A stretch of 64,000 nt of DNA, taken from contig JAWVXD010000011.1 in NCBI GenBank assembly GCA_033723415.1, forward strand, positions 1 to 64,000, in the 5' to 3' direction. Position 1 is the stretch's first letter; every line of letters starts with the position of its first letter. A model generated the notes under the pieces. That model worked only from the letters and a program-made list of their open reading frames with translations. It was not told the origin of the DNA and made no database searches. The position numbers and the translations under genes were made by a program. Positions 1 to 64,000 of this stretch are shown here, piece after piece. The stretch comes from Sulfurospirillaceae bacterium. Its GTDB lineage: Bacteria > Campylobacterota > Campylobacteria > Campylobacterales > Sulfurospirillaceae.

Positions 1-1
1 G

Positions 2-358
2 AGTCAAGAAAATGAGATAAACGGGTTTACAAAAGCTATTTATAGCGGTTTTACAACTGTAGAAATAGTCAATATTATTTCAAATTATGTTATAGAAAAT
101 CATAATCTAAGCGGACTTTACCATGTATCAAGTGATTCAATCTCAAAATATGATTTGTTAAATATTATGAAAAATGTATATAAAAAAGATATAAAGATCA
201 ATGCTGATGATAATTTTACATTAGATAGGTCGTTAAATTCAGATAAGTTTAAAAAGATCACGGGATATAAAGCACCTGATTGGAACACAATGCTCCAAGC
301 CATGCATGATCATGTGATGAGTGATGAATGTTATAAAAATAAACCATTTAGACTATGA
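2..358 (+). CDS. C-terminal part of an RmlD-like (dTDP-4-dehydrorhamnose reductase family) nucleotide-sugar reductase, 5' truncated by the window
   Basis: Frame is open from position 2 (SQENEINGFTKAIYSGFTT...LSGLYHVSSDSISKYDLL...DRSLNSDKF...TGYKAPDW), typical of RmlD/QnlB-like SDR C-termini. Confidence 0.75.
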   Translation, partial: SQENEINGFTKAIYSGFTTVEIVNIISNYVIENHNLSGLYHVSSDSISKYDLLNIMKNVYKKDIKINADDNFTLDRSLNSDKFKKITGYKAPDWNTMLQAMHDHVMSDECYKNKPFRL

Positions 359-1587
359 ATAAGAAAACGATTCTTTATATAGGGGGCTTTGAGTTACCAG
401 ATAAAAATGCTGCTGCTCAGCGCGTTTTATCAAATGCAAAAATATTTCGAGCATTGGGATTTAATGTCGTATTTGTAGGAATTGATAAGTCGTTATTACA
501 AAGTACAGAGATATCAAATACTAAATCTTATGTGCAAGGTTTTGAAACATGGGCTATTCCTTACCCAAGCAATAAAAAAATATGGCTCAAGTATATTACG
601 TCAAATAAGCATATAGAATATATTGTAGATCAATATTATAATGATGATCTTTATGCAGTAATTTGTTATAATTACCCATTTGTAGCACAGTATAAAGTAA
701 AAAATATGTGTACTAGAAAAAATGCATTTTATATTCCAGATGCAACTGAATGGTATGGTAGCAGTGGTGGAGGTATAATCTTTAATACAATAAAGTGGTT
801 AGATACAAGTTTAAGAATGCGCTTTATACATCCACGGGCCGATGGTCTTATTACTACGAGTAAGTATTTAACCGATTTTTATAATAATAAAAATTGTACT
901 ACTGTTGAACTTCCTACGCTTTATGATGTAGAAGTTTTAAAAGCTACACCTCCAAAATCTGTAAATAGCAAAAATATTATAAAACTAATGTATGCTGGAA
1001 GTGCATTTAACCTTGATAGAATCGACAAAAATAGAACAAATATCAAAGATAGGTTAGATAAAATTATATTATTGCTTGATAAGGTATCTGAAGAAAAGAG
1101 TAATTTTATTTTAAATATATATGGATTAACACAAGAAAATTATCTATCTGTATTTCCTGAGCATGCTGATATTCTTGTGAAACTTTCAAATAATATGGTC
1201 TTTCATGGTAGAAAACCACATTTGGAGATAATAGAGAACATTAAGGATAGTGATTTTACGATATTTATAAGAGAAATAGATAGAGTCATTGAAGCTGGAT
1301 TTCCTAGTAAATTTTCAGAATCTATTTCATGTGGAACTCCCGTCATCGCAAATACGATAAGTAATATCGAAGGTTATATAGTGGAGGGAAAAAATTGTTG
1401 TACTATCAGTCTTGATGATAATGAAAAACAAGTAGAAAAAATGTTATATATCTTAAGTTTAAGCGACAATGAAAGATTGTCGATGAAAAATTATTGCTTA
1501 GAAAATAAAATCTTTGATTACAAAGAGTATATTACACTTGTGAAGCAATTTTTACTTGTATTAGAAGGTAGTAAGCATGCAAATTAG
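355..1587 (+). CDS. Glycosyltransferase, GT4/GT-B fold
   Basis: N-terminal ILYIGGFELPDKNAAAQRV; C-terminal AGFPSKFSESISCGTPVI donor-binding motif. Confidence 0.8.
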   Translation: MNKKTILYIGGFELPDKNAAAQRVLSNAKIFRALGFNVVFVGIDKSLLQSTEISNTKSYVQGFETWAIPYPSNKKIWLKYITSNKHIEYIVDQYYNDDLYAVICYNYPFVAQYKVKNMCTRKNAFYIPDATEWYGSSGGGIIFNTIKWLDTSLRMRFIHPRADGLITTSKYLTDFYNNKNCTTVELPTLYDVEVLKATPPKSVNSKNIIKLMYAGSAFNLDRIDKNRTNIKDRLDKIILLLDKVSEEKSNFILNIYGLTQENYLSVFPEHADILVKLSNNMVFHGRKPHLEIIENIKDSDFTIFIREIDRVIEAGFPSKFSESISCGTPVIANTISNIEGYIVEGKNCCTISLDDNEKQVEKMLYILSLSDNERLSMKNYCLENKIFDYKEYITLVKQFLLVLEGSKHAN

Positions 1588-2113
1588 TAGATTACTAAAA
1601 ATATTTACCGTGCCATATAAGCTTTTATATGCTCAACTATATCCTGTTGAATATGCTAGAAGACTTGGTGTGACTATGAAAGGTTCTGTAACTATATATG
1701 GCAGCAGTTACAAAATGTTTAGTTCAGAGCCATACCTAGTTACTTTAGGTGATAATGTATACATAAGTTTAGATGCAAGATTTATTTGTCATGATGGTTC
1801 AGTATTGCCTTTTAGAAAAGATATACCAGATATAGATATAACAAAGCGGATCGTTGTAGGTGATAATGTTTTTATTGGATTAGGTGCATTTATTTTAGCT
1901 GGAGTGACAATAGGAAATAATTGTGTGATAGGTGCAAATTCTGTTGTTACAAAAGATGTCCCAGACGGTTCAATATATGGTGGTAATCCAGCAAGATTTA
2001 TAAAGTCGACCAGTGAGTACCTTGAAAAAGCACAAAAAGATTCATTGCATATTGGACATATAACAGGTAAAGAAAAAGTAAAAAAATATAAATCAATATT
2101 TGGTATAAAATAG
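1577..2113 (+). CDS. Hexapeptide-repeat O-acyltransferase
   Basis: Left-handed beta-helix repeats (VGDNVFIG, VTIGNNCVIGANSVV) and GGNPAR motif. Confidence 0.85.
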   Translation: MQISRLLKIFTVPYKLLYAQLYPVEYARRLGVTMKGSVTIYGSSYKMFSSEPYLVTLGDNVYISLDARFICHDGSVLPFRKDIPDIDITKRIVVGDNVFIGLGAFILAGVTIGNNCVIGANSVVTKDVPDGSIYGGNPARFIKSTSEYLEKAQKDSLHIGHITGKEKVKKYKSIFGIK

Positions 2114-2114
2114 C

Positions 2115-3431
2115 TTGAAAGTATATCGTACTGATTTTATTCCGTTAAAAGTTATTTTAATTTATATTTCTCTAGGAGTATGGTTAAGTATTTTTGGACC
2201 TATTGAGTATAAAAATTACGACATATTACCAGTTGCAGTGTATATGATTTTTTTCTTATTGTTATTTTCGATAGGATATACACTTGGTTTAGTTGAGTTC
2301 AAAAAAACAAATACAACGATAAATTATACATATCAAAATCATAAGTTTTTAAAAGTATTATTTTGGACAAAAGTATGTATAGTAATCATAAGTATAGTGC
2401 AACTTGGAAGTCTTGTATCTTCTATCTCCTCTGGCACATTGAATTTATCTATTTCTCAAATGGGTGAAGCTTATATAAATTCTTATGCAGGCTATGTAAG
2501 AGGTACAGGACACGTAAGTCTTGTCTTTCTTATCCAAACGCTTACTTACGTCCCCTATCTTGTGACATTGATACTTGGTTCATACTATTTTAAAAATTTA
2601 CCCAGATCATATAAAGTATTGGTTGTTTTTTCATACCTTTCTATTATTTTACTTCAAACTATAGGACATGGAAAACAGAAACAACTTGGAGACATAATAG
2701 TCTTTATCTTTATCACACAAATTTTAAAATTTAATCTTCAAAATAAAAATGTTAGAAAAAAAATATTTAAGAAAATGGCCATATTCGCCTTACTTGGAAT
2801 GAGTGCCCTTGTAACTGTATTATATTTTAGGTATTCCGCGTTAAATATCAATCTGAGCAATATTAATGACCATGTTCACCCACTGATGAAGTATGATATC
2901 CATCACTGGATATTTAAAGTTTTTGGCGCTGAGATTGGTTTTCCGTTGTCTGTTTTCACGGGGTATCTTTCGCAAGGATATTATGGTTTATCCTTGTGTA
3001 TGCAAGAGCCTTTTCAATGGACATACTTCGTAGGGAACTCATACTCTCTTACGGTATTTTTACAAAGATTTCTTCATGTACCTGTTGATTTTCATAACAC
3101 ATATCTTTATCGCGCTTCTTTGCATACAGGCTGGGGGGACAATAAATGGTCAACTGCGTTTGCTTGGTATGCAGGAGATTTGACATTTGTAGGAACGCTT
3201 TTTTTCTTTATGTTGGTAGCATTTTTGTATGCAAAAGTTTGGAAAGAAGCTTATCTTTACAAAAACCCAATCTCTATCGTTTTATTTTCAATGTTAACAA
3301 TCGGATTATTGTATATACCGGCAAATAATCAGCTGCTACACACTCCTGGTAGTTTTATCGCAGTGTTTTGTTTTATCATACTATGGATATTTAAACATCA
3401 AAAATTTAATTTTTACAAAACCAAACAATGA
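2115..3431 (+). CDS. Putative polysaccharide polymerase (Wzy-like), multi-pass membrane protein
   Basis: About 10 hydrophobic segments, large periplasmic loop with GYLSQGYYGL, location inside a glycan locus. Confidence 0.65.
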   Translation: MKVYRTDFIPLKVILIYISLGVWLSIFGPIEYKNYDILPVAVYMIFFLLLFSIGYTLGLVEFKKTNTTINYTYQNHKFLKVLFWTKVCIVIISIVQLGSLVSSISSGTLNLSISQMGEAYINSYAGYVRGTGHVSLVFLIQTLTYVPYLVTLILGSYYFKNLPRSYKVLVVFSYLSIILLQTIGHGKQKQLGDIIVFIFITQILKFNLQNKNVRKKIFKKMAIFALLGMSALVTVLYFRYSALNINLSNINDHVHPLMKYDIHHWIFKVFGAEIGFPLSVFTGYLSQGYYGLSLCMQEPFQWTYFVGNSYSLTVFLQRFLHVPVDFHNTYLYRASLHTGWGDNKWSTAFAWYAGDLTFVGTLFFFMLVAFLYAKVWKEAYLYKNPISIVLFSMLTIGLLYIPANNQLLHTPGSFIAVFCFIILWIFKHQKFNFYKTKQ

Positions 3432-3456
3432 AAAGTTATAAAGGAAAAGGCTTATA

Positions 3457-4989
3457 TTGAAAAATAGGACATCACTAACGACTGGTTTTTTTATAATACT
3501 TCTCATTCTTTTGGGCAAGATTATTGCTTTTGCTAAAAATATAGCAATCTCTACTTTCTTTGGTGCAGGCTCTGATACAGATGCTTTTTTTATAGCACTA
3601 AATATTACTTCGATTCTTTTCGTCGCATTTTACTCTACTGTATCATTGGTGTTTTTACCCTTATATAATGAGCAAAAGATCAAATATGGGTTCAAGGCAT
3701 CTAGCTTATTTGGCAGTAATATCATCAATATATACTTACTTATTGCATTTTTATTAATGAGCTTAAGCATCGTTTTTGCACCTGAGATAGTGCATAGTAT
3801 AGATTTGTCAAACAATCATGAAAGAGTTTCATTGACGATTACGCTGTTGCGTGTCATGACACTATCTTTCATCTTTTCAATTTTTGTAAGTTTTATGACA
3901 GCCATCCAGTTTAGCAACGAGCAGTATCTAATGCCTCATTTAGTACCCATCATTAATAATATGATTGTTGTGCTAGCTATAATTTTCCTAGCTCCAAAAT
4001 ATGGTATTTTTGTTCCTGCCATTGCCGGTGTTGTTTCTTGGATCTTGCAAGTTCCATTTCACAAATGGATAGTGAAACGGATGTTTCACTATAGTTTTTA
4101 TTTGGATTTTAAAGATGCACGAATCAAAAATATGAGCGTATTGTTTTTTCCTGCATTTTTAGGTATTTTTATTGATCAAGCCAATCTCATGGTAGATACA
4201 ATGCTCGCTTCAGGACTAAGTGAAGGAAGTGTCTCCGCGATCAATTATTCTAGTAGACTCATTAGTTTTTCTAGTGGAATCTTTGTGATGGCTATCATGA
4301 GTATTATGTTTCCTAAATTTTCTAAGCATATCATAAATAGTGAACAAGCTAAATTAAATCAGTTAATACAAACGGGGATACGTATATTATTGTTGATCAT
4401 GTTACCGATAATGGCAATCATTTTGGTATACAATTATGAGATTGTTTCTATAGTATTTCAAAGAGGAAAATTTAGTGAATTGGCTACAAAAGCTACTTCT
4501 TCTGTCTTTTTATTTTATGGTATCGGTATTATTTTCTTAGGATTACGTGAATTATTTAATAAAGTATTTTATGCACAAAAAAACACTAAAATCCCTTTGT
4601 TTATTAGTTTTATTGCTGTGAGTGTCAATATTGTATTGAGTATTATTTTTGCAAGAAGTATAGGTGTAAGAGGACTTGCTTTAGCTTCTTCTATCTCATT
4701 GATGGTGTATGTTATATTGCAAGTTGTGATATTGAAAAATAAAATAGGTAAAGACTTTTATAATGGTATATTAGCTTATATAGGTCAACTGGTATTTGCT
4801 ATATCTCTTTCTACTTACATTATGTGGAAATACAAGGAATATGCTTACTTTAAACACGATTACTTAATATTTATTACTGGTTCATTTATTGGAATGTTAA
4901 CATATGTGTTAATTTTACTTTTTTTAAAAAATGAAGAAATTTATTTTTTGTATTATAAAATGAAAAGCAAACTTCAAAAAAGGATATAA
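3457..4989 (+). CDS. MurJ/MviN-family (MOP superfamily) lipid-linked glycan flippase
   Basis: FFGAGSDTDAFFIA, DTMLASGLSEGSVSAINYSSRL, FQRGKF, FYAQKNTKIP, GLALASSIS motifs. Confidence 0.85.
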   Translation: MKNRTSLTTGFFIILLILLGKIIAFAKNIAISTFFGAGSDTDAFFIALNITSILFVAFYSTVSLVFLPLYNEQKIKYGFKASSLFGSNIINIYLLIAFLLMSLSIVFAPEIVHSIDLSNNHERVSLTITLLRVMTLSFIFSIFVSFMTAIQFSNEQYLMPHLVPIINNMIVVLAIIFLAPKYGIFVPAIAGVVSWILQVPFHKWIVKRMFHYSFYLDFKDARIKNMSVLFFPAFLGIFIDQANLMVDTMLASGLSEGSVSAINYSSRLISFSSGIFVMAIMSIMFPKFSKHIINSEQAKLNQLIQTGIRILLLIMLPIMAIILVYNYEIVSIVFQRGKFSELATKATSSVFLFYGIGIIFLGLRELFNKVFYAQKNTKIPLFISFIAVSVNIVLSIIFARSIGVRGLALASSISLMVYVILQVVILKNKIGKDFYNGILAYIGQLVFAISLSTYIMWKYKEYAYFKHDYLIFITGSFIGMLTYVLILLFLKNEEIYFLYYKMKSKLQKRI

Positions 4990-4990
4990 A

Positions 4991-6151
4991 ATTTATAAAC
5001 TGATTCGAATAACAACTGTACCGATATCTTTAAAAATACTTTTAAAAGATCAATTACAGTTTATGCATCAATACTATGAAGTTATCGGAGTATCAAGTGC
5101 TGGTTTAGAACTTGAAGATGTAAAAAGAGAGCAAGGCATTAGAACAATTGAACTTGAAATGAGTAGAGAAATAACTCCTCTCAAGGATTTGGTTTCATTA
5201 ATCAAAATGGTACTCTTACTAAAAAAAGAAAAGCCTCTTATAGTCCATACGCATACACCAAAAGCCGGTATTATTGGCATGTTAGCAGCATGGATTACAA
5301 GAGTTCCACACAGACTCCATACTGTTGCAGGATTACCTCTTATGGAAAGCACTGGACTCAAAAGAAAGATACTCTCATTTGTTGAACGACTAACGTATAA
5401 GTGCGCGACAAATGTTTACCCTAATTCTTTTGGTTTGAAAGACTTTATAATCGAAAATAACTTAACTACTGCTGATAAATTGAAAGTGCTAGGTAATGGC
5501 AGTTCTAACGGTATTGATACTAATTATTTTTCTAAAACACAAGATATTGTCCAATCAGGAAATGCGCTTAGATTACAATATAAAATTGATAGTAGCACAT
5601 TTGTATTTATATTTGTAGGGCGGATAGTAAAAGATAAGGGGATAAATGAATTATTGAATTCTTTTGATAAACTTAGTAAAATTGAGAAACGTATAAAACT
5701 TTTACTTATCGGTTCGCTTGAAGAATATTTAGATCCAATTTCAGAAGAATCAAAAAACATTCTTCATACGAATAAAAATATAATTGAAGCTGGCTATCAA
5801 AATGATGTAAGACCTTTTTTAGCCATAGCAGATTGTTTAGTTTTCCCTAGTTATAGAGAAGGCTTTCCAAATGTAGTGATGCAAGCAGGATCAATGGGTT
5901 TGCCATCAATAGTAAGTGATATAAATGGGTGTAATGAGATTATTGAAAATGGTGTCAACGGCTTGATAATACCACCAAAAGATATTAGCGTTTTATATAA
6001 TGCAATGTATAATATATTACAAGATAATCAAAAAACAACATATATGGCTGAAAATGCAAGAAAAATGATTGTAGATAGATATGACCAAATGTTTATTTGG
6101 CAAGCTATCAAATCAGAATATGATTTATTATTAAACAATAAGGGCTTATAG
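4991..6151 (+). CDS. Glycosyltransferase GT4 (CapM/PglA-like); probable non-canonical ATT start at 4991 (ORF track start 5063)
   Basis: HTHTPKAG, LGNGSSNGID and PSYREGFPNVVMQA motifs; family-like N-terminus KLIRITTVPISL is encoded in frame upstream of the first ATG. Confidence 0.85.
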   Translation: MYKLIRITTVPISLKILLKDQLQFMHQYYEVIGVSSAGLELEDVKREQGIRTIELEMSREITPLKDLVSLIKMVLLLKKEKPLIVHTHTPKAGIIGMLAAWITRVPHRLHTVAGLPLMESTGLKRKILSFVERLTYKCATNVYPNSFGLKDFIIENNLTTADKLKVLGNGSSNGIDTNYFSKTQDIVQSGNALRLQYKIDSSTFVFIFVGRIVKDKGINELLNSFDKLSKIEKRIKLLLIGSLEEYLDPISEESKNILHTNKNIIEAGYQNDVRPFLAIADCLVFPSYREGFPNVVMQAGSMGLPSIVSDINGCNEIIENGVNGLIIPPKDISVLYNAMYNILQDNQKTTYMAENARKMIVDRYDQMFIWQAIKSEYDLLLNNKGL

Positions 6152-6153
6152 CT

Positions 6154-6753
6154 ATGCGTGAGATTCAAAAATATATCAAAGCTACAATCCAAGATGCGCA
6201 AGATGTAGCACTCTTGCATAAAAATGGAATTCCAACAGGTTTTTTGAGTCAGCAATCACTCTCTTTTTTGAGTGCGTTATATACTTATTTGATTGAGAAT
6301 GAAATTGTCTATGTTGCTAAAGTAGATGATGTAATTGTTGGTTTTGTGGCGGGTACATTGACAACTAATGGACTCTATAAAGAGTTTCTAAAAGAGAACC
6401 TTGGCTTGCTTATGCTATTTGCATTCAAAAATATTTTTTCTTTAAGTTTTATAAAAAAAGCATCTGAAACACTTTTTGCGCCAAAAAAGGCTTCATTAGA
6501 TGACGATGAGAGTGAACTTCCAGAATTGCTTTCTATTGTTGTAGATGATAAATTTAAAGGGCAAGGTTTAGGTAAGCAGCTTCTTCAAGCTTTTGAATAT
6601 GAATTGAAAAAGAAAAGTGTATCTATGTATAAAGTCTTGGTAGGTTCAAAACTCGATGCAAATAAGTTTTATACTCAGAGTGGGTTTATCCTCAAAAAAG
6701 ATGTTGAACTTCATAAAGGTGATATTTCACATATTTATGTGAAAAGTTTATAG
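6154..6753 (+). CDS. GNAT-family N-acetyltransferase
   Basis: Motif A ELLSIVVDDKFKGQGLGKQLL; ANKFYTQSGF. Confidence 0.85.
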   Translation: MREIQKYIKATIQDAQDVALLHKNGIPTGFLSQQSLSFLSALYTYLIENEIVYVAKVDDVIVGFVAGTLTTNGLYKEFLKENLGLLMLFAFKNIFSLSFIKKASETLFAPKKASLDDDESELPELLSIVVDDKFKGQGLGKQLLQAFEYELKKKSVSMYKVLVGSKLDANKFYTQSGFILKKDVELHKGDISHIYVKSL

Positions 6754-6780
6754 GATTGAGAAATTAAAAATGGGAGTCCA

Positions 6781-7938
6781 ATGAATAAAATAACAGATAC
6801 AATAAATAATAGGTTAGCCTCTGTCATAAATGCAGACGTATTTGTTCCTCTTCACTCTCCAATATTTGAAGGCAATGAAGAGAAGTATTTGGTTGATTGT
6901 GTGAGATCAAATTTTGTCTCATCTGTAGGTGAATATGTTACAAAATTTGAAGAGGCACTTGTAAAATATACAGATGCGAAATATGCTGTAGTTACTGTCA
7001 ATGGTACGGCTGCATTGCATGTTTGTCTGATATTGTCAGGGGCAGTTCGAGAAGATGAAGTATTGATGCCTGCTATGACTTTCATAGCTACTGCAAATGC
7101 TGTTAGTTACATAGGTGCAACTCCTCACTTTGTGGATGTGGATGAACATACGCTTGGGATTGACCCAGTAAAGTTGGAACACTATTTAAATGATATTTGT
7201 GAAATGAAGGAGGGTGAATGCTTTAACAAGCAAACAGGCAAAAGAATAAAAGCTGTCGCACCTATGCACACATTTGGACATGCCGTAGATATGGACGCTT
7301 TAAATGCTGTGGCTCAAAAGTTTAACATAGAAGTGGTTGAAGATGCTGCCGAATCTTTAGGTTCATTCTACAAAGGTAAACATACGGGTAGATACTCTAA
7401 ACTTGCAGCTATTAGTTTTAATGGAAATAAAATCATGACAACTGGTGGCGGAGGTGCTATCTTAACTGATGATGAAAACTTAGCAAAGTTAGCAAAACAT
7501 ATAACAACAACGGCTAAAATCCCACATAAATGGGAATTTAACCATGACATGATAGGTTTCAACTACAGAATGCCAGCTCTAAATGCAGCACTCGGTTTAG
7601 CTCAAATAGAACAAATAGATAAATTTGTAACTCAAAAAAGAGCACTGGCAAAAAGATATATAGAAGCTTTTAAAGATATGGATGAAGTTGAGTTTTTTGA
7701 AGAAGCCGAGTTTTGTAAAAGTAACTACTGGTTAAATGCCATCATTTTGAAAAAAGGTCATGAAGATTTAAGGGATAAAATTTTAGAAAAAACAAACTCA
7801 TCAGGAATTATGACTAGACCTATATGGACACTTTTAAACAAACTAGAGATGTTTAAGCATTGCCCTAAAATGAATCTGGATGTGTCTGAGTCTTTAGAAA
7901 AGAGAATCATAAATATACCAAGTAGCGCTTGGTTATAG
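6781..7938 (+). CDS. LegC-like PLP-dependent nucleotide-sugar aminotransferase (DegT/DnrJ/EryC1/StrS)
   Basis: NGTAALH, VVEDAAESLGS, SFNGNKIMTTGGGGA (PLP lysine), GFNYRMP. Confidence 0.9.
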   Translation: MNKITDTINNRLASVINADVFVPLHSPIFEGNEEKYLVDCVRSNFVSSVGEYVTKFEEALVKYTDAKYAVVTVNGTAALHVCLILSGAVREDEVLMPAMTFIATANAVSYIGATPHFVDVDEHTLGIDPVKLEHYLNDICEMKEGECFNKQTGKRIKAVAPMHTFGHAVDMDALNAVAQKFNIEVVEDAAESLGSFYKGKHTGRYSKLAAISFNGNKIMTTGGGGAILTDDENLAKLAKHITTTAKIPHKWEFNHDMIGFNYRMPALNAALGLAQIEQIDKFVTQKRALAKRYIEAFKDMDEVEFFEEAEFCKSNYWLNAIILKKGHEDLRDKILEKTNSSGIMTRPIWTLLNKLEMFKHCPKMNLDVSESLEKRIINIPSSAWL

Positions 7939-7957
7939 TAGCAGAAAGGGTAAGATT

Positions 7958-9148
7958 GTGGATTTTACATTAGAACTTATTGGAAGAACTAGCGAACTTT
8001 TTGAGGATGACATAAAAAAGTATGACAAAGAGCTTAAAAACATCGTTTCATCTTCATCGTTTTTAGTGATAGGTGGTGCTGGTAGCATAGGTCAGGCGGT
8101 AACAAAAGAGATATTTAAACGCAATCCTAAAAAACTCCATGTTGTCGACATAAGTGAAAATAACATGGTAGAACTTGTAAGAGATATACGAAGTTCTTTA
8201 GGCTACATAGATGGTGAGTTTGCTACTTTTGCTTTGGATATCGGGAGCATAGAGTACGATGCATTTATAAAGCGTGATGGCAAGTATGACTATGTTTTAA
8301 ACCTCTCCGCACTTAAACATGTAAGAAGTGAAAAAGACCCTTTTACTTTGATGCGTATGATAGAAGTAAATATCCAAAATACAGATAAAACACTTCAACA
8401 ATCTTTAGAACATGGTAGTAAGAAGTACTTTTGTGTATCCACTGACAAAGCTGCAAATCCTGTTAATATGATGGGTGCAAGTAAACGCATCATGGAGATG
8501 TACTTGATGCGTAGAAGTTTGCAGATGCCAATCTCAACAGCTAGATTTGCAAATGTTGCTTTTTCTGATGGTAGTTTACTCCATGGTTTTAATCAAAGAA
8601 TCCAAAAGAGGCAACCACTCTCTGCACCAAATGACATCAAACGATATTTCGTAACGCCAAAAGAGTCCGGTGAGCTTTGTCTTATGAGTTGTTTGCTTGG
8701 TGAGAATAGAGATATATTTTTCCCTAAACTGAGTGAAAAACTGCATCTTATTACTTTTGCGGATATAGCGGTTAAATATCTTGAGAAACTTGGATATAAG
8801 CCTTATCTGTGTGAGAGTGAAGATGAAGCAAGAGAGTTGTCAAAAACATTACCAGAACAAGGGAAATGGCCATGCTACTTTTTTTCAAGTGACACTACTG
8901 GCGAAAAAGATTTTGAAGAGTTTTTTACAGACAAAGAAGTTTTAGATATGGATAGGTTTGAAAACTTAGGCGTTATCAAAAATGAGCCAATTTTTGATAA
9001 TGAAAAGTTAGAGATGTTTACTACACAGATAAATGAGATGAAAGATAAAAGAGAGTGGAGTAAAGAGCAGATAGTTGAACTCTTCTTTGAGATGATTCCA
9101 GATTTTGGACACAAAGAGACTGGGAAGTATTTAGATGGGAGGATGTAA
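7958..9148 (+). CDS. UDP-N-acetylglucosamine 4,6-dehydratase (soluble CapD/PglF-like)
   Basis: GGAGSIG Rossmann motif, SALKHV, STDKAANPVNMMGASKR, RFANVAFSDGS. Confidence 0.88.
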   Translation: MDFTLELIGRTSELFEDDIKKYDKELKNIVSSSSFLVIGGAGSIGQAVTKEIFKRNPKKLHVVDISENNMVELVRDIRSSLGYIDGEFATFALDIGSIEYDAFIKRDGKYDYVLNLSALKHVRSEKDPFTLMRMIEVNIQNTDKTLQQSLEHGSKKYFCVSTDKAANPVNMMGASKRIMEMYLMRRSLQMPISTARFANVAFSDGSLLHGFNQRIQKRQPLSAPNDIKRYFVTPKESGELCLMSCLLGENRDIFFPKLSEKLHLITFADIAVKYLEKLGYKPYLCESEDEARELSKTLPEQGKWPCYFFSSDTTGEKDFEEFFTDKEVLDMDRFENLGVIKNEPIFDNEKLEMFTTQINEMKDKREWSKEQIVELFFEMIPDFGHKETGKYLDGRM

Positions 9149-9150
9149 GC

Positions 9151-9819
9151 ATGCAAAGATTTTTTGATATTTTATTTTCAGGTTTAGCTTTAGTTGTGTT
9201 TTCTCCATTTCTCATTCCGATAGCCATTGCTTTAAAATTTACAGGAGAAGGTGAAATATTTTATGTGCAAGATCGTATTGGTAAAGATGGAAAAAAGTTT
9301 GGACTTTTAAAATTTGCAACGATGTTAAAAGATAGCCCAAATATGGTTATGGGGACAGTAACGGTAAAAAATGATCCAAGGGTTTTGCCTTTTGGCACTT
9401 TTTTGAGAAAAACAAAAATCAATGAACTCCCCCAGCTGCTCAACATTTTATTAGGTGATATGAGTGTTATAGGTCCAAGGCCACAAACAGAACGTTGCTT
9501 TTTAGCATTTCCACAAAATTCACAAGACGCGATAGTGCAAGTAAAACCAGGACTCTCAGGTATAGGTTCTATAGTCTTTAGAGATGAAGAGAGTATACTA
9601 GATAATCCAAAGGTAGATAGACTTAAATTTTACGATGAAGTGATAGCTCCATATAAAGGTGAATTGGAACAATGGTATGTAAAACATCAAAATCTTTATA
9701 CCTATTTTATGCTTATTGGTTTAACTGTATGGGTAGTTCTATTTTCTGATAGTAAAGTCTATAAATCAATTTTTAAAGATTTACCAATTAGTCCTGAAAG
9801 CTTGACTAGTTGGCTTTAA
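9151..9819 (+). CDS. Monotopic phosphoglycosyl transferase (bacterial sugar transferase, PglC/WcaJ C-terminal-like)
   Basis: QRFFDI, KFATM, DPRV, LRKTKINELPQLLNILLGDMSVIGPRP, KPGLSG. Confidence 0.9.
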   Translation: MQRFFDILFSGLALVVFSPFLIPIAIALKFTGEGEIFYVQDRIGKDGKKFGLLKFATMLKDSPNMVMGTVTVKNDPRVLPFGTFLRKTKINELPQLLNILLGDMSVIGPRPQTERCFLAFPQNSQDAIVQVKPGLSGIGSIVFRDEESILDNPKVDRLKFYDEVIAPYKGELEQWYVKHQNLYTYFMLIGLTVWVVLFSDSKVYKSIFKDLPISPESLTSWL

Positions 9820-9852
9820 AATATAGATTTAAATATTTTTAAATAAAGAATA

Positions 9853-9885
9853 ATGCTTCAGTTTGATTTTATTAAACTGAAGTAT
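9853..9885. terminator. Inverted repeat, probable terminator after the sugar transferase
   Basis: CTTCAGTTT (9856-9864) pairs with AAACTGAAG (9874-9882), extendable with G-U pairs. Confidence 0.5.
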
Positions 9886-9933
9886 AATAAAAAATAAATA
9901 TTATGATATATTTATGATTAACAAGGTTAAAAT

Positions 9934-10977
9934 ATGTTCATTTTAAGACTCTTATCTATCGCACTTTTATCCTATTTATCTATCAAATTTACTATGAAGC
10001 ATGCTGAAAAAATAAATTTATTGGATATACCAAATGATCGAAGTCATCATGATGTAGTGATTCCTAGAGGCGCTGGTATTGGTTTTATATTTGCATTTTT
10101 TATTAGCAGTATTATTTTTGAGACTCAACTCTTTTTACAGGATTGGTTTATCTTTGCTTCTATTTTTGTAGTTTTCAGTGTAGGTATTTTAGATGATATG
10201 CGTGAAGTGTCTCCTAAATTGAAATTTATTGCTATATTTTTAGCAACATATATTTTATGGTTAAACGGCTATGGCATACATACAATAGGCTCTTGGTTTG
10301 GGTATAAAGTAGATTTATCTTGGGGGGTTGGGCTTTTTTTTAGTATGTTTGCATTGGCTGGATTTACAAATGCTCTAAATCTTATAGATGGTCTGGATGG
10401 ATTGGCAGGCAGTATTAGTATCGTGATCATTTGTATATTTGGTTTTATAGGGTTGAAATACCATAATGATACTATGATCGTTATATCTTGTTTTATTGTA
10501 GCTAGTTTACTTGGTTTTATGTTTTTAAATTGGAATGCAGCAAAAGTTTTTATGGGAGATAGCGGAAGCTTGACTTTGGGATTTGTTATCAGTGTTTTAG
10601 CAGTCATGAGCATCAAATATATACATCCTGTTACTATACTATATCTTGGAGCTCTTCCTATCTTGGATACTTTGATAGTTATGATAAGAAGAATCAGACA
10701 AGGTAAATCACCATTTAGCCCGGATCAAACTCATATTCACCACATATTGATCAAGTTTTTTGATAATCAAGTAGAAAAAACAGTCATATTTTTAATAATC
10801 TTACAGGTTATATTTAGTAGTGTAGGCTATATGCTTATTGATGTGATAAAAAATGATCCCTACCGATATGTACCATTCTTTTCACTTATCGGATTTGTTC
10901 TAATCTTTATATTGTTCTATATGGTATTTACTAGTATGTGCAAAAGACAAAAAATACTGGATAATATTGTAATATAG
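9934..10977 (+). CDS. WecA/MraY-family undecaprenyl-phosphate N-acetylhexosamine-1-phosphate transferase
   Basis: DIPNDRSHH, PRGAG, GILDD, TNALNLIDGLDGLA, VFMGDSGS, DQTHIHH. Confidence 0.9.
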   Translation: MFILRLLSIALLSYLSIKFTMKHAEKINLLDIPNDRSHHDVVIPRGAGIGFIFAFFISSIIFETQLFLQDWFIFASIFVVFSVGILDDMREVSPKLKFIAIFLATYILWLNGYGIHTIGSWFGYKVDLSWGVGLFFSMFALAGFTNALNLIDGLDGLAGSISIVIICIFGFIGLKYHNDTMIVISCFIVASLLGFMFLNWNAAKVFMGDSGSLTLGFVISVLAVMSIKYIHPVTILYLGALPILDTLIVMIRRIRQGKSPFSPDQTHIHHILIKFFDNQVEKTVIFLIILQVIFSSVGYMLIDVIKNDPYRYVPFFSLIGFVLIFILFYMVFTSMCKRQKILDNIVI

Positions 10978-11057
10978 AGTAAAAATTTATTATTTACAAT
11001 ACTAACCCTTTTGATTGTATATCCTTGGTTGATATATTATATGAATAATTCAATTTA

Positions 11058-11066
11058 TGTTACAAT
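11058..11066 (+). promoter_or_regulatory. Extended -10 sigma70 promoter of the pirin gene
   Basis: TGtTACAAT about 40 nt upstream of the ATG; AGGAG SD near 11098. Confidence 0.45.
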
Positions 11067-11107
11067 AAACAAACTTTTGCAGTTAAATACATAATCCAGG
11101 AGCAAAA

Positions 11108-11815
11108 ATGTTGAAAAAAATATCAAAAAAAGATCTATTTCTCTCAGATCAAGGTTGGCTCCAGAGTTATTTTCATTTTTCATTTGCCGAGTATCGAAAT
11201 CCTAAAAATGTTAACTTCGGAGTGTTGAGGGTTTTAAATGATGATACGATCCACCCAAGTAGCGGTTTTGGTACTCATCCTCATCGTGATATGGAAATCA
11301 TATCTTATATCATAGACGGAAATCTAACGCACAAAGATTCTATGGGTCATGAAGAAACGCTGACAAGAGGTGAAGTGCAGTATTTGAGTGCCGGCAGCGG
11401 TATCTATCACTCAGAATACAATCATCATGACAGAGAATTTGTTAGATTGCTCCAAATCTGGATCTTACCGCCAAAAAAAAATCTCAAACAACTATACGGC
11501 TCATACGAGTACAAAGAAGAAGATAGGAAAAACCAACTTCTCAACATCGTTTCCTCGCAAAATGGAACCGCAAAGATCAAGATATACCAAGATATTGATA
11601 TTTATGCCAGTGAGTTAGATGCCGGTAAAGTCATAGACTATGAGATACCGCAGCATAAGCAGATTTATTTTGTTCAAATCGAAGGAAAAAGTAATGTAAA
11701 TGAAATATTGCTGGAACGATCAGATGCGCTAGAAATACAATGTGAAAAAAAGTTACATATTGAAGCATTGGAAGATTCTCATTTCTTATTTATAGAGATG
11801 CAAGCAGATACTTAA
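11108..11815 (+). CDS. Pirin family protein (YhhW-like)
   Basis: GWLQSYFHFSFAEY, FGVLRVLNDD, GFGTHPHRDMEIISY, HKDSMG, AGSGIYHSE. Confidence 0.93.
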   Translation: MLKKISKKDLFLSDQGWLQSYFHFSFAEYRNPKNVNFGVLRVLNDDTIHPSSGFGTHPHRDMEIISYIIDGNLTHKDSMGHEETLTRGEVQYLSAGSGIYHSEYNHHDREFVRLLQIWILPPKKNLKQLYGSYEYKEEDRKNQLLNIVSSQNGTAKIKIYQDIDIYASELDAGKVIDYEIPQHKQIYFVQIEGKSNVNEILLERSDALEIQCEKKLHIEALEDSHFLFIEMQADT

Positions 11816-11871
11816 TTGAACTTTAATATATAATATATTATTATTTTTATTAAAATTAAAAAAATGCAATC

Positions 11872-11990
11872 TATATCCCTTTAAACAATTATTTTACAAC
11901 GTTATAATACAATATATTGTGTTGTCTAATTCATAAGGATAGGTACATTTTTTAATAATCACAACGCAAACGCTTGTTTAAAGGGATATA
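11872..11990. repeat. Perfect 17-bp inverted repeat flanking the promoter region of the GGDEF-EAL gene
   Basis: TATATCCCTTTAAACAA (11872-11888) and TTGTTTAAAGGGATATA (11974-11990), 85-nt spacer containing TATAAT (11903-11908). Confidence 0.85.
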
Positions 11991-14537
11991 ATGCGATCAA
12001 AATCATTAAAAAATTACCTCAGAACATCAATAGTGTCATTAATCATAGGGATGTTACTTTTATTTTATATCTTGTTTTCGTATATTCATACTTCTTACAT
12101 AATCTCTGAGAATCAAAAAGTTTCTAATGCTATATCTAAACAGATATTTAACTCTATGTATGAAGTCATGAAAAAGGGTTGGAGCAGGGCTGATCTAAAA
12201 TATTTTCTAAATGCAACAAAAAGTTCTTTTGAAGATTCTTCTTATGATGTAGAGATTTATAGGATGAAAGAAGTAGATGAGATGTTTGGCAGCATAAAAC
12301 AAAATGATATTCCTCTTGATGTTATGGCGAGTGTGAAAAGCAAAAAAAAGAGCGTGATATCTGATGGCAATAAGATGAAGATCATCACACCTATCATTGC
12401 TAACAATATATGCCAAAAATGTCATACTAACTCCAAACCTGGGGATGTTCTGGGTGCTATAGAGATAGATTATGATTATTCCAAGTCTCTTTCTCACAGT
12501 AAACTTCAATTTATAATCATGCTTTTATTAGCATCACCTATATTTTTGCTTATAGCATACCTCTTTACGATAAAAATGCTAAAAAAGATAAATATTTCAA
12601 TAGATAGTTTCAAACAAAACACTCAAAACATAAACACTATAAAAGACTTTAAAAAGCTTGATACATCTTTGATAGAAATGAGCTTTAGTGAATTTGATTC
12701 TATCATGAAAGAAGTGAGTAAATTAGCAAATAAACTAAAAAATATAGCGGTAGATAAAGATATACTAGAATTTGAAGTTAAACTCCTAGATAAGCTTATC
12801 ATCACAGCAGACGTGGTGAGAGACTGGAAACAGTACATTAAAGATCTGATTACAGAGATAAATCTAGTGATACCGGTTTACTGTCTCATTACCATTTTTC
12901 AAACTGATAATGATTTCTTTGAAGTTGAGATATTTTGGTACGGCAGACCGCCGGAGGATATAAAAGAGCATGCAAATTTTATTGCTCTTGAAATGATAAA
13001 TCAACATGAACAACGTCTTATGGGTAAATATAACATCCATCATTCAATTGCAAGTGAAGATATATATTTAGCGACTTTGACCAAAGAAGATATAGAGCAT
13101 GAATCAAAATCACTTTTCTTGGATAGTCCAAAAATAGGTGGTATCATAGGTATCGGAATTCAATCAAATCTGACAAAAGATCCTATATATAGTATTGTAA
13201 TAGATTCGATATTGACAACATTGATCAACTTAGTGGGTTCTGTGAAAGCGATACACAAATATACGGAAAGTCTGGAGTATTATGCAACACGAGATCCGCT
13301 TACGGGGATTTTTACACAAAGAGTGTTTCGAGAGTTGCTCTTATATGAAGTAAAAAGAGCCGGTAGACACAAATATGAGTTTGGCGTATTGATGATCGAT
13401 TGTGACAACTTTAAACCTATCAATGACAAATACGGACACTCCTTTGGGGATGATTTTTTAAAAGCTTTTGCAAAAATCTTGGAAGAATCAAAACGTGATG
13501 AAGATATACTAGCACGGTATGGCGGTGATGAATTTGCTATGATATTACCGGAAAGTGATAAAAATAACTCTTATACAGTAGCTCAAAGAATAACGGCTGC
13601 GATAGAAAAATTTAAGTTGGAAACTCCTGATGGACATCAAGTGAAAATTACGGCGTCTATCGGAATCGCTATGTTCCCTGAACATTCAACTGAGCCAAAA
13701 GAACTTTTCAATATAGCAGATTCTATGATGTATCGAGCGAAAAATGAAGGGAAAAATACCGTAAGATCACCAAATGAGTTTGATATCGAAGAGATTCATA
13801 AAAATACTCAAGATAAAGCGATGATCGTGCTTGATGCGATCGCAAATGACAATATTTTTGCACATTTTCAACCGATTATGGATGTACAAAGCGGTAAAGT
13901 CGAGATCAATGAACTGCTCATGAGGATAGATATGGATAATACGCTTTTAAGCGCTTCTACATTTATAGAAACAGCAGAATCGTTAGGTGTTGTTCACAAG
14001 ATGGATTATATTGTCATCGAAAAAGCATTTAAAAAGATACAGGAAACGAACTACAAAGGTATTTTGTTTATAAATTTATCTCCTAAAGCTCTCGTAATCG
14101 GTGAATTTTTAAAACAAATAGACAAACTGGCACATCAATACGATATAGATAAAAATAAGATAGTCTTTGAGATAACAGAAAGAGAAACGGTCAAGAGTTT
14201 CGCACTGTTAGAAAAATTTGTAAACAATCTCAAACTCGAAGGATACAGATTTGCTATTGATGATTTTGGCTCAGGATTTTCTACTTTTCACTATATCAAA
14301 AAATTTCCGATCGACTTTATCAAAATCGACGGAGAGTTTATACTAAATCTTAACAATGATAAAAAAGATTTGGCGTTTGTGAAAAGTATAGTGGCATTAG
14401 CAAAAGAACTTGAAGTCTTGACCATAGCAGAGTTTGTAGAAAGCGAAGAAGTATTAGGCTCTTTAAAAGATATCAAAGTTGACTATGTTCAAGGATATCA
14501 TATCGGAAGACCTTCAGATAAATTGCACAGTGATTAG
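11991..14537 (+). CDS. Membrane-anchored GGDEF-EAL c-di-GMP enzyme with an extracytoplasmic CxxCH (putative heme c) sensor domain
   Basis: Two TM segments flank CQKCH (12411-12425); RDED I-site plus RYGGDEF; EAL domain with ELLMR, DDFGSGFS, KIDG, AEFVE, QGY. Confidence 0.92.
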   Translation: MRSKSLKNYLRTSIVSLIIGMLLLFYILFSYIHTSYIISENQKVSNAISKQIFNSMYEVMKKGWSRADLKYFLNATKSSFEDSSYDVEIYRMKEVDEMFGSIKQNDIPLDVMASVKSKKKSVISDGNKMKIITPIIANNICQKCHTNSKPGDVLGAIEIDYDYSKSLSHSKLQFIIMLLLASPIFLLIAYLFTIKMLKKINISIDSFKQNTQNINTIKDFKKLDTSLIEMSFSEFDSIMKEVSKLANKLKNIAVDKDILEFEVKLLDKLIITADVVRDWKQYIKDLITEINLVIPVYCLITIFQTDNDFFEVEIFWYGRPPEDIKEHANFIALEMINQHEQRLMGKYNIHHSIASEDIYLATLTKEDIEHESKSLFLDSPKIGGIIGIGIQSNLTKDPIYSIVIDSILTTLINLVGSVKAIHKYTESLEYYATRDPLTGIFTQRVFRELLLYEVKRAGRHKYEFGVLMIDCDNFKPINDKYGHSFGDDFLKAFAKILEESKRDEDILARYGGDEFAMILPESDKNNSYTVAQRITAAIEKFKLETPDGHQVKITASIGIAMFPEHSTEPKELFNIADSMMYRAKNEGKNTVRSPNEFDIEEIHKNTQDKAMIVLDAIANDNIFAHFQPIMDVQSGKVEINELLMRIDMDNTLLSASTFIETAESLGVVHKMDYIVIEKAFKKIQETNYKGILFINLSPKALVIGEFLKQIDKLAHQYDIDKNKIVFEITERETVKSFALLEKFVNNLKLEGYRFAIDDFGSGFSTFHYIKKFPIDFIKIDGEFILNLNNDKKDLAFVKSIVALAKELEVLTIAEFVESEEVLGSLKDIKVDYVQGYHIGRPSDKLHSD

Positions 14538-14646
14538 AAAGGATCCAAGGATTATCCATATAAATATTGACGATTAGATTAGCGTAAATATCATTTAGAG
14601 AATAAATTTGTTATGATTTGATATATTTTTTTACAAGGATGAATTT

Positions 14647-15561
14647 ATGGACTTTCCTAAAAGCGTCAATATCACCGAAGTAGGACCAAGAGACGGATTT
14701 CAAAGCATAAGCGAATGGATTCCGACTGATTTAAAGCTCAAGATCATAGACGGGTTGATCGAAGCAAACTTCAAAAAGATAGAAGTCACATCCTTTGTGC
14801 ATCCAAAAGCCATACCGCAGATGAAAGATTCAAAAGAAATAGTAAGTACTCTAGTGCAAAAATATCAAGACAGAGATATAGTCTTTAATGCGCTTGTTCC
14901 AAACCTTTTTGGTGCAAAAGCAGCTTATGAATCAGGGCTGAGAGATGTTACATATGTGATATCCGCGAGCGCATCTCACAATAAGGCAAATGTAAAAAGA
15001 ACTAGAGAAGAATCTTTTGAAGATCTTAGAGAGATAAAAAAACAATTTCCTGATTTAAATATAAACCTTGCGATAGGTACGACATTTGGCTGTCCGTATG
15101 AGGGTAAAATCTCACTAAAGGACGTCTCTATGATGGTTGCAAACGGATTAGATATAGGAGTAAGTGAAATATCTCTGGCAGATACTATAGGTGTGGCAAA
15201 TCCTCTTCAGATGTACAAAGTCTTAAACGAACTAAAAAACAATTTTGGAAGCGTTGATTTTGTGCTGCATCTTCATGATACCAGAGGGATGGGACTGGCA
15301 AACGTCTTGATGGCGTTACAGTGTGGAGTTAGCACTTTTGAATCAGCACTTGGAGGACTTGGAGGCTGCCCTTTTGCACCTGGGGCTGCCGGAAATATCG
15401 CCAGCGAAGATCTGGTAAATATGCTTCATGATATGGGTATAGAAACCGGTGTGGATCTATCTAAACTTTTAGACACGGTAAATATAGTAAAAGAAAAGAT
15501 AAAACCTGTATTGTCAAGTCACATGGCATATGTTGACACTTGTGCTAAAGGAGTGCGTTGA
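14647..15561 (+). CDS. Hydroxymethylglutaryl-CoA lyase family (DRE-TIM metallolyase)
   Basis: EVGPRDGFQ, FGCPYEG, LADTIG, LHLHDTRG, GLGGCPFAPGAAGN. Confidence 0.9.
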   Translation: MDFPKSVNITEVGPRDGFQSISEWIPTDLKLKIIDGLIEANFKKIEVTSFVHPKAIPQMKDSKEIVSTLVQKYQDRDIVFNALVPNLFGAKAAYESGLRDVTYVISASASHNKANVKRTREESFEDLREIKKQFPDLNINLAIGTTFGCPYEGKISLKDVSMMVANGLDIGVSEISLADTIGVANPLQMYKVLNELKNNFGSVDFVLHLHDTRGMGLANVLMALQCGVSTFESALGGLGGCPFAPGAAGNIASEDLVNMLHDMGIETGVDLSKLLDTVNIVKEKIKPVLSSHMAYVDTCAKGVR

Positions 15562-16760
15562 TGCAAGATAGCGGGCCGCTAAAGGGTGTGAAGGTACTAG
15601 AACTGGGCAGTCTCATCGCAGGACCTTTTGCAGGGAGACTTTTTGGTGATTTCGGTGCTGAGGTGATCAAAGTGGAACCTCCAAAGATCGGAGATCCGCT
15701 TAGAAAATGGCGACTTTTAAAAGACGGAACTTCACTTTGGTGGTACGTACAATCACGAAACAAAAAGTGCATCACTCTGGATCTAAAATCAAAAGAGGGC
15801 GAAGAGATCATAAAGAAGCTCGCCAAAGAAGTCGACATCATCATAGAAAATTTTAAACCAGGAACTTTGGAAAAGTGGAATATAGGCTATGAAGATCTAA
15901 AAAAGATAAATCCCAAGATCATTATGGTAAGGATCTCAGGATATGGACAGTATGGCCCTTATAGCTCAAAACCGGGCTTTGGCAGTATCGGTGAGGCTCT
16001 TGGAGGTATCAGATATCTGAGTGGATATCCTGACTTGCCACCTGTTAGGACAGGGATAAGTATCGGCGATTCCATAGCTGCTATTTATGCTGTCATGAGT
16101 GCGGTCATGGCAATATACAATCGAGATATCAATGGCGGTGAAGGACAGTATATAGATGTCGCCTTGTATGAAGCGATCTTCAGCTTGATGGAAAGCCTAG
16201 TTCCGGAGTATGACCAGTTCAAATTCATACGAGAACGAAGCGGCAATACGCTGCCAGGAATCGCACCCTCAAACATATATCTTTGTAAAGACGGTAAATA
16301 TGTTGCCATAGGAGCAAACGGTGACAGTATATTTCAGAGATTGACAAAAGCTATGCAAAGAGATGATCTGGCAGAAAATGAAGCGTTTAAATCAAATGAC
16401 GGCAGAGCACAAAATATGCAATATATTGATGAACAGATCACAAAGTGGACTATGACAAAAAATATTGATGAAGCTTTAGCGATATTGGATGAGCACCAGA
16501 TACCATCAGGTGCGATCTACAACGTAGAAGATATGTTCCAAGATGCACATTTTAAAGCAAGAGATATGATCAAAAGTGTAAATATAGAAGGAGTAGGAGA
16601 TCTCAAAGTTCCAGGAATTATCCCAAAATTCAGTCAAACCCCGGGAAGTATCAAGTGGTCAGGTAGAAAATTGGGTGAAAACAACCATGAGATATATCAC
16701 GACTTATTGGGTATGAGTGATAAGAAGCTGAAAGATTTGGAAGAAAGAGGTATTATCTGA
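15558..16760 (+). CDS. CaiB/BaiF family III CoA-transferase
   Basis: GPLKGVKVLELG, AGPF, GAEVIKVE, RNKK, ENFKPG, ISGYGQYGP. Confidence 0.93.
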   Translation: MMQDSGPLKGVKVLELGSLIAGPFAGRLFGDFGAEVIKVEPPKIGDPLRKWRLLKDGTSLWWYVQSRNKKCITLDLKSKEGEEIIKKLAKEVDIIIENFKPGTLEKWNIGYEDLKKINPKIIMVRISGYGQYGPYSSKPGFGSIGEALGGIRYLSGYPDLPPVRTGISIGDSIAAIYAVMSAVMAIYNRDINGGEGQYIDVALYEAIFSLMESLVPEYDQFKFIRERSGNTLPGIAPSNIYLCKDGKYVAIGANGDSIFQRLTKAMQRDDLAENEAFKSNDGRAQNMQYIDEQITKWTMTKNIDEALAILDEHQIPSGAIYNVEDMFQDAHFKARDMIKSVNIEGVGDLKVPGIIPKFSQTPGSIKWSGRKLGENNHEIYHDLLGMSDKKLKDLEERGII

Positions 16761-16846
16761 TAGATCTGTATTGTTACAATTTGAAATGAATTTCATATAG
16801 ATTTACACCATGTCTTGATGATGGCAGGAACTGCAATTGGCAAGAT

Positions 16847-17647
16847 CTAGCTTTGTATATCCCGTATCATTTTTGAGTAAGTTTCATAAATCTCAGTATT
16901 TTTATGTTTGAGTGCCCCTTTTATCAGTATATTGCATTTTTTTATGATCTCATTTTTGATCCCATCATGATAAGGCGTGTCTAAAAACTTTTGAAGAGAG
17001 CTTATATGATATCTATCTATCGCAAATATACTGTTTGAGAGTTGTGCATGACCCGCTTTTTTTATGATCATAGCCTCTTTTACATGACCTAACTCATACT
17101 TATGTGAGATCCTTAACCACATGTCATAATCTTCACAGACACGCATATCTTCATCAAAGCAGCCAATATCATCAAATACGCTTTTATGAACCATAACAGA
17201 AGATGCAGCGATCTTGCAAGTCGATAGATTTTCTAAAAAGCAGTGACCCTCAGGCTTAGCCAGTCTTTTTGGATATTTTACGATTTTTCCATCTTTCTGC
17301 CAAATCTCACTCGTATGTGAAAATAGTATATCTTCTCTTTCATTATGTAAAAGTATTTGGCTCTTTATCTTCTCACTGAGCCATTCATCATCACTATCCA
17401 AAAAACAAATCCACTCATTTGTCGCCTCTTTTATACCTATATTCCTGGCACTGGATACGCCGCGGTTTTTTGTTTTTATAACTTTTAGGTCTTGAAATCT
17501 TTCTAGTATCTCTTGCGTATTATCTGTTGAACCGTCATCTACTATAATGATCTCATCAACTTTATAGGATTGGTTTATTACAGACTCTATAGCCGTTGTG
17601 ATATGGGAAGCTCTGTTAAATGTGGGAATTATTGTTGTGATTTTCAT
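16847..17647 (-). CDS. Glycosyltransferase family 2
   Basis: IIPTFNRA, IIVDDGSTD, GVSSARNIG, FLDSDD, CEDYDMWLR. Confidence 0.9.
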   Translation of the reverse strand: MKITTIIPTFNRASHITTAIESVINQSYKVDEIIIVDDGSTDNTQEILERFQDLKVIKTKNRGVSSARNIGIKEATNEWICFLDSDDEWLSEKIKSQILLHNEREDILFSHTSEIWQKDGKIVKYPKRLAKPEGHCFLENLSTCKIAASSVMVHKSVFDDIGCFDEDMRVCEDYDMWLRISHKYELGHVKEAMIIKKAGHAQLSNSIFAIDRYHISSLQKFLDTPYHDGIKNEIIKKCNILIKGALKHKNTEIYETYSKMIRDIQS

Positions 17648-17670
17648 AGAAGTTTTAAATTTATGTTTGT

Positions 17671-17704
17671 TGTAAAAGAGGGCGTTTTAAAACCCTCTTT
17701 TACA
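17671..17704 (-). terminator. Rho-independent terminator downstream of satP
   Basis: Perfect 12-bp stem TGTAAAAGAGGG / CCCTCTTTTACA. Confidence 0.7.
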
Positions 17705-17741
17705 GTGCTATCAATTATTTTGAGTCTATACTGTAATAAAT

Positions 17742-18323
17742 TTATTTAAGCCAAGCTTTGCCGACAGGTAAGTTAACACCTACATCTGCTAAAATGACAT
17801 GAGCCATCAGATACCAAGCAGAAAAAGCACATACTATTAGATCCCATGCTGCTAAAGTTCCCATGAGTTTACTTCCTGCTAATTCTTTAAAAGTAAGACC
17901 TACAAAGCCTAAAAATAGTGTTAAGAATATAAATGCCAAGACACCATTGTGTTTCATAGAAGCTATGAACATAATGCCTGTATATATTGCCCAAGCAAGT
18001 AAGAAAAATCCTAATCCCTGACCTGTAAGTTTTAGTACAGGGTATGCTTTATCCAAATCTCCATTGGTTCCAAAGATAACAAAAAGAGCCAAAGCAATCC
18101 AAAAAGCACCATATGAAACAAATGCACTAAATCCAAAGTTATTTCCAACTCTGAATTCTAAAAAGCCTGCGATAAATTGAGCCAGTCCTCCATAAAAAAT
18201 TCCTAGCCATAAAACCGGTGTGAGATCAACCCATCCTAAATTATGACACTGCAAGATAAAAGTAGTCATTGCAAAGCCTGCAAGTCCAACTGCCGCGGGA
18301 TTGCCTAATTTCATTTCTTCCAT
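17742..18323 (-). CDS. satP: Acetate/succinate uptake transporter (SatP/YaaH, GPR1/FUN34 family)
   Basis: LGNPAAVGLAGFAMTT, YGGLAQFIAG, FGFSAFVSYGAFW; AGGAGG SD. Confidence 0.88.
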   Translation of the reverse strand: MEEMKLGNPAAVGLAGFAMTTFILQCHNLGWVDLTPVLWLGIFYGGLAQFIAGFLEFRVGNNFGFSAFVSYGAFWIALALFVIFGTNGDLDKAYPVLKLTGQGLGFFLLAWAIYTGIMFIASMKHNGVLAFIFLTLFLGFVGLTFKELAGSKLMGTLAAWDLIVCAFSAWYLMAHVILADVGVNLPVGKAWLK

Positions 18324-18497
18324 ATTTGATAACCTCCTGAAAAAATATTGCCAAGTTTCTTGGTTAATGGCTATATTATTTCATCAAAATAGCATTAGCG
18401 TAGCAAAATAGGAAACTATAAAATTATGTAATAAAAATGTATCGTATTGAGTAAAAAAGAAACAATTTATAGATATTTTTGAGTATAAAATTCAGTG

Positions 18498-19163
18498 TTA
18501 CATATTGGGGCTGATGTATTGATTTGTTACAACGCTTGCAATTTTTTTACTTAGTATCTTGTAACCTTTTGCATTTGGATGTACATCATCAAGTTTTAGA
18601 GAATTATCATTTAATATGTCTTGCAAGGCATCATCTACGAGAGGAACATTGAATTCTTTTGCCAGATCATAATAAAATGATGCCGTAGATACTGTCAAAA
18701 TATCAAGTTTTGGAACTCCTACAAGAACAACAAATATATTTTGTTTTTGTGCAAGTTTGATCATTTTTGCAATGTTTTGCTCAGTTATTGTTAGATCTTT
18801 GTTTCTTATTATATCGTTTCCGCCCTCACATATTATGATGATTTGAGGTTTGTATTTTTTTAAGACAGAAGGTAATCTTTTTAAGCCTCCGCGTGTATCT
18901 TCTCCCGGCACACCGGCATTGATGACATTTGTTTGTAACATATTTGCTAGCTGTGATGGATAGCTGGCATTTTTGTCTACTCCGTATCCGTAAGTAATAC
19001 TGTCTCCAAATGCCAATATTTTTGTGTTCTGAGGAACATAATAATTTTCGTCGTTTGAGTCTTGATAATTGTTTATAAAAGAAAATATAATTATTGTAAC
19101 TATGACAAGTAAAATTATTTTAAAAAAACTCAATTGGATCCTTTTGTTGATTTTATACAGCAA
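18498..19163 (-). CDS. GDSL/SGNH arylesterase (TesA-like) with N-terminal anchor; likely TTG start at 19133
   Basis: FGDSITYGYG, INAGVPGE, GGND, DDVHPN catalytic blocks. Confidence 0.9.
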   Translation of the reverse strand: MLYKINKRIQLSFFKIILLVIVTIIIFSFINNYQDSNDENYYVPQNTKILAFGDSITYGYGVDKNASYPSQLANMLQTNVINAGVPGEDTRGGLKRLPSVLKKYKPQIIIICEGGNDIIRNKDLTITEQNIAKMIKLAQKQNIFVVLVGVPKLDILTVSTASFYYDLAKEFNVPLVDDALQDILNDNSLKLDDVHPNAKGYKILSKKIASVVTNQYISPNM

Positions 19164-19312
19164 CTAAAATAAAAGTTAAATATACCATGAAGATGACTAT
19201 AAAGTAAAGAAACTTTGAGAAGATTATCTTAACTTAGCTTTAGCCGGGCTTTCGATAATATTTTCTTTAATTACAGTTCATTGGGAGTTATTGGAATATT
19301 TGAGGAACCATT

Positions 19313-20266
19313 ATGTTTATTATGGTAGTATTTCACAAAAAAATTAAGAGAGCATCAGTGATAAAAAAAGAGATTGATTGGTTGGCAATAGGTGCATTGT
19401 GTTTGGCTATGATGGTTTGGGCCAGCTCATTTATTGCATTAAAATCTGCGATTGGACCCATAGGGCCTATGAGTGTTATATTTGGCAGAATGTTTTTGGC
19501 AAGTATTTGCTTTTTATTTTTTATAAAGAAGTTTACAAAAATGAGCTTTACAAAAAAAGATATCAAATATTTGGCGCTTATGACTATATTTGAACCTTGT
19601 CTGTATTTTATATTTGAAGCTCATGCTTTAAAAAATACTTCAGCAGGACAAGCAGGCATGATAACGTCTATGATGCCCCTTATCACTGCGGTAGGAGCTG
19701 GTATTTTTCTAAACGAAATAATCACTAAAAAAATATTGATTGGCTCAACACTGGCTGTTTTAGGAGCTATTTGGCTTAGTTTAAGCTCAGGAACTTCGGC
19801 AGAGGCTATAAATCCATTGCTTGGAAACACTCTTGAATTTTTAGCCATGATTTGCGGAGCTGTGTATGCGATCGCGGCTAGGCATTTGAGCTCAAAATTT
19901 AGTGCCATTTTTTTAACGGCAATTCAGGCTTTCATAGGCGCAATATTCTTTTTCCCATTTGCCTTATGGGAATATCACACTACTACAATGCATATAACCT
20001 TTGATGCTGTTTTATGGGTTGGATATCTTGGGGTTTTTGTGACTTTAGGTGGATATGGCATGTTTAATTTTGCTCTTGGCAGGATGGAAGCAGCCAAAGC
20101 CTCCATATATATCAATCTAATACCGGTTTTTACTCTACTTTTAGCTTTTGTTATACTTGGAGAAAAACTAACATTTGTAGAAATTCTAGCTTCCAGTATT
20201 ATACTTGTCGGCGTTTTTATATCTCAATTTTCTTTTCAACAATTTAAAAGGAAAAAAGCTCTTTAA
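19313..20266 (+). CDS. DMT/EamA family transporter (start may be GTG at 19358)
   Basis: VWASSFIALK, two EamA repeats, ASIYINLIPVF..LGE. Confidence 0.88.
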   Translation: MFIMVVFHKKIKRASVIKKEIDWLAIGALCLAMMVWASSFIALKSAIGPIGPMSVIFGRMFLASICFLFFIKKFTKMSFTKKDIKYLALMTIFEPCLYFIFEAHALKNTSAGQAGMITSMMPLITAVGAGIFLNEIITKKILIGSTLAVLGAIWLSLSSGTSAEAINPLLGNTLEFLAMICGAVYAIAARHLSSKFSAIFLTAIQAFIGAIFFFPFALWEYHTTTMHITFDAVLWVGYLGVFVTLGGYGMFNFALGRMEAAKASIYINLIPVFTLLLAFVILGEKLTFVEILASSIILVGVFISQFSFQQFKRKKAL

Positions 20267-20271
20267 ACTTC

Positions 20272-21555
20272 TTATATAACACTTTTGATAAAAAACCGTG
20301 TCCCGCAAAGCAAGGAAATTTGACATTTTTGTAAAAATATACTTGCTTTGATCTCTTGTAATTTTGCTTTTACTGTTGCCAAGTCTGCAATAGAACGACT
20401 CAGTTCATCGGCACTGGCAAGTCCATTGTTAAATCTTCCTTTTGTGAGATCATAATAACTCTTTGAAGATAGTACTTCTTTACTTATAGCTTTTTCTCTA
20501 AACTTTAATGAACCTAGTGCAAGAATTGCATTTTTTAGAGTTTTTTTGACAGAGTTTTGATAGTCACTTAAATACAACAGTTCAGCATTTTTTTTGTAAA
20601 TCACAGACTCTCTCTCGCTTTTTTTCTCATTGCCATCAAAAATATTCCAGCTTATTGTTGCACCGATGTAACTTTGATTTGCATTTGTATAGCCATTGCC
20701 ATTTAGATTAAAATCATCTCCTTGTTTTTTAATCGCACCGACTAGAAATATCTGTGGGTATTTCTTGCTCTCTACTAGCGATATGTCTTGGTCGTCTATC
20801 TTCAACTTTGTTTTTAAAACTTTTATATCTTCCCTATTTGTTAAAGCAGTTTTGATTAGTGAGCTTTGGTCTATATTGATCTTTATAGCAGGTAAAATTT
20901 TTGGATCAGTTTTGATATTTGTTAAATACTGCAAGTTATTGATCAGATTCTCTTTTTGCTCATTTAAGGTTATAAGCTTTGACTCAATATCAAATTTTTG
21001 AGCCTCTATTTTATAGAGGTTTGATATATTTATAAGCCCGTTATCATACATGCTTTTAGCTTTTTTATATGAATCTTCTATAGCTGCTTTTGCTTCTTTT
21101 GTCGCCTCTATAGCTTTGTCAGCTGTAAATATCTTTGCATATAGTGTAGCAATTTTGAGATAAAGTTCCCTTTTTAATTCTGTAGTTTCCAAAGAGCTTT
21201 TCACAACTTCAAGTTTCGCTTTTTCTATACTTGTACTTATGGCAAAGCCTGTAAAAAGAGGGTAGGTTACACTTAAGTCGGCATTTATATTTGTGCGAGT
21301 TCCCATAGGCAGTGGATTTCCAAATCCTGGAAGATGCAGCATTGTAGTAGGCACATCTTGCAGCCTTGTCGTATTTAAGTGAATATCCAAAGATGGATAA
21401 TTCTTTGCTTTTTTGGCATTTAACATACTCTGTAGTGCTTTTGTCTGCTCATTTTTGGATTTTATGAGCAAGTTTTTATCAACACTATTGATTAATTTGC
21501 TAAAACTTGATGCATATAAAAAAATCGGTAAGATTAGAAATATATATTTTTTCAA
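20272..21555 (-). CDS. TolC-family outer membrane efflux protein
   Basis: Signal peptide, YPSL..., YPLFTG, SWNIFDG, RFNNGL motifs; operon with EmrAB-like genes. Confidence 0.88.
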   Translation of the reverse strand: MKKYIFLILPIFLYASSFSKLINSVDKNLLIKSKNEQTKALQSMLNAKKAKNYPSLDIHLNTTRLQDVPTTMLHLPGFGNPLPMGTRTNINADLSVTYPLFTGFAISTSIEKAKLEVVKSSLETTELKRELYLKIATLYAKIFTADKAIEATKEAKAAIEDSYKKAKSMYDNGLINISNLYKIEAQKFDIESKLITLNEQKENLINNLQYLTNIKTDPKILPAIKINIDQSSLIKTALTNREDIKVLKTKLKIDDQDISLVESKKYPQIFLVGAIKKQGDDFNLNGNGYTNANQSYIGATISWNIFDGNEKKSERESVIYKKNAELLYLSDYQNSVKKTLKNAILALGSLKFREKAISKEVLSSKSYYDLTKGRFNNGLASADELSRSIADLATVKAKLQEIKASIFLQKCQISLLCGTRFFIKSVI

Positions 21556-23096
21556 TTTTTATCCTTCCCTGTTTTGCCTTTTATTTTGACAAATAAAAGT
21601 ATCGTAAATATTGAGCCTATGACTCCCCAATGAGCTGCATCTGCAAAAACAGATGAGAAACCATAATTGTAACTCATAAATGTTTCATAATTTCTAAAAG
21701 ATGCTACAGTCTGATCCATCGAAATACCTAGAAAATTTTTAAAATTTTGTAGATAGTTGAATAGATATTGAGAATTTTGCAACTCTCCCATATGTGAAAA
21801 GTTTATGTTTTTAAAATATTCCATATTGTTTGTTGCCAGTGCAGTTCCAAAGCTTCCGCCTACAAATCTGACATAGTCCATCAGCACAATGGCAAGTTCA
21901 CCTTTTTCTGTTGGAGCATTTTGTAAAAGTAGTACTGTAACTGGCGCAAAGAACAATCCCATACCTATACCAAATGGAATAGTGAGCAGCTGGGCTTGTA
22001 CTAGAGGGGTATAATAATTCAGCGTCGGTAAAACAAAAATAGAAGTGATAATGTATATGACAGTAGCTATCAAGATCACGTTCTTTGCACCGATCTTGTC
22101 CGATAAAACTCCGGCAAGAGGTGAGAAAATACCTATAAAAACAGCAAAAACAAAAACTGATATACCGGCATCTAGAGTAGGCAACATTTTTATATGCTCA
22201 TAATAAACAGGCAAAAGATAAAAATACTGATACATACTAAACCCTAGTATGAAAAAGTAGATCAATATGCCGTTTGTAAAATCTGAATTTTTAAAAAGAG
22301 TAAAATCTATCAATGTATATTTTGAGTTCATTTCACTCAATATATATATGAGATATCCGACAATAGAAGCAAACAGTAAAAAACTCACTAAAGAATCATT
22401 CATCCAGCCTCTTTGCTGTCCTAAAGACAACATAATAAGTACTGATATGGTTGCGATTGAAATCCAAAAAAAGCTTATAAAGTTAAATCTGATTTTATTG
22501 AGATTTAAATCCTTCGGAAGAAAGATCAAGCTTGCGATAGTTAAAAGTATACCTATTGGAACATTGATAAAAAATACCATTCTCCAATTGTAATATTCTG
22601 TCAAATATCCTCCGATAGTGGGACCAAGTGCCGGAGCAAAGCTGATACCAAGACCAAATATACCCATAGCAAATCCTTGCTTTTTAGGTGGAAAATATGA
22701 AAAGATCATGATATGGCTTGTTACCATGATAAGAGCTTCTCCCGTTCCTTGAAAGATCCTTGCCATGATGATATAGGAAAGCTCATTTGAAATACCACAA
22801 ATAAATGAAGCCGTAGAGAAGATCACAATACCTGCGATAAAGACTTTTTTTGCACCGAATCTTTTTATCAGATACTCTGTTATGAGAAGCGCTATGGCAG
22901 CTGCTATCATATAACTGGTGATTATCCACTGTACTCCATACATATCTGAGGATAAAGGTCCTGTCAATTTTGGGACGATAACATCTACTATTGTAGTGTC
23001 AAGTATGGCCATAAAAGATCCGACCATCACGATTATGCTAAATATTGCTCGCTCTTTAGAGGTTATATCCCAACTGTTTTTGGCAGGTTCTTGCAT
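21552..23096 (-). CDS. DHA2 (EmrB/QacA) MFS efflux permease
   Basis: GSFMAILDTTIV, QWIITSY, ARIFQG, APALGPTIGGYL, WRMVFFINVPIG. Confidence 0.92.
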   Translation of the reverse strand: MQEPAKNSWDITSKERAIFSIIVMVGSFMAILDTTIVDVIVPKLTGPLSSDMYGVQWIITSYMIAAAIALLITEYLIKRFGAKKVFIAGIVIFSTASFICGISNELSYIIMARIFQGTGEALIMVTSHIMIFSYFPPKKQGFAMGIFGLGISFAPALGPTIGGYLTEYYNWRMVFFINVPIGILLTIASLIFLPKDLNLNKIRFNFISFFWISIATISVLIMLSLGQQRGWMNDSLVSFLLFASIVGYLIYILSEMNSKYTLIDFTLFKNSDFTNGILIYFFILGFSMYQYFYLLPVYYEHIKMLPTLDAGISVFVFAVFIGIFSPLAGVLSDKIGAKNVILIATVIYIITSIFVLPTLNYYTPLVQAQLLTIPFGIGMGLFFAPVTVLLLQNAPTEKGELAIVLMDYVRFVGGSFGTALATNNMEYFKNINFSHMGELQNSQYLFNYLQNFKNFLGISMDQTVASFRNYETFMSYNYGFSSVFADAAHWGVIGSIFTILLFVKIKGKTGKDKN

Positions 23097-23098
23097 TT

Positions 23099-24226
23099 TT
23101 ATTTTGATCTTTTGATAGCTACATTTGCACTCATACCGACTTTTAATCCATCAATCTTTTCTAAAGAGATGCGTACCGTAAATCTTTGGTCAAGCTTTGT
23201 AAACTCACCGCTTGCTATATCTCTTGGAACTAGTGAAAATGTTGATGCTGATGTCGGTAAGATCTTTTCGACCTTGCCTGTGTATTCTTTGCCATCAAGG
23301 GCATCCGGTTTGATTGATACAAGATTACCTATCTTTACGCCATGTAACTTTTTCTCAGACAGAAGTACTTCTACATGCAATTTTTTTGGATTGATTACGT
23401 AGTATATCGGATATCCTGAGCTTACGACTTGATCTACATTTGCAATCTTTTTTGCGATGATACCATCATATGGAGCTATCAGATTACAATATGAAATCTT
23501 GTTTTCAATTGCTTCTTTATCATCATTTAGTGCTTTTATCTTTGATTCAAGCGCCAAGATTGTTTTATTTAACTCTTTTGTGGAAGTTTTCTTTATTGCA
23601 GAGAGAGTTGCAGCATCTTCGACATTGTTTAGATTTGAAATCACAGAATCTAATTCTTGTTTTTGTGATAAAATCATATCTGATAGTGAATTTTTGGCAG
23701 TTAGGATATTTTCATAGTTATTTTTTGCAACAAGTTTCTCTTGTAGCATTCGTTTGTATCTTTTGGCATCTAGTTCTAATTTAGACAGCTTTGTTTCATT
23801 TGCTTTGATAGAAAGCTTTAATGACTCTATCTTGCTTTTGTATGATACTATATTGTTTTTTGCTATTTTTTCACTTAGATCAAGCTCTTTAGTGACTCTG
23901 GCGTATTTTTCTTCAAGGGCAGATTTACTCATCTTAAGAGAAGTAATAGAATTCTTTATTTTATTTAGCGTTACCAAAAAATCTTTATCATCGATACGAG
24001 CTAGTATTTCACCTTTTTTTATACTATCACCTTCATTTTTGGTCATATTTTTTATCTTACCTTTGACTTTAAAACTAAGAAGTGCAATAGAATCACTCTT
24101 TATAAAAGCAGCATCACTGACAGCATTGTCTGATCTGAATTTCAGATAGGCATATCCCTCGTAGCCAAAAAATAAAACCAATACCAATATAACAATATTT
24201 CCGATTTTTTTCATACGATATTCCAA
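23099..24226 (-). CDS. HlyD/EmrA-family periplasmic adaptor subunit (likely start ATG 24214)
   Basis: Lipoyl-like halves and coiled coil; TSASTFSLVPRDIASGEFTKLDQR, GMSANV. Confidence 0.9.
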   Translation of the reverse strand: MEYRMKKIGNIVILVLVLFFGYEGYAYLKFRSDNAVSDAAFIKSDSIALLSFKVKGKIKNMTKNEGDSIKKGEILARIDDKDFLVTLNKIKNSITSLKMSKSALEEKYARVTKELDLSEKIAKNNIVSYKSKIESLKLSIKANETKLSKLELDAKRYKRMLQEKLVAKNNYENILTAKNSLSDMILSQKQELDSVISNLNNVEDAATLSAIKKTSTKELNKTILALESKIKALNDDKEAIENKISYCNLIAPYDGIIAKKIANVDQVVSSGYPIYYVINPKKLHVEVLLSEKKLHGVKIGNLVSIKPDALDGKEYTGKVEKILPTSASTFSLVPRDIASGEFTKLDQRFTVRISLEKIDGLKVGMSANVAIKRSK

Positions 24227-24298
24227 TTTTGAAAATTTCTAAAATTATATCGCTTTAAGATTGAATGTTAACTTTTGAGAGAAGAGTAGAGGGAAAGT

Positions 24299-24337
24299 TT
24301 TACACCTTGCCTAGCTTGGCAAGTGGCAAGGTGTAAA
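24299..24337 (-). terminator. Terminator hairpin downstream of the cyc2-like gene
   Basis: Perfect 13-bp stem TTTACACCTTGCC / GGCAAGGTGTAAA followed on the minus strand by a pyrimidine tract. Confidence 0.75.
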
Positions 24338-24352
24338 TAAGAAGATATATGA

Positions 24353-25561
24353 TTAAAACATAAACCAGCCGATTAGGAATACGTTGTTGTTGTCTGAAGC
24401 ACCAACACTTGTTCCACCAAATTTAGTATAGTTATTAAATTGTGCAGCTAGTCTAATTTTTTCTGTTGGGACATAATCAAATTGAACTGTTGTTCCAGCA
24501 TTTTGAGTAGCTGAATTTAGTGAATCTGATACATAATCTAGAGTTATTCCATATTTTTGTTTATAGAAGTAGCTGATTTTTGCTTTATTAGTTTCAAGTT
24601 TATCAGTAGCACCACCACTTTGAGTTTCCCAAGTTTTGCTTGCTTGTGCTGTGATCAGGTGATCTCCATGGTTATACTGCCATTCTGCATCAAATGCGTG
24701 ATCTTTATATGTAACTGCAGCATCAGGAGTCGGGTCATAGTAGTGTCCTATTACTTTAGATCTTAAGTATTGTGCACCGACCATAACATAGTTGTCACCA
24801 AAATTGTGTTGTAGAGCAATTCTTGCATATGGAGATATGCCATCAGCATAATCATAACCAGCGCCACCGATATCTTTTATATTTGCAGCTGTGTCAGTTG
24901 AAAAATGAAAAACATTTAATAGTCCAGATGCTTTTGAACCTTTATATGCGTCAAACTCTGTATATAACCAGTTATTCCACATAGCATAAGCGCCAAGTCC
25001 AACTACATTATCTAGTCCGTCAAGTTTTGTTCCGCCGTTGTTAACGCCGCCTGCATAAGGATAACCCCAAGCAGAAGTACTATTCCATAAATCTTGTACT
25101 GTAGGACTATTATTTACTGTAAATCCATAATCAATAAACATTCCCTTTGCTTTTGTGGAATTCGCATATCTGAAATCCATATTGTCAGCACCAAAGATAC
25201 CTGCATCATCTAAGGTAGTTTGAACAAATGCACCTACATGATCTGTAATTTTACCACCGAAGAATATACTTGATTGTGGAATTTTTAGTGCATGATCAGC
25301 TGCAGTTGAATGTTTATTCATAGTGGAAGTCACTTGGATCATAGCTGCAAATTTAGAAGCTAAACTAGTATCTCCACCTTCTGTTGTATAACCGTGAAGC
25401 TTGAAATCTCGACCAGTTTGTGTTAATTCTGGAAACACTGTGTGACATGCAGAACAATTAAGTCCTGTTTGTCTTGCAAAAGCAGGGATAGCATTTGCAT
25501 TGTCTACAAGAGCAGCTGCAAGTAATGCACCGGCTGCAAGATACTTCAATGAAGTTTTCAT
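24353..25561 (-). CDS. cyc2: Cyc2-family outer-membrane monoheme cytochrome c-porin fusion (candidate iron oxidase / electron conduit)
   Basis: Signal peptide ending ANA, then IPAFARQTGLNCSACHTVFPELTQTGRDFKLHGY (Cyc2 signature); beta-barrel motifs NNSPTVQDLWNST, PYARIALQH, YFYKQKYGI; C-terminal aromatic residue (WFMF). Confidence 0.85.
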   Translation of the reverse strand: MKTSLKYLAAGALLAAALVDNANAIPAFARQTGLNCSACHTVFPELTQTGRDFKLHGYTTEGGDTSLASKFAAMIQVTSTMNKHSTAADHALKIPQSSIFFGGKITDHVGAFVQTTLDDAGIFGADNMDFRYANSTKAKGMFIDYGFTVNNSPTVQDLWNSTSAWGYPYAGGVNNGGTKLDGLDNVVGLGAYAMWNNWLYTEFDAYKGSKASGLLNVFHFSTDTAANIKDIGGAGYDYADGISPYARIALQHNFGDNYVMVGAQYLRSKVIGHYYDPTPDAAVTYKDHAFDAEWQYNHGDHLITAQASKTWETQSGGATDKLETNKAKISYFYKQKYGITLDYVSDSLNSATQNAGTTVQFDYVPTEKIRLAAQFNNYTKFGGTSVGASDNNNVFLIGWFMF

Positions 25562-25652
25562 TTATTTTCTCCTTATTTATATAATTGTAAGCTAATCCAG
25601 ATTCAGCGAATAAATCTTCTATAGCACCAAGCTTTTTTACTCCTACAGTGAA

Positions 25653-25706
25653 ATTCTAGAGGTATTTTCATAAAGATACATTGATTTTTTGATTAACTTT
25701 GATTAA
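25653..25706 (-). promoter_or_regulatory. Putative cyc2 promoter: -10 TAGAAT plus tandem direct repeats upstream of the -35 region
   Basis: Minus-strand TAGAAT at 25653-25658; TTTGATTAA repeated at 25688-25696 and 25698-25706 (10-bp period). Confidence 0.45.
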
Positions 25707-25897
25707 TCTTATATTTAATATTTCCTGATAGAATGACAAAAATCTGACTATTTCAGTTACGCGATAATTTTTTTAATTTTATAATTTACTTTATAGCTTT
25801 AAATAGTATAAATTATTATAATTATTATAAATATATATAATGTTATTTAAAATGTTAATTCTTTTTAATTATTCTTAGTAGCTTACAAATTTTTTTG

Positions 25898-25906
25898 TGA
25901 TATAAT
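25898..25906 (+). promoter_or_regulatory. Extended -10 promoter for the two-component operon
   Basis: TGaTATAAT about 130 nt upstream of the response regulator ATG. Confidence 0.45.
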
Positions 25907-26036
25907 TTCTTCTTGTTATAGAATAAAAATCTACAATATGCTTAATATTACGGCATTGTAGTTCCAAGTAGAATTTTAAATTCAAATTAATTTTTAGAGT
26001 TTTTAATTAATAATTTTTATAGAAAAGTGGTAATTT

Positions 26037-26705
26037 ATGAATATTTTAGTAGTAGAAGATGACGCTCAGATAGCCTCATATTTACAAAAAGGGCTGCTTG
26101 AAGAGTCTTTTTCGGTTGATGTTGCAAATGACGGAGTTGAAGGTCTTGCTTGTATTAGAAAAAAAACTTATGATGTTATTGTATTAGATTGGATGCTTCC
26201 TAATTTGGACGGTATAGATATTTGTACAATTGCAAGAAAAAACAACATAAATACACCTATTCTGATGCTTAGTGCAAAAAGTAGCATTCAAGATAGAATT
26301 GAAGGTTTAAATAGTGGAGCAGATGACTATCTGCCAAAACCATTTTCATTTGATGAACTCATTGCCAGGATAAATGCTTTATTAAGACGAAAAAAATTTC
26401 AAAAAGCAAATATATTAGAAATAGCGGATCTTGTTTTTGATATAACCGAGCGAAAAGCTACAAGAGCAGGCAAATTGATCACTCTTACCATAAAAGAATA
26501 TGAACTCTTAGAGATATTGATGGAAAATAAAGGTCATGTCGTAAGCACAAAAAAGATAATCTCTCATTTGTGGAAAGATGAAACAATATCAAGCAATATC
26601 ATAATAGTCCTAATCCACCACCTAAGAAGCAAGATAGATGACGGACATTCTAAAAAACTGATAAAAACGATACGAAAAATCGGATATAAGATAGATGATG
26701 TTTAG
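26037..26705 (+). CDS. OmpR-family response regulator (CusR/CzcR-like)
   Basis: ILVVEDD, LDWMLP, GADDYLPKPFSFDELIARINALLRR, winged helix LRSKID...TIRKIGY. Confidence 0.92.
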   Translation: MNILVVEDDAQIASYLQKGLLEESFSVDVANDGVEGLACIRKKTYDVIVLDWMLPNLDGIDICTIARKNNINTPILMLSAKSSIQDRIEGLNSGADDYLPKPFSFDELIARINALLRRKKFQKANILEIADLVFDITERKATRAGKLITLTIKEYELLEILMENKGHVVSTKKIISHLWKDETISSNIIIVLIHHLRSKIDDGHSKKLIKTIRKIGYKIDDV

Positions 26706-28083
26706 CAATATCAGAAGCATAAAATCAAAGATTTTTCTCTCTTACGGTGCTATCTTGATAGTAGCCGTAGTCTTTTCAAATTTTATGTTTTATTCTTTGG
26801 CTAAAAGATATTTCTATAATAATACAATACAGGCATTGGAAAGTATCTCCAGAGATGTTATCGTGGATGATATAGAAGGTAAAAATTTAAAGAACGGCGT
26901 TACATTGGCAGTTCATAAATACAAGTTTAGTATACCAAATGTTTACATTCAAGCCAGATATAAAGATAAGGTTGTTCTAAAATCAAAGAACATGAGAAAC
27001 CTTGAATTACCGAAATACGACTTTTCTCAGAAAAGTGCTATTACTTTTGTAAAAATAAGTGATATTTCTAAATATGAACTCATAATTTATGCAACAAAAA
27101 TAGAATCAGACAAAGATTATACAGTGCAAATTGCTACAACCAATGAGCAGGAAAAACAACACCTTTCAAAAATCTTACATATGTTTTTAGTTGGTGATCC
27201 TATATTTATATTAGTTATATTGTTGATCATTTATAAAATGCTTTTGGATATACTCAAGCCCATGAATACCATCATAAGAACCGCTAAAAACATATCAATA
27301 ACAGATTTGGATAAAAGAATTCCATATAAAGATAACGGAGATGAGTTTGCAGAACTTGCAAAAACATTCAATAAAATGCTCTCTCGTCTTCAGTCGTCTT
27401 TTGACCAAATCAAGAGATTTAGTTCAGATGCGTCACACCAGCTCAAAACACCTCTGACTTCAATGCGTGTACAAACAGATGTTGCATTAAAAATGGATAG
27501 AGATGTTGATGAATATAAAAAAGTTTTAAAATCAATAAACGGTGAGATCATATATCTTCAGGAGATGATAAACGACTTGTTTTTATTAACGCAGATGGAT
27601 GATGAGATAATCCAAAAAAATTTCAAAAATATAGACCTTGACAATATTTTGATGAATGCAATCGGAGAATTTGTTTTGATAGCAAACAAAAAAGGTGTCA
27701 ATTTAGATATAAAAGATATAAAAAGCACTCCTATCAAGGGCGAAAATACTCTAGTTTCTATCCTATGCTCGAACCTCATAGACAATGCTATAAAGTATAC
27801 TCAAAAAGGCAAAAGTGTTTCCATAGAACTAAAGGACAACACTGTTATTGTAGAAGATGAAGGAATCGGAATCAAAGAAGAAGATTTAAAACATATCTTT
27901 GATAAGTTTTTCAGAGTGCATTCCGGAAGATCTGAAGGAGTTCAGGGTTATGGACTAGGGTTGTCTATAGTTAAGATCATAGCAAATCTCCATAATGCAC
28001 AGATACGCATAGAAAGTAAAATTGGAGTTGGAACCAGAATAGAAGTAGAATTTCCAACTGTTGATTCGAATCAAAATTTATAA
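26695..28083 (+). CDS. HAMP-HisKA sensor histidine kinase (CusS/CzcS-like)
   Basis: Two TM segments, HAMP (DEFAELAKTFNKML), H-box ASHQLKTPL, NLIDNAIKY, DEGIGI, GYGLGLSIV. Confidence 0.92.
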   Translation: MMFSNIRSIKSKIFLSYGAILIVAVVFSNFMFYSLAKRYFYNNTIQALESISRDVIVDDIEGKNLKNGVTLAVHKYKFSIPNVYIQARYKDKVVLKSKNMRNLELPKYDFSQKSAITFVKISDISKYELIIYATKIESDKDYTVQIATTNEQEKQHLSKILHMFLVGDPIFILVILLIIYKMLLDILKPMNTIIRTAKNISITDLDKRIPYKDNGDEFAELAKTFNKMLSRLQSSFDQIKRFSSDASHQLKTPLTSMRVQTDVALKMDRDVDEYKKVLKSINGEIIYLQEMINDLFLLTQMDDEIIQKNFKNIDLDNILMNAIGEFVLIANKKGVNLDIKDIKSTPIKGENTLVSILCSNLIDNAIKYTQKGKSVSIELKDNTVIVEDEGIGIKEEDLKHIFDKFFRVHSGRSEGVQGYGLGLSIVKIIANLHNAQIRIESKIGVGTRIEVEFPTVDSNQNL

Positions 28084-28101
28084 TACAACAAAGGAAATTT
28101 T

Positions 28102-29271
28102 TTGAAAAAGTTTGATAAAGGTGAAGTGCTAACCATATCTTTTAGTCACTTTGCTCATGATATATACTCTTCATTTTTGGCACCTATGTTGCCGTTTTTG
28201 ATATCAAAACTTGGTATAAGCCTCTCAGAAGCATCTCTTTTTGATATTGCAAGAAGAATACCTGCACTTTTTAATCCATTATTTGGCTTGATGGCAGAAA
28301 AAAGCAGCATAAAATATATAGTCATATTTACACCATCCATAACGGCTATTTCTATGAGCTTACTTGGACTTGCCAATTCTTATATCTTGGCTCTGATCTT
28401 ACTTTTTGTTGCAGGACTCAGTGCTGCACTTTATCATATACCTTCACCTGTGATGATCAAAGAAGCTTCGGGCAGTAAAGTAGGTACAGGTATGAGCTTT
28501 TTCATGGTTGGCGGAGAAGGTGCAAGAACCGTAGGACCGTTAGTTATCACAGGAGCTATCTCACTATGGGGACTTGATGGTACATACAGACTTGTACCAT
28601 TTGGACTACTTGCTTCAGCATTGCTTTTTTACAAACTAAGAAATTTTCATTTAGATACATCACTTCGTAAAAAAAGAGAGAAAGGGGATACAAAAAAATT
28701 TCTCGTCAAATATTATCCTTTTTTTACCGGTCTGGGTGGTTTTTTAATGTTTCAATCTGCTATGAAGTCAGTTTTGGTTCTATATTTGCCTGTTTATCTT
28801 ATGCATCATGGCGCAGATATTTGGAGGGCGGGTATCTCTTTGTCTGTTTTGGAATTTTTTGGTGTCGCAGGAACTTTGTTTGCAGGCTCTTACTCAGATA
28901 AGATCGGTAGACACAATATGCTGCTTATCTCAACTGTCATGTCGGCTGTTTTTATGGTTTTATTTGTACTGTTTCACTCTGTTTTGCTATTTCCGATACT
29001 TGCTGTTTTGGGGTTTTTCTTATTTGCATCGGGACCTGTACTTATGGCTAGTGTTCAAGATCTGAATTCTCATATGCCTACTTTTGCAAATAGTTTATAT
29101 ATGAGTGTAAATTTTGGAGTAAGTTCTATTGTGGTTTTTATGATAGGATTATCAGGAGATTATTTAGGATTGGATATTACATACAAGGTTACAGCAGCTT
29201 TGGCATTTGTATGTATTCCTTTTACACTGTTTTTGAAAAAAATTATGCAAGGATTAAAAAATGAAAACTAA
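28102..29271 (+). CDS. MFS transporter, Fsr (fosmidomycin resistance)-like
   Basis: SHFAHDIY, ALYHIP, GMSFFMVGG, SDKIGR. Confidence 0.8.
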   Translation: MKKFDKGEVLTISFSHFAHDIYSSFLAPMLPFLISKLGISLSEASLFDIARRIPALFNPLFGLMAEKSSIKYIVIFTPSITAISMSLLGLANSYILALILLFVAGLSAALYHIPSPVMIKEASGSKVGTGMSFFMVGGEGARTVGPLVITGAISLWGLDGTYRLVPFGLLASALLFYKLRNFHLDTSLRKKREKGDTKKFLVKYYPFFTGLGGFLMFQSAMKSVLVLYLPVYLMHHGADIWRAGISLSVLEFFGVAGTLFAGSYSDKIGRHNMLLISTVMSAVFMVLFVLFHSVLLFPILAVLGFFLFASGPVLMASVQDLNSHMPTFANSLYMSVNFGVSSIVVFMIGLSGDYLGLDITYKVTAALAFVCIPFTLFLKKIMQGLKNEN

Positions 29272-29788
29272 GATTGGAGTTTTAACCGTTTCAGATAGAG
29301 CAAGTGCAGGAGTTTATGAAGATCTCTCTGGAAAAGCTATAATCGATACATTAAGAGACTACATTCAAAGTGAATGGGATGAATTATATACAATAGTCCC
29401 AGATGAGCAAGAACTTATAGAAGAGACTCTTAAAGATATGGCTGATGTTGAAGAATGTTGTCTTATAGTAACTACCGGAGGTACGGGACCTGCACTGCGT
29501 GATGTGACTCCTGATGCAACGGAGGCTGTATGTGATAAGATGATGCCGGGATTTGGAGAACTTATGAGACAGGTTAGTCTTCAGTATGTTCCAACGGCGA
29601 TTCTCTCCAGACAAACTGCAGGAATAAGGGGAAAGACTTTAATCATCAATCTACCTGGCAAACCAAAATCAATCAGAGAATGTTTAGATGCGGTTTTTCC
29701 TGCGGTTCCATATTGTATAGATCTTATGGACGGCCCTTTTATAGAATGTGATGAGACGATCATAAAGCCATTTCGTCCTAAGCAATAG
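29261..29788 (+). CDS. mog: Molybdopterin adenylyltransferase
   Basis: SDRASAGVYEDLSG, TTGGTGPALRDVTPDAT, LSRQTAGIRG, NLPGKPKSI. Confidence 0.95.
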   Translation: MKTKIGVLTVSDRASAGVYEDLSGKAIIDTLRDYIQSEWDELYTIVPDEQELIEETLKDMADVEECCLIVTTGGTGPALRDVTPDATEAVCDKMMPGFGELMRQVSLQYVPTAILSRQTAGIRGKTLIINLPGKPKSIRECLDAVFPAVPYCIDLMDGPFIECDETIIKPFRPKQ

Positions 29789-29813
29789 CAAAGAAGAAAG
29801 TGCTTATATCATG

Positions 29814-29861
29814 TATATAGGAAGGGGTCGTATGAAATACAACCCTTTAACTTCCTATATA
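29814..29861. terminator. Long hairpin between convergent mog and uppP (bidirectional terminator candidate)
   Basis: TATATAGGAAG-GGGTCGTAT-gaa-ATACAACCC-tttaa-CTTCCTATATA. Confidence 0.55.
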
Positions 29862-30614
29862 TAATAAGATCAAGCCAAATATGATCCGATAGATACCAAA
29901 ACTTACAAATGTAAATCTTTGAAGAAAAGATAAAAAGAGTTTGATCGTAAGATAAGCAACCACGAATGAAACAACGAAACCTACAGCCAATGTCAGAATA
30001 TTTTCATTTGAAAATTCATGATAATGCTTCAAAAATTCATATGCACTGACGGTTATCATGACGGGGAATGCCAACAAAAAGCTAAACTCGGCACTGATCT
30101 TTCTATTTAATCCCACTAACAAACCGCCTATAATCGTGGCTCCTGCTCTGCTGGTTCCAGGTATCAAAGCAAAAACTTGTGCAATACCTATAAAGAGGGA
30201 TTGTTTGTATGTTACTTTTTCTACGTCGCTTACATAATGTTCTTTTTCTTTGTAAAATTTTTCTACTATTAAAAAGATTACACCGCCGACTATAAACATG
30301 ACAGCTACTATTTGTGTAGAAAAAAGATCTTTTATCTGATGTCTAAATATAAACCCTATAACCGCAAGAGGAAGATAAGCTACGATCAAGCGTTTCCAAA
30401 GTTCTATCTTCTTTGGACTAAACTTCTCTTTATAAACAAAAACTACCGCTAGGATCGCAGCGAGTTGTATGATGATCTCAAAAGCTTTTGTATATGTATC
30501 TTGTGATAATCCCAGCATCTTGCTTGCAACAATCATATGTGCAGTGGAAGATATAGGTAAAAACTCGGTAAAACCTTCTATTACTCCAAGTATGGCGGAT
30601 TGTATTACGTCCAT
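29847..30614 (-). CDS. uppP: Undecaprenyl-diphosphate phosphatase
   Basis: LGVIEGFTEFLPISSTAH, IQLAAILAV, ALIPGTSRAGATI, AEFSFLL. Confidence 0.95.
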   Translation of the reverse strand: MDVIQSAILGVIEGFTEFLPISSTAHMIVASKMLGLSQDTYTKAFEIIIQLAAILAVVFVYKEKFSPKKIELWKRLIVAYLPLAVIGFIFRHQIKDLFSTQIVAVMFIVGGVIFLIVEKFYKEKEHYVSDVEKVTYKQSLFIGIAQVFALIPGTSRAGATIIGGLLVGLNRKISAEFSFLLAFPVMITVSAYEFLKHYHEFSNENILTLAVGFVVSFVVAYLTIKLFLSFLQRFTFVSFGIYRIIFGLILLYIGS

Positions 30615-33241
30615 TAACTTATTTCCTCTAACTCTTTTTTGACTTTGGCAAATTTGACTTTGGCATCATCTAGTGATTTTTGATTTTGTTCAACAACGGC
30701 TTCAGGTGCATTGGCGACAAATTTTTCATTGCCAAGCATGTTCTCTAATTTTTTGATCTCTATTTCTAACTTATTTTTTTGATTGTTTAATCTATCTTTT
30801 ATAGGGCTCAGATCGATATCTGCCAGTGGTATATACACTTCAAGATTGTCACTGATATCGCTTGCGCTATTTGGTACTTTTTCACTGACTAAGTTAATAT
30901 TTTCGACTTTTGCCAATAGCTGAATATAAGGCAGAGCATCACTTAGGATATCTGTATCATCAAGCTTTATAGAAGCGTTTTTAATCTTTTTATTACCCAT
31001 CTCGATATTTGCTTTAGCTCGTCTTATACTGATGATGGCTTCTATTACAAGCTCAAATATTTTTTCGGCTTCATCATCTCTTTTATCGGCTATAGGATAT
31101 GATTTGATCATGATAGACTCACACTCTTCCAATTTTGTACCTGATAATTCTTGATACAAAAATTCTGAAATAAAAGGTGTAAGAGGATGTATAAGTTTCA
31201 TAGCCTCTTTAAAGATGCTACCCAACTCTTTGACACTTGATTTGTCTGCTTTACTAAGCTCTATCCCCCAATCACAGAACTCTCCCCATAAAAATCTATA
31301 AAGCACGGTAGCTGCATCATTAAATCTATATTGATCAAAAAAGTCTCTCGTCTCTTTTGTCGCAACCATTAATCGGCTGTACATATATTTGCCAAGAGGA
31401 GTTTTTATCTCTATGTCACTTAGATCTTCAAATTTTTCTTCATGCATAAGCAAGAATCTCGATGCATTATAGAGCTTGTTTGTAAAGTTTCTCATCTGCT
31501 CTAATTTTTCACCGCTCAGTTTTATATCTCTTCCTTGGACAGCCAATATTGCCAATGTAAATCTTAGAGTGTCAGCGCTAAATTCTTCGATCGTATCAAG
31601 AGGATTTATAACATTTCCTTTGGATTTACTCATCTTTTGTCCATGTTCGTCTTTTACAAGAGCATGCAGATAAATATCTTTGAAAGGCAGTTCTTTAAAT
31701 GCATGTTCTCCTTGGAACATCATACGTGCAACCCAGAAAAAAAGTATATCAAAGCCTGTTATGACAAGGGAATTTGGATAAAATTTTTCTAGATCCCCTT
31801 CAAACCATTTTTCTCCCTCTAACGCTTTTCCGTTTCCCCAGCCAAGTGTAGAAAAAGGCCAAAGTCCTGAACTAAACCATGTATCTAGTACATCAGGATC
31901 TTGATAAATATTCTTGCTTTCACATATAGGACATACAAGCTGTGTTTCTTTTTCACTAGCCCACTCATAACCGCAATCTTTACAGTAAAAAACAGGAATC
32001 CTGTGTCCCCACCAAAGCTGACGCGATATACACCAATCTCTGAGATCTTTCATCCAAGCGTTAAATGAATTTATCCAATGCGCAGGAAAAAATTCACACA
32101 AGTGTTCATTTACTTTTTGTATCGCACCATCTGCTATCTCTTTTTTAACGAACCATTGCTTTGAAATATAAGGCTCTACGATATTGTGACATCTATAGCA
32201 GTGACCGACTTGATTTTCATAATCTTCAATCTTTTCTACAAAACCTGCACTTTTGAGTTTTTTTACTATTAATTCTCTGGATTCAAGTCTCTCAAGTCCT
32301 TCAAATTCACCGCAATATGCATTTAAAATTCCTCTCTCATTAAAGATCGTGATAAATTCCAAATCATGTCTTTTCCCTACTTCATAGTCATTTAGATCAT
32401 GCGCAGGCGTTACTTTTACGCAGCCTGTTCCAAATTCCATATCAACATGTGAGTCTGCTATGACCGTGATCTCTCGTCCAACAAGAGGAAGAATAACTTT
32501 CTTACCTACAAGATGTTTGTACCGCTCATCATCCGGATGTACCATAACTGCGGTATCTCCGAAGTATGTCTCAGGTCTTGTGGTTGCAACTATCAAGTAC
32601 TCATCAGAGTCTTTCAAAAAGTATTTTAGATGATAAAGTTTACCTTTATTTTGTTCGTATTCAACTTCTATGTCACTGAGTGCACCATCGTGTGTACACC
32701 AATTTACCATATAGTTACCGCGAACTATCATACCTTCATTGTATAGATTTACAAATGATTTTTTAACTGAATTCTTTAATCCTTCGTCCATAGTAAATCG
32801 TTCACGACTCCATGCAGGACTTATTCCTAGTTTTCTCATCTGGTGAACAATCTCTCCACCGCTGAATTCTTTCCATTTCCACACTTTTTCTAAAAATGCT
32901 TCTCTGCCGATTTCATCTTTTGTAATCCCTTCAGCTAAAAGTTGTTTTTCCACAACATTTTGCGTAGCGATTCCGGCATGATCAGTTCCAGGCTGCCACA
33001 AAGTCTTGAAGCCGTCCATTCTTTTGTATCTTGTGATTATATCTTGCAAAGTAAATGTCAAAGAGTGTCCTATGTGTAAGCTTCCAGTGACATTAGGCGG
33101 GGGCATCATGATACAAAAGTTTTTTCCTTTTGTTTGGATATTTTTATTGCCGTCTATTTCAAAATAACCTCTCTCTTCCCATATTTTATAATACTTGTCT
33201 TCTACATTTTTTGGATTATAAACCGTGCTCTTTTCACTCAT
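30614..33241 (-). CDS. valS: Valine--tRNA ligase
   Basis: PPPNVTGSLHIGH, DWCISRQLWWGHRIP, KMSKSKGN, C-terminal coiled coil. Confidence 0.98.
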   Translation of the reverse strand: MSEKSTVYNPKNVEDKYYKIWEERGYFEIDGNKNIQTKGKNFCIMMPPPNVTGSLHIGHSLTFTLQDIITRYKRMDGFKTLWQPGTDHAGIATQNVVEKQLLAEGITKDEIGREAFLEKVWKWKEFSGGEIVHQMRKLGISPAWSRERFTMDEGLKNSVKKSFVNLYNEGMIVRGNYMVNWCTHDGALSDIEVEYEQNKGKLYHLKYFLKDSDEYLIVATTRPETYFGDTAVMVHPDDERYKHLVGKKVILPLVGREITVIADSHVDMEFGTGCVKVTPAHDLNDYEVGKRHDLEFITIFNERGILNAYCGEFEGLERLESRELIVKKLKSAGFVEKIEDYENQVGHCYRCHNIVEPYISKQWFVKKEIADGAIQKVNEHLCEFFPAHWINSFNAWMKDLRDWCISRQLWWGHRIPVFYCKDCGYEWASEKETQLVCPICESKNIYQDPDVLDTWFSSGLWPFSTLGWGNGKALEGEKWFEGDLEKFYPNSLVITGFDILFFWVARMMFQGEHAFKELPFKDIYLHALVKDEHGQKMSKSKGNVINPLDTIEEFSADTLRFTLAILAVQGRDIKLSGEKLEQMRNFTNKLYNASRFLLMHEEKFEDLSDIEIKTPLGKYMYSRLMVATKETRDFFDQYRFNDAATVLYRFLWGEFCDWGIELSKADKSSVKELGSIFKEAMKLIHPLTPFISEFLYQELSGTKLEECESIMIKSYPIADKRDDEAEKIFELVIEAIISIRRAKANIEMGNKKIKNASIKLDDTDILSDALPYIQLLAKVENINLVSEKVPNSASDISDNLEVYIPLADIDLSPIKDRLNNQKNKLEIEIKKLENMLGNEKFVANAPEAVVEQNQKSLDDAKVKFAKVKKELEEIS

Positions 33242-33362
33242 AATAGTTGAAACCTTGTAATTTTTAACGCGATTATACTAAAAAGGCATTAAAAACATAA
33301 TTAATGATAAGTATTTAAGGCTTTTTTATGTAGTATAATATGCATATTTTGCATAAAAGGGT

Positions 33363-35183
33363 TTGCAAGTGCAAGAAAATAAAAAAATATTAGCCATAAT
33401 TTCGGGCTTGATGCTTACATTTTTAATAGTTGTCGTAATTATTGTGAGTTTTAACTTTAAAAATTACTCTCAAGCAAAAGAATACGAACAAGCAAACGTG
33501 ATCGCTTCATTGGTCAAGGATGGATTGACTGCACATATGGCCTCAGGCACTATGAGTAAAAGAGAATTATTTTTAGATAATGCAAAAAAATCTTCAGGCG
33601 CTCGTGATGTTTGGATATTTAGAACAGATAAAGTTGTAAAGCTCTTTGGAAAAGGTTTTAGAGATGAAACCATAAGAGACGATATTGACAGAAAAGTGAT
33701 AAAAACTGCAAAAACATATGAGAGCATAGATGAAAGTTTTGTCCGTCCAACCCTAAGGGTGACGATTCCTTATATCGCATCTTCATATTCAAATCCAAAC
33801 TGTTTAAAGTGCCATACCAATGCAAAAGAAGGCGAAGTCTTAGGCGGCATAAGTATGGTATTTAATATCGAAGATGCTAGATTTTCAAGTTTTGTAGCTA
33901 TTATCAAGATATTAGGTGCAGCTCTTGTTTTTATAGTATTTTTTATTTATATCGCCAATAAACTTTTTAAACCATACATTGGTGCACTGATAGCAATAAA
34001 AGAGTCTTTGAAAAAAGCAAATAAAGGTGATTATTTAACTAGGATAGAGATCAAAGGTGATACTGAATCCACGGAAGTATTTAGATGGCTAAACACTCTT
34101 TTAGAAAAGTTAGAAAAAACAATCGGTGCAATTGATAAAAATATTTCTTTATTTGTAGCGGACAGAAGAAAAGAGTTTAATGATCCATTGGAAAAATCCC
34201 AAGCAATCATAGAAGATATAGCTATGATCTACAGATTTAAAAGAACTATAGAACAAGACACATCAAAAGAAGTAATATACAAAAGGCTTATAAAGATATT
34301 TAAAGAACAGTTGAATTTTAATGATGTATCTCTTTTTGAAATTGATATTAAAAATGACAAAAGAATTTTGATATATCATGATAATCCTGAGAAATATTGT
34401 TCTATCGCTGATTATAAAGTCAGCCAAAGGTGCAGAGCTTACAGGACTAATTCTATAGTAGTAAGTGATGATTTTGAAAATATTTGCCAATCATGTTCAA
34501 CTTCAAAAGAGTATCTATGTATCAATTATCCAATTGATGAGAATGTATCTTTGGTCGTAAATATTAAGCCTAAAGACAAGGCTGAACTATTTGAAAATAA
34601 AAAAGCTATAGGTTATATCAAAAATTATTTGGAATCAGCCAGACCGGTCCTTCAAAGCAAAATCTTGACTGAAATACTTCAAAGATCAAATATGATCGAT
34701 GGATTGACAAAGCTTTATAATAGAAAGTATTTAGATATTTTTATGGAAACTGAGATAAGGGAATATAAATCTTATTCGGTCGCTATGATAGATATTGATT
34801 ATTTTAAAAAGATAAACGATTCATTTGGTCATGATGCAGGTGATAAAGTTTTAAAAGGTCTTTCTGAAGTTTTTAGGAAAGTTATCAAAGAAGATGATGT
34901 TGCTTTTAGATTTGGAGGAGAAGAATTTTTAATCTTTATCCCAAATACTGAAAGTGCGTTAGAAACAGTACAAAACATAAAAGATGAGTTTGAAAAAACA
35001 ATTTTTAAGATAGGGGAAACAAGTATAAACAAAACACTTAGTGCAGGGATATCATACTTTCAAGATGATGCACTAAGCGCGTGGCAAGTGATCAAAAATG
35101 CCGATATTGCCTTATATGATGCAAAAAATAACGGGAGGAATAAGATCGTATTGTTTAAAGATATCAAAAATAAGGATAAATAA
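33363..35183 (+). CDS. Diguanylate cyclase with an extracytoplasmic CxxCH (putative heme c) sensor, HAMP-like linker and Cys-rich cytoplasmic region
   Basis: TM-CLKCH(33801-33815)-TM; DGLTKLYNR, DIDYFKKINDSFGHDAGD, RFGGEEF; I-site degenerate (KEDD). Confidence 0.92.
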   Translation: MQVQENKKILAIISGLMLTFLIVVVIIVSFNFKNYSQAKEYEQANVIASLVKDGLTAHMASGTMSKRELFLDNAKKSSGARDVWIFRTDKVVKLFGKGFRDETIRDDIDRKVIKTAKTYESIDESFVRPTLRVTIPYIASSYSNPNCLKCHTNAKEGEVLGGISMVFNIEDARFSSFVAIIKILGAALVFIVFFIYIANKLFKPYIGALIAIKESLKKANKGDYLTRIEIKGDTESTEVFRWLNTLLEKLEKTIGAIDKNISLFVADRRKEFNDPLEKSQAIIEDIAMIYRFKRTIEQDTSKEVIYKRLIKIFKEQLNFNDVSLFEIDIKNDKRILIYHDNPEKYCSIADYKVSQRCRAYRTNSIVVSDDFENICQSCSTSKEYLCINYPIDENVSLVVNIKPKDKAELFENKKAIGYIKNYLESARPVLQSKILTEILQRSNMIDGLTKLYNRKYLDIFMETEIREYKSYSVAMIDIDYFKKINDSFGHDAGDKVLKGLSEVFRKVIKEDDVAFRFGGEEFLIFIPNTESALETVQNIKDEFEKTIFKIGETSINKTLSAGISYFQDDALSAWQVIKNADIALYDAKNNGRNKIVLFKDIKNKDK

Positions 35184-38100
35184 TTAAAACAAACAGTCTA
35201 TGTAAATTTTTATTAATCTTATTAATTCCGGTATTTGGAATATCTTCAACATTGGTGGTGGATAATACGCCATCCGGAGTATTTAGTTGCGTAAATACTT
35301 CTCATCCGTATAATACTATACAAGGGGCTCTCAATGCCTCTAGACATGGGGATACTATAGAGATATGTAGTGGAACTTATAATGAATCTTTGAATATAAA
35401 CGAAAATGATCTGACTATAAAAGGCGTATCAGGACAAGCTATAGATGATGTAGTTATAAATGCAGGGAACAATATAGGTATAACTTTAAGTAAAAAAAAC
35501 ATTACTCTTGAGAATTTTAAACTGATTTCAACAAATAATTATGGAATATACGGAGACAACCACGGTAAAGGTGATCATGTTTTTAGAAAATTGATCATAG
35601 AAGCTGGTAATAGAGGGATTTATCTAACAAACGGCAATAAGCAGACATTTGAAGATTTGAATATTACTGCAGGTGACATCGGTATCTATACTAGCTATGA
35701 TGTAAAAGGGGATCATACATATAACAATATTACGATAAATTCCAAAGACAATGCGATACAAGCAGATAATGGAGGTTTGTCATTTGAAAATCTAAATCTC
35801 ACTTCAACAAACGGTATGGGTATTGATATCGGCAATACTTCAAAAGATCTATTGTTCCAACATATAGCCATCAGTAGTAAAAATGAGGGAATCTACACAA
35901 CAAGTAACGTTTCAGGACAGAAAATATTCAATGACATCAATATTTCATCGCAAGCCACCGGTATTTCGGTAAATGGCGGCAAACAAGTCTCTTTGGATTA
36001 TATTGACGTAAATAGTTCAAACAATATGGGAATCTATCTGGCTTATAACGCTTGGGGAAACCATACTTTTAATCACATCAAAGTCAATTCTAAATCAGAA
36101 GCCGTTTATGTCGCAAATGGCGGATTGAGCTTTCAAAATATGGATTTGAATTCAACTACAGATAGAGGCTTGGACATAGAGAATACAAACAATGATCTTA
36201 CAATTGACAATATAACAATTCAAAGTCAAAAAGAGGGAATATATGCACCTTGGGATGTTAACGGCAACAGTATCTTAAAAAATATTACAATAAATTCACT
36301 CGGTTCAGGTATATCTTTTGCAAGAGGTTTTTCAAGTCTCAGTGATGCAAATATAACCAGCAGAGCCAGAGGCGTTGATACGGCTGCGTACAGAGATATG
36401 GTTATAGACAATGTGGATATAAACACAAGTTCAGGTACAAATTACGGCATTCTTCTAAATTGGGGAGATAGCAATGCTAAAATAACTATACAAAACAGTA
36501 AAATTTCAGCCGGAGATGATGGCATACATACTAACAATGGCTATTTGAACATAGATTCGGTATGTATTAACGGTGCAAAAAGAGGTATTTATATCCCGTG
36601 GAATGTATATAATGCAGTGGTTAAAAACACGGTTATAAAAAATACTACTGATGTTGACTTGGAACTTAGTTCATCTACCGGTTATCCGGCTAGCATAACA
36701 AATAACTGCTTTTACGGCAGTGCTTTAGCCAACTCAAATAGTACGGTACATTATTTTGATAGCAACTATTGGGACGGATTTAGCGGTACTGTATATAAAA
36801 GCGGAAATGTTGTAGATAATCATCCCAAAGCTACTTGTACTGCTACCGGTTGCGGAGGTAGTACTTCTGTGGCTCCTTTGGTAGATTACTGGTTTGATGA
36901 ATGTTCATGGAGTGGTGTGAGTGGTGAAGTTAAAGATAGCAGTGGAAATGGCTATAACGCAACAGCTATGAACGGATTGGATACAAACAGTTCAGGAAAA
37001 GTATATAGAGGGGCAACATTCAATGGAACTGATCATTATATCTATGCTCAAGGTATAGCTTCTTATCTTCAAAAAACGGCTTCTCTCGGTTTTTGGATCA
37101 AGACTACGCAAACTGGAAATAATACAGACTGGTTGGCTCCAGGGATCAGCGGTATAGAACAAAACGGCGGAACCAATGACATATTTTGGGGTTGGCTTGA
37201 TGCTACAGGACATATACATATCACAAAAGGCAATGGAAATGGTGCTGAATCTACTAATCCCATCAATGATGATTTGTGGCATCATGTCGTTTTAACCAGA
37301 GATTCATCAACTGGACAGCTCCAAGTCTATGTTGACGGCAATTTGAATCAAACTTCATTTTCAGACAGTGGAGATGTTACTACAAACTTTTCAAGCATCG
37401 GCAGGATTGAAAATACGAATTCATCTATTTTGCCGAAATATTTTCATGGAAGTTTAGATGAAGTTGAGATTTACAATCGTGTTCTGTCTGCTTCTGAGAT
37501 AAAAACGATTTATGATAATGAAAACGTAGGTAAAAACTATGATGGAAGTACCAGGGTAGCACCTACTTGTACTGCATTAAAAGAGTGCTTTAGCGATAAT
37601 TTTAACAGAACAAGTCTTGGCGACAAATGGAGTATTATCAGCACAGGAACACACCCTCCTGATGTTACTGACAATAAGCTGATGCTGACAAAAAATATAG
37701 GAAATATTTCTTCTGGTGTGTCGCTTGTTGGAAGTTTTCCATCCAATAACAATATAATTCAGATAGAATTTGAAGGAAATGCTTATGCAGGCAGTGGAGC
37801 GGATGGAGTTTCGGTGATTCTTTCAGATGCAAATACGACACCTGTTGCAGGAGGATTTGGAGGATCTTTAGGATATGCCCCTAAAAATGAAATTTTAGGC
37901 TTTGCAGGTGCATGGCTTGGTTTTGGTTTGGATGAATACGGAAATTTTGCGGATGACAATGACGGCAACAAAGGTAGAGGCTGCACTTACAGACCGACAA
38001 GCAGAATTTTGGATTCTTTGACGATTCGAGGCAGGGGAGACAGCAATAGATTAAATGGATACTGTTTTATCGCAAACAGTGGAAATCTGGCTACTAGTAC

Positions 38101-40156
38101 CGGTGTCGGTATAGATGATACAAGCTCAGCTACTCCGGCTCCTAAAAGTAATTATAAATTTATCATTGACACTAGAAATAATCAGACTTTGATCACCGTA
38201 TACAGAGACATTCATGATGGAAACGGTTATGTGCTTTTGCCAAACATGAATGAAGTAAACGCTACCCAAAACGCCTCGCCACCTGCAAACTTCAGATTTA
38301 GCTTAACAGGTTCTACAGGTGGATCTACAAATTATCACAGTATTGATGATTTAAATATAAGTGCTCTTAGTTGCGGTACTTTAGGGCAAATTCAAAATAA
38401 TAAGAACAATTATTTTGATGCTTGGGAAGTAGGTTCTGCTTACAATATAAGCAACCGTGTCATTAAAACAAAAATAGTAAAGAAAAATTTCACTCTCAAT
38501 GTAGTTGCTTTAAATGAGACAAATACTGATTACCAAGATTTTAACGGAACAGTCTGTGCCCGTGTCGTTGACAGCAGCAGTAACAAAATTCTTTCAGGTT
38601 GGGTAAAACTTTTATTCGATGCGTCACATCCTTATATAAATACTGCGACATTTAACTCAGATTATGCCAGTAGAGATGCGAGGATTGATCTTTCTTGGAA
38701 AAAAGGCGTTGACACTACTTGTCCTATAACAAACGAAGATAATTCTACGAGATCAACAGATAATTTTGCCATCCGTCCATCACATTTCACTTTTGATACA
38801 AATTCCACAACCTTATATGCAGGAGTTCCATTTAAATTGGACATAAATGCTACAAACAATAGTGGAAATAATAGTTTAGATTATAATGAAACAAACGGCA
38901 CATCATATAGTGTCGGCATTAATGATTCCAATGCGACTTGTCCTAGCGGGACTCTAAGCAATGTACCAAATCCTTTAAAATTTTCAGACGGATTAATTGC
39001 GTTAAATACCAAATACAGTGAAGTAGGTGATGTAAATATCACTATTAAAGAAAATTTGGGTAGTGAATTTGCCCTAGTAGATCAAAACGATACAAGCGCT
39101 ATAGACAGACTTATTCCGGCAACCAGTAAAACTATAACATTCAATCCTTACAAGTTTAGTATTATAAACTATAATTTTACAAGAAATCCTGATCAAGATT
39201 GGCGATATATGTCAGACGTAAAAGATGCAAATATAAGCTTGTCTTTTAAAGTTCAAGCTCAAAATGCAGATGGAGTGGTCACGAAAAAATTTGATTATCA
39301 ATGTTACAGTAAAGCAGTAGATGTCAAAATTGACTTAAACTCTACATCTAGTGATGGAAATGTCAGTTATTTTCAGTTGATAAACAACTCGTCTACTTAC
39401 GGAAATGATAAAAACTTAAGTGATTTTAACTTTAATGGCACGATAAATGATCAGAACTTTACGGAAGGAAATAGCTCAACAGTACAGTATGCACTAAATG
39501 TACATAGAGAGTATAATGTACCAAAAAATCCATTGACTATAAGCGGGGTCGATATAAACACAAGCTATCCAAGTGATTCAAATGTCATAAATCAAGGTCT
39601 TGTTCTGGATAACAATAACAGTCAATTTTATTATGGAAGATTGAGCGTTAATGACATAGACACAAATCAACACAGTGCAATATTTAATCAAAAGATAGAA
39701 GTATACTCAAGTGCCACAAATACGTATGTTAGCGGTTTTCATCAAGACAGTACCAATTGGTATCAAATGCAAAAAGATAATCTTACCGTGATGAATGCAC
39801 TTTTGCCCAAGGTTGATTTTACGCTAAATCTTGATAAAGTAGGTATTGATGATATAACTACGACCCAAAATACGCTTTTGGGAGTTGATAGTTTTACTAT
39901 CACAAATCATTGGACCAATGCTGATTCTGCATATATTCACATAAAAGTACCGACTTATCTTTGGTACAATCAATATAAAGCTTACAGTGATAACAATGCA
40001 AGCGATTGCTCAACTCACCCATGTTTTAGATACAATTTTTTCTTAAACCAAGGGACCTCAGGATTGATACAAAGCGGTGATTTTAACGGTACTGACATCG
40101 GATCTGATTACAATCAATCAACATACATAAAATCTGGCGTAAAAGTATTTAGATGA
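35183..40156 (+). CDS. Giant MshQ-like pilus-associated adhesin (beta-helix + LamG + L-type-lectin-like + DUF6701-like C-terminus); probable ATT start at 35183 (ORF track start 35252)
   Basis: Parallel beta-helix repeats; LamG (WHHVVLTRD, FHGSLDEVEIYNRVLS); MshQ-like GADGVSVILSDA...GGSLGYA...GLDEYGNF and FSLTGSTGGSTNYH; STDNFAIRP, YSEVG and FYYGR motifs; signal peptide encoded upstream of 35252. Confidence 0.75.
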   Translation: MKTNSLCKFLLILLIPVFGISSTLVVDNTPSGVFSCVNTSHPYNTIQGALNASRHGDTIEICSGTYNESLNINENDLTIKGVSGQAIDDVVINAGNNIGITLSKKNITLENFKLISTNNYGIYGDNHGKGDHVFRKLIIEAGNRGIYLTNGNKQTFEDLNITAGDIGIYTSYDVKGDHTYNNITINSKDNAIQADNGGLSFENLNLTSTNGMGIDIGNTSKDLLFQHIAISSKNEGIYTTSNVSGQKIFNDINISSQATGISVNGGKQVSLDYIDVNSSNNMGIYLAYNAWGNHTFNHIKVNSKSEAVYVANGGLSFQNMDLNSTTDRGLDIENTNNDLTIDNITIQSQKEGIYAPWDVNGNSILKNITINSLGSGISFARGFSSLSDANITSRARGVDTAAYRDMVIDNVDINTSSGTNYGILLNWGDSNAKITIQNSKISAGDDGIHTNNGYLNIDSVCINGAKRGIYIPWNVYNAVVKNTVIKNTTDVDLELSSSTGYPASITNNCFYGSALANSNSTVHYFDSNYWDGFSGTVYKSGNVVDNHPKATCTATGCGGSTSVAPLVDYWFDECSWSGVSGEVKDSSGNGYNATAMNGLDTNSSGKVYRGATFNGTDHYIYAQGIASYLQKTASLGFWIKTTQTGNNTDWLAPGISGIEQNGGTNDIFWGWLDATGHIHITKGNGNGAESTNPINDDLWHHVVLTRDSSTGQLQVYVDGNLNQTSFSDSGDVTTNFSSIGRIENTNSSILPKYFHGSLDEVEIYNRVLSASEIKTIYDNENVGKNYDGSTRVAPTCTALKECFSDNFNRTSLGDKWSIISTGTHPPDVTDNKLMLTKNIGNISSGVSLVGSFPSNNNIIQIEFEGNAYAGSGADGVSVILSDANTTPVAGGFGGSLGYAPKNEILGFAGAWLGFGLDEYGNFADDNDGNKGRGCTYRPTSRILDSLTIRGRGDSNRLNGYCFIANSGNLATSTGVGIDDTSSATPAPKSNYKFIIDTRNNQTLITVYRDIHDGNGYVLLPNMNEVNATQNASPPANFRFSLTGSTGGSTNYHSIDDLNISALSCGTLGQIQNNKNNYFDAWEVGSAYNISNRVIKTKIVKKNFTLNVVALNETNTDYQDFNGTVCARVVDSSSNKILSGWVKLLFDASHPYINTATFNSDYASRDARIDLSWKKGVDTTCPITNEDNSTRSTDNFAIRPSHFTFDTNSTTLYAGVPFKLDINATNNSGNNSLDYNETNGTSYSVGINDSNATCPSGTLSNVPNPLKFSDGLIALNTKYSEVGDVNITIKENLGSEFALVDQNDTSAIDRLIPATSKTITFNPYKFSIINYNFTRNPDQDWRYMSDVKDANISLSFKVQAQNADGVVTKKFDYQCYSKAVDVKIDLNSTSSDGNVSYFQLINNSSTYGNDKNLSDFNFNGTINDQNFTEGNSSTVQYALNVHREYNVPKNPLTISGVDINTSYPSDSNVINQGLVLDNNNSQFYYGRLSVNDIDTNQHSAIFNQKIEVYSSATNTYVSGFHQDSTNWYQMQKDNLTVMNALLPKVDFTLNLDKVGIDDITTTQNTLLGVDSFTITNHWTNADSAYIHIKVPTYLWYNQYKAYSDNNASDCSTHPCFRYNFFLNQGTSGLIQSGDFNGTDIGSDYNQSTYIKSGVKVFR

Positions 40157-40839
40157 TAAAAAATACAAGCAGTTATAAAGAGACTCTAAATACTCCAAGG
40201 CAAATGCGCTTTGGACTCTCTTTGATAGAGTTGATTTTTACTATCGTCATCATCGGTATCGTTTTTACCGTTATCCCTAAAATTATTTTATCTTTGAATA
40301 AAAGTGATAGTTTTGCGATCAGACAAGATGCTCTTTTTAACGGCATTTCTATGATGCAGATGATCTCTTCAATGCCGTGGGATGAAAATAATACGAATTC
40401 AAACGACATACTCCACGTAAGCTCAAGTGCAAATCAAATTTTTGACTGCAATAGCACTACACACTATAGAATAGGTGGTTTTATAGGTTCAAGAAATTGT
40501 GAAAACAACAAAGATGCAAGCTTTATAGCAGATTTTGCCGGGACAAACTACTTTTTGGCAAATAACATAGATGAGTTTAACAATCAAGATATAAATGCAA
40601 CATATTATAACCTTTTGATCGGCGTATATTATATAGATGACAATATAACTTACAGTGCCAATAAAGCGCAAATCGTTCAAAGCACTTTATCTGTGCCATA
40701 TACTACCAATCTAAAACGAATAGACATAAACATAACTTATAATGGAAAAAGAGGAGCACAAGGCAAACAGATCGCACAATTTTCATATGTATCTGCAAAT
40801 ATCGGATTGAAAACTTTAAGCAGGAGAGTGTGGAGATGA
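40153..40839 (+). CDS. Minor pilin/pseudopilin (MshD-like)
   Basis: Prepilin motif RFG/LSLIELIFTIVIIG; likely start at MRFG. Confidence 0.7.
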   Translation: MIKNTSSYKETLNTPRQMRFGLSLIELIFTIVIIGIVFTVIPKIILSLNKSDSFAIRQDALFNGISMMQMISSMPWDENNTNSNDILHVSSSANQIFDCNSTTHYRIGGFIGSRNCENNKDASFIADFAGTNYFLANNIDEFNNQDINATYYNLLIGVYYIDDNITYSANKAQIVQSTLSVPYTTNLKRIDINITYNGKRGAQGKQIAQFSYVSANIGLKTLSRRVWR

Positions 40840-41780
40840 AAAAAGCTTTTACACTCATAGAAGCGATCATAACCATAGTGATCATAGGAATCTTATCTGC
40901 GGGTACATTTGTTGCCATGAAGCATTTGTATGTAAAGGCTGCAAAATCAAAAGCGTTTAGCGACCTCTCAAGCGATTCTCAGATAATAGCCGATCAGGTA
41001 TCGTCTCTTTTATATCAAAGAGTTCCAAGTTCGGTTATAGGTTATAAGAGCGATGGAACTTATGGTTCAATTTACAACTTAGGTTCTACTTACAATATTA
41101 TCGAATGGATAGGATTATCCAGTGAAGGATTAAAGGCCGGATATTATAGTGGTTTTGTTGATCTAAATGCATCTAATAAAAACACTTTACAGATAGCTTC
41201 TTATGATATAAATACTACGGGATTGAACAATATTTTGGCAAAGAAATTTACCGGTGGAAACCTTAATGATCTCGCACTTGTCTTTGCCGGAAGTTTTGAT
41301 GATGGATCGCTCTCTTTGGCAAATGACTTCAATAACTCATTTGGCTGGCATAGCAGCGGTGCTCATCACCATTTAGTTTTTGATGTAACCTTAAATACAA
41401 ATGATATAACTTTGATACCCGATGCTAGCAGTACAAATATAGTGATATATGAAAAATACTATCTAGTCGATAGCGCTTATGCGATAGCTAGAGGCAAAGA
41501 TATAGATTTGAATGCAACGTGCATCACTGATCTAAATCAAAGTGATAACAGTGATACTCTATTTTTATTTTATGATTATCGCCCTTGGAAAAATCAAACA
41601 TTTTGTGCCGATCCCAAAGGCAACGGACAAAGCGGAAGCGTATCTATATTGTCAAAACATGTCACAGGATTTCAGGCAGGTTTGATAAACGGCAATCTTA
41701 AATTTAATCTTACATTGGAAAAACATATAAGAGGCAGTGACAACAATGTCAGTATCTCAAAACAAAAGGTAGTGTTTTGA
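40830..41780 (+). CDS. Minor pilin (MshO-like)
   Basis: MKKA/FTLIEAIITIVIIGIL N-methylation motif; RVPSS. Confidence 0.7.
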   Translation: MEMKKAFTLIEAIITIVIIGILSAGTFVAMKHLYVKAAKSKAFSDLSSDSQIIADQVSSLLYQRVPSSVIGYKSDGTYGSIYNLGSTYNIIEWIGLSSEGLKAGYYSGFVDLNASNKNTLQIASYDINTTGLNNILAKKFTGGNLNDLALVFAGSFDDGSLSLANDFNNSFGWHSSGAHHHLVFDVTLNTNDITLIPDASSTNIVIYEKYYLVDSAYAIARGKDIDLNATCITDLNQSDNSDTLFLFYDYRPWKNQTFCADPKGNGQSGSVSILSKHVTGFQAGLINGNLKFNLTLEKHIRGSDNNVSISKQKVVF

Positions 41781-42232
41781 AACGTTCAGGGTTTGGCTTG
41801 ATTCAAACTCTTTTGATTATAATCCTAGTAAGCGGTTTGTTGGTCGTAGCTATGAAATATGCCAAAATAACTATAAAACAAACAGGCGACATATATGCTA
41901 AAGAGAGTGCAGAACTTTTTATGAAGAGTGCTCTAGAGACTAGTTTATTAGCTATAAGCGGCTATCAAAGAAATGCTACGAACGGTTGCCTTAAAGAGAT
42001 CAATGTGACATCTGCCGATGATAGATTTTTTGCAGATATTAATATCTCAAAATACTATCTCCTAAACGGTAGTCAAGATTGCAATTATTGTGGAAGCTTA
42101 TGCAAACCTATCAGTACTGAAGAGTCCAGCGGCATGGTGATGCTTAAAGTGCATGTCATGACAAACCCAAAAAATCCTAAAAACAAAAACAAAAATATAT
42201 CACTATATATGAGGACCTTGCAAAAGCCATGA
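41777..42232 (+). CDS. Minor pilin lacking Glu5 (MshP/PilX-like)
   Basis: MKRSG/FGLIQTLLIIILV atypical prepilin N-terminus. Confidence 0.55.
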   Translation: MKRSGFGLIQTLLIIILVSGLLVVAMKYAKITIKQTGDIYAKESAELFMKSALETSLLAISGYQRNATNGCLKEINVTSADDRFFADINISKYYLLNGSQDCNYCGSLCKPISTEESSGMVMLKVHVMTNPKNPKNKNKNISLYMRTLQKP

Positions 42233-42705
42233 GAACTAACAAATATATTAAATCTGCTTTTACTATTGTCGAGCTTGTATTTGTTATCATACTAATCGGA
42301 ATATTAACAAGCATAGGAGTTAGTTTTTTACCTGATAATAAGCTTCTTAATGACACAAATTTTTTGGTCATGAAGATTAAAGAAAAACAAAGAAATGCGA
42401 TTGGTTACGATGCCGTAGGATTTGCTGATCCATGGAGCGTTGAAGATAACTCAACATGCGTGAATTTTAATACGGCAACTTTGGAAAATGAAGATAAAAA
42501 CTCTCAAAAACCATATAAGTTCACTTCTAATTTGAGTGTTGTGAACAGTACAAACAGTACAATATGTTTTGATGAGTTTGGCAGGCCATACCAATCAGGT
42601 TCACTCCTGAAAAATAGAATAGATGTCAATATTAGTCATAATATAAACAAATATAACATAATTTCAGTTGAGCCAATGAGCGGATATGTTATAATCAAAA
42701 ATTAA
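42229..42705 (+). CDS. Minor pilin (MshC/FimT-like)
   Basis: SA/FTIVELVFVIILIGIL; ICFDEFGRP; VEPMSGYV. Confidence 0.7.
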   Translation: MRTNKYIKSAFTIVELVFVIILIGILTSIGVSFLPDNKLLNDTNFLVMKIKEKQRNAIGYDAVGFADPWSVEDNSTCVNFNTATLENEDKNSQKPYKFTSNLSVVNSTNSTICFDEFGRPYQSGSLLKNRIDVNISHNINKYNIISVEPMSGYVIIKN

Positions 42706-42725
42706 AATCTAAGGTTAATTTTATA

Positions 42726-44222
42726 ATGGCAGAAAATAAATCAATTCAGTATATAAACCCGGTAGATTCATCCCTGATTTTATATGATGGCGGCAATTTT
42801 GTAAATACCCAAAAGAGACAAAATCTATATACTGTTTCCAGAATTTTATATGAATGTGTCATAATTTACAGTTTTAAAATCCCACTTTCTCAAGCTAACG
42901 ATGACCTAAATGCCCTTGCTGAAATCAAAATGTATGAGGAAGCAGGACTAGATGTAAATAAGAACTACAAGATAACATATATACTCAAAGAATTCAACTT
43001 TGATGACACTAATTTAGTTGAAGCCTTTGCCATTGATATTGATACATTGAAAGACAATTTCAAAGAACCTATAAAAAAAGTAAAATATATAGATTTTCTA
43101 GCTTTACCGTTCTTTGCATTTAGTACGTTTTATAAAAACAAAATATTAACAGCCAAAAATGATATATTTGTCTATATAGATGAAAATGAATCTTTTATGA
43201 GTTTTTATAAAAACGCTACATATATATCTACAAAGTCCTTGATCAACTTAGATGAGATAATAGACAAATTAAATGCACAAGATATTCATCTCAATATTGA
43301 CGAATTGTATGGTCTGCTTGAGAACAAAGGGTTGGACTCTGCCAATTATGCAAATGAGGAAGCTGATCTATTTAATTTTATGGAGTCTATATTTTCTGAT
43401 ATTTTGATGAAGATTCAAAATGTAGCTTTACATAACAGAAACGTTTTTGAATTTGAACAAATTGACAGAATATTTTTTAGTACAAAAAAAGGCAGGATCA
43501 AAGGTCTTAAAAATTTTGTTTTAAATTTTGGAATGAGCGATGTTGAAGTACTGGATTTTAATCTATTTAAAGAAAAACAAGAAGATAACTTTTTAGATAA
43601 AATCGTGGCTTCTTATGGAATGGACAAATTCAAAGAAAAATCTTCTGAGCAAAATGTAACTATCTTTGAACGTAGACCTTCTTTTTTGAAAACACAAGCC
43701 GGAAAGCTCATAACATCTGCCGCTGTTCTGCTGATTATTGTATTTAGTATATATTTTTATTTGAACAATTCTATTTTAAATTTAAAAAAAGAAGAGAGTC
43801 AGCTTTCGTCTAGATATAGCGCTTTACAACAAAGTGCAAATCAATATAAAGCACAAATAAGACAAAAAAACAATGAGATAATTAAAGTAAAAGCCGATAT
43901 ATCAAAACAAAAGTTGGTATTGGAGAACATAAAGGTCAGTATAGATAAACTTGAAAAGATGAGAGGGGTAGATAATTCTTACATCAGTTTCCTTGCAAAA
44001 GTAAATACTTTACTGCAAAGGTATGGTTTACATACAAAAAGTATAAAACAAATAGATAAAAAATATATGGATATAGAAGTTATTTCAAGCTACCAACATC
44101 GTGACAAGATAGCAAGTTTTTTAAGAGAGCTTATGCAGGAGGGCTTTTTAAACGTTAAAACAGATGAGATTAGGCTAAATGATAAAAATTATATAAGCAA
44201 AATAGGAATTGAGCGTGAATAA
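42726..44222 (+). CDS. Pilus alignment protein (MshI / PilM-PilN-like)
   Basis: Cytoplasmic domain, single TM segment, coiled coil and ferredoxin-like C-terminus; position in the operon. Confidence 0.5.
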   Translation: MAENKSIQYINPVDSSLILYDGGNFVNTQKRQNLYTVSRILYECVIIYSFKIPLSQANDDLNALAEIKMYEEAGLDVNKNYKITYILKEFNFDDTNLVEAFAIDIDTLKDNFKEPIKKVKYIDFLALPFFAFSTFYKNKILTAKNDIFVYIDENESFMSFYKNATYISTKSLINLDEIIDKLNAQDIHLNIDELYGLLENKGLDSANYANEEADLFNFMESIFSDILMKIQNVALHNRNVFEFEQIDRIFFSTKKGRIKGLKNFVLNFGMSDVEVLDFNLFKEKQEDNFLDKIVASYGMDKFKEKSSEQNVTIFERRPSFLKTQAGKLITSAAVLLIIVFSIYFYLNNSILNLKKEESQLSSRYSALQQSANQYKAQIRQKNNEIIKVKADISKQKLVLENIKVSIDKLEKMRGVDNSYISFLAKVNTLLQRYGLHTKSIKQIDKKYMDIEVISSYQHRDKIASFLRELMQEGFLNVKTDEIRLNDKNYISKIGIERE

Positions 44223-44823
44223 TTTAGAAAAATACCTAAACAATATAGATAAAAGACAAAAATATCTTATTTATTTTATGGTTTTTGGATTAATCATCTA
44301 TATCGCAGTTACTGTTATGACTCCTCTTGTAAATGAGCAAAATAATATAAAAGATCGTATAAGCAATTTACAGATCAAATTGGCTCAGAATTCATTGGCT
44401 AGATTAAAAAGAGAGCTTGGAGCAGCAAACAAAAACTTATTCAGCCTTACAACACAAAAAGAGAAACAAAAAGAGAAAATAGACTTTCTAATATCAGGAT
44501 TATACAAATTAAAATATGCATTTTACGATGATAAAGAATGGGCAAAAAGTATACAAGACATACTTCAAGATTCTCTAAAAAGAAATTTGAAAATTGATTA
44601 TGTAAAGAGTCTGGATGCCAAAAACTCCAAAAGCAAAAATATCTTGAAAAAGAAAAGAAGTCTGGAGATACAAGGAAGTGGAAATTATAGTGATATTGTT
44701 GCATTTATCTCATATATAGATAATTTAAACACACTTTTACAATTTACTAAAACAGATATTTATCTAAAAGACGATATCGTAAACTTTAAATTAAATATCG
44801 ATTTATATGGGATTGGATTATGA
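44209..44823 (+). CDS. Pilus assembly protein (MshJ/PilO-like)
   Basis: N-terminal TM, coiled coil, LEIQGSGNYSDIVAFISYID PilO-like motif. Confidence 0.6.
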   Translation: MSVNNLEKYLNNIDKRQKYLIYFMVFGLIIYIAVTVMTPLVNEQNNIKDRISNLQIKLAQNSLARLKRELGAANKNLFSLTTQKEKQKEKIDFLISGLYKLKYAFYDDKEWAKSIQDILQDSLKRNLKIDYVKSLDAKNSKSKNILKKKRSLEIQGSGNYSDIVAFISYIDNLNTLLQFTKTDIYLKDDIVNFKLNIDLYGIGL

Positions 44824-45221
44824 GGTATCTTTTAATTTTAACAATTTTACTATCATTCGTTTTTGGTGATAATCTATCTACAAGATTAGAGCATTTGATA
44901 CAAAACAAACATGAAAAGAAAGTTGTCTTTTTAAGTTATAATCCATTTCAAGTTAATAAAAAAGAAAAAAAAGCTGCAGAGAGTTACAGAGATATTACAC
45001 CTAAAAAACAAAATCATCCACTAGATTTTATTACGGTTATGAATAAAAAAGCTTTTATAAACGGCAGATGGTTCAAAGCAGGTGATATAGTAGCCGGATA
45101 TAAGATAGAAAAGATTTATCCAAATAAAATTTTAGTAAACAAAAAAGGTGTGAAAACCACTCTTGGTTTGGGAATAAAAGAAAATATTTTGAAAATAAGG
45201 GAAAATAAACATGAGAATTAG
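44820..45221 (+). CDS. MshK/CtsR-like exported protein
   Basis: Signal peptide, YNPF, AFINGRWFKAGDIVAGYKIEKI; directly upstream of the secretin. Confidence 0.6.
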   Translation: MRYLLILTILLSFVFGDNLSTRLEHLIQNKHEKKVVFLSYNPFQVNKKEKKAAESYRDITPKKQNHPLDFITVMNKKAFINGRWFKAGDIVAGYKIEKIYPNKILVNKKGVKTTLGLGIKENILKIRENKHEN

Positions 45222-46644
45222 ATTTTTATTGTTGGTTCTAGTCTTTTTGACTACATCTGCATTGGCAAATTGTGAAAATAAATTTTTCTCTTTTAGTGTA
45301 AAAGATAGTTCAAAAAGTAGTGTCAGTATTTTAGATGTTCTAGAAAATGTTACAGACGAATGTAAGATGACTATGATCTTCGAAGACGGTCTTGTTAGAA
45401 AAGAGCTCAATAAAAAACTAAACTATATCAATGTAAAAGATTTTTCGCTGAAAGAGCTTTTAAATCTTTTATTGAGTGATAGAAATCTATTTTATTCCCT
45501 TGATGAGAATCAGAAGATATTAAAGATCTCATATGTTAAAACAAAATCATTCTTTTTAGATTATGTAAGTTTCACAAAACGTACAAGCAGTACAAATAAA
45601 ACTATAAAAACAGGATCTTCAACAGGAAAAGGAGCAGAGGATTCAACTACTATGGATTTTACTTCAGATTTCCAGTTTTGGAGCAAAATAGAAGCTGAAG
45701 TAAATAATATACTAAATCGTGGAGAACCTGATAGCAAAGTGGCTTCAAAAGCGCTCATCAATCAAGATGCAGGCATGATCACTGTAACCGGAACAAAAAG
45801 ACAGCTTGATCGAGTTAGAAAATACATAAAAGACATCATGAAGAGGCTGCACAAAGAGATACTTATAGAAGCTAAGCTTATAGAAGTAAAATATACGGAT
45901 AGTAAAACCAACGGCATAGATTGGAGTAAGTTTCAACTCTCTCTTAACGGATCAAGTGATGCGTTGGCATCAAGAAGTGCAGGAATATCTACAAATGGAT
46001 TTGTTAAGCCAAACTATCTGATCGGATACAACTTTTCTATGGATGGATTGCTTAATTTTCTAAAAACGCAAGGCGATGTCAAAATCGTATCTAACCCAAA
46101 GGTCATGACACTAAACAATCAATCAGCCGTCATCAATGTAGGAACGGAAGTAAATTACAGATATGACAGCGGAAGTACCACGACGACTTCAAGCGGTGGT
46201 TCAGTGACTACGCCAAACTATACAGCTGATTCGACATTTGTAGGAGTTACTCTTGATATTACACCACAGGTGACAAATGACAACTTTATTATGCTAAAGA
46301 TCAATCCAACGGTTAGTGAGATAGATAAAGAACACATAGACAGCAACGGTGTTCCTTTTTTAGCTCCGGATATAAAGATAAAGCAGCTCTCATCTATAGT
46401 AAAAGTTAAAAATGGCAGCAAAGTTCTAATAGGCGGACTTATTAACAAAGACGAAAGTTTGACAAATACTAGTGTACCGTTTCTCTCATCTATACCTATA
46501 GTTGGAAAGGCTTTTAGAAGTGACGGCAAGGTTATAACAAACAGTGAGCTTATCATTGTGTTGATACCTCATATCATTGATGTAAATAAAAAACCTAATT
46601 TAAATGATTTTGATATAAACATAGATAGAAAATATAAAAAATGA
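45211..46644 (+). CDS. mshL: Secretin, MshL/CtsD type
   Basis: ILIEAKLIEV, GIDWSKF, VSNPKVMTLNNQSAVINVG, GVTLDITPQ, VPFLSSIPIVG, ELIIVLIP. Confidence 0.85.
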   Translation: MRIRFLLLVLVFLTTSALANCENKFFSFSVKDSSKSSVSILDVLENVTDECKMTMIFEDGLVRKELNKKLNYINVKDFSLKELLNLLLSDRNLFYSLDENQKILKISYVKTKSFFLDYVSFTKRTSSTNKTIKTGSSTGKGAEDSTTMDFTSDFQFWSKIEAEVNNILNRGEPDSKVASKALINQDAGMITVTGTKRQLDRVRKYIKDIMKRLHKEILIEAKLIEVKYTDSKTNGIDWSKFQLSLNGSSDALASRSAGISTNGFVKPNYLIGYNFSMDGLLNFLKTQGDVKIVSNPKVMTLNNQSAVINVGTEVNYRYDSGSTTTTSSGGSVTTPNYTADSTFVGVTLDITPQVTNDNFIMLKINPTVSEIDKEHIDSNGVPFLAPDIKIKQLSSIVKVKNGSKVLIGGLINKDESLTNTSVPFLSSIPIVGKAFRSDGKVITNSELIIVLIPHIIDVNKKPNLNDFDINIDRKYKK

Positions 46645-47438
46645 GAGATTTTACTGCAGCCAAAGAGCTATTTCGGGATGTTATTGATTCAAGATTATAT
46701 TTTGATAGCGTAAGCGCTGAAATAGCAAGATATAAGATTGAAAATTCTATAGAAGGAAGAGACGCTCCTTTGATATTTTTGATAGGTGATCCGGGTGTTG
46801 GTAAAAGTTATATCTTGAAACTCATAAGTTCAGAATTAGAGAAAAAATCATTAAGTATTTTTATAGACCATCCTTTTTTTGATAAAAGAGATTTATTAAA
46901 AATCCTTTATGAAGCAAAAGGTATGGAATTTGACAAAGATATAAATTTTAACGAACTTAAAGCAAATTTACTAAAAGAGTATAAAAATAGCCAGCATACT
47001 ATATTTATAGACGAAGCGCAGCTTTTAAATGAAGAGCAGTTTGAATTGATCAGAATTTTAAGCGACACAAAAGTATTTCAATTTGTACTATCAATGCATA
47101 AAGAAGAGGGAAGTGCAATATTGGAGAAAAAGCACTTCAAGTCAAGAACAAAGGCTGTAGTAGAGTATGGTAAATTGCATCATGATGAGGTTTTGAGATA
47201 TATACAAAGTACATTGTTCTTGATAAATCAAGGTGAGATAGCAAATATGTTTTCAAAAAAGCATTCCCTAAAGATAACAAGATATTGCAATGGAAATTTT
47301 AGAACAGTTAAAAAGTTCCTATATACTCTCATCACTCTTTTGGAGTATGCAAAGCAAAACGGTCTTAGAAAATATGATAGAATAAATAACTTTTTGTTAA
47401 AGATGAGTGCCTTGGAAATAGGGGTGATTCATGACTAA
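46641..47438 (+). CDS. ExeA/MshM/CtsP-like AAA ATPase
   Basis: Walker A GDPGVGKS, Walker B IFIDEAQ, GNFR. Confidence 0.8.
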   Translation: MRDFTAAKELFRDVIDSRLYFDSVSAEIARYKIENSIEGRDAPLIFLIGDPGVGKSYILKLISSELEKKSLSIFIDHPFFDKRDLLKILYEAKGMEFDKDINFNELKANLLKEYKNSQHTIFIDEAQLLNEEQFELIRILSDTKVFQFVLSMHKEEGSAILEKKHFKSRTKAVVEYGKLHHDEVLRYIQSTLFLINQGEIANMFSKKHSLKITRYCNGNFRTVKKFLYTLITLLEYAKQNGLRKYDRINNFLLKMSALEIGVIHD

Positions 47439-48216
47439 TAGAGCATTTGAAGATTTAGAAAGAAGATGCACTGCTCTAAATAGAAAAATATTTTTAAAAT
47501 GGTTTTTATTGATATTTATAATTTTAGCTCTTATAGGTTTTGGATTATTTGAGTTTTTCTTTGTCAGTGCAACACAGATAAGTCATGTAGTCCCCTTAAA
47601 AAAAGTGGAAAATAATGTTTCAAAGATCAAAAGGGTTATACCAAAACTTAAGGTCGTAGCTAAGAAAATCGACACAAATAAAACAATACTCAAAAAAGAA
47701 GAGAGTAATATAACTGTAAAGCCCCAAGACTATAAGACGCTTTTGTTGAAACCGAACATAGTAATTCCAAAGATAAATCAAAAAATACAAGAAGTGAATA
47801 CAACTATCAAAAAAGATAAAATTCAACCAAAAGTTACAGAAGTAAAGAAAGACAAGATAGTCGTACCTGATAAAAATATAAGCCTCAAACAAGCCGATAA
47901 AATACATATTTCGGTTACAACTATGCCAAGCGAAGAATCTTTGATCGAAACAAACAGTAAAGATGAAGATTTTGATTCTGCTTTTAAGCTTGCACAATAT
48001 TATTTTAAAAATCAAAAATATGAAAAAGCGATATTTTATTCTAAAAAGGCAAACCATTTTAATCCTACTTCAGCAAAGCCTTGGCTTGTATATGCAAGAG
48101 CCAAGATCAAAGAACATAAGAGGGATGAAGCCATAAAAGCGCTTGAAACATATCTTTCGTATTTTAGCTCAGACGATGTAGAAAACTTGTTGATCTCTAT
48201 AAAAGGCAAGAAATGA
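47431..48216 (+). CDS. CtsX/MshN-like membrane-anchored TPR protein
   Basis: N-terminal TM, low-complexity linker, C-terminal TPR (LAQYYF...AIFYSKKA...PWLVYARAK). Confidence 0.7.
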   Translation: MTNRAFEDLERRCTALNRKIFLKWFLLIFIILALIGFGLFEFFFVSATQISHVVPLKKVENNVSKIKRVIPKLKVVAKKIDTNKTILKKEESNITVKPQDYKTLLLKPNIVIPKINQKIQEVNTTIKKDKIQPKVTEVKKDKIVVPDKNISLKQADKIHISVTTMPSEESLIETNSKDEDFDSAFKLAQYYFKNQKYEKAIFYSKKANHFNPTSAKPWLVYARAKIKEHKRDEAIKALETYLSYFSSDDVENLLISIKGKK

Positions 48217-48746
48217 AAAAAGCAGTTATTATCTTGTTTTTTATGTCTGTTATCTGCTTGGCATATGACAAAGTCAATATCATAAACGACTATCAGAATA
48301 AAAATTACAAAAATGTATGTATGAATAGTTTGAATCTTGTATATACGATCACAGATGAAGATATGTTGTCATTGATCGCAGATGCATGCCTAAGAATAGA
48401 TTATATAAATCCTCTGGGTGATATTATCAAAAAACTATATTCAACTCCTAAATACAGGGAAAACGCATCTTACTTTGCAACAATTTTACTGCAAAAGAAA
48501 CTCATATACCAGTTTATGAACGATGGTATAGATATAAGTGATATAAGACTTCCTAGAACTTCTTACATACTCTCCGTAGTGTTTGAAAATCTTGTGAAAA
48601 AAAATTACAAAATTGTCAATAATAAGATTGAAATAGACCTCGGAGTAAAAAAATATTTGATTTGGTTATCAAATGATGAAAAACCAAAAGTTTTTATACA
48701 AGAGTATAAAAATAACAAACTGATTAAGCAACATTGGTATTTATAG
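48213..48746 (+). CDS. Hypothetical exported protein in the pilus operon
   Basis: Signal peptide; ATGA overlap with the upstream gene. Confidence 0.6.
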   Translation: MKKAVIILFFMSVICLAYDKVNIINDYQNKNYKNVCMNSLNLVYTITDEDMLSLIADACLRIDYINPLGDIIKKLYSTPKYRENASYFATILLQKKLIYQFMNDGIDISDIRLPRTSYILSVVFENLVKKNYKIVNNKIEIDLGVKKYLIWLSNDEKPKVFIQEYKNNKLIKQHWYL

Positions 48747-48755
48747 GAATATAAT

Positions 48756-50423
48756 ATGATTCAAAACAAGATAAGAATCGGTGACATACTAGTAGAAAAA
48801 GGTTTTATAACACAAGAACAGCTTCACCTTGCTTTGGCTGAGCAAAAAAATAGCAATTTTTCAAAGAGACTAGGTCAGATATTTATAGATGAAGGATACT
48901 TAAGCGATAGAGTATTTGCAGAAATACTAGCAGAGCAGTTAAATATAGATTTTATTGACTTATACGGAGTAGAGGTTGATTTTAATCTCATGTCCAAATA
49001 TTCGATAAAATTGCTCAAAGGTGCAGAGGCTATACCATTTAAAGAAGATGAAGAATTTATTCACGTTGCTACGGTTGATCCTCTTGATTATGAATCATTG
49101 GAACTATTAGAAAGAAGCATTGCCACAAAACCGATCAAACTATACATTTCATTAAAAAGTGATGTTTATCATATATTTGAAAGATTTGAGATTCTATCTA
49201 TAACAAAATTATTGGTTGACAATATCAAAAAAGAGATAGCTTCTAACATATACAAAGCAGACAGTGAACAAAGTTCTGTTATGCAACTTATAGAACAGAT
49301 CATTAAGACAGCGATCAAAAAAAATGCCAGTGATATCCATATAGAGCCATCGGCTTTTAATGTTTCCGTTAGAAGCAGGATCGATGGCGTGTTGAGAGAA
49401 AATTTTGTATTTGATATAGAGATATACAATGCTATAGCATCACGTATAAAAATTCTTGGAAATTTGGATATCAGTGAAAAAAGAAAATCTCAAGACGGTA
49501 GATTTTCCATGCAAATAAACAACAGTACATATGATTTCAGACTTTCAACTGCTCCTACTATGTTTGGTGAATCCATAGTCATGAGGATTTTGGATCAACA
49601 AAAAATTCTGCTTAAACTCAGAGATTTGGGGATGGAAGATGAAAATATCAAAATTTTCGAGGAAATTTTAAAATCTCCTTATGGGATCATTTTTGTAACA
49701 GGACCTACAGGAAGCGGAAAAACGACTACTTTGTATGCTGCATTAAATGAGATAAAAAGTATAGAAAACAAAATGATAACTATAGAGGACCCTATAGAGT
49801 ATCAACTCCCTCTCGCACAACAGATACAGATAAATGAAAAGATAAACTATTCGTTCGCAGAAGCTATACGTTCTATTCTAAGGCAGGATCCGGATATTAT
49901 AATGGTCGGAGAAGTTAGAGATACCGAAACTCTAAATATTGCGGTTCAAGCATCGCTTACAGGGCATCTTGTCTTTTCAACACTTCATACTAATGATGCT
50001 CCAAGTGCAATTACCAGGATGATTCAAATGGGATTAGAACCTTATCTTATCGCAGATTCATTGGTTGGTATAATCGCACAAAGACTTGTAAGAAAGATTT
50101 GTCCTCACTGCAAAAAAGAGTACAAACCACTGAAGATGACTCTAGATAAAATAGAAAAATATCTACCGAAGGATTATACTTTTTATAAAGGTGAGGGTTG
50201 CTTGAGATGTGGTTTTACAGGTTATGACGGAAGAACCATGATCAGCGAGATATTAAGAATCAGTGAGACGATATCACATCTTATCTCTATCAATATGAAC
50301 AAATATGAAATTTCAAGAAAAGCAGAAGAGAGTGATGGTTTTGAGCCTATGATCGTTGATGGTATCAAAAAAGCATTAAACGGTATAACAACTATTGAAG
50401 AAGTCATGAGAGTCGCGAAATAG
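48756..50423 (+). CDS. mshE: GspE/PilB-family extension ATPase (MshE/CtsE) with N-terminal MshEN c-di-GMP-binding motifs
   Basis: RIGDIL..G....L...L..Q and RLGQIF..G..; ASDIHIEP, GPTGSGKT, RQDPDIIMVGEVRD, TGHLVFSTLH, CPHC...CLRC. Confidence 0.9.
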   Translation: MIQNKIRIGDILVEKGFITQEQLHLALAEQKNSNFSKRLGQIFIDEGYLSDRVFAEILAEQLNIDFIDLYGVEVDFNLMSKYSIKLLKGAEAIPFKEDEEFIHVATVDPLDYESLELLERSIATKPIKLYISLKSDVYHIFERFEILSITKLLVDNIKKEIASNIYKADSEQSSVMQLIEQIIKTAIKKNASDIHIEPSAFNVSVRSRIDGVLRENFVFDIEIYNAIASRIKILGNLDISEKRKSQDGRFSMQINNSTYDFRLSTAPTMFGESIVMRILDQQKILLKLRDLGMEDENIKIFEEILKSPYGIIFVTGPTGSGKTTTLYAALNEIKSIENKMITIEDPIEYQLPLAQQIQINEKINYSFAEAIRSILRQDPDIIMVGEVRDTETLNIAVQASLTGHLVFSTLHTNDAPSAITRMIQMGLEPYLIADSLVGIIAQRLVRKICPHCKKEYKPLKMTLDKIEKYLPKDYTFYKGEGCLRCGFTGYDGRTMISEILRISETISHLISINMNKYEISRKAEESDGFEPMIVDGIKKALNGITTIEEVMRVAK

Positions 50424-50430
50424 GAATCAT

Positions 50431-51675
50431 ATGAAATATTTTGAGATAGAATACATCAAGCAGACAAACAGGGAAAAACTAGTGATGCTTGCACAAAACA
50501 AAATAGAAGCCATGGAAAATTTCAAAAGAAAATCCTTGGGAGTATTCGTCAATATAACTGAGATTCAAGAGCCACTGTCTTTCAAATTAGAAAAAATATC
50601 TGAGAAAATAAAAGAAAAACTAAGAATAAAGAAGATGCCTTTGGATCCATATATCGCATCACTAAGGCATGTATCTACTATGTTAAATGCAGGACTTTCC
50701 ATAACAGTTTGTCTAGAAGATGTGATTAAGACGACTGAACACAAAAGATTGAAAGAAATCTATACTACTGTCTTGCAGGAAGTAGAATCAGGTGTGAATT
50801 TGTCTGATTCATTTAAAGCTTTTGAAGATGAGCTAGGAGCTATAACTACAGCATTATTTGATTTGGGAGAAAAAACAGGTACACTTGATGAATCAATAGA
50901 AAAATTGGCAGATATTTTACAAGAGGTCCAAGACAATAGAATGAAGCTCAAAAAGGCTACTAGATATCCGGTTATAGTGATCATCGCTATGATCATCGCA
51001 TTTTCTCTTGTGATTACTCTGGTGATACCTCAATTTCAATCTATGTTTCAAGAATATAATGCACAATTGCCATTTCCAACGATCTTGCTGTTGTGGATAG
51101 AAAATGCGATCACACACTATGGTATTTATGTTTTAGGCGGCGCTTTGGTGATGAGTGGTTTTCTGTCTATCTTGTATAAAAGAAGTGAGAATTTCAGAAG
51201 ATTATTTGACAAAAACATGCTAAAAGTCTATATTGTAGGAAGAGTGATATATCTTTCCATGATAGGAAGGTTCGTTTATGTCTTTGACAGGCTCTCAACT
51301 TCAGGTATCCCTATAATAGATTCATTAAAAACAGCTATAGGCATCGTTGAAAATGCATATCTCCGGGAGCGATTATCTGAGATAATCAGAGCTATAGAAG
51401 AGGGTAGAAGTCTCAAAGATGGCTTTGAAGATACAAAAAAGTTTGAAAGCATGGTTATACAGATGATAAGTGCAGGCGAGAACAGCGGATCTCTTAGTAA
51501 GATGTTGGATAAAATATCCGACATATTTAGAAAAAAATACAGTTATTTAGTTGATAATGTGGCAACGATGATAGAACCTCTTTTGATAGCGGCAATCGCA
51601 GGTTTTGTTCTTTTACTGGCTCTTGGGATATTTTTACCTATGTGGTCTATAGCTGAAGCCGTAGGAGGTACATGA
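50431..51675 (+). CDS. GspF/PilC-family platform protein (MshG/CtsF)
   Basis: MLNAGL, GEKTGTL, ATRYP, AGENSGSL, MIEP...LGIFLPMW. Confidence 0.9.
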   Translation: MKYFEIEYIKQTNREKLVMLAQNKIEAMENFKRKSLGVFVNITEIQEPLSFKLEKISEKIKEKLRIKKMPLDPYIASLRHVSTMLNAGLSITVCLEDVIKTTEHKRLKEIYTTVLQEVESGVNLSDSFKAFEDELGAITTALFDLGEKTGTLDESIEKLADILQEVQDNRMKLKKATRYPVIVIIAMIIAFSLVITLVIPQFQSMFQEYNAQLPFPTILLLWIENAITHYGIYVLGGALVMSGFLSILYKRSENFRRLFDKNMLKVYIVGRVIYLSMIGRFVYVFDRLSTSGIPIIDSLKTAIGIVENAYLRERLSEIIRAIEEGRSLKDGFEDTKKFESMVIQMISAGENSGSLSKMLDKISDIFRKKYSYLVDNVATMIEPLLIAAIAGFVLLLALGIFLPMWSIAEAVGGT

Positions 51676-51773
51676 TGGGCGATATGCAACTTGGAAGTAT
51701 TAGCATAGCAATACTTAGCACAATAATACTCGGCATTACGTTTTGGATCATTCACAAGATCACAAATATTTAA
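51672..51773 (+). CDS. Small single-pass membrane protein (33 aa), below the ORF track cutoff
   Basis: MMGDMQLGSISIAILSTIILGITFWIIHKITNI; AGGAGG SD at 51663-51668; ATGA overlap with the platform gene stop. Confidence 0.55.
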   Translation: MMGDMQLGSISIAILSTIILGITFWIIHKITNI

Positions 51774-52384
51774 TGGCAGATAAGAGAAACACCTGAATAA
51801 TTAGTAGCTGCAGTCCCATTGACATCTATCAAAACAAAATCTCCGGAAGTTATATTTTTGTCGTTATACATACATGATTTATTTGCATCAGTATAAGAGG
51901 CATAGATCCAAAAATCATTTTTATCCGGTTTTCCTGCTATGTCACTATTTGGCGCACTTGTATCAAAACGGACTCCATTTTGAGCGTTTGATGCAGGACC
52001 TGTGAAGATGGAGATGTTGTAGTCACTCCCGCTTGTGATGACTCCGTTTGCCGTACCGCTGACATTTTTAAATTTACCGTCATCGTTTTTGAGTACGTAT
52101 TTAAAAGGTTTATTGTTATCATTGCTTAGAAAAGTAGGATATCCTGCAGAGTTTAATTCACTAGAAGCTCTTTTATTGCCCCAAGTAAAGATGCCTTCAT
52201 TGATACTCCATTCACCGTTTGCACTTTGTAGAACAGTAGAAACTGCCGAGATCGTTGCGATCTCGGCAGTCTTTTTGGCACCGTCTGTGATGCCTGATAG
52301 TTTCGGTATCGCTATGGAAGCGAGTATTCCTATGATGACAATGACAAAAATAAGCTCCACCATTGTAAATGCAGATCTTTTCAT
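51770..52384 (-). CDS. Type IV pilin / pseudopilin (paralog 2)
   Basis: MKRSA/FTMVELIFVIVIIGILASIAIPK. Confidence 0.85.
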   Translation of the reverse strand: MKRSAFTMVELIFVIVIIGILASIAIPKLSGITDGAKKTAEIATISAVSTVLQSANGEWSINEGIFTWGNKRASSELNSAGYPTFLSNDNNKPFKYVLKNDDGKFKNVSGTANGVITSGSDYNISIFTGPASNAQNGVRFDTSAPNSDIAGKPDKNDFWIYASYTDANKSCMYNDKNITSGDFVLIDVNGTAATNYSGVSLICH

Positions 52385-52396
52385 TGTAAAATCTTA

Positions 52397-53074
52397 TTAA
52401 GGAACAGGAGTTACGGTTGTTCCAGTTGTTGATCCATCACTAGGCGCAATATTGACACTTCCAACACTAAGAGCGGTAGTTCCATTGACATCAACTAGCC
52501 CGATTGATTGTGCATTAACAGTTGCTTGTACTGTACTTGTACCAATTGTTCCGGTCACATTTAAGTCATAAGAGTTAGGATTAAATACCCAAAAGTCATT
52601 TTTATCCGGTTTGCCGGCTATGTCTTGATTAGTTGCATCGGTTGGATAGCTGAGACCATTTGTCGCATCAGTTGCAGGACCTGTCAGTAATAGAACATCG
52701 CTTGAAGCATTTTGATCACCGTCTCCTGAAATTGAGTTGGAGTGTTCAAAACCAATAATTTTAAATTTGTCACCCTTGTTCATGATAGCTTTTAATACGC
52801 CTTTTGCAGTGTTAATACTGTCATAAGTTGCTGCAGTTGCAGCGCCACTTATCACTCTATCATTCCAAGTTACGTTGTTATCGTTGTAGTCTTGTAGTCT
52901 AAATTCTTTTTTCCCTGCGATTACACCGTCCATACTACTCATGGCAGATATTTCGCTGTTTGCCTTCGCATTATCTCGTACACCGTTAAATTTAGGTAAG
53001 GCAGTTGCAGCCAAAATACCTATGATCACGATTACAAAGATTAATTCGATCATTGTAAAACCGTTCCTTTTCAT
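52397..53074 (-). CDS. Type IV pilin, probable major pilin (paralog 1); ATG at 53074
   Basis: MKRNG/FTMIELIFVIVIIGILAATALPKF; strong AGGAGAAGGA SD. Confidence 0.85.
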   Translation of the reverse strand: MKRNGFTMIELIFVIVIIGILAATALPKFNGVRDNAKANSEISAMSSMDGVIAGKKEFRLQDYNDNNVTWNDRVISGAATAATYDSINTAKGVLKAIMNKGDKFKIIGFEHSNSISGDGDQNASSDVLLLTGPATDATNGLSYPTDATNQDIAGKPDKNDFWVFNPNSYDLNVTGTIGTSTVQATVNAQSIGLVDVNGTTALSVGSVNIAPSDGSTTGTTVTPVP

Positions 53075-53191
53075 ATTCCTTCTCCTAAAGTTAGTTTGGG
53101 GCAAAGTATAGCGTATATTATGTAAATAACAGATGAATTTTATGATAAATCAATAGTTTTTTCTATATAATTGCGCCCTTAAAGGATAAAA

Positions 53192-55219
53192 ATGCCACTT
53201 TCAAAGCTAAATACAGAACAATATGCTGCTGCAACAACAGATGCGGGATCAAATCTAATAGTTGCAAGTGCCGGAACCGGAAAGACTTCAACGATAGTAG
53301 CAAGGATCGCGTATTTATTAAGTCAAGATGTAAAACCACAGCATATATTATTGCTGACTTTTACAAATAAAGCAGCTCAAGAGATGTTAGAGCGCGTTTC
53401 CAGGTATTTTGATAAATCAATAGTAGAAAAGATAGAATCTGGGACCTTTCATGCTGTAAGTTACAGGCTTTTAAAAAGACTGGGGAAAAATATAACGCTT
53501 AAACAGCCAAAAGATTTGAAGATGTTGCTAAAAACCATCCATGCAAAAAGGAGATTTGATCATATCGATTCGGGTGTCAAAGCGTATCAATCTTCTTATC
53601 TATATGATCTGTTCTGTTTGTATCAAAACTCAACCGTTGAGCTTAGTTTTTCGCAGTGGCTCGAAGAGCAAGAGAGCGATCATGGGGTTTATTTTGATAT
53701 TTATGAAGATATATTTGAAGAATTTAAAGATTTGAAAAAAGAGTATGGATATGTGGATTTCAATGATCTCTTGATTCGTATGAGAGATGCTCTAAAAGTC
53801 GATGAGACGATAAAATTTTCTGAAGTTTTAGTGGATGAATACCAAGATACGAATATTTTACAAAACTCTCTCATTGATGCGTTTGATAAAAAATCGCTAT
53901 TTTGTGTCGGCGATTATGATCAGAGTATATATGCTTTTAACGGTGCGGATATCGGTATTATCAGCACTTTTACATCACGATACAAAGATGCGAAAGTTTT
54001 CACGTTAAACAAAAATTATCGCTCTACGCAAGAGATCCTCTCTTTGGCTAACAAAGTGATAAACTACAATCCAAGAATTTATGACAAACAACTGGAAGTG
54101 ACAAGAACCACCAAGTCAGAAGCCCCAAGACTATTGATATATGAAGAGCTTTTTACCCAATACCACGCTATTTCTTCTCTCATAAAAGACTCAACCACGC
54201 CCTATCATGACATAGCGGTCATTTTTAGAAACAATTCAAGTGCCGATGGTATCGAGGCCACACTAAAAGAACAGGGCATTGCATGCAAGCGAAAAGGGGG
54301 GATCAGCTTTTTTGACTCACGAGAAGTTAAAGCGTTGATCGATCTTGTGAGCGTTGTTGTGAATCCCAAAGACATGATGGCGTTTATCCATCTTTTTGAA
54401 TACGCCAAAGGTGTCGGAGCGGCACTTTCAAAAGAGTTATTTGAAGGACTTTTTAAATTAGGAAACGGCAATATTTACCAAGGTTTTTTCCACCCTATGG
54501 AAGATGTTAATCCTTTTAAGGCGAGAGTCAAAAATTATCAACTGGGTCTTTTCGATGAACATCACGAATTTGGAAGCGTGGGGAGATTTTACAAACTAGG
54601 TTTTGAAGAGGCTTTTTTATCAAATCCTATTTTGAAACACTCAAGACTCAGCGAAGAGGGAGCAGTATTTTTGCACTCATTTTACAAATTTTTAAAACAA
54701 ACAACGCGTGTTAAAAGCCCAAAAACTCTAGTATCTCATGCTATGGAGTCTGATATTTTTTCTACAATCACCGAGCATTTAGCTACTCAACGAGCTACAA
54801 AGAAAGACGGGGGAGTGGATGAAGGGATCAAAGAAGAAGTTAAAAAAAGGATTCTTAGAAAAGGATACTTGCTACAAGAGATCGCTTCATCCTATACTTC
54901 GAGCGAGAGATTTTTAAATGCGATCACTCTAGGAAGCGGAGAGATGAGTGAAGGAGAGGGTGTAAATCTACTCAGTATCCATGCAAGCAAAGGTTTAGAA
55001 TTTAGTGAAGTTTTTGTCATCGATCTTATGGACGGCAGATTCCCAAATAGGAAGCTGATGAGCAAGGGTGGCAGCTTAGAGGAAGAGAGAAGACTGTTTT
55101 ACGTAGCGACCACTCGCGCAAAAGACAAACTGGCACTTTCGTTTGCCAAATATGATAAAATAAAAAAGATTTCATATGTACATTCACCTTTTTTAATCGA
55201 GGCTGGCTTTAGTATTTAA
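53192..55219 (+). CDS. UvrD/REP/PcrA-family ATP-dependent DNA helicase
   Basis: ASAGTGKT, LTFTNKAA, LVDEYQD, VGDYDQSIYAF, NYRS, SIHASKGLEF, EERRLFYVATTRAK. Confidence 0.93.
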   Translation: MPLSKLNTEQYAAATTDAGSNLIVASAGTGKTSTIVARIAYLLSQDVKPQHILLLTFTNKAAQEMLERVSRYFDKSIVEKIESGTFHAVSYRLLKRLGKNITLKQPKDLKMLLKTIHAKRRFDHIDSGVKAYQSSYLYDLFCLYQNSTVELSFSQWLEEQESDHGVYFDIYEDIFEEFKDLKKEYGYVDFNDLLIRMRDALKVDETIKFSEVLVDEYQDTNILQNSLIDAFDKKSLFCVGDYDQSIYAFNGADIGIISTFTSRYKDAKVFTLNKNYRSTQEILSLANKVINYNPRIYDKQLEVTRTTKSEAPRLLIYEELFTQYHAISSLIKDSTTPYHDIAVIFRNNSSADGIEATLKEQGIACKRKGGISFFDSREVKALIDLVSVVVNPKDMMAFIHLFEYAKGVGAALSKELFEGLFKLGNGNIYQGFFHPMEDVNPFKARVKNYQLGLFDEHHEFGSVGRFYKLGFEEAFLSNPILKHSRLSEEGAVFLHSFYKFLKQTTRVKSPKTLVSHAMESDIFSTITEHLATQRATKKDGGVDEGIKEEVKKRILRKGYLLQEIASSYTSSERFLNAITLGSGEMSEGEGVNLLSIHASKGLEFSEVFVIDLMDGRFPNRKLMSKGGSLEEERRLFYVATTRAKDKLALSFAKYDKIKKISYVHSPFLIEAGFSI

Positions 55220-55251
55220 TAATTATTTACCAAAACTCTATATAATCGCTT

Positions 55252-57267
55252 ATGATAAAAGAAGACAAAAAAACTCTTATTTTATATTTAATATTATTTA
55301 TAGGGATTACTATGCAGGCTGCAATTTATACAAACGATTTAATACATGAAGATTCTCCATATCTAAGACAACATGCCCACAATCCGGTGCATTGGATGCC
55401 TTGGGCGGATAAAGCTTTTGCGAAGGCAGAAAAAGAGAACAAACTGATCTTCCTATCTATAGGTTATAGTACCTGTCATTGGTGTCATGTTATGGAGAGG
55501 GAAACTTTTGAAAATGAAAGCTCAGCTAAGATTCTCAATAACGATTTCATAAGCATAAAAGTTGATAGAGAAGAGATGCCGGATATTGACAAATACTATC
55601 AAGATGTTTTTTATTTATTGAACAAAAGGGCAGGAGGATGGCCTCTTAGTATAATCATGACACCAAATCGAGAAGTTATATTTGCTGCAACTTATCTGCC
55701 TCCTGTCGATACACCAAACATGTCAAGCTTCAACCATGTCATGAGCTTTATATCAGACAAATTCAAAAATGCTCCACACGAAGTAGAGAAAAGTGCAAAA
55801 AGTATCTCTGCTGCATTAGAGCGCTACAATGCAACAGATGCCACAAAGGACAGTATTGACACAAGTGTGCTAGAACAATTTGTTAATGGTGTAAAAAGTA
55901 GTTTTGATGAGCTAAATAAAGGCATAGGACAAGCTCCTAAATTCCCTCATGCCAGTACCTTTGACGTGCTGCTGGATATATATAAAACTACAAAAAATCA
56001 AGAAGCACTTTTTATGGCAGAAGATGCCTTGGATGCCATGGCCAAAGGCGGTATTAATGATCAAATAGAAGGTGGATTTTACAGATATAGTACGGATGAA
56101 GCCTGGATGATACCGCACTTTGAAAAGATGCTTTATACCAATGCAGAGCTGATAGAGGCTTATTCAAATCTATATAGTATAAAGCCGACACAGTTTACGA
56201 AAAAGATCATAGAAGATACGATAAAAAATATGGATGAGCGATTTTTACAAAATGGTCTATACAAAAGTGCCAGTGATGCAGATAGCGAGGGAGTTGAGGG
56301 TAAATATTTTGTCTTTGAGTATGCATCTGCCAAAACCGCTTTAGAAAATTCAGGATTTGACCAAGCAGAAGCAGATACGATTTTAAAATATTTTAATATA
56401 ACAAAATACGGTAATTTTGAAGAAGGAACTACAAATCCTTATGTTGATGAAGCAAATACGCCGAAAAATATAGAAAAGGCAAAAGAAGTATTGAAAAAGT
56501 TAAGAAGTCATGTTTCTTATCCGTTTATTGATGATAAAATCTTGACTTCATGGAATGCATTGATGGCATCTGCTCTCTTTGAAGCCGGAACTATAGATGA
56601 AAAATACTCTAAAAAAGGTGTAAAGTTAGTAGATGATATGCTTAAAAATCTACAAAAAGACGGAGTTTTGTATCACCAGGTTTTATTTGGTTCTACTCTA
56701 AAGGTCAAAGGTTTGCTAGAAGATTATGCATTTTTGATAGATGCGTTGATAAAAGCAAATCAATATACGCAAGATTCCAAATATTTACAAATCGCTCAGT
56801 CTTTGACACATGAAGCGATACTGAAATTTTACAAAGATGATACTTGGTATTTATCTGATGGAGATTTCAAATCAAAAGCTCCGCTGGATGATTCAAGTTA
56901 TAAAAGTGCGAGTGCAAAGATGATACAAAATATTTTTACCGTCTCTTTGCTTAGCGGCGATACGGATTTGTATTTTCAAGCTCAAAACATGATTGCTTAT
57001 ATTGCTGCGAAGGTTAAAAATTATCCATCAGCATATCCTGAGGCCATCAAGGCTGTTATCATGGACAAGATCGGAGAAATTCTTTTAAAAGGACCAAAGC
57101 ACGATATAAAAGAGTTAAGAAAGCTAAAAAGTGATCTGGAGTATCCTTTTATATATGTATCTGAGACAAATGAAAGTATGTTTCAGGCTTGTTCAAACAC
57201 AGAGTGTTTTTCTACGTCAAATAATATTGATGAAATAAAAACAGACATCAAAAATCATTTGAAATAA
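55252..57267 (+). CDS. YyaL/DUF255 thioredoxin-domain protein (SSP411-like), apparently with a signal peptide
   Basis: [65 protein letters not shown]. Confidence 0.9.
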
Positions 57268-57269
57268 AA

Positions 57270-57290
57270 TAGGGGGGGCAATGCCCCCTA
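57270..57290. terminator. Bidirectional terminator between yyaL-like gene and htpG
   Basis: TAGGGGG...CCCCCTA GC-rich stem between convergent stops. Confidence 0.7.
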
Positions 57291-57295
57291 AAGCT

Positions 57296-59209
57296 TTATA
57301 TTGCTTTTGCTATATATTTATTTAATCTTTTAGTGAAACCTGAGATATCATCTATCTTCATGCCCTCAGCCAACTTAGCTTGATCTAAAAGCAGATACGA
57401 TACATCCTGTAAGGCTGCAAAATCTTGCTTATCTAGAATCCTTGCAAATATTTCATGTTTTGCATTTAGCTCAAGGATCGGTTTTACATTTGGTAGATTT
57501 TCCTGTCCCATTTGTTTTAACATCTCTTGCATCTGAAAATCTGGATCATTCTTGTCATATACAAGAACAGAAGGAGAATCACTTAGTCTTGAAGAAATTT
57601 TGACATCTTTTACGTCATCTTTTAGGATTTCTTTGATCTTAACTAAGATTTGTTGGAAGTTCTTTTCATCTTCTTCACTTATCTTGTCTTCTTCTTTGAT
57701 TTCTTCGTCTATATCAGAGTTGTTTACAGGTTTGATTGGCGTTTTATCATATTCACCTACCATTGGAATAACGATTGCATCAACTTCTTCATCAAGTAAA
57801 AGAACTTCTATATCTTTTGCCTTAAATTGCTCTATAAGAGGTGAGTTTTTTAGTAAAACTTCATTTTGTCCCGTGATATAGTAGATGCTTTTTTGATCTT
57901 CTCCCATAGCATCTTTATACTCTTTCAAAGAGATCAATCCTTCTCTTTTGCTAGATTTAAACATGACAAGATCCAAAAGAGCTTCTTTGTTCTCAAAATC
58001 TCCATATAAGCCCTCTTTGAGTACTCTACCGAAAGTATTGTAAAATTCGAGGTATTTTTCACTGTCTTTTTCTTTGAGTTTTTTGAGCTCGCCGAGTATC
58101 TTTTTGACAGAAGATCTTTTTATTGTTTCTAAGATTCTGTTTTGCTGAAGTATTTCACGGCTTACATTCAGAGGTAGATCTTCAGCATCGATGATCCCTC
58201 TTACAAATCTAAGATATGTCGGTAGAAGTTCTTTTTCATCATCTGTGATAAAAACTCTTTTGACATAGAGCTTGACACCCGGTTTATAATCAACACGGAA
58301 AAGATCCATAGGCTGTGTCGATGGTATGAAAAAGAGAGTTTTATACTCTATAGTGCCTTCAGCTTTTGTGTGTATCCATAGTAGTGGATCAGTGCTGTCA
58401 TGAGAGATTTGCTTATAAAAGTCTTTGTATTCATCGTCTTTGATTTGGGATTTATTTATGGTCCATAGTGCAGAAGCTTTGTTGATTTGGACTTCTTTTA
58501 TCTCTTTTTTAGGCTCTTCTTTTTCATCTTTTGCTGGAATTGTCTCTTCTTTATCCATAAAGATTTCAAACGGTATGTGATTTGAGTATTTTTTGATGAT
58601 CGCTTCTATTCTATAGAACTCTAAAAATTCCAATTCGTCATCTTTTAGGTGCAGTGTAATTGTTGTTCCAAAATCTTCTTTTTGAGATTTTGAGATTTCG
58701 TATTCTCCACTTGCTTCGCTAGACCATAGGTATGCTTCATCTTCATTTGCTTTTTTTGTTAAAACTTCTATTTTATTCGCGACCATAAAAGCTGAGTAGA
58801 AACCGACTCCAAATTGCCCTATAAGTTGAGAGTCTTTTTTATTATCTCCGCTCAATTGTGAAATGAAAGATTTTGTCCCGCTTTTTGCAATAGTTCCAAG
58901 ATTTTCAACTAAATCTTCTTCATTCATCCCTATCCCATTATCACTGATAGACAGAGTTTTTGCTTCTTTGTTGAATTCGATCTTGATCTTTGGTCTAAAA
59001 GACAAAGATTTATAAGAATCATCAGTAAGCGTTAGATAATTTAGTTTATCAAGCGCATCAGATGAATTTGAGATGAGTTCTCTCAAAAATATTTCTTTAT
59101 TTGAGTATAAAGAGTGAATCATGAGATCAAGAAGTTGTGTAACCTCTGTTTGAAATTTATGTTTGTGTGTTGTATTTTCTGTCGAATTGTCATTTGGTTT
59201 TTTTGGCAT
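57296..59209 (-). CDS. htpG: Molecular chaperone HtpG (Hsp90)
   Basis: [56 protein letters not shown]. Confidence 0.97.
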
Positions 59210-59262
59210 ATTTTCTCCTTTATTGTGTTAATTTTTAAGATTGTTATTTTAAATAGAGTGGA

Positions 59263-59285
59263 ATTTTACCACAATTTTGGTAAAA
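59263..59285 (-). promoter_or_regulatory. htpG extended -10 overlapped by an 8-bp inverted repeat
   Basis: Minus-strand TGgTAAAAT (59263-59271); TTTTACCA-caattt-TGGTAAAA (59264-59285). Confidence 0.45.
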
Positions 59286-59335
59286 GTTTAATAAAAATAT
59301 GAAATAAACTTTAGTCTCTTCTGTCAACTTTGAGT

Positions 59336-59722
59336 TTATTTCAAAATATATTCCAAGCCTTTAAACCCAATTCCTGCGAAAAGAACGGTTCCAAAAACAT
59401 TGAGCATCATGTTGGAAAATCCCAGGAAAACACTTCCTTCACTAAAGAGCCAAAAAGTTTCTAGCGCAAAGGTAGAGTATGTGGTGAGAGCACCCATCAT
59501 ACCGGTTGAAAGCAATGATTTCATGTGTGGAGAAAAGATATCTGTATAAGTAAAAAGTGCAAACAAGACTCCTAAAGTCAAACTACCGATCAGATTGACG
59601 CCGAGTGTTCCAAAAGGAAGATCATGAGGAACATGTTTATTGATAACACCGTTTAAATATGCCCGGAGTATTGCACCTATAAAACCACCGCTACCTATTG
59701 CTAGTAAAGTTTGCAAGCTCAT
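59336..59722 (-). CDS. crcB: Fluoride efflux channel
   Basis: GGFIGAILR, PFGTLGVNLIGS, TGMMGALTTYSTF. Confidence 0.95.
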   Translation of the reverse strand: MSLQTLLAIGSGGFIGAILRAYLNGVINKHVPHDLPFGTLGVNLIGSLTLGVLFALFTYTDIFSPHMKSLLSTGMMGALTTYSTFALETFWLFSEGSVFLGFSNMMLNVFGTVLFAGIGFKGLEYILK

Positions 59723-60392
59723 CGTTTAGTACCTTTTGCATGTTTTCTTTGATATTGTTATACCAGTTTTCATCTTCTTTTGGATTTACTACGTCTAAAA
59801 ATTTTACTATTACACTTCCGCTATGTGCCTCGATATTTTGTGAGTCTAGTATGTACCTTGTGTTGACAACGACAACAGGTTGGACTTTAAGTTCAAGTTT
59901 CTCAGCCAAAAATTTTGCTCCGTTTTGAAACTTTAGTATCTTTTCCCCGTCACTTCTAGTTCCTTCAGGAAATATAGCGATAACTCTTCCTTTGGACAGT
60001 CGATCCTTTGCTTCTTTTACGAGTTTTACCAAAGATCTTCTATCCTTCCTGTCTATGATTATCATCTTTGGAGCTTCTAATATATGTCCAAACAGTGGAA
60101 TATCTCGAATCTCTTTTTTAGCAACCCAACATAAATCTTTTGGATGTATCGCTTCTAGTGATGTGATATCAAGTAAACTTTGGTGATTTACAAGTATAAG
60201 CTCAGCATCTAAATTTGGTGTGCCCTTTTGAATGATCTTAAAATTTATCAAAAAAGTTTGCATCTTTGCCCATGTCTGTCTTATTTTGTAGGTGCTGTTT
60301 TTGAAAATGTACATTAAAATTATCGTAACAAGTACTGTAAAAACAAACTGTGCCATTATAAATAGTGCTTTAATTTTTGATAACATTTGCAT
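59691..60392 (-). CDS. plsC: 1-acyl-sn-glycerol-3-phosphate acyltransferase
   Basis: NHQSLLD, AKKE, FPEGTRS. Confidence 0.92.
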   Translation of the reverse strand: MQMLSKIKALFIMAQFVFTVLVTIILMYIFKNSTYKIRQTWAKMQTFLINFKIIQKGTPNLDAELILVNHQSLLDITSLEAIHPKDLCWVAKKEIRDIPLFGHILEAPKMIIIDRKDRRSLVKLVKEAKDRLSKGRVIAIFPEGTRSDGEKILKFQNGAKFLAEKLELKVQPVVVVNTRYILDSQNIEAHSGSVIVKFLDVVNPKEDENWYNNIKENMQKVLNDELANFTSNR

Positions 60393-61536
60393 CCTTTATC
60401 CAGCCAATTTTTCCGTTTGGAAGGATTATTTTTATATAGTTGTTTATTTTTTTGATCTTTTGAGCATAAATGATCCTAGGCGTTACAAAGAAAACCGTAG
60501 AATTCCTTGTCGGCAATATGTAAACCTTTGTATCTGCAGAGATTTTGATACTGCTTAGAGGATTCATATTTATGAAGAACATGATCACAGTAAATACTAA
60601 AAGTAACAAATAGATTACTCTTCTTCTCGTGATAGCAAGTATCAGAAAGATTATAGCAAAAAGTCCGTACATGGCATTTTTATAAATCTTAAATCCGTCA
60701 TCTTTAGGATTTAGATTGCTTTGTGTACTCACATCATCATTATCTACTACTATATCAACGCTTTTTTTCACAAAATTATTTTCTTTAGTATTAAAGTATG
60801 TAAAGGTGAGACTTTCTGTATGTTTTGGGATAATAGCATAATAATAAATCTTATAATATGGCGTATTATCCTCTGCTGAATCTATACCGTCTCTTAGTAC
60901 TGTAGATAGTTTGAAATCTTTTAGATTTGAGTTTTTTGCTTCGATCTCAAGTACTGTTATGAGATTCTTCTCGTCAAAATTTGATGTTTTACTCTTAATT
61001 ATATCTAATGAATCTGCTATAACGTTTGAAAAATATTTGTCCGCATTTAGATTTATTATATTTAATGAAAGAGGAGGGAATAATTGTGAATTTGTGATAT
61101 TTCCGTCTTTATACAGATCAAAAGATATCTCCGGAAAAGTTGCATTTTTATCCACTACTTTGAAGTAAAAAGTCTTAAAAAACAATTCATTGTTCTTCCA
61201 TTTCCAGTTTTCGTCTGTATTTAGAATATCTATGCCATTGTTTTTGATTATATTATTTTTTATCTCATCAAAGTCTTGTGTTGAGACTAGAGCTTTTACT
61301 TTTATTGGAAAAATTTGCCCGACAAATACTTTATCAGGCACATCTTGATAAGATAAAAATATAGTTTGTTTCTGATCTATAAGATTTGTGGCATTTGTTT
61401 CATTACTATCATTTTTATCATTGCTTGAAATTGTAAGGTTACTTGCTTCTTGCGTTAAATTAGTGTCGCTACTTATATTTAGATCATTGCCAAAAACTAT
61501 AGAAACTAAAAAAACAAAAACAAAAACAATCCTCAT
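60370..61536 (-). CDS. Conserved Campylobacterota exported/membrane protein with C-terminal SH3-like domain (Cj0515-like)
   Basis: Signal peptide, two C-terminal TM segments, ILPT..ST...KI......GWI; position between purQ and plsC. Confidence 0.7.
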   Translation of the reverse strand: MRIVFVFVFLVSIVFGNDLNISSDTNLTQEASNLTISSNDKNDSNETNATNLIDQKQTIFLSYQDVPDKVFVGQIFPIKVKALVSTQDFDEIKNNIIKNNGIDILNTDENWKWKNNELFFKTFYFKVVDKNATFPEISFDLYKDGNITNSQLFPPLSLNIINLNADKYFSNVIADSLDIIKSKTSNFDEKNLITVLEIEAKNSNLKDFKLSTVLRDGIDSAEDNTPYYKIYYYAIIPKHTESLTFTYFNTKENNFVKKSVDIVVDNDDVSTQSNLNPKDDGFKIYKNAMYGLFAIIFLILAITRRRVIYLLLLVFTVIMFFINMNPLSSIKISADTKVYILPTRNSTVFFVTPRIIYAQKIKKINNYIKIILPNGKIGWIKDANVIKN

Positions 61537-61540
61537 GTGA

Positions 61541-62212
61541 TTATTTTAAAAATCCCTCTAACATTCTAACTCCGTCATTTGAACCAAGTATATCTTCTAT
61601 AGCTCGCTCCGGATGAGGCATAAGTCCAAAGATATTTTTATTTTTATTGCAAATCCCGGCGATTGATCCTATAGATCCGTTTGGATTTTCCGTATTGCCG
61701 TTTTCATCACAATATTCTAAAAGTATTTGATTGTTATCATACAGGTCTTTTAGTCCATCGTCATCTATAAAATAATTACCTTCGCCATGAGCTATAGGAA
61801 TATTTATAATCTCTCCTTTTTGAAAATTTTTCAAAAAAGTATTGTCATTGTTAATAACCTTTAAGTGCTGGTACTTGGATATAAAGTGAGTATTTTGATT
61901 TCGCTTCATAGCACCTTGTAACAACTTTGTTTCCAAGAGCATCTGAAATCCGTTGCAAATGCCAAGCACCAAGCCACCTCTGTTAGCATAACCGATAGTA
62001 GCATTCATGATAGGAGAAAACTTAGCAATAGCAGCACTTCTTAAGTAGTCTCCATAGCTAAAACCACCGGGGAGAACGACCAAGTCAGTTCCGCTTGGCA
62101 GTACTTCTTCTTTATGAAATACCAATTCTACGGTAGCACCTAGTTTTTCAAAAGCGTATTTTGTATCTATTTCACAATTTGTACCTGGAAATACGGCAAC
62201 TGCAACTTTCAT
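61541..62212 (-). CDS. purQ: Phosphoribosylformylglycinamidine synthase, glutaminase subunit
   Basis: FPGTNC, PGGFSYGDYLR, GICNGFQ, AHGEG, MPHPER. Confidence 0.97.
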   Translation of the reverse strand: MKVAVAVFPGTNCEIDTKYAFEKLGATVELVFHKEEVLPSGTDLVVLPGGFSYGDYLRSAAIAKFSPIMNATIGYANRGGLVLGICNGFQMLLETKLLQGAMKRNQNTHFISKYQHLKVINNDNTFLKNFQKGEIINIPIAHGEGNYFIDDDGLKDLYDNNQILLEYCDENGNTENPNGSIGSIAGICNKNKNIFGLMPHPERAIEDILGSNDGVRMLEGFLK

Positions 62213-62258
62213 ATTAATTCCTCTGTATTGAGCGAATTTGTATTTAGATCAAACATTT

Positions 62259-62501
62259 TCATACAATCTCTATATTATAAGTTTCTATAACGGTATTAGC
62301 AAGAAGTTCTTCACACATTTCTTCTACTCTTTTAAATGCTTTTTCCTCGTCATCACCCTCTAGATCAAGAATGATCTGCTTACCTACTCTAACATTTTGA
62401 ACTTCATTGAATTTTAAGGCAAGCAGTGCATGTGAGACTGCTTTACCTTGAGGATCCAAGACGCCTTCTTTTAATTGAATATTTACGATTACTTTCATCA
62501 A
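62259..62501 (-). CDS. purS: Phosphoribosylformylglycinamidine synthase subunit PurS
   Basis: LKEGVLDPQGKA, VRVGK, LLANTVIE. Confidence 0.96.
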   Translation of the reverse strand: MMKVIVNIQLKEGVLDPQGKAVSHALLALKFNEVQNVRVGKQIILDLEGDDEEKAFKRVEEMCEELLANTVIETYNIEIV

Positions 62502-62553
62502 ATCTCTCCTTGTAACTTAATTTTGAATTTCAAGATCTAAAAAATTTAAAATT

Positions 62554-63267
62554 TTATTTACTCAAAATTCTTTTTAGAACTTCTTCATAAGCAACTTTTA
62601 CATTGCCTAGACCTTGTCTAAATCTATCTTTATCTAGTTTTTCGTGTGTTGTAGAGTCCCAAAAACGACAACTGTCCGGGCTGATTTCATCTGCAAGTAA
62701 TATGTTCCCTTGGTCATCTACACCAAACTCAACTTTAAAGTCTATAAGGTCAAGTCCTCTATTCTCAAAAAATTTCTTTAAAATGCTGTTTATTTCTCTT
62801 CCTTGTCTCTTAAGTTCTACAAGATCAGATTCACTTTTCACAAGATTCATAAGAAGACAATGTTCGTCATTTAGTATTGGATCATCTAAGTCATCATCTT
62901 TGTAATAAAACTCAACAAGTGCAAATGGCAACTTTTTGCCGTCTTCTATACCTAATCTCTTTGAAAGTGAGCCGGTTGCCGTATTTCTAACGACAACTTC
63001 GATTGGTATGATTGTAACTTTTTTTACAAGTTGTGTTGTATCGTCCAATGCTTCCAGCAAGTGTGTTTTGATGCCATTTTCTTCTAAAAGATGAAACAAT
63101 TGCGTACTTATTTTACAGTTTAACGCACCTTTCCCTTCTTCGCTTCCCATTTTCTGTGCGTTAAATGCCGTCAAATCATCTTTGAACTCTGCGATCAATA
63201 GATTTGCATCTTCAGTTTTGTATAACTTTTTACCTTTGCCTTCGTACAGTAACTCTTTCTTTGTCAA
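62554..63267 (-). CDS. purC: SAICAR synthase
   Basis: [50 protein letters not shown]. Confidence 0.97.
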
Positions 63268-63275
63268 GGTATATC

Positions 63276-63998
63276 CTAATTTCTGTTATTTTTGATAGAT
63301 AATATTTTAATAGCGTCTATAGCTGTTTTCAATTGTATATCATTTTCAACTTCGTCAGGCGTTATGACATCTTTTTTTGAAACTTCTTTTGAAACTTTTT
63401 TCTTGTCTATCTTAGCCAATTCTCTTTGTAAGTGCATCTTTAGCTCTTTTTCTTTTATGCTAAATGCATCTACTTTGTGTGGAACTTTACCTGCATATAC
63501 AATAACATCAGGTGTTACACCGACTGCTTGTATAGTTCTTCCGCTTGGTAGATAGTATCTTGCTATAGTTAATCTTAGAGCTTCAGTATTATTAATAGGA
63601 AGTATAACTTGAACGCTTCCTTTTCCAAATGTTTTTTCACCGATTATAACAGCTCTTTTGAAGTCTTGTAAAGCACCGCTTACAATCTCGCTTGCACTTG
63701 CACTTCCGCCGTTTACTAGTACAGTCATCGGAACTCTTGACATCGTTGCTGATTTTGTTGCATGATACGAGATATCTTCATTGGCATCACGTCCCTTTTG
63801 AGATACGATGACACCTTTGTCTACAAAAAGATCAACTAATCCAACTGCCTGATTCAAAAGGCCGCCTGGGTTATTTCTAAGATCAAGTATGATACCTTTT
63901 ACGTCTCTATGGCTGGATAGTGCTTTTTTAGCTTCTTCTACGACATTTTTACTGAAACTACTAACTCTCAGGTAAAGTATATTTTCATTTTCTATCGT
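63276..63998 (-). CDS. ctpA: C-terminal processing protease (S41 family), 5' part outside the window
   Basis: Frame continues to the window end (DLRNNPGG); [32 protein letters not shown]. Confidence 0.92.
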
Positions 63999-64000
63999 TT

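Follow-up and report, generated by a model that had tools for sequence, protein, structure and literature searches.

The genome of a Sulfurospirillaceae bacterium (G000; other G and L numbers denote compared genomes and loci) carries a cyc2 gene next to a divergent response regulator and sensor kinase, and this three-gene unit recurs in its genus. The linkage of cyc2 to the regulator/kinase pair, and a Cluster-1-like Cyc2 in the same slot of close relatives, are new detail. We give an even chance to the reading that the encoded protein, P0001, is a Cluster 2 Cyc2 that draws on dissolved Fe(II) for electrons, as a supplementary source of energy, under the positive control of the neighbouring pair. 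More tentatively, the three genes may form a dedicated regulated unit of one marine Sulfurospirillaceae genus, in which Cyc2 proteins of Clusters 2 and 1 took one another's place while promoter repeat and signal peptide stayed the same. Such a natural swap experiment would mean that both do the same job, neutral-pH Fe(II) oxidation, and that the hosts are facultative iron oxidisers. If this holds, the cue of the linked sensor would reveal what Cyc2 is for.

cyc2 is widely used as a marker of iron oxidation, but within Cluster 2 a single protein, from an acidophile, has been tested. A matched Cluster 2 and Cluster-1-like pair from one genus, with common promoter, leader and regulator, would allow a clean side-by-side test of neutral-pH iron oxidation by Cluster 2, and through the linked sensor the signal that induces cyc2 could be sought. 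The cyc2 gene alone is no discovery; what the regulated slot, with its two Cyc2 clusters, adds is modest but testable.

A predicted cytochrome–porin of the Cyc2 family

Cyc2 proteins have been defined by AxPxFAR[Q/K][T/Y] ahead of a single CxxCH, a PxL four residues after it, and a 16-stranded OprP/OprO-like barrel (PMC8406198). The cyc2 gene occupies positions 24353–25561 on the minus strand of the window (the whole 64,000-nucleotide stretch of DNA analysed; contig C11) and encodes 402 amino acids, within the family's length range of at least 365. The strict pattern AxPxFAR[QK][TY]..CxxCH-xxx-PxL matches residues 24–46 of the translation, and the signature with its heme plug domain (AxPxFARQT, CxxCH and PxL) lies at 25424–25492, minus strand. 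The single CxxCH, residues 36–40, falls at 25442–25456, exactly where the first-pass annotation had put it, and PxL follows four residues past the heme His. The AxPxFAR[QK][TY] motif occurs in one of 5317 open reading frames of the genome, cyc2 itself. A Sec signal peptide is predicted for residues 1–24 (25490–25561, minus strand), judged by eye from a basic start, a hydrophobic helix at residues 4–17, which the structure model also contains, and ANA ahead of Ile25.

An AlphaFold2 model built on a 116-row alignment of P0001-type proteins (pLDDT 91.4, pTM 0.87) places three short helices past the leader, followed by 16 strands. The predicted barrel spans residues 71–401 (24359–25351, minus strand) and the protein ends in ...WFMF, with the terminal Phe noted at first pass. 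Within the barrel, seven acidic residues are conserved at 93–100% in the alignment (D126, D129, D157, E202, D287, D291, E312). A structure search with the model returned OprP at the top (Z 21.4, rmsd 3.8, 294 residues aligned), with other 16-strand porins tied to it at most 1 Z apart; OprP has also been reported as a Cyc2 template (PMC8406198). OprP/OprO and other 16-stranded porins share the barrel fold but only ~11% identity, and have no heme domain. Pfam gave no match to P0001, and neither NCBIfam nor the PDB sequences yielded a relevant one. The model thus predicts the 16-stranded barrel with N-terminal cytochrome domain of Cyc2, and on its sequence P0001 is an ordinary member of the family, as first proposed, agreeing with the published features that were tested.

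The conservation pattern bears on one alternative, that P0001 is a regulated porin whose heme plug gates the pore or acts as a sensor, with no catabolic electron flow. A channel-porin fold, no partner cytochrome and no fully invariant second axial heme ligand in the 116 rows (the best candidate, M74, is kept in 87%) would suit such a porin, but the Cyc2 motif and CxxCH are invariant across the 116 homologs at 32–66% identity, with the ligand residues C36, C39 and H40 present in 116/116, and tested Cyc2 proteins are redox-active (PMC8406198). We consider a purely gating or sensing role very unlikely.

P0001, with its predicted signal peptide, Cyc2 motif, single CxxCH and predicted 16-strand barrel, resembles Cyc2 of A. 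ferrooxidans and Cluster 2 proteins of Sulfuriferula, and is shorter than the A. ferrooxidans protein (402 against 485 residues; 10.1101/2021.03.22.436458). Cluster 1 proteins (Mariprofundus PV-1, Gallionellaceae and the epsilonproteobacterial clade of PMC12442345) have the same architecture.

Cluster assignment and relatives

Cyc2 clusters were defined in PMC7029218, and Cluster 2 is the largest of them, with 858 of 1593 sequences (PMC8406198). Among 8000 candidates we found 594 homologs of P0001, the best named ones from Sulfurospirillum, Sulfuricurvum and Sulfurimonas; 15 plasmid records also matched. The best 80 of 579 GTDB stretches come from Campylobacterota, Pseudomonas, Pseudoduganella, Trinickia, Sulfuriferula, Methylomicrobium, Bacteroidota, Gemmatimonadota (Gemmatimonadales), Acidobacteriota and others, most of them, to our knowledge, taxa not known as iron oxidisers. 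A plasmid homolog from A. ferrooxidans was considered as the Cyc2 of the rus operon and rejected, being a different gene that is also found in Acidiphilium.

Trees were computed quickly for 155 rows and carefully for two hand-picked sets of 58 and 26 rows, under LG+G4 with no mixture and rooted at the midpoint, after removal of three duplicate rows. In the careful tree P0001 falls in a Campylobacterota subclade (13 rows, support 81/99) inside a 28-row clade (100/100) that includes Sulfuriferula MAGs and the record L010 (Sulfurospirillum sp. MAY_MAG_00004); in the 155-row tree the Dive100 Bacteroidetes record L023 joins the P0001 group. We label the 28-row clade Cluster 2 because three papers anchor it, through records whose match to those papers is presumed from their names: Fe(II) supports growth of Sulfuriferula strains that carry a Cluster 2 cyc2 (PMC12285272), FeGenie called a Cluster 2 cyc2 in a Sulfurospirillaceae MAG, Campylobacterota_MAG04 (PMC12261689), with which we infer L010 to be identical, and Bacteroidota MAGs of Dive samples carry Cluster 2 cyc2 (PMC9769843). 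P0001, grouping with Sulfuriferula and the other anchored sequences, very probably belongs to Cluster 2, as suggested at first pass, in a tree that lacks the A. ferrooxidans type protein and a Cluster 3 reference.

It lies outside Cluster 1: Gallionella P0364 and Gallionellaceae P0218 sit across a 100/100 branch, and P0001 scores 417 bits with the profile of its own type, of whose alignment it is a member, against 71 bits with the Cluster-1-like profile. The two profiles align over 365 columns (E 3e-41). The strict motif pattern matches 86/116 own-type and 0/118 Cluster-1-like proteins; judging from the sequences, the latter count is a matter of spacing ahead of PxL, the motif itself being present.

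The first-pass annotation had taken cyc2 to be unexpected in Campylobacterota, a view that the literature overturns: an epsilonproteobacterial Cluster 1 clade has been described (PMC12442345), the Sulfurospirillaceae MAG is in print (PMC12261689) and Sulfurimonas cyc2 has been mentioned (bioRxiv 10.64898/2026.02.17.706317). The gene is also reported in 97 MAGs of 20 phyla (PMC12482716), and further literature on it exists (PMC12383625, PMC13647500). The P0001 clade may itself be on record already, in labelled trees (figshare, Dryad) or in Table S4 of PMC12261689. In our survey of 401 Campylobacterota genomes the P0001-type profile matched 15, four at full length (G000 included) and one only by a broken weak match, and the Cluster-1-like profile matched 16, two of them weakly. 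cyc2 is uncommon in Campylobacterota, but known there.

Several relatives have settings of their own. In G239 and G179 (L117:7066-8415, L118:7625-8959) a TonB/ABC uptake region near a cobQ-like gene has a P0001-type Cyc2 gene, in antisense orientation, between its ATPase and permease genes. A Campylobacteraceae MAG (L009:3878-7278) has a non-orthologous regulator/kinase pair (36% and 27% identity) directly upstream of a P0001-type Cyc2, and in G299 and G343 (L121:6671-9760, L123:7067-10241) cyc2-like genes come in tandem pairs, accompanied by a small cytochrome c in divergent orientation.

A three-gene unit conserved in the genus

Divergent from cyc2 on the plus strand lie an OmpR-family response regulator (26037–26705) and a HAMP-HisKA-HATPase sensor kinase (26695–28083), both identified by domain search and congener comparison. 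Kinase orthologs (65–75% identity, E <1e-188) occur in 8/14 genomes of the genus and in 0/47 other genomes of the family, where weaker matches are paralogs. cyc2 adjoins the regulator/kinase pair in seven of these eight, divergent from it in G000, G005, G006, G008 and G011 and downstream of it in G010 as well as G012 (split over two contigs); in the eighth, G009, the contig ends 112 bases past the kinase and cyc2 was not found. The six congeners without a kinase ortholog (90–100% complete) match none of three Cyc2 queries (0/6). These counts come from related genomes, which are not independent, and are given without a statistical test, yet they tie cyc2 to the two-component pair more strongly than the first-pass annotation could see. 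Beyond the genus such linkage is rare: 7/78 loci (from the best 80 of 579 GTDB loci, two dropped as having no recognisable open reading frame) have a homolog of the regulator or the kinase at most 3 kb from cyc2.

The unit occupies two different chromosomal sites among congeners. The named record L010 holds it in the same setting as G006 and G011, with a 52% identical P0001 ortholog beside the same regulator/kinase pair; the accessible text of PMC12261689 gives the Sulfurospirillaceae cyc2 one sentence, with no context, regulator or phylogeny. A metagenome scan for the kinase gave close matches at 6/80 loci, mostly repeats of known ones, and one new locus, L163, with a Cluster-1-like cyc2. The window stretch 23000–28600 lies wholly within one contig of a tidal-flat run, X1, which may be its source, and short cyc2 pieces of 100% identity occur in X2, a marine sediment run of a second study. 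Among literature titles we found nothing relevant on cyc2–regulator/kinase linkage or on a Cyc2 swap.

The closest complete congener, G013 (ValS 88%), has lost the unit. A decayed kinase end and half of the hairpin downstream of cyc2 remain at its empty site, the former a 3′ fragment with a frameshift and a stop (L289:12275-12582). Recent insertion of the unit into G000 was considered and rejected on account of this decayed end. The loss is a single deletion and alone weak evidence. Patchy in the genus and deleted in G013, the unit is evidently dispensable.

The upstream region is shared as well. An AAGGAG Shine–Dalgarno sequence (25569–25574, minus strand), the gene's own as first annotated, stands 7 nt ahead of the ATG. 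Further upstream on the same strand, alignment of congener regions identifies a –10-like hexamer of a putative promoter (25653–25658), at conserved spacing behind a 10-bp-period repeat, TTAAY-N5-WTAAY (25692–25706), a candidate site for the adjacent regulator. Repeat and –10-like box stand at a fixed distance upstream of cyc2 in 8/8 aligned rows, in both gene arrangements and with both Cyc2 types; the repeat pattern was derived from the same eight rows, and per row about 1% of shuffles contain it. Three held-out loci (L159, L160, L164) are near-copies of rows already used and thus not independent for this comparison. The repeat occurs eight times in the AT-rich G000 genome, the other seven being taken as chance, and outside the genus it lies upstream of 1/14 cyc2-like genes. 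A sigma-70 scan gave 10 sites against 11.6 expected.

Downstream of cyc2, a 13-bp hairpin (24299–24337, minus strand) folds at –20.4 kcal/mol, a stability equalled by 0/200 shuffles. The proposal that cyc2 has its own terminator is thus half borne out: the hairpin is strong, but it has no T-run and a terminator scan listed no site, which leaves it terminator-like only. Beyond it lies an EmrAB-TolC-type efflux operon (20272–24226) with its own strong promoter-like site. We considered this pump as a partner of cyc2 and rejected it: the pump persists where the unit has gone, and the unit is found at a second site too.

At first pass the regulator and kinase were described as a divergent metal-type two-component system. 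The divergent pair is real; 'metal-type' reflects best matches under the cut-offs only. The pair shares an OmpR-type regulator and a HAMP kinase with the CusRS/CzcRS heavy-metal systems, but scores below the curated cut-offs of both NCBIfam models (TIGR01387, 235.9 against 279.2 bits; TIGR01386, 247.2 against 292.55 bits), which by sequence would place it outside the family as defined. These matches are nevertheless the starting point for a second alternative, in which the pore would serve protection and yield no energy, oxidising or buffering Fe(II) or a different metal at the cell surface under control of a sensor of metal stress. The unit's separation from respiratory genes and the P0001-type Cyc2 inside the uptake region of two other Campylobacterota genomes fit this protective role, which we nonetheless hold to be unlikely: besides the sub-threshold scores, the outside domain of the sensor contains just 2 His, 1 Met and 0 Cys, and the unit is linked to no genes for metal efflux, the pump next to it being of EmrAB-TolC type with its own promoter-like site and persisting without the unit. 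The same outside domain carries an acidic patch (D54, D58 and D59, within residues 54–59) that, with H74, is invariant in 7/7 orthologs and could be a ligand site. Two-component control of cyc2 has a precedent in RegBA, reported to control iron-oxidation genes in A. ferrooxidans (PMC5506826); in G000, unlike there, the pair is physically tied to cyc2.

Two types of Cyc2 in one slot

Three congeners of G000 (G005, G006, G008) carry a P0001-type protein in the slot, 54–55% identical over its full length. The slot protein of G010, G011 and G012 matches P0001 only at the N-terminus. One of these, P0122, is likewise predicted to be a heme-plugged barrel (pLDDT 89.3). This second type groups with proteins from Gallionella, Gallionellaceae, Rhodocyclales, Deltaproteobacteria, Sulfurimonas and Persephonella (20 rows, 100/98), a make-up as reported for Cluster 1, and we call it Cluster-1-like in a tree that contains no Zetaproteobacteria reference. 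An AU test rejects a single clade for the six slot proteins (p 2.7e-5; the group was named after seeing the trees).

In the joint tree of regulator and kinase, G011 is sister to G008 (100/99), among holders of the P0001 type, and its Cluster-1-like Cyc2 has a leader 79% identical to that of P0001 and a barrel 22% identical; across the Cluster-1-like type, barrel identity to P0001 is 19–24%. Among 22 chosen rows, six other clusters with the same mix have leaders 67–79% identical to that of P0001, and seven further Cluster-1-like leaders reach 21–50%. Misassembly is disfavoured as a source of the leader/barrel mix because the mix recurs. In G011, a Cluster-1-like Cyc2 appears to have been exchanged into the slot while the signal peptide was kept. 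We claim no order of events beyond G011, since the ValS tree is largely unresolved (8/10 inner branches open).

The swap hints that Cluster 2 and Cluster 1 Cyc2 are interchangeable. The two types are not fully equivalent in partners, because an unannotated lipoprotein of 175–182 amino acids trails the Cluster-1-like slot genes, being next after cyc2 in 3/3 congeners (L114:4137-4685, L115:8743-9285, L291:3011-3538) and absent from G000. Two of the three lipoproteins were searched against Pfam and NCBIfam and gave no match; the C-terminus is one that we take to be SHOCT-like.

Fe(II) oxidation and electron transfer

In the mechanism that we favour, P0001 would be exported by Sec and receive its heme from the sole CcsA-type system of the genome, leaving one c-heme at the periplasmic face of the predicted barrel. 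Fe(II) would enter the acidic pore, and electrons would pass from the heme to a small c-type cytochrome, of which other loci encode several, and from there to a cbb3 or caa3 oxidase or to the Nap/Nor/NosZ denitrification chain, while carbon is fixed by the rTCA cycle. For this host, a sediment bacterium with Sox and hydrogenase, iron would be an optional donor. An external cue would be perceived by the kinase, and the TTAAY repeat upstream of cyc2 would be the site where the regulator binds.

Cyc2 proteins of all three clusters oxidised Fe(II) where tested, but many members of Clusters 2 and 3 are only distantly related to the tested proteins and may have other roles (PMC8406198). In favour of Fe(II) as the donor, the P0001 clade holds Sulfuriferula MAGs, the heme ligand residues are invariant and the seven acidic residues are kept, and a Cyc2 of the Gallionella-containing clade fills the slot in G010, G011 and G012. 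For the A. ferrooxidans barrel, Asp-rich iron sites have been proposed from modelling (preprint 10.1101/2021.03.22.436458). Against it, G000 has no cytochrome gene adjacent to cyc2, as the first-pass annotation had noticed, whereas a CxxCH gene adjoins cyc2 at 38/63 loci with full flanks (from the best 80 of 579 GTDB loci); the unit is patchily distributed and deleted in G013; and a search of literature titles found no demonstration of Fe(II) growth in Campylobacterota. Compared with A. ferrooxidans, there is no rus operon, no genes for Cyc1, rusticyanin or an oxidase adjoin cyc2, and the host is of neutral marine sediment. We place Fe(II) oxidation at about an even chance, since most of the nearest relatives of P0001 belong to taxa that are not known iron oxidisers.

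The wide spread of Cyc2 through heterotrophs and sulfur oxidisers, its overlap with the latter being noted in PMC12442345 as well, fits a more general outer-membrane electron conduit, whose partner would be FeS or other sulfide mineral surfaces, reduced humics or Mn, or which would release electrons under anoxia, in place of free Fe(II). The host is a Sox/hydrogenase lithotroph, and reversibility has been described for A. ferrooxidans (10.1101/2021.03.22.436458). We regard such a conduit as possible but rather unlikely: a single periplasmic-side heme has been argued to fit a dissolved ion entering the pore and not a solid (PMC8406198), and no multiheme partner is linked to cyc2.

Host genome and a second Cyc2-like gene

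The G000 genome (2.43 Mb, 100% complete) encodes a complete soxCDXYZAB set, a NiFe hydrogenase and ATP citrate lyase. Three heme-copper family subunits I, including CcoN, score over the cut-off (cbb3 and caa3-type), bc1 is present and a bd-type oxidase subunit falls below the cut-off. Denitrification genes comprise NapA, a Nor-like pair and NosZ. One CcsA-type gene serves cytochrome maturation, and at least four small Cytochrom_C proteins are encoded away from cyc2. Elsewhere, 8- and 12-heme cytochromes resemble ExtN/ExtM below the cut-off (G000:C4:183320-186372, L247), and other sites encode a 5-heme ExtKL-like cytochrome and a 5-heme lipoprotein.

The genome also contains a second Cyc2-like gene (P0371; G000:C6:96427-97848, equal to L251:6428-7849), with a duplicated heme domain, two CxxCH sites (residues 37 and 85) and a degenerate motif. 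None of the 150 best representatives is a Cyc2 with two CxxCH. The G430 ortholog (65%) keeps both sites, and from its sequence P0371 is a rare, putatively diheme variant that the tree places towards Cluster 1.
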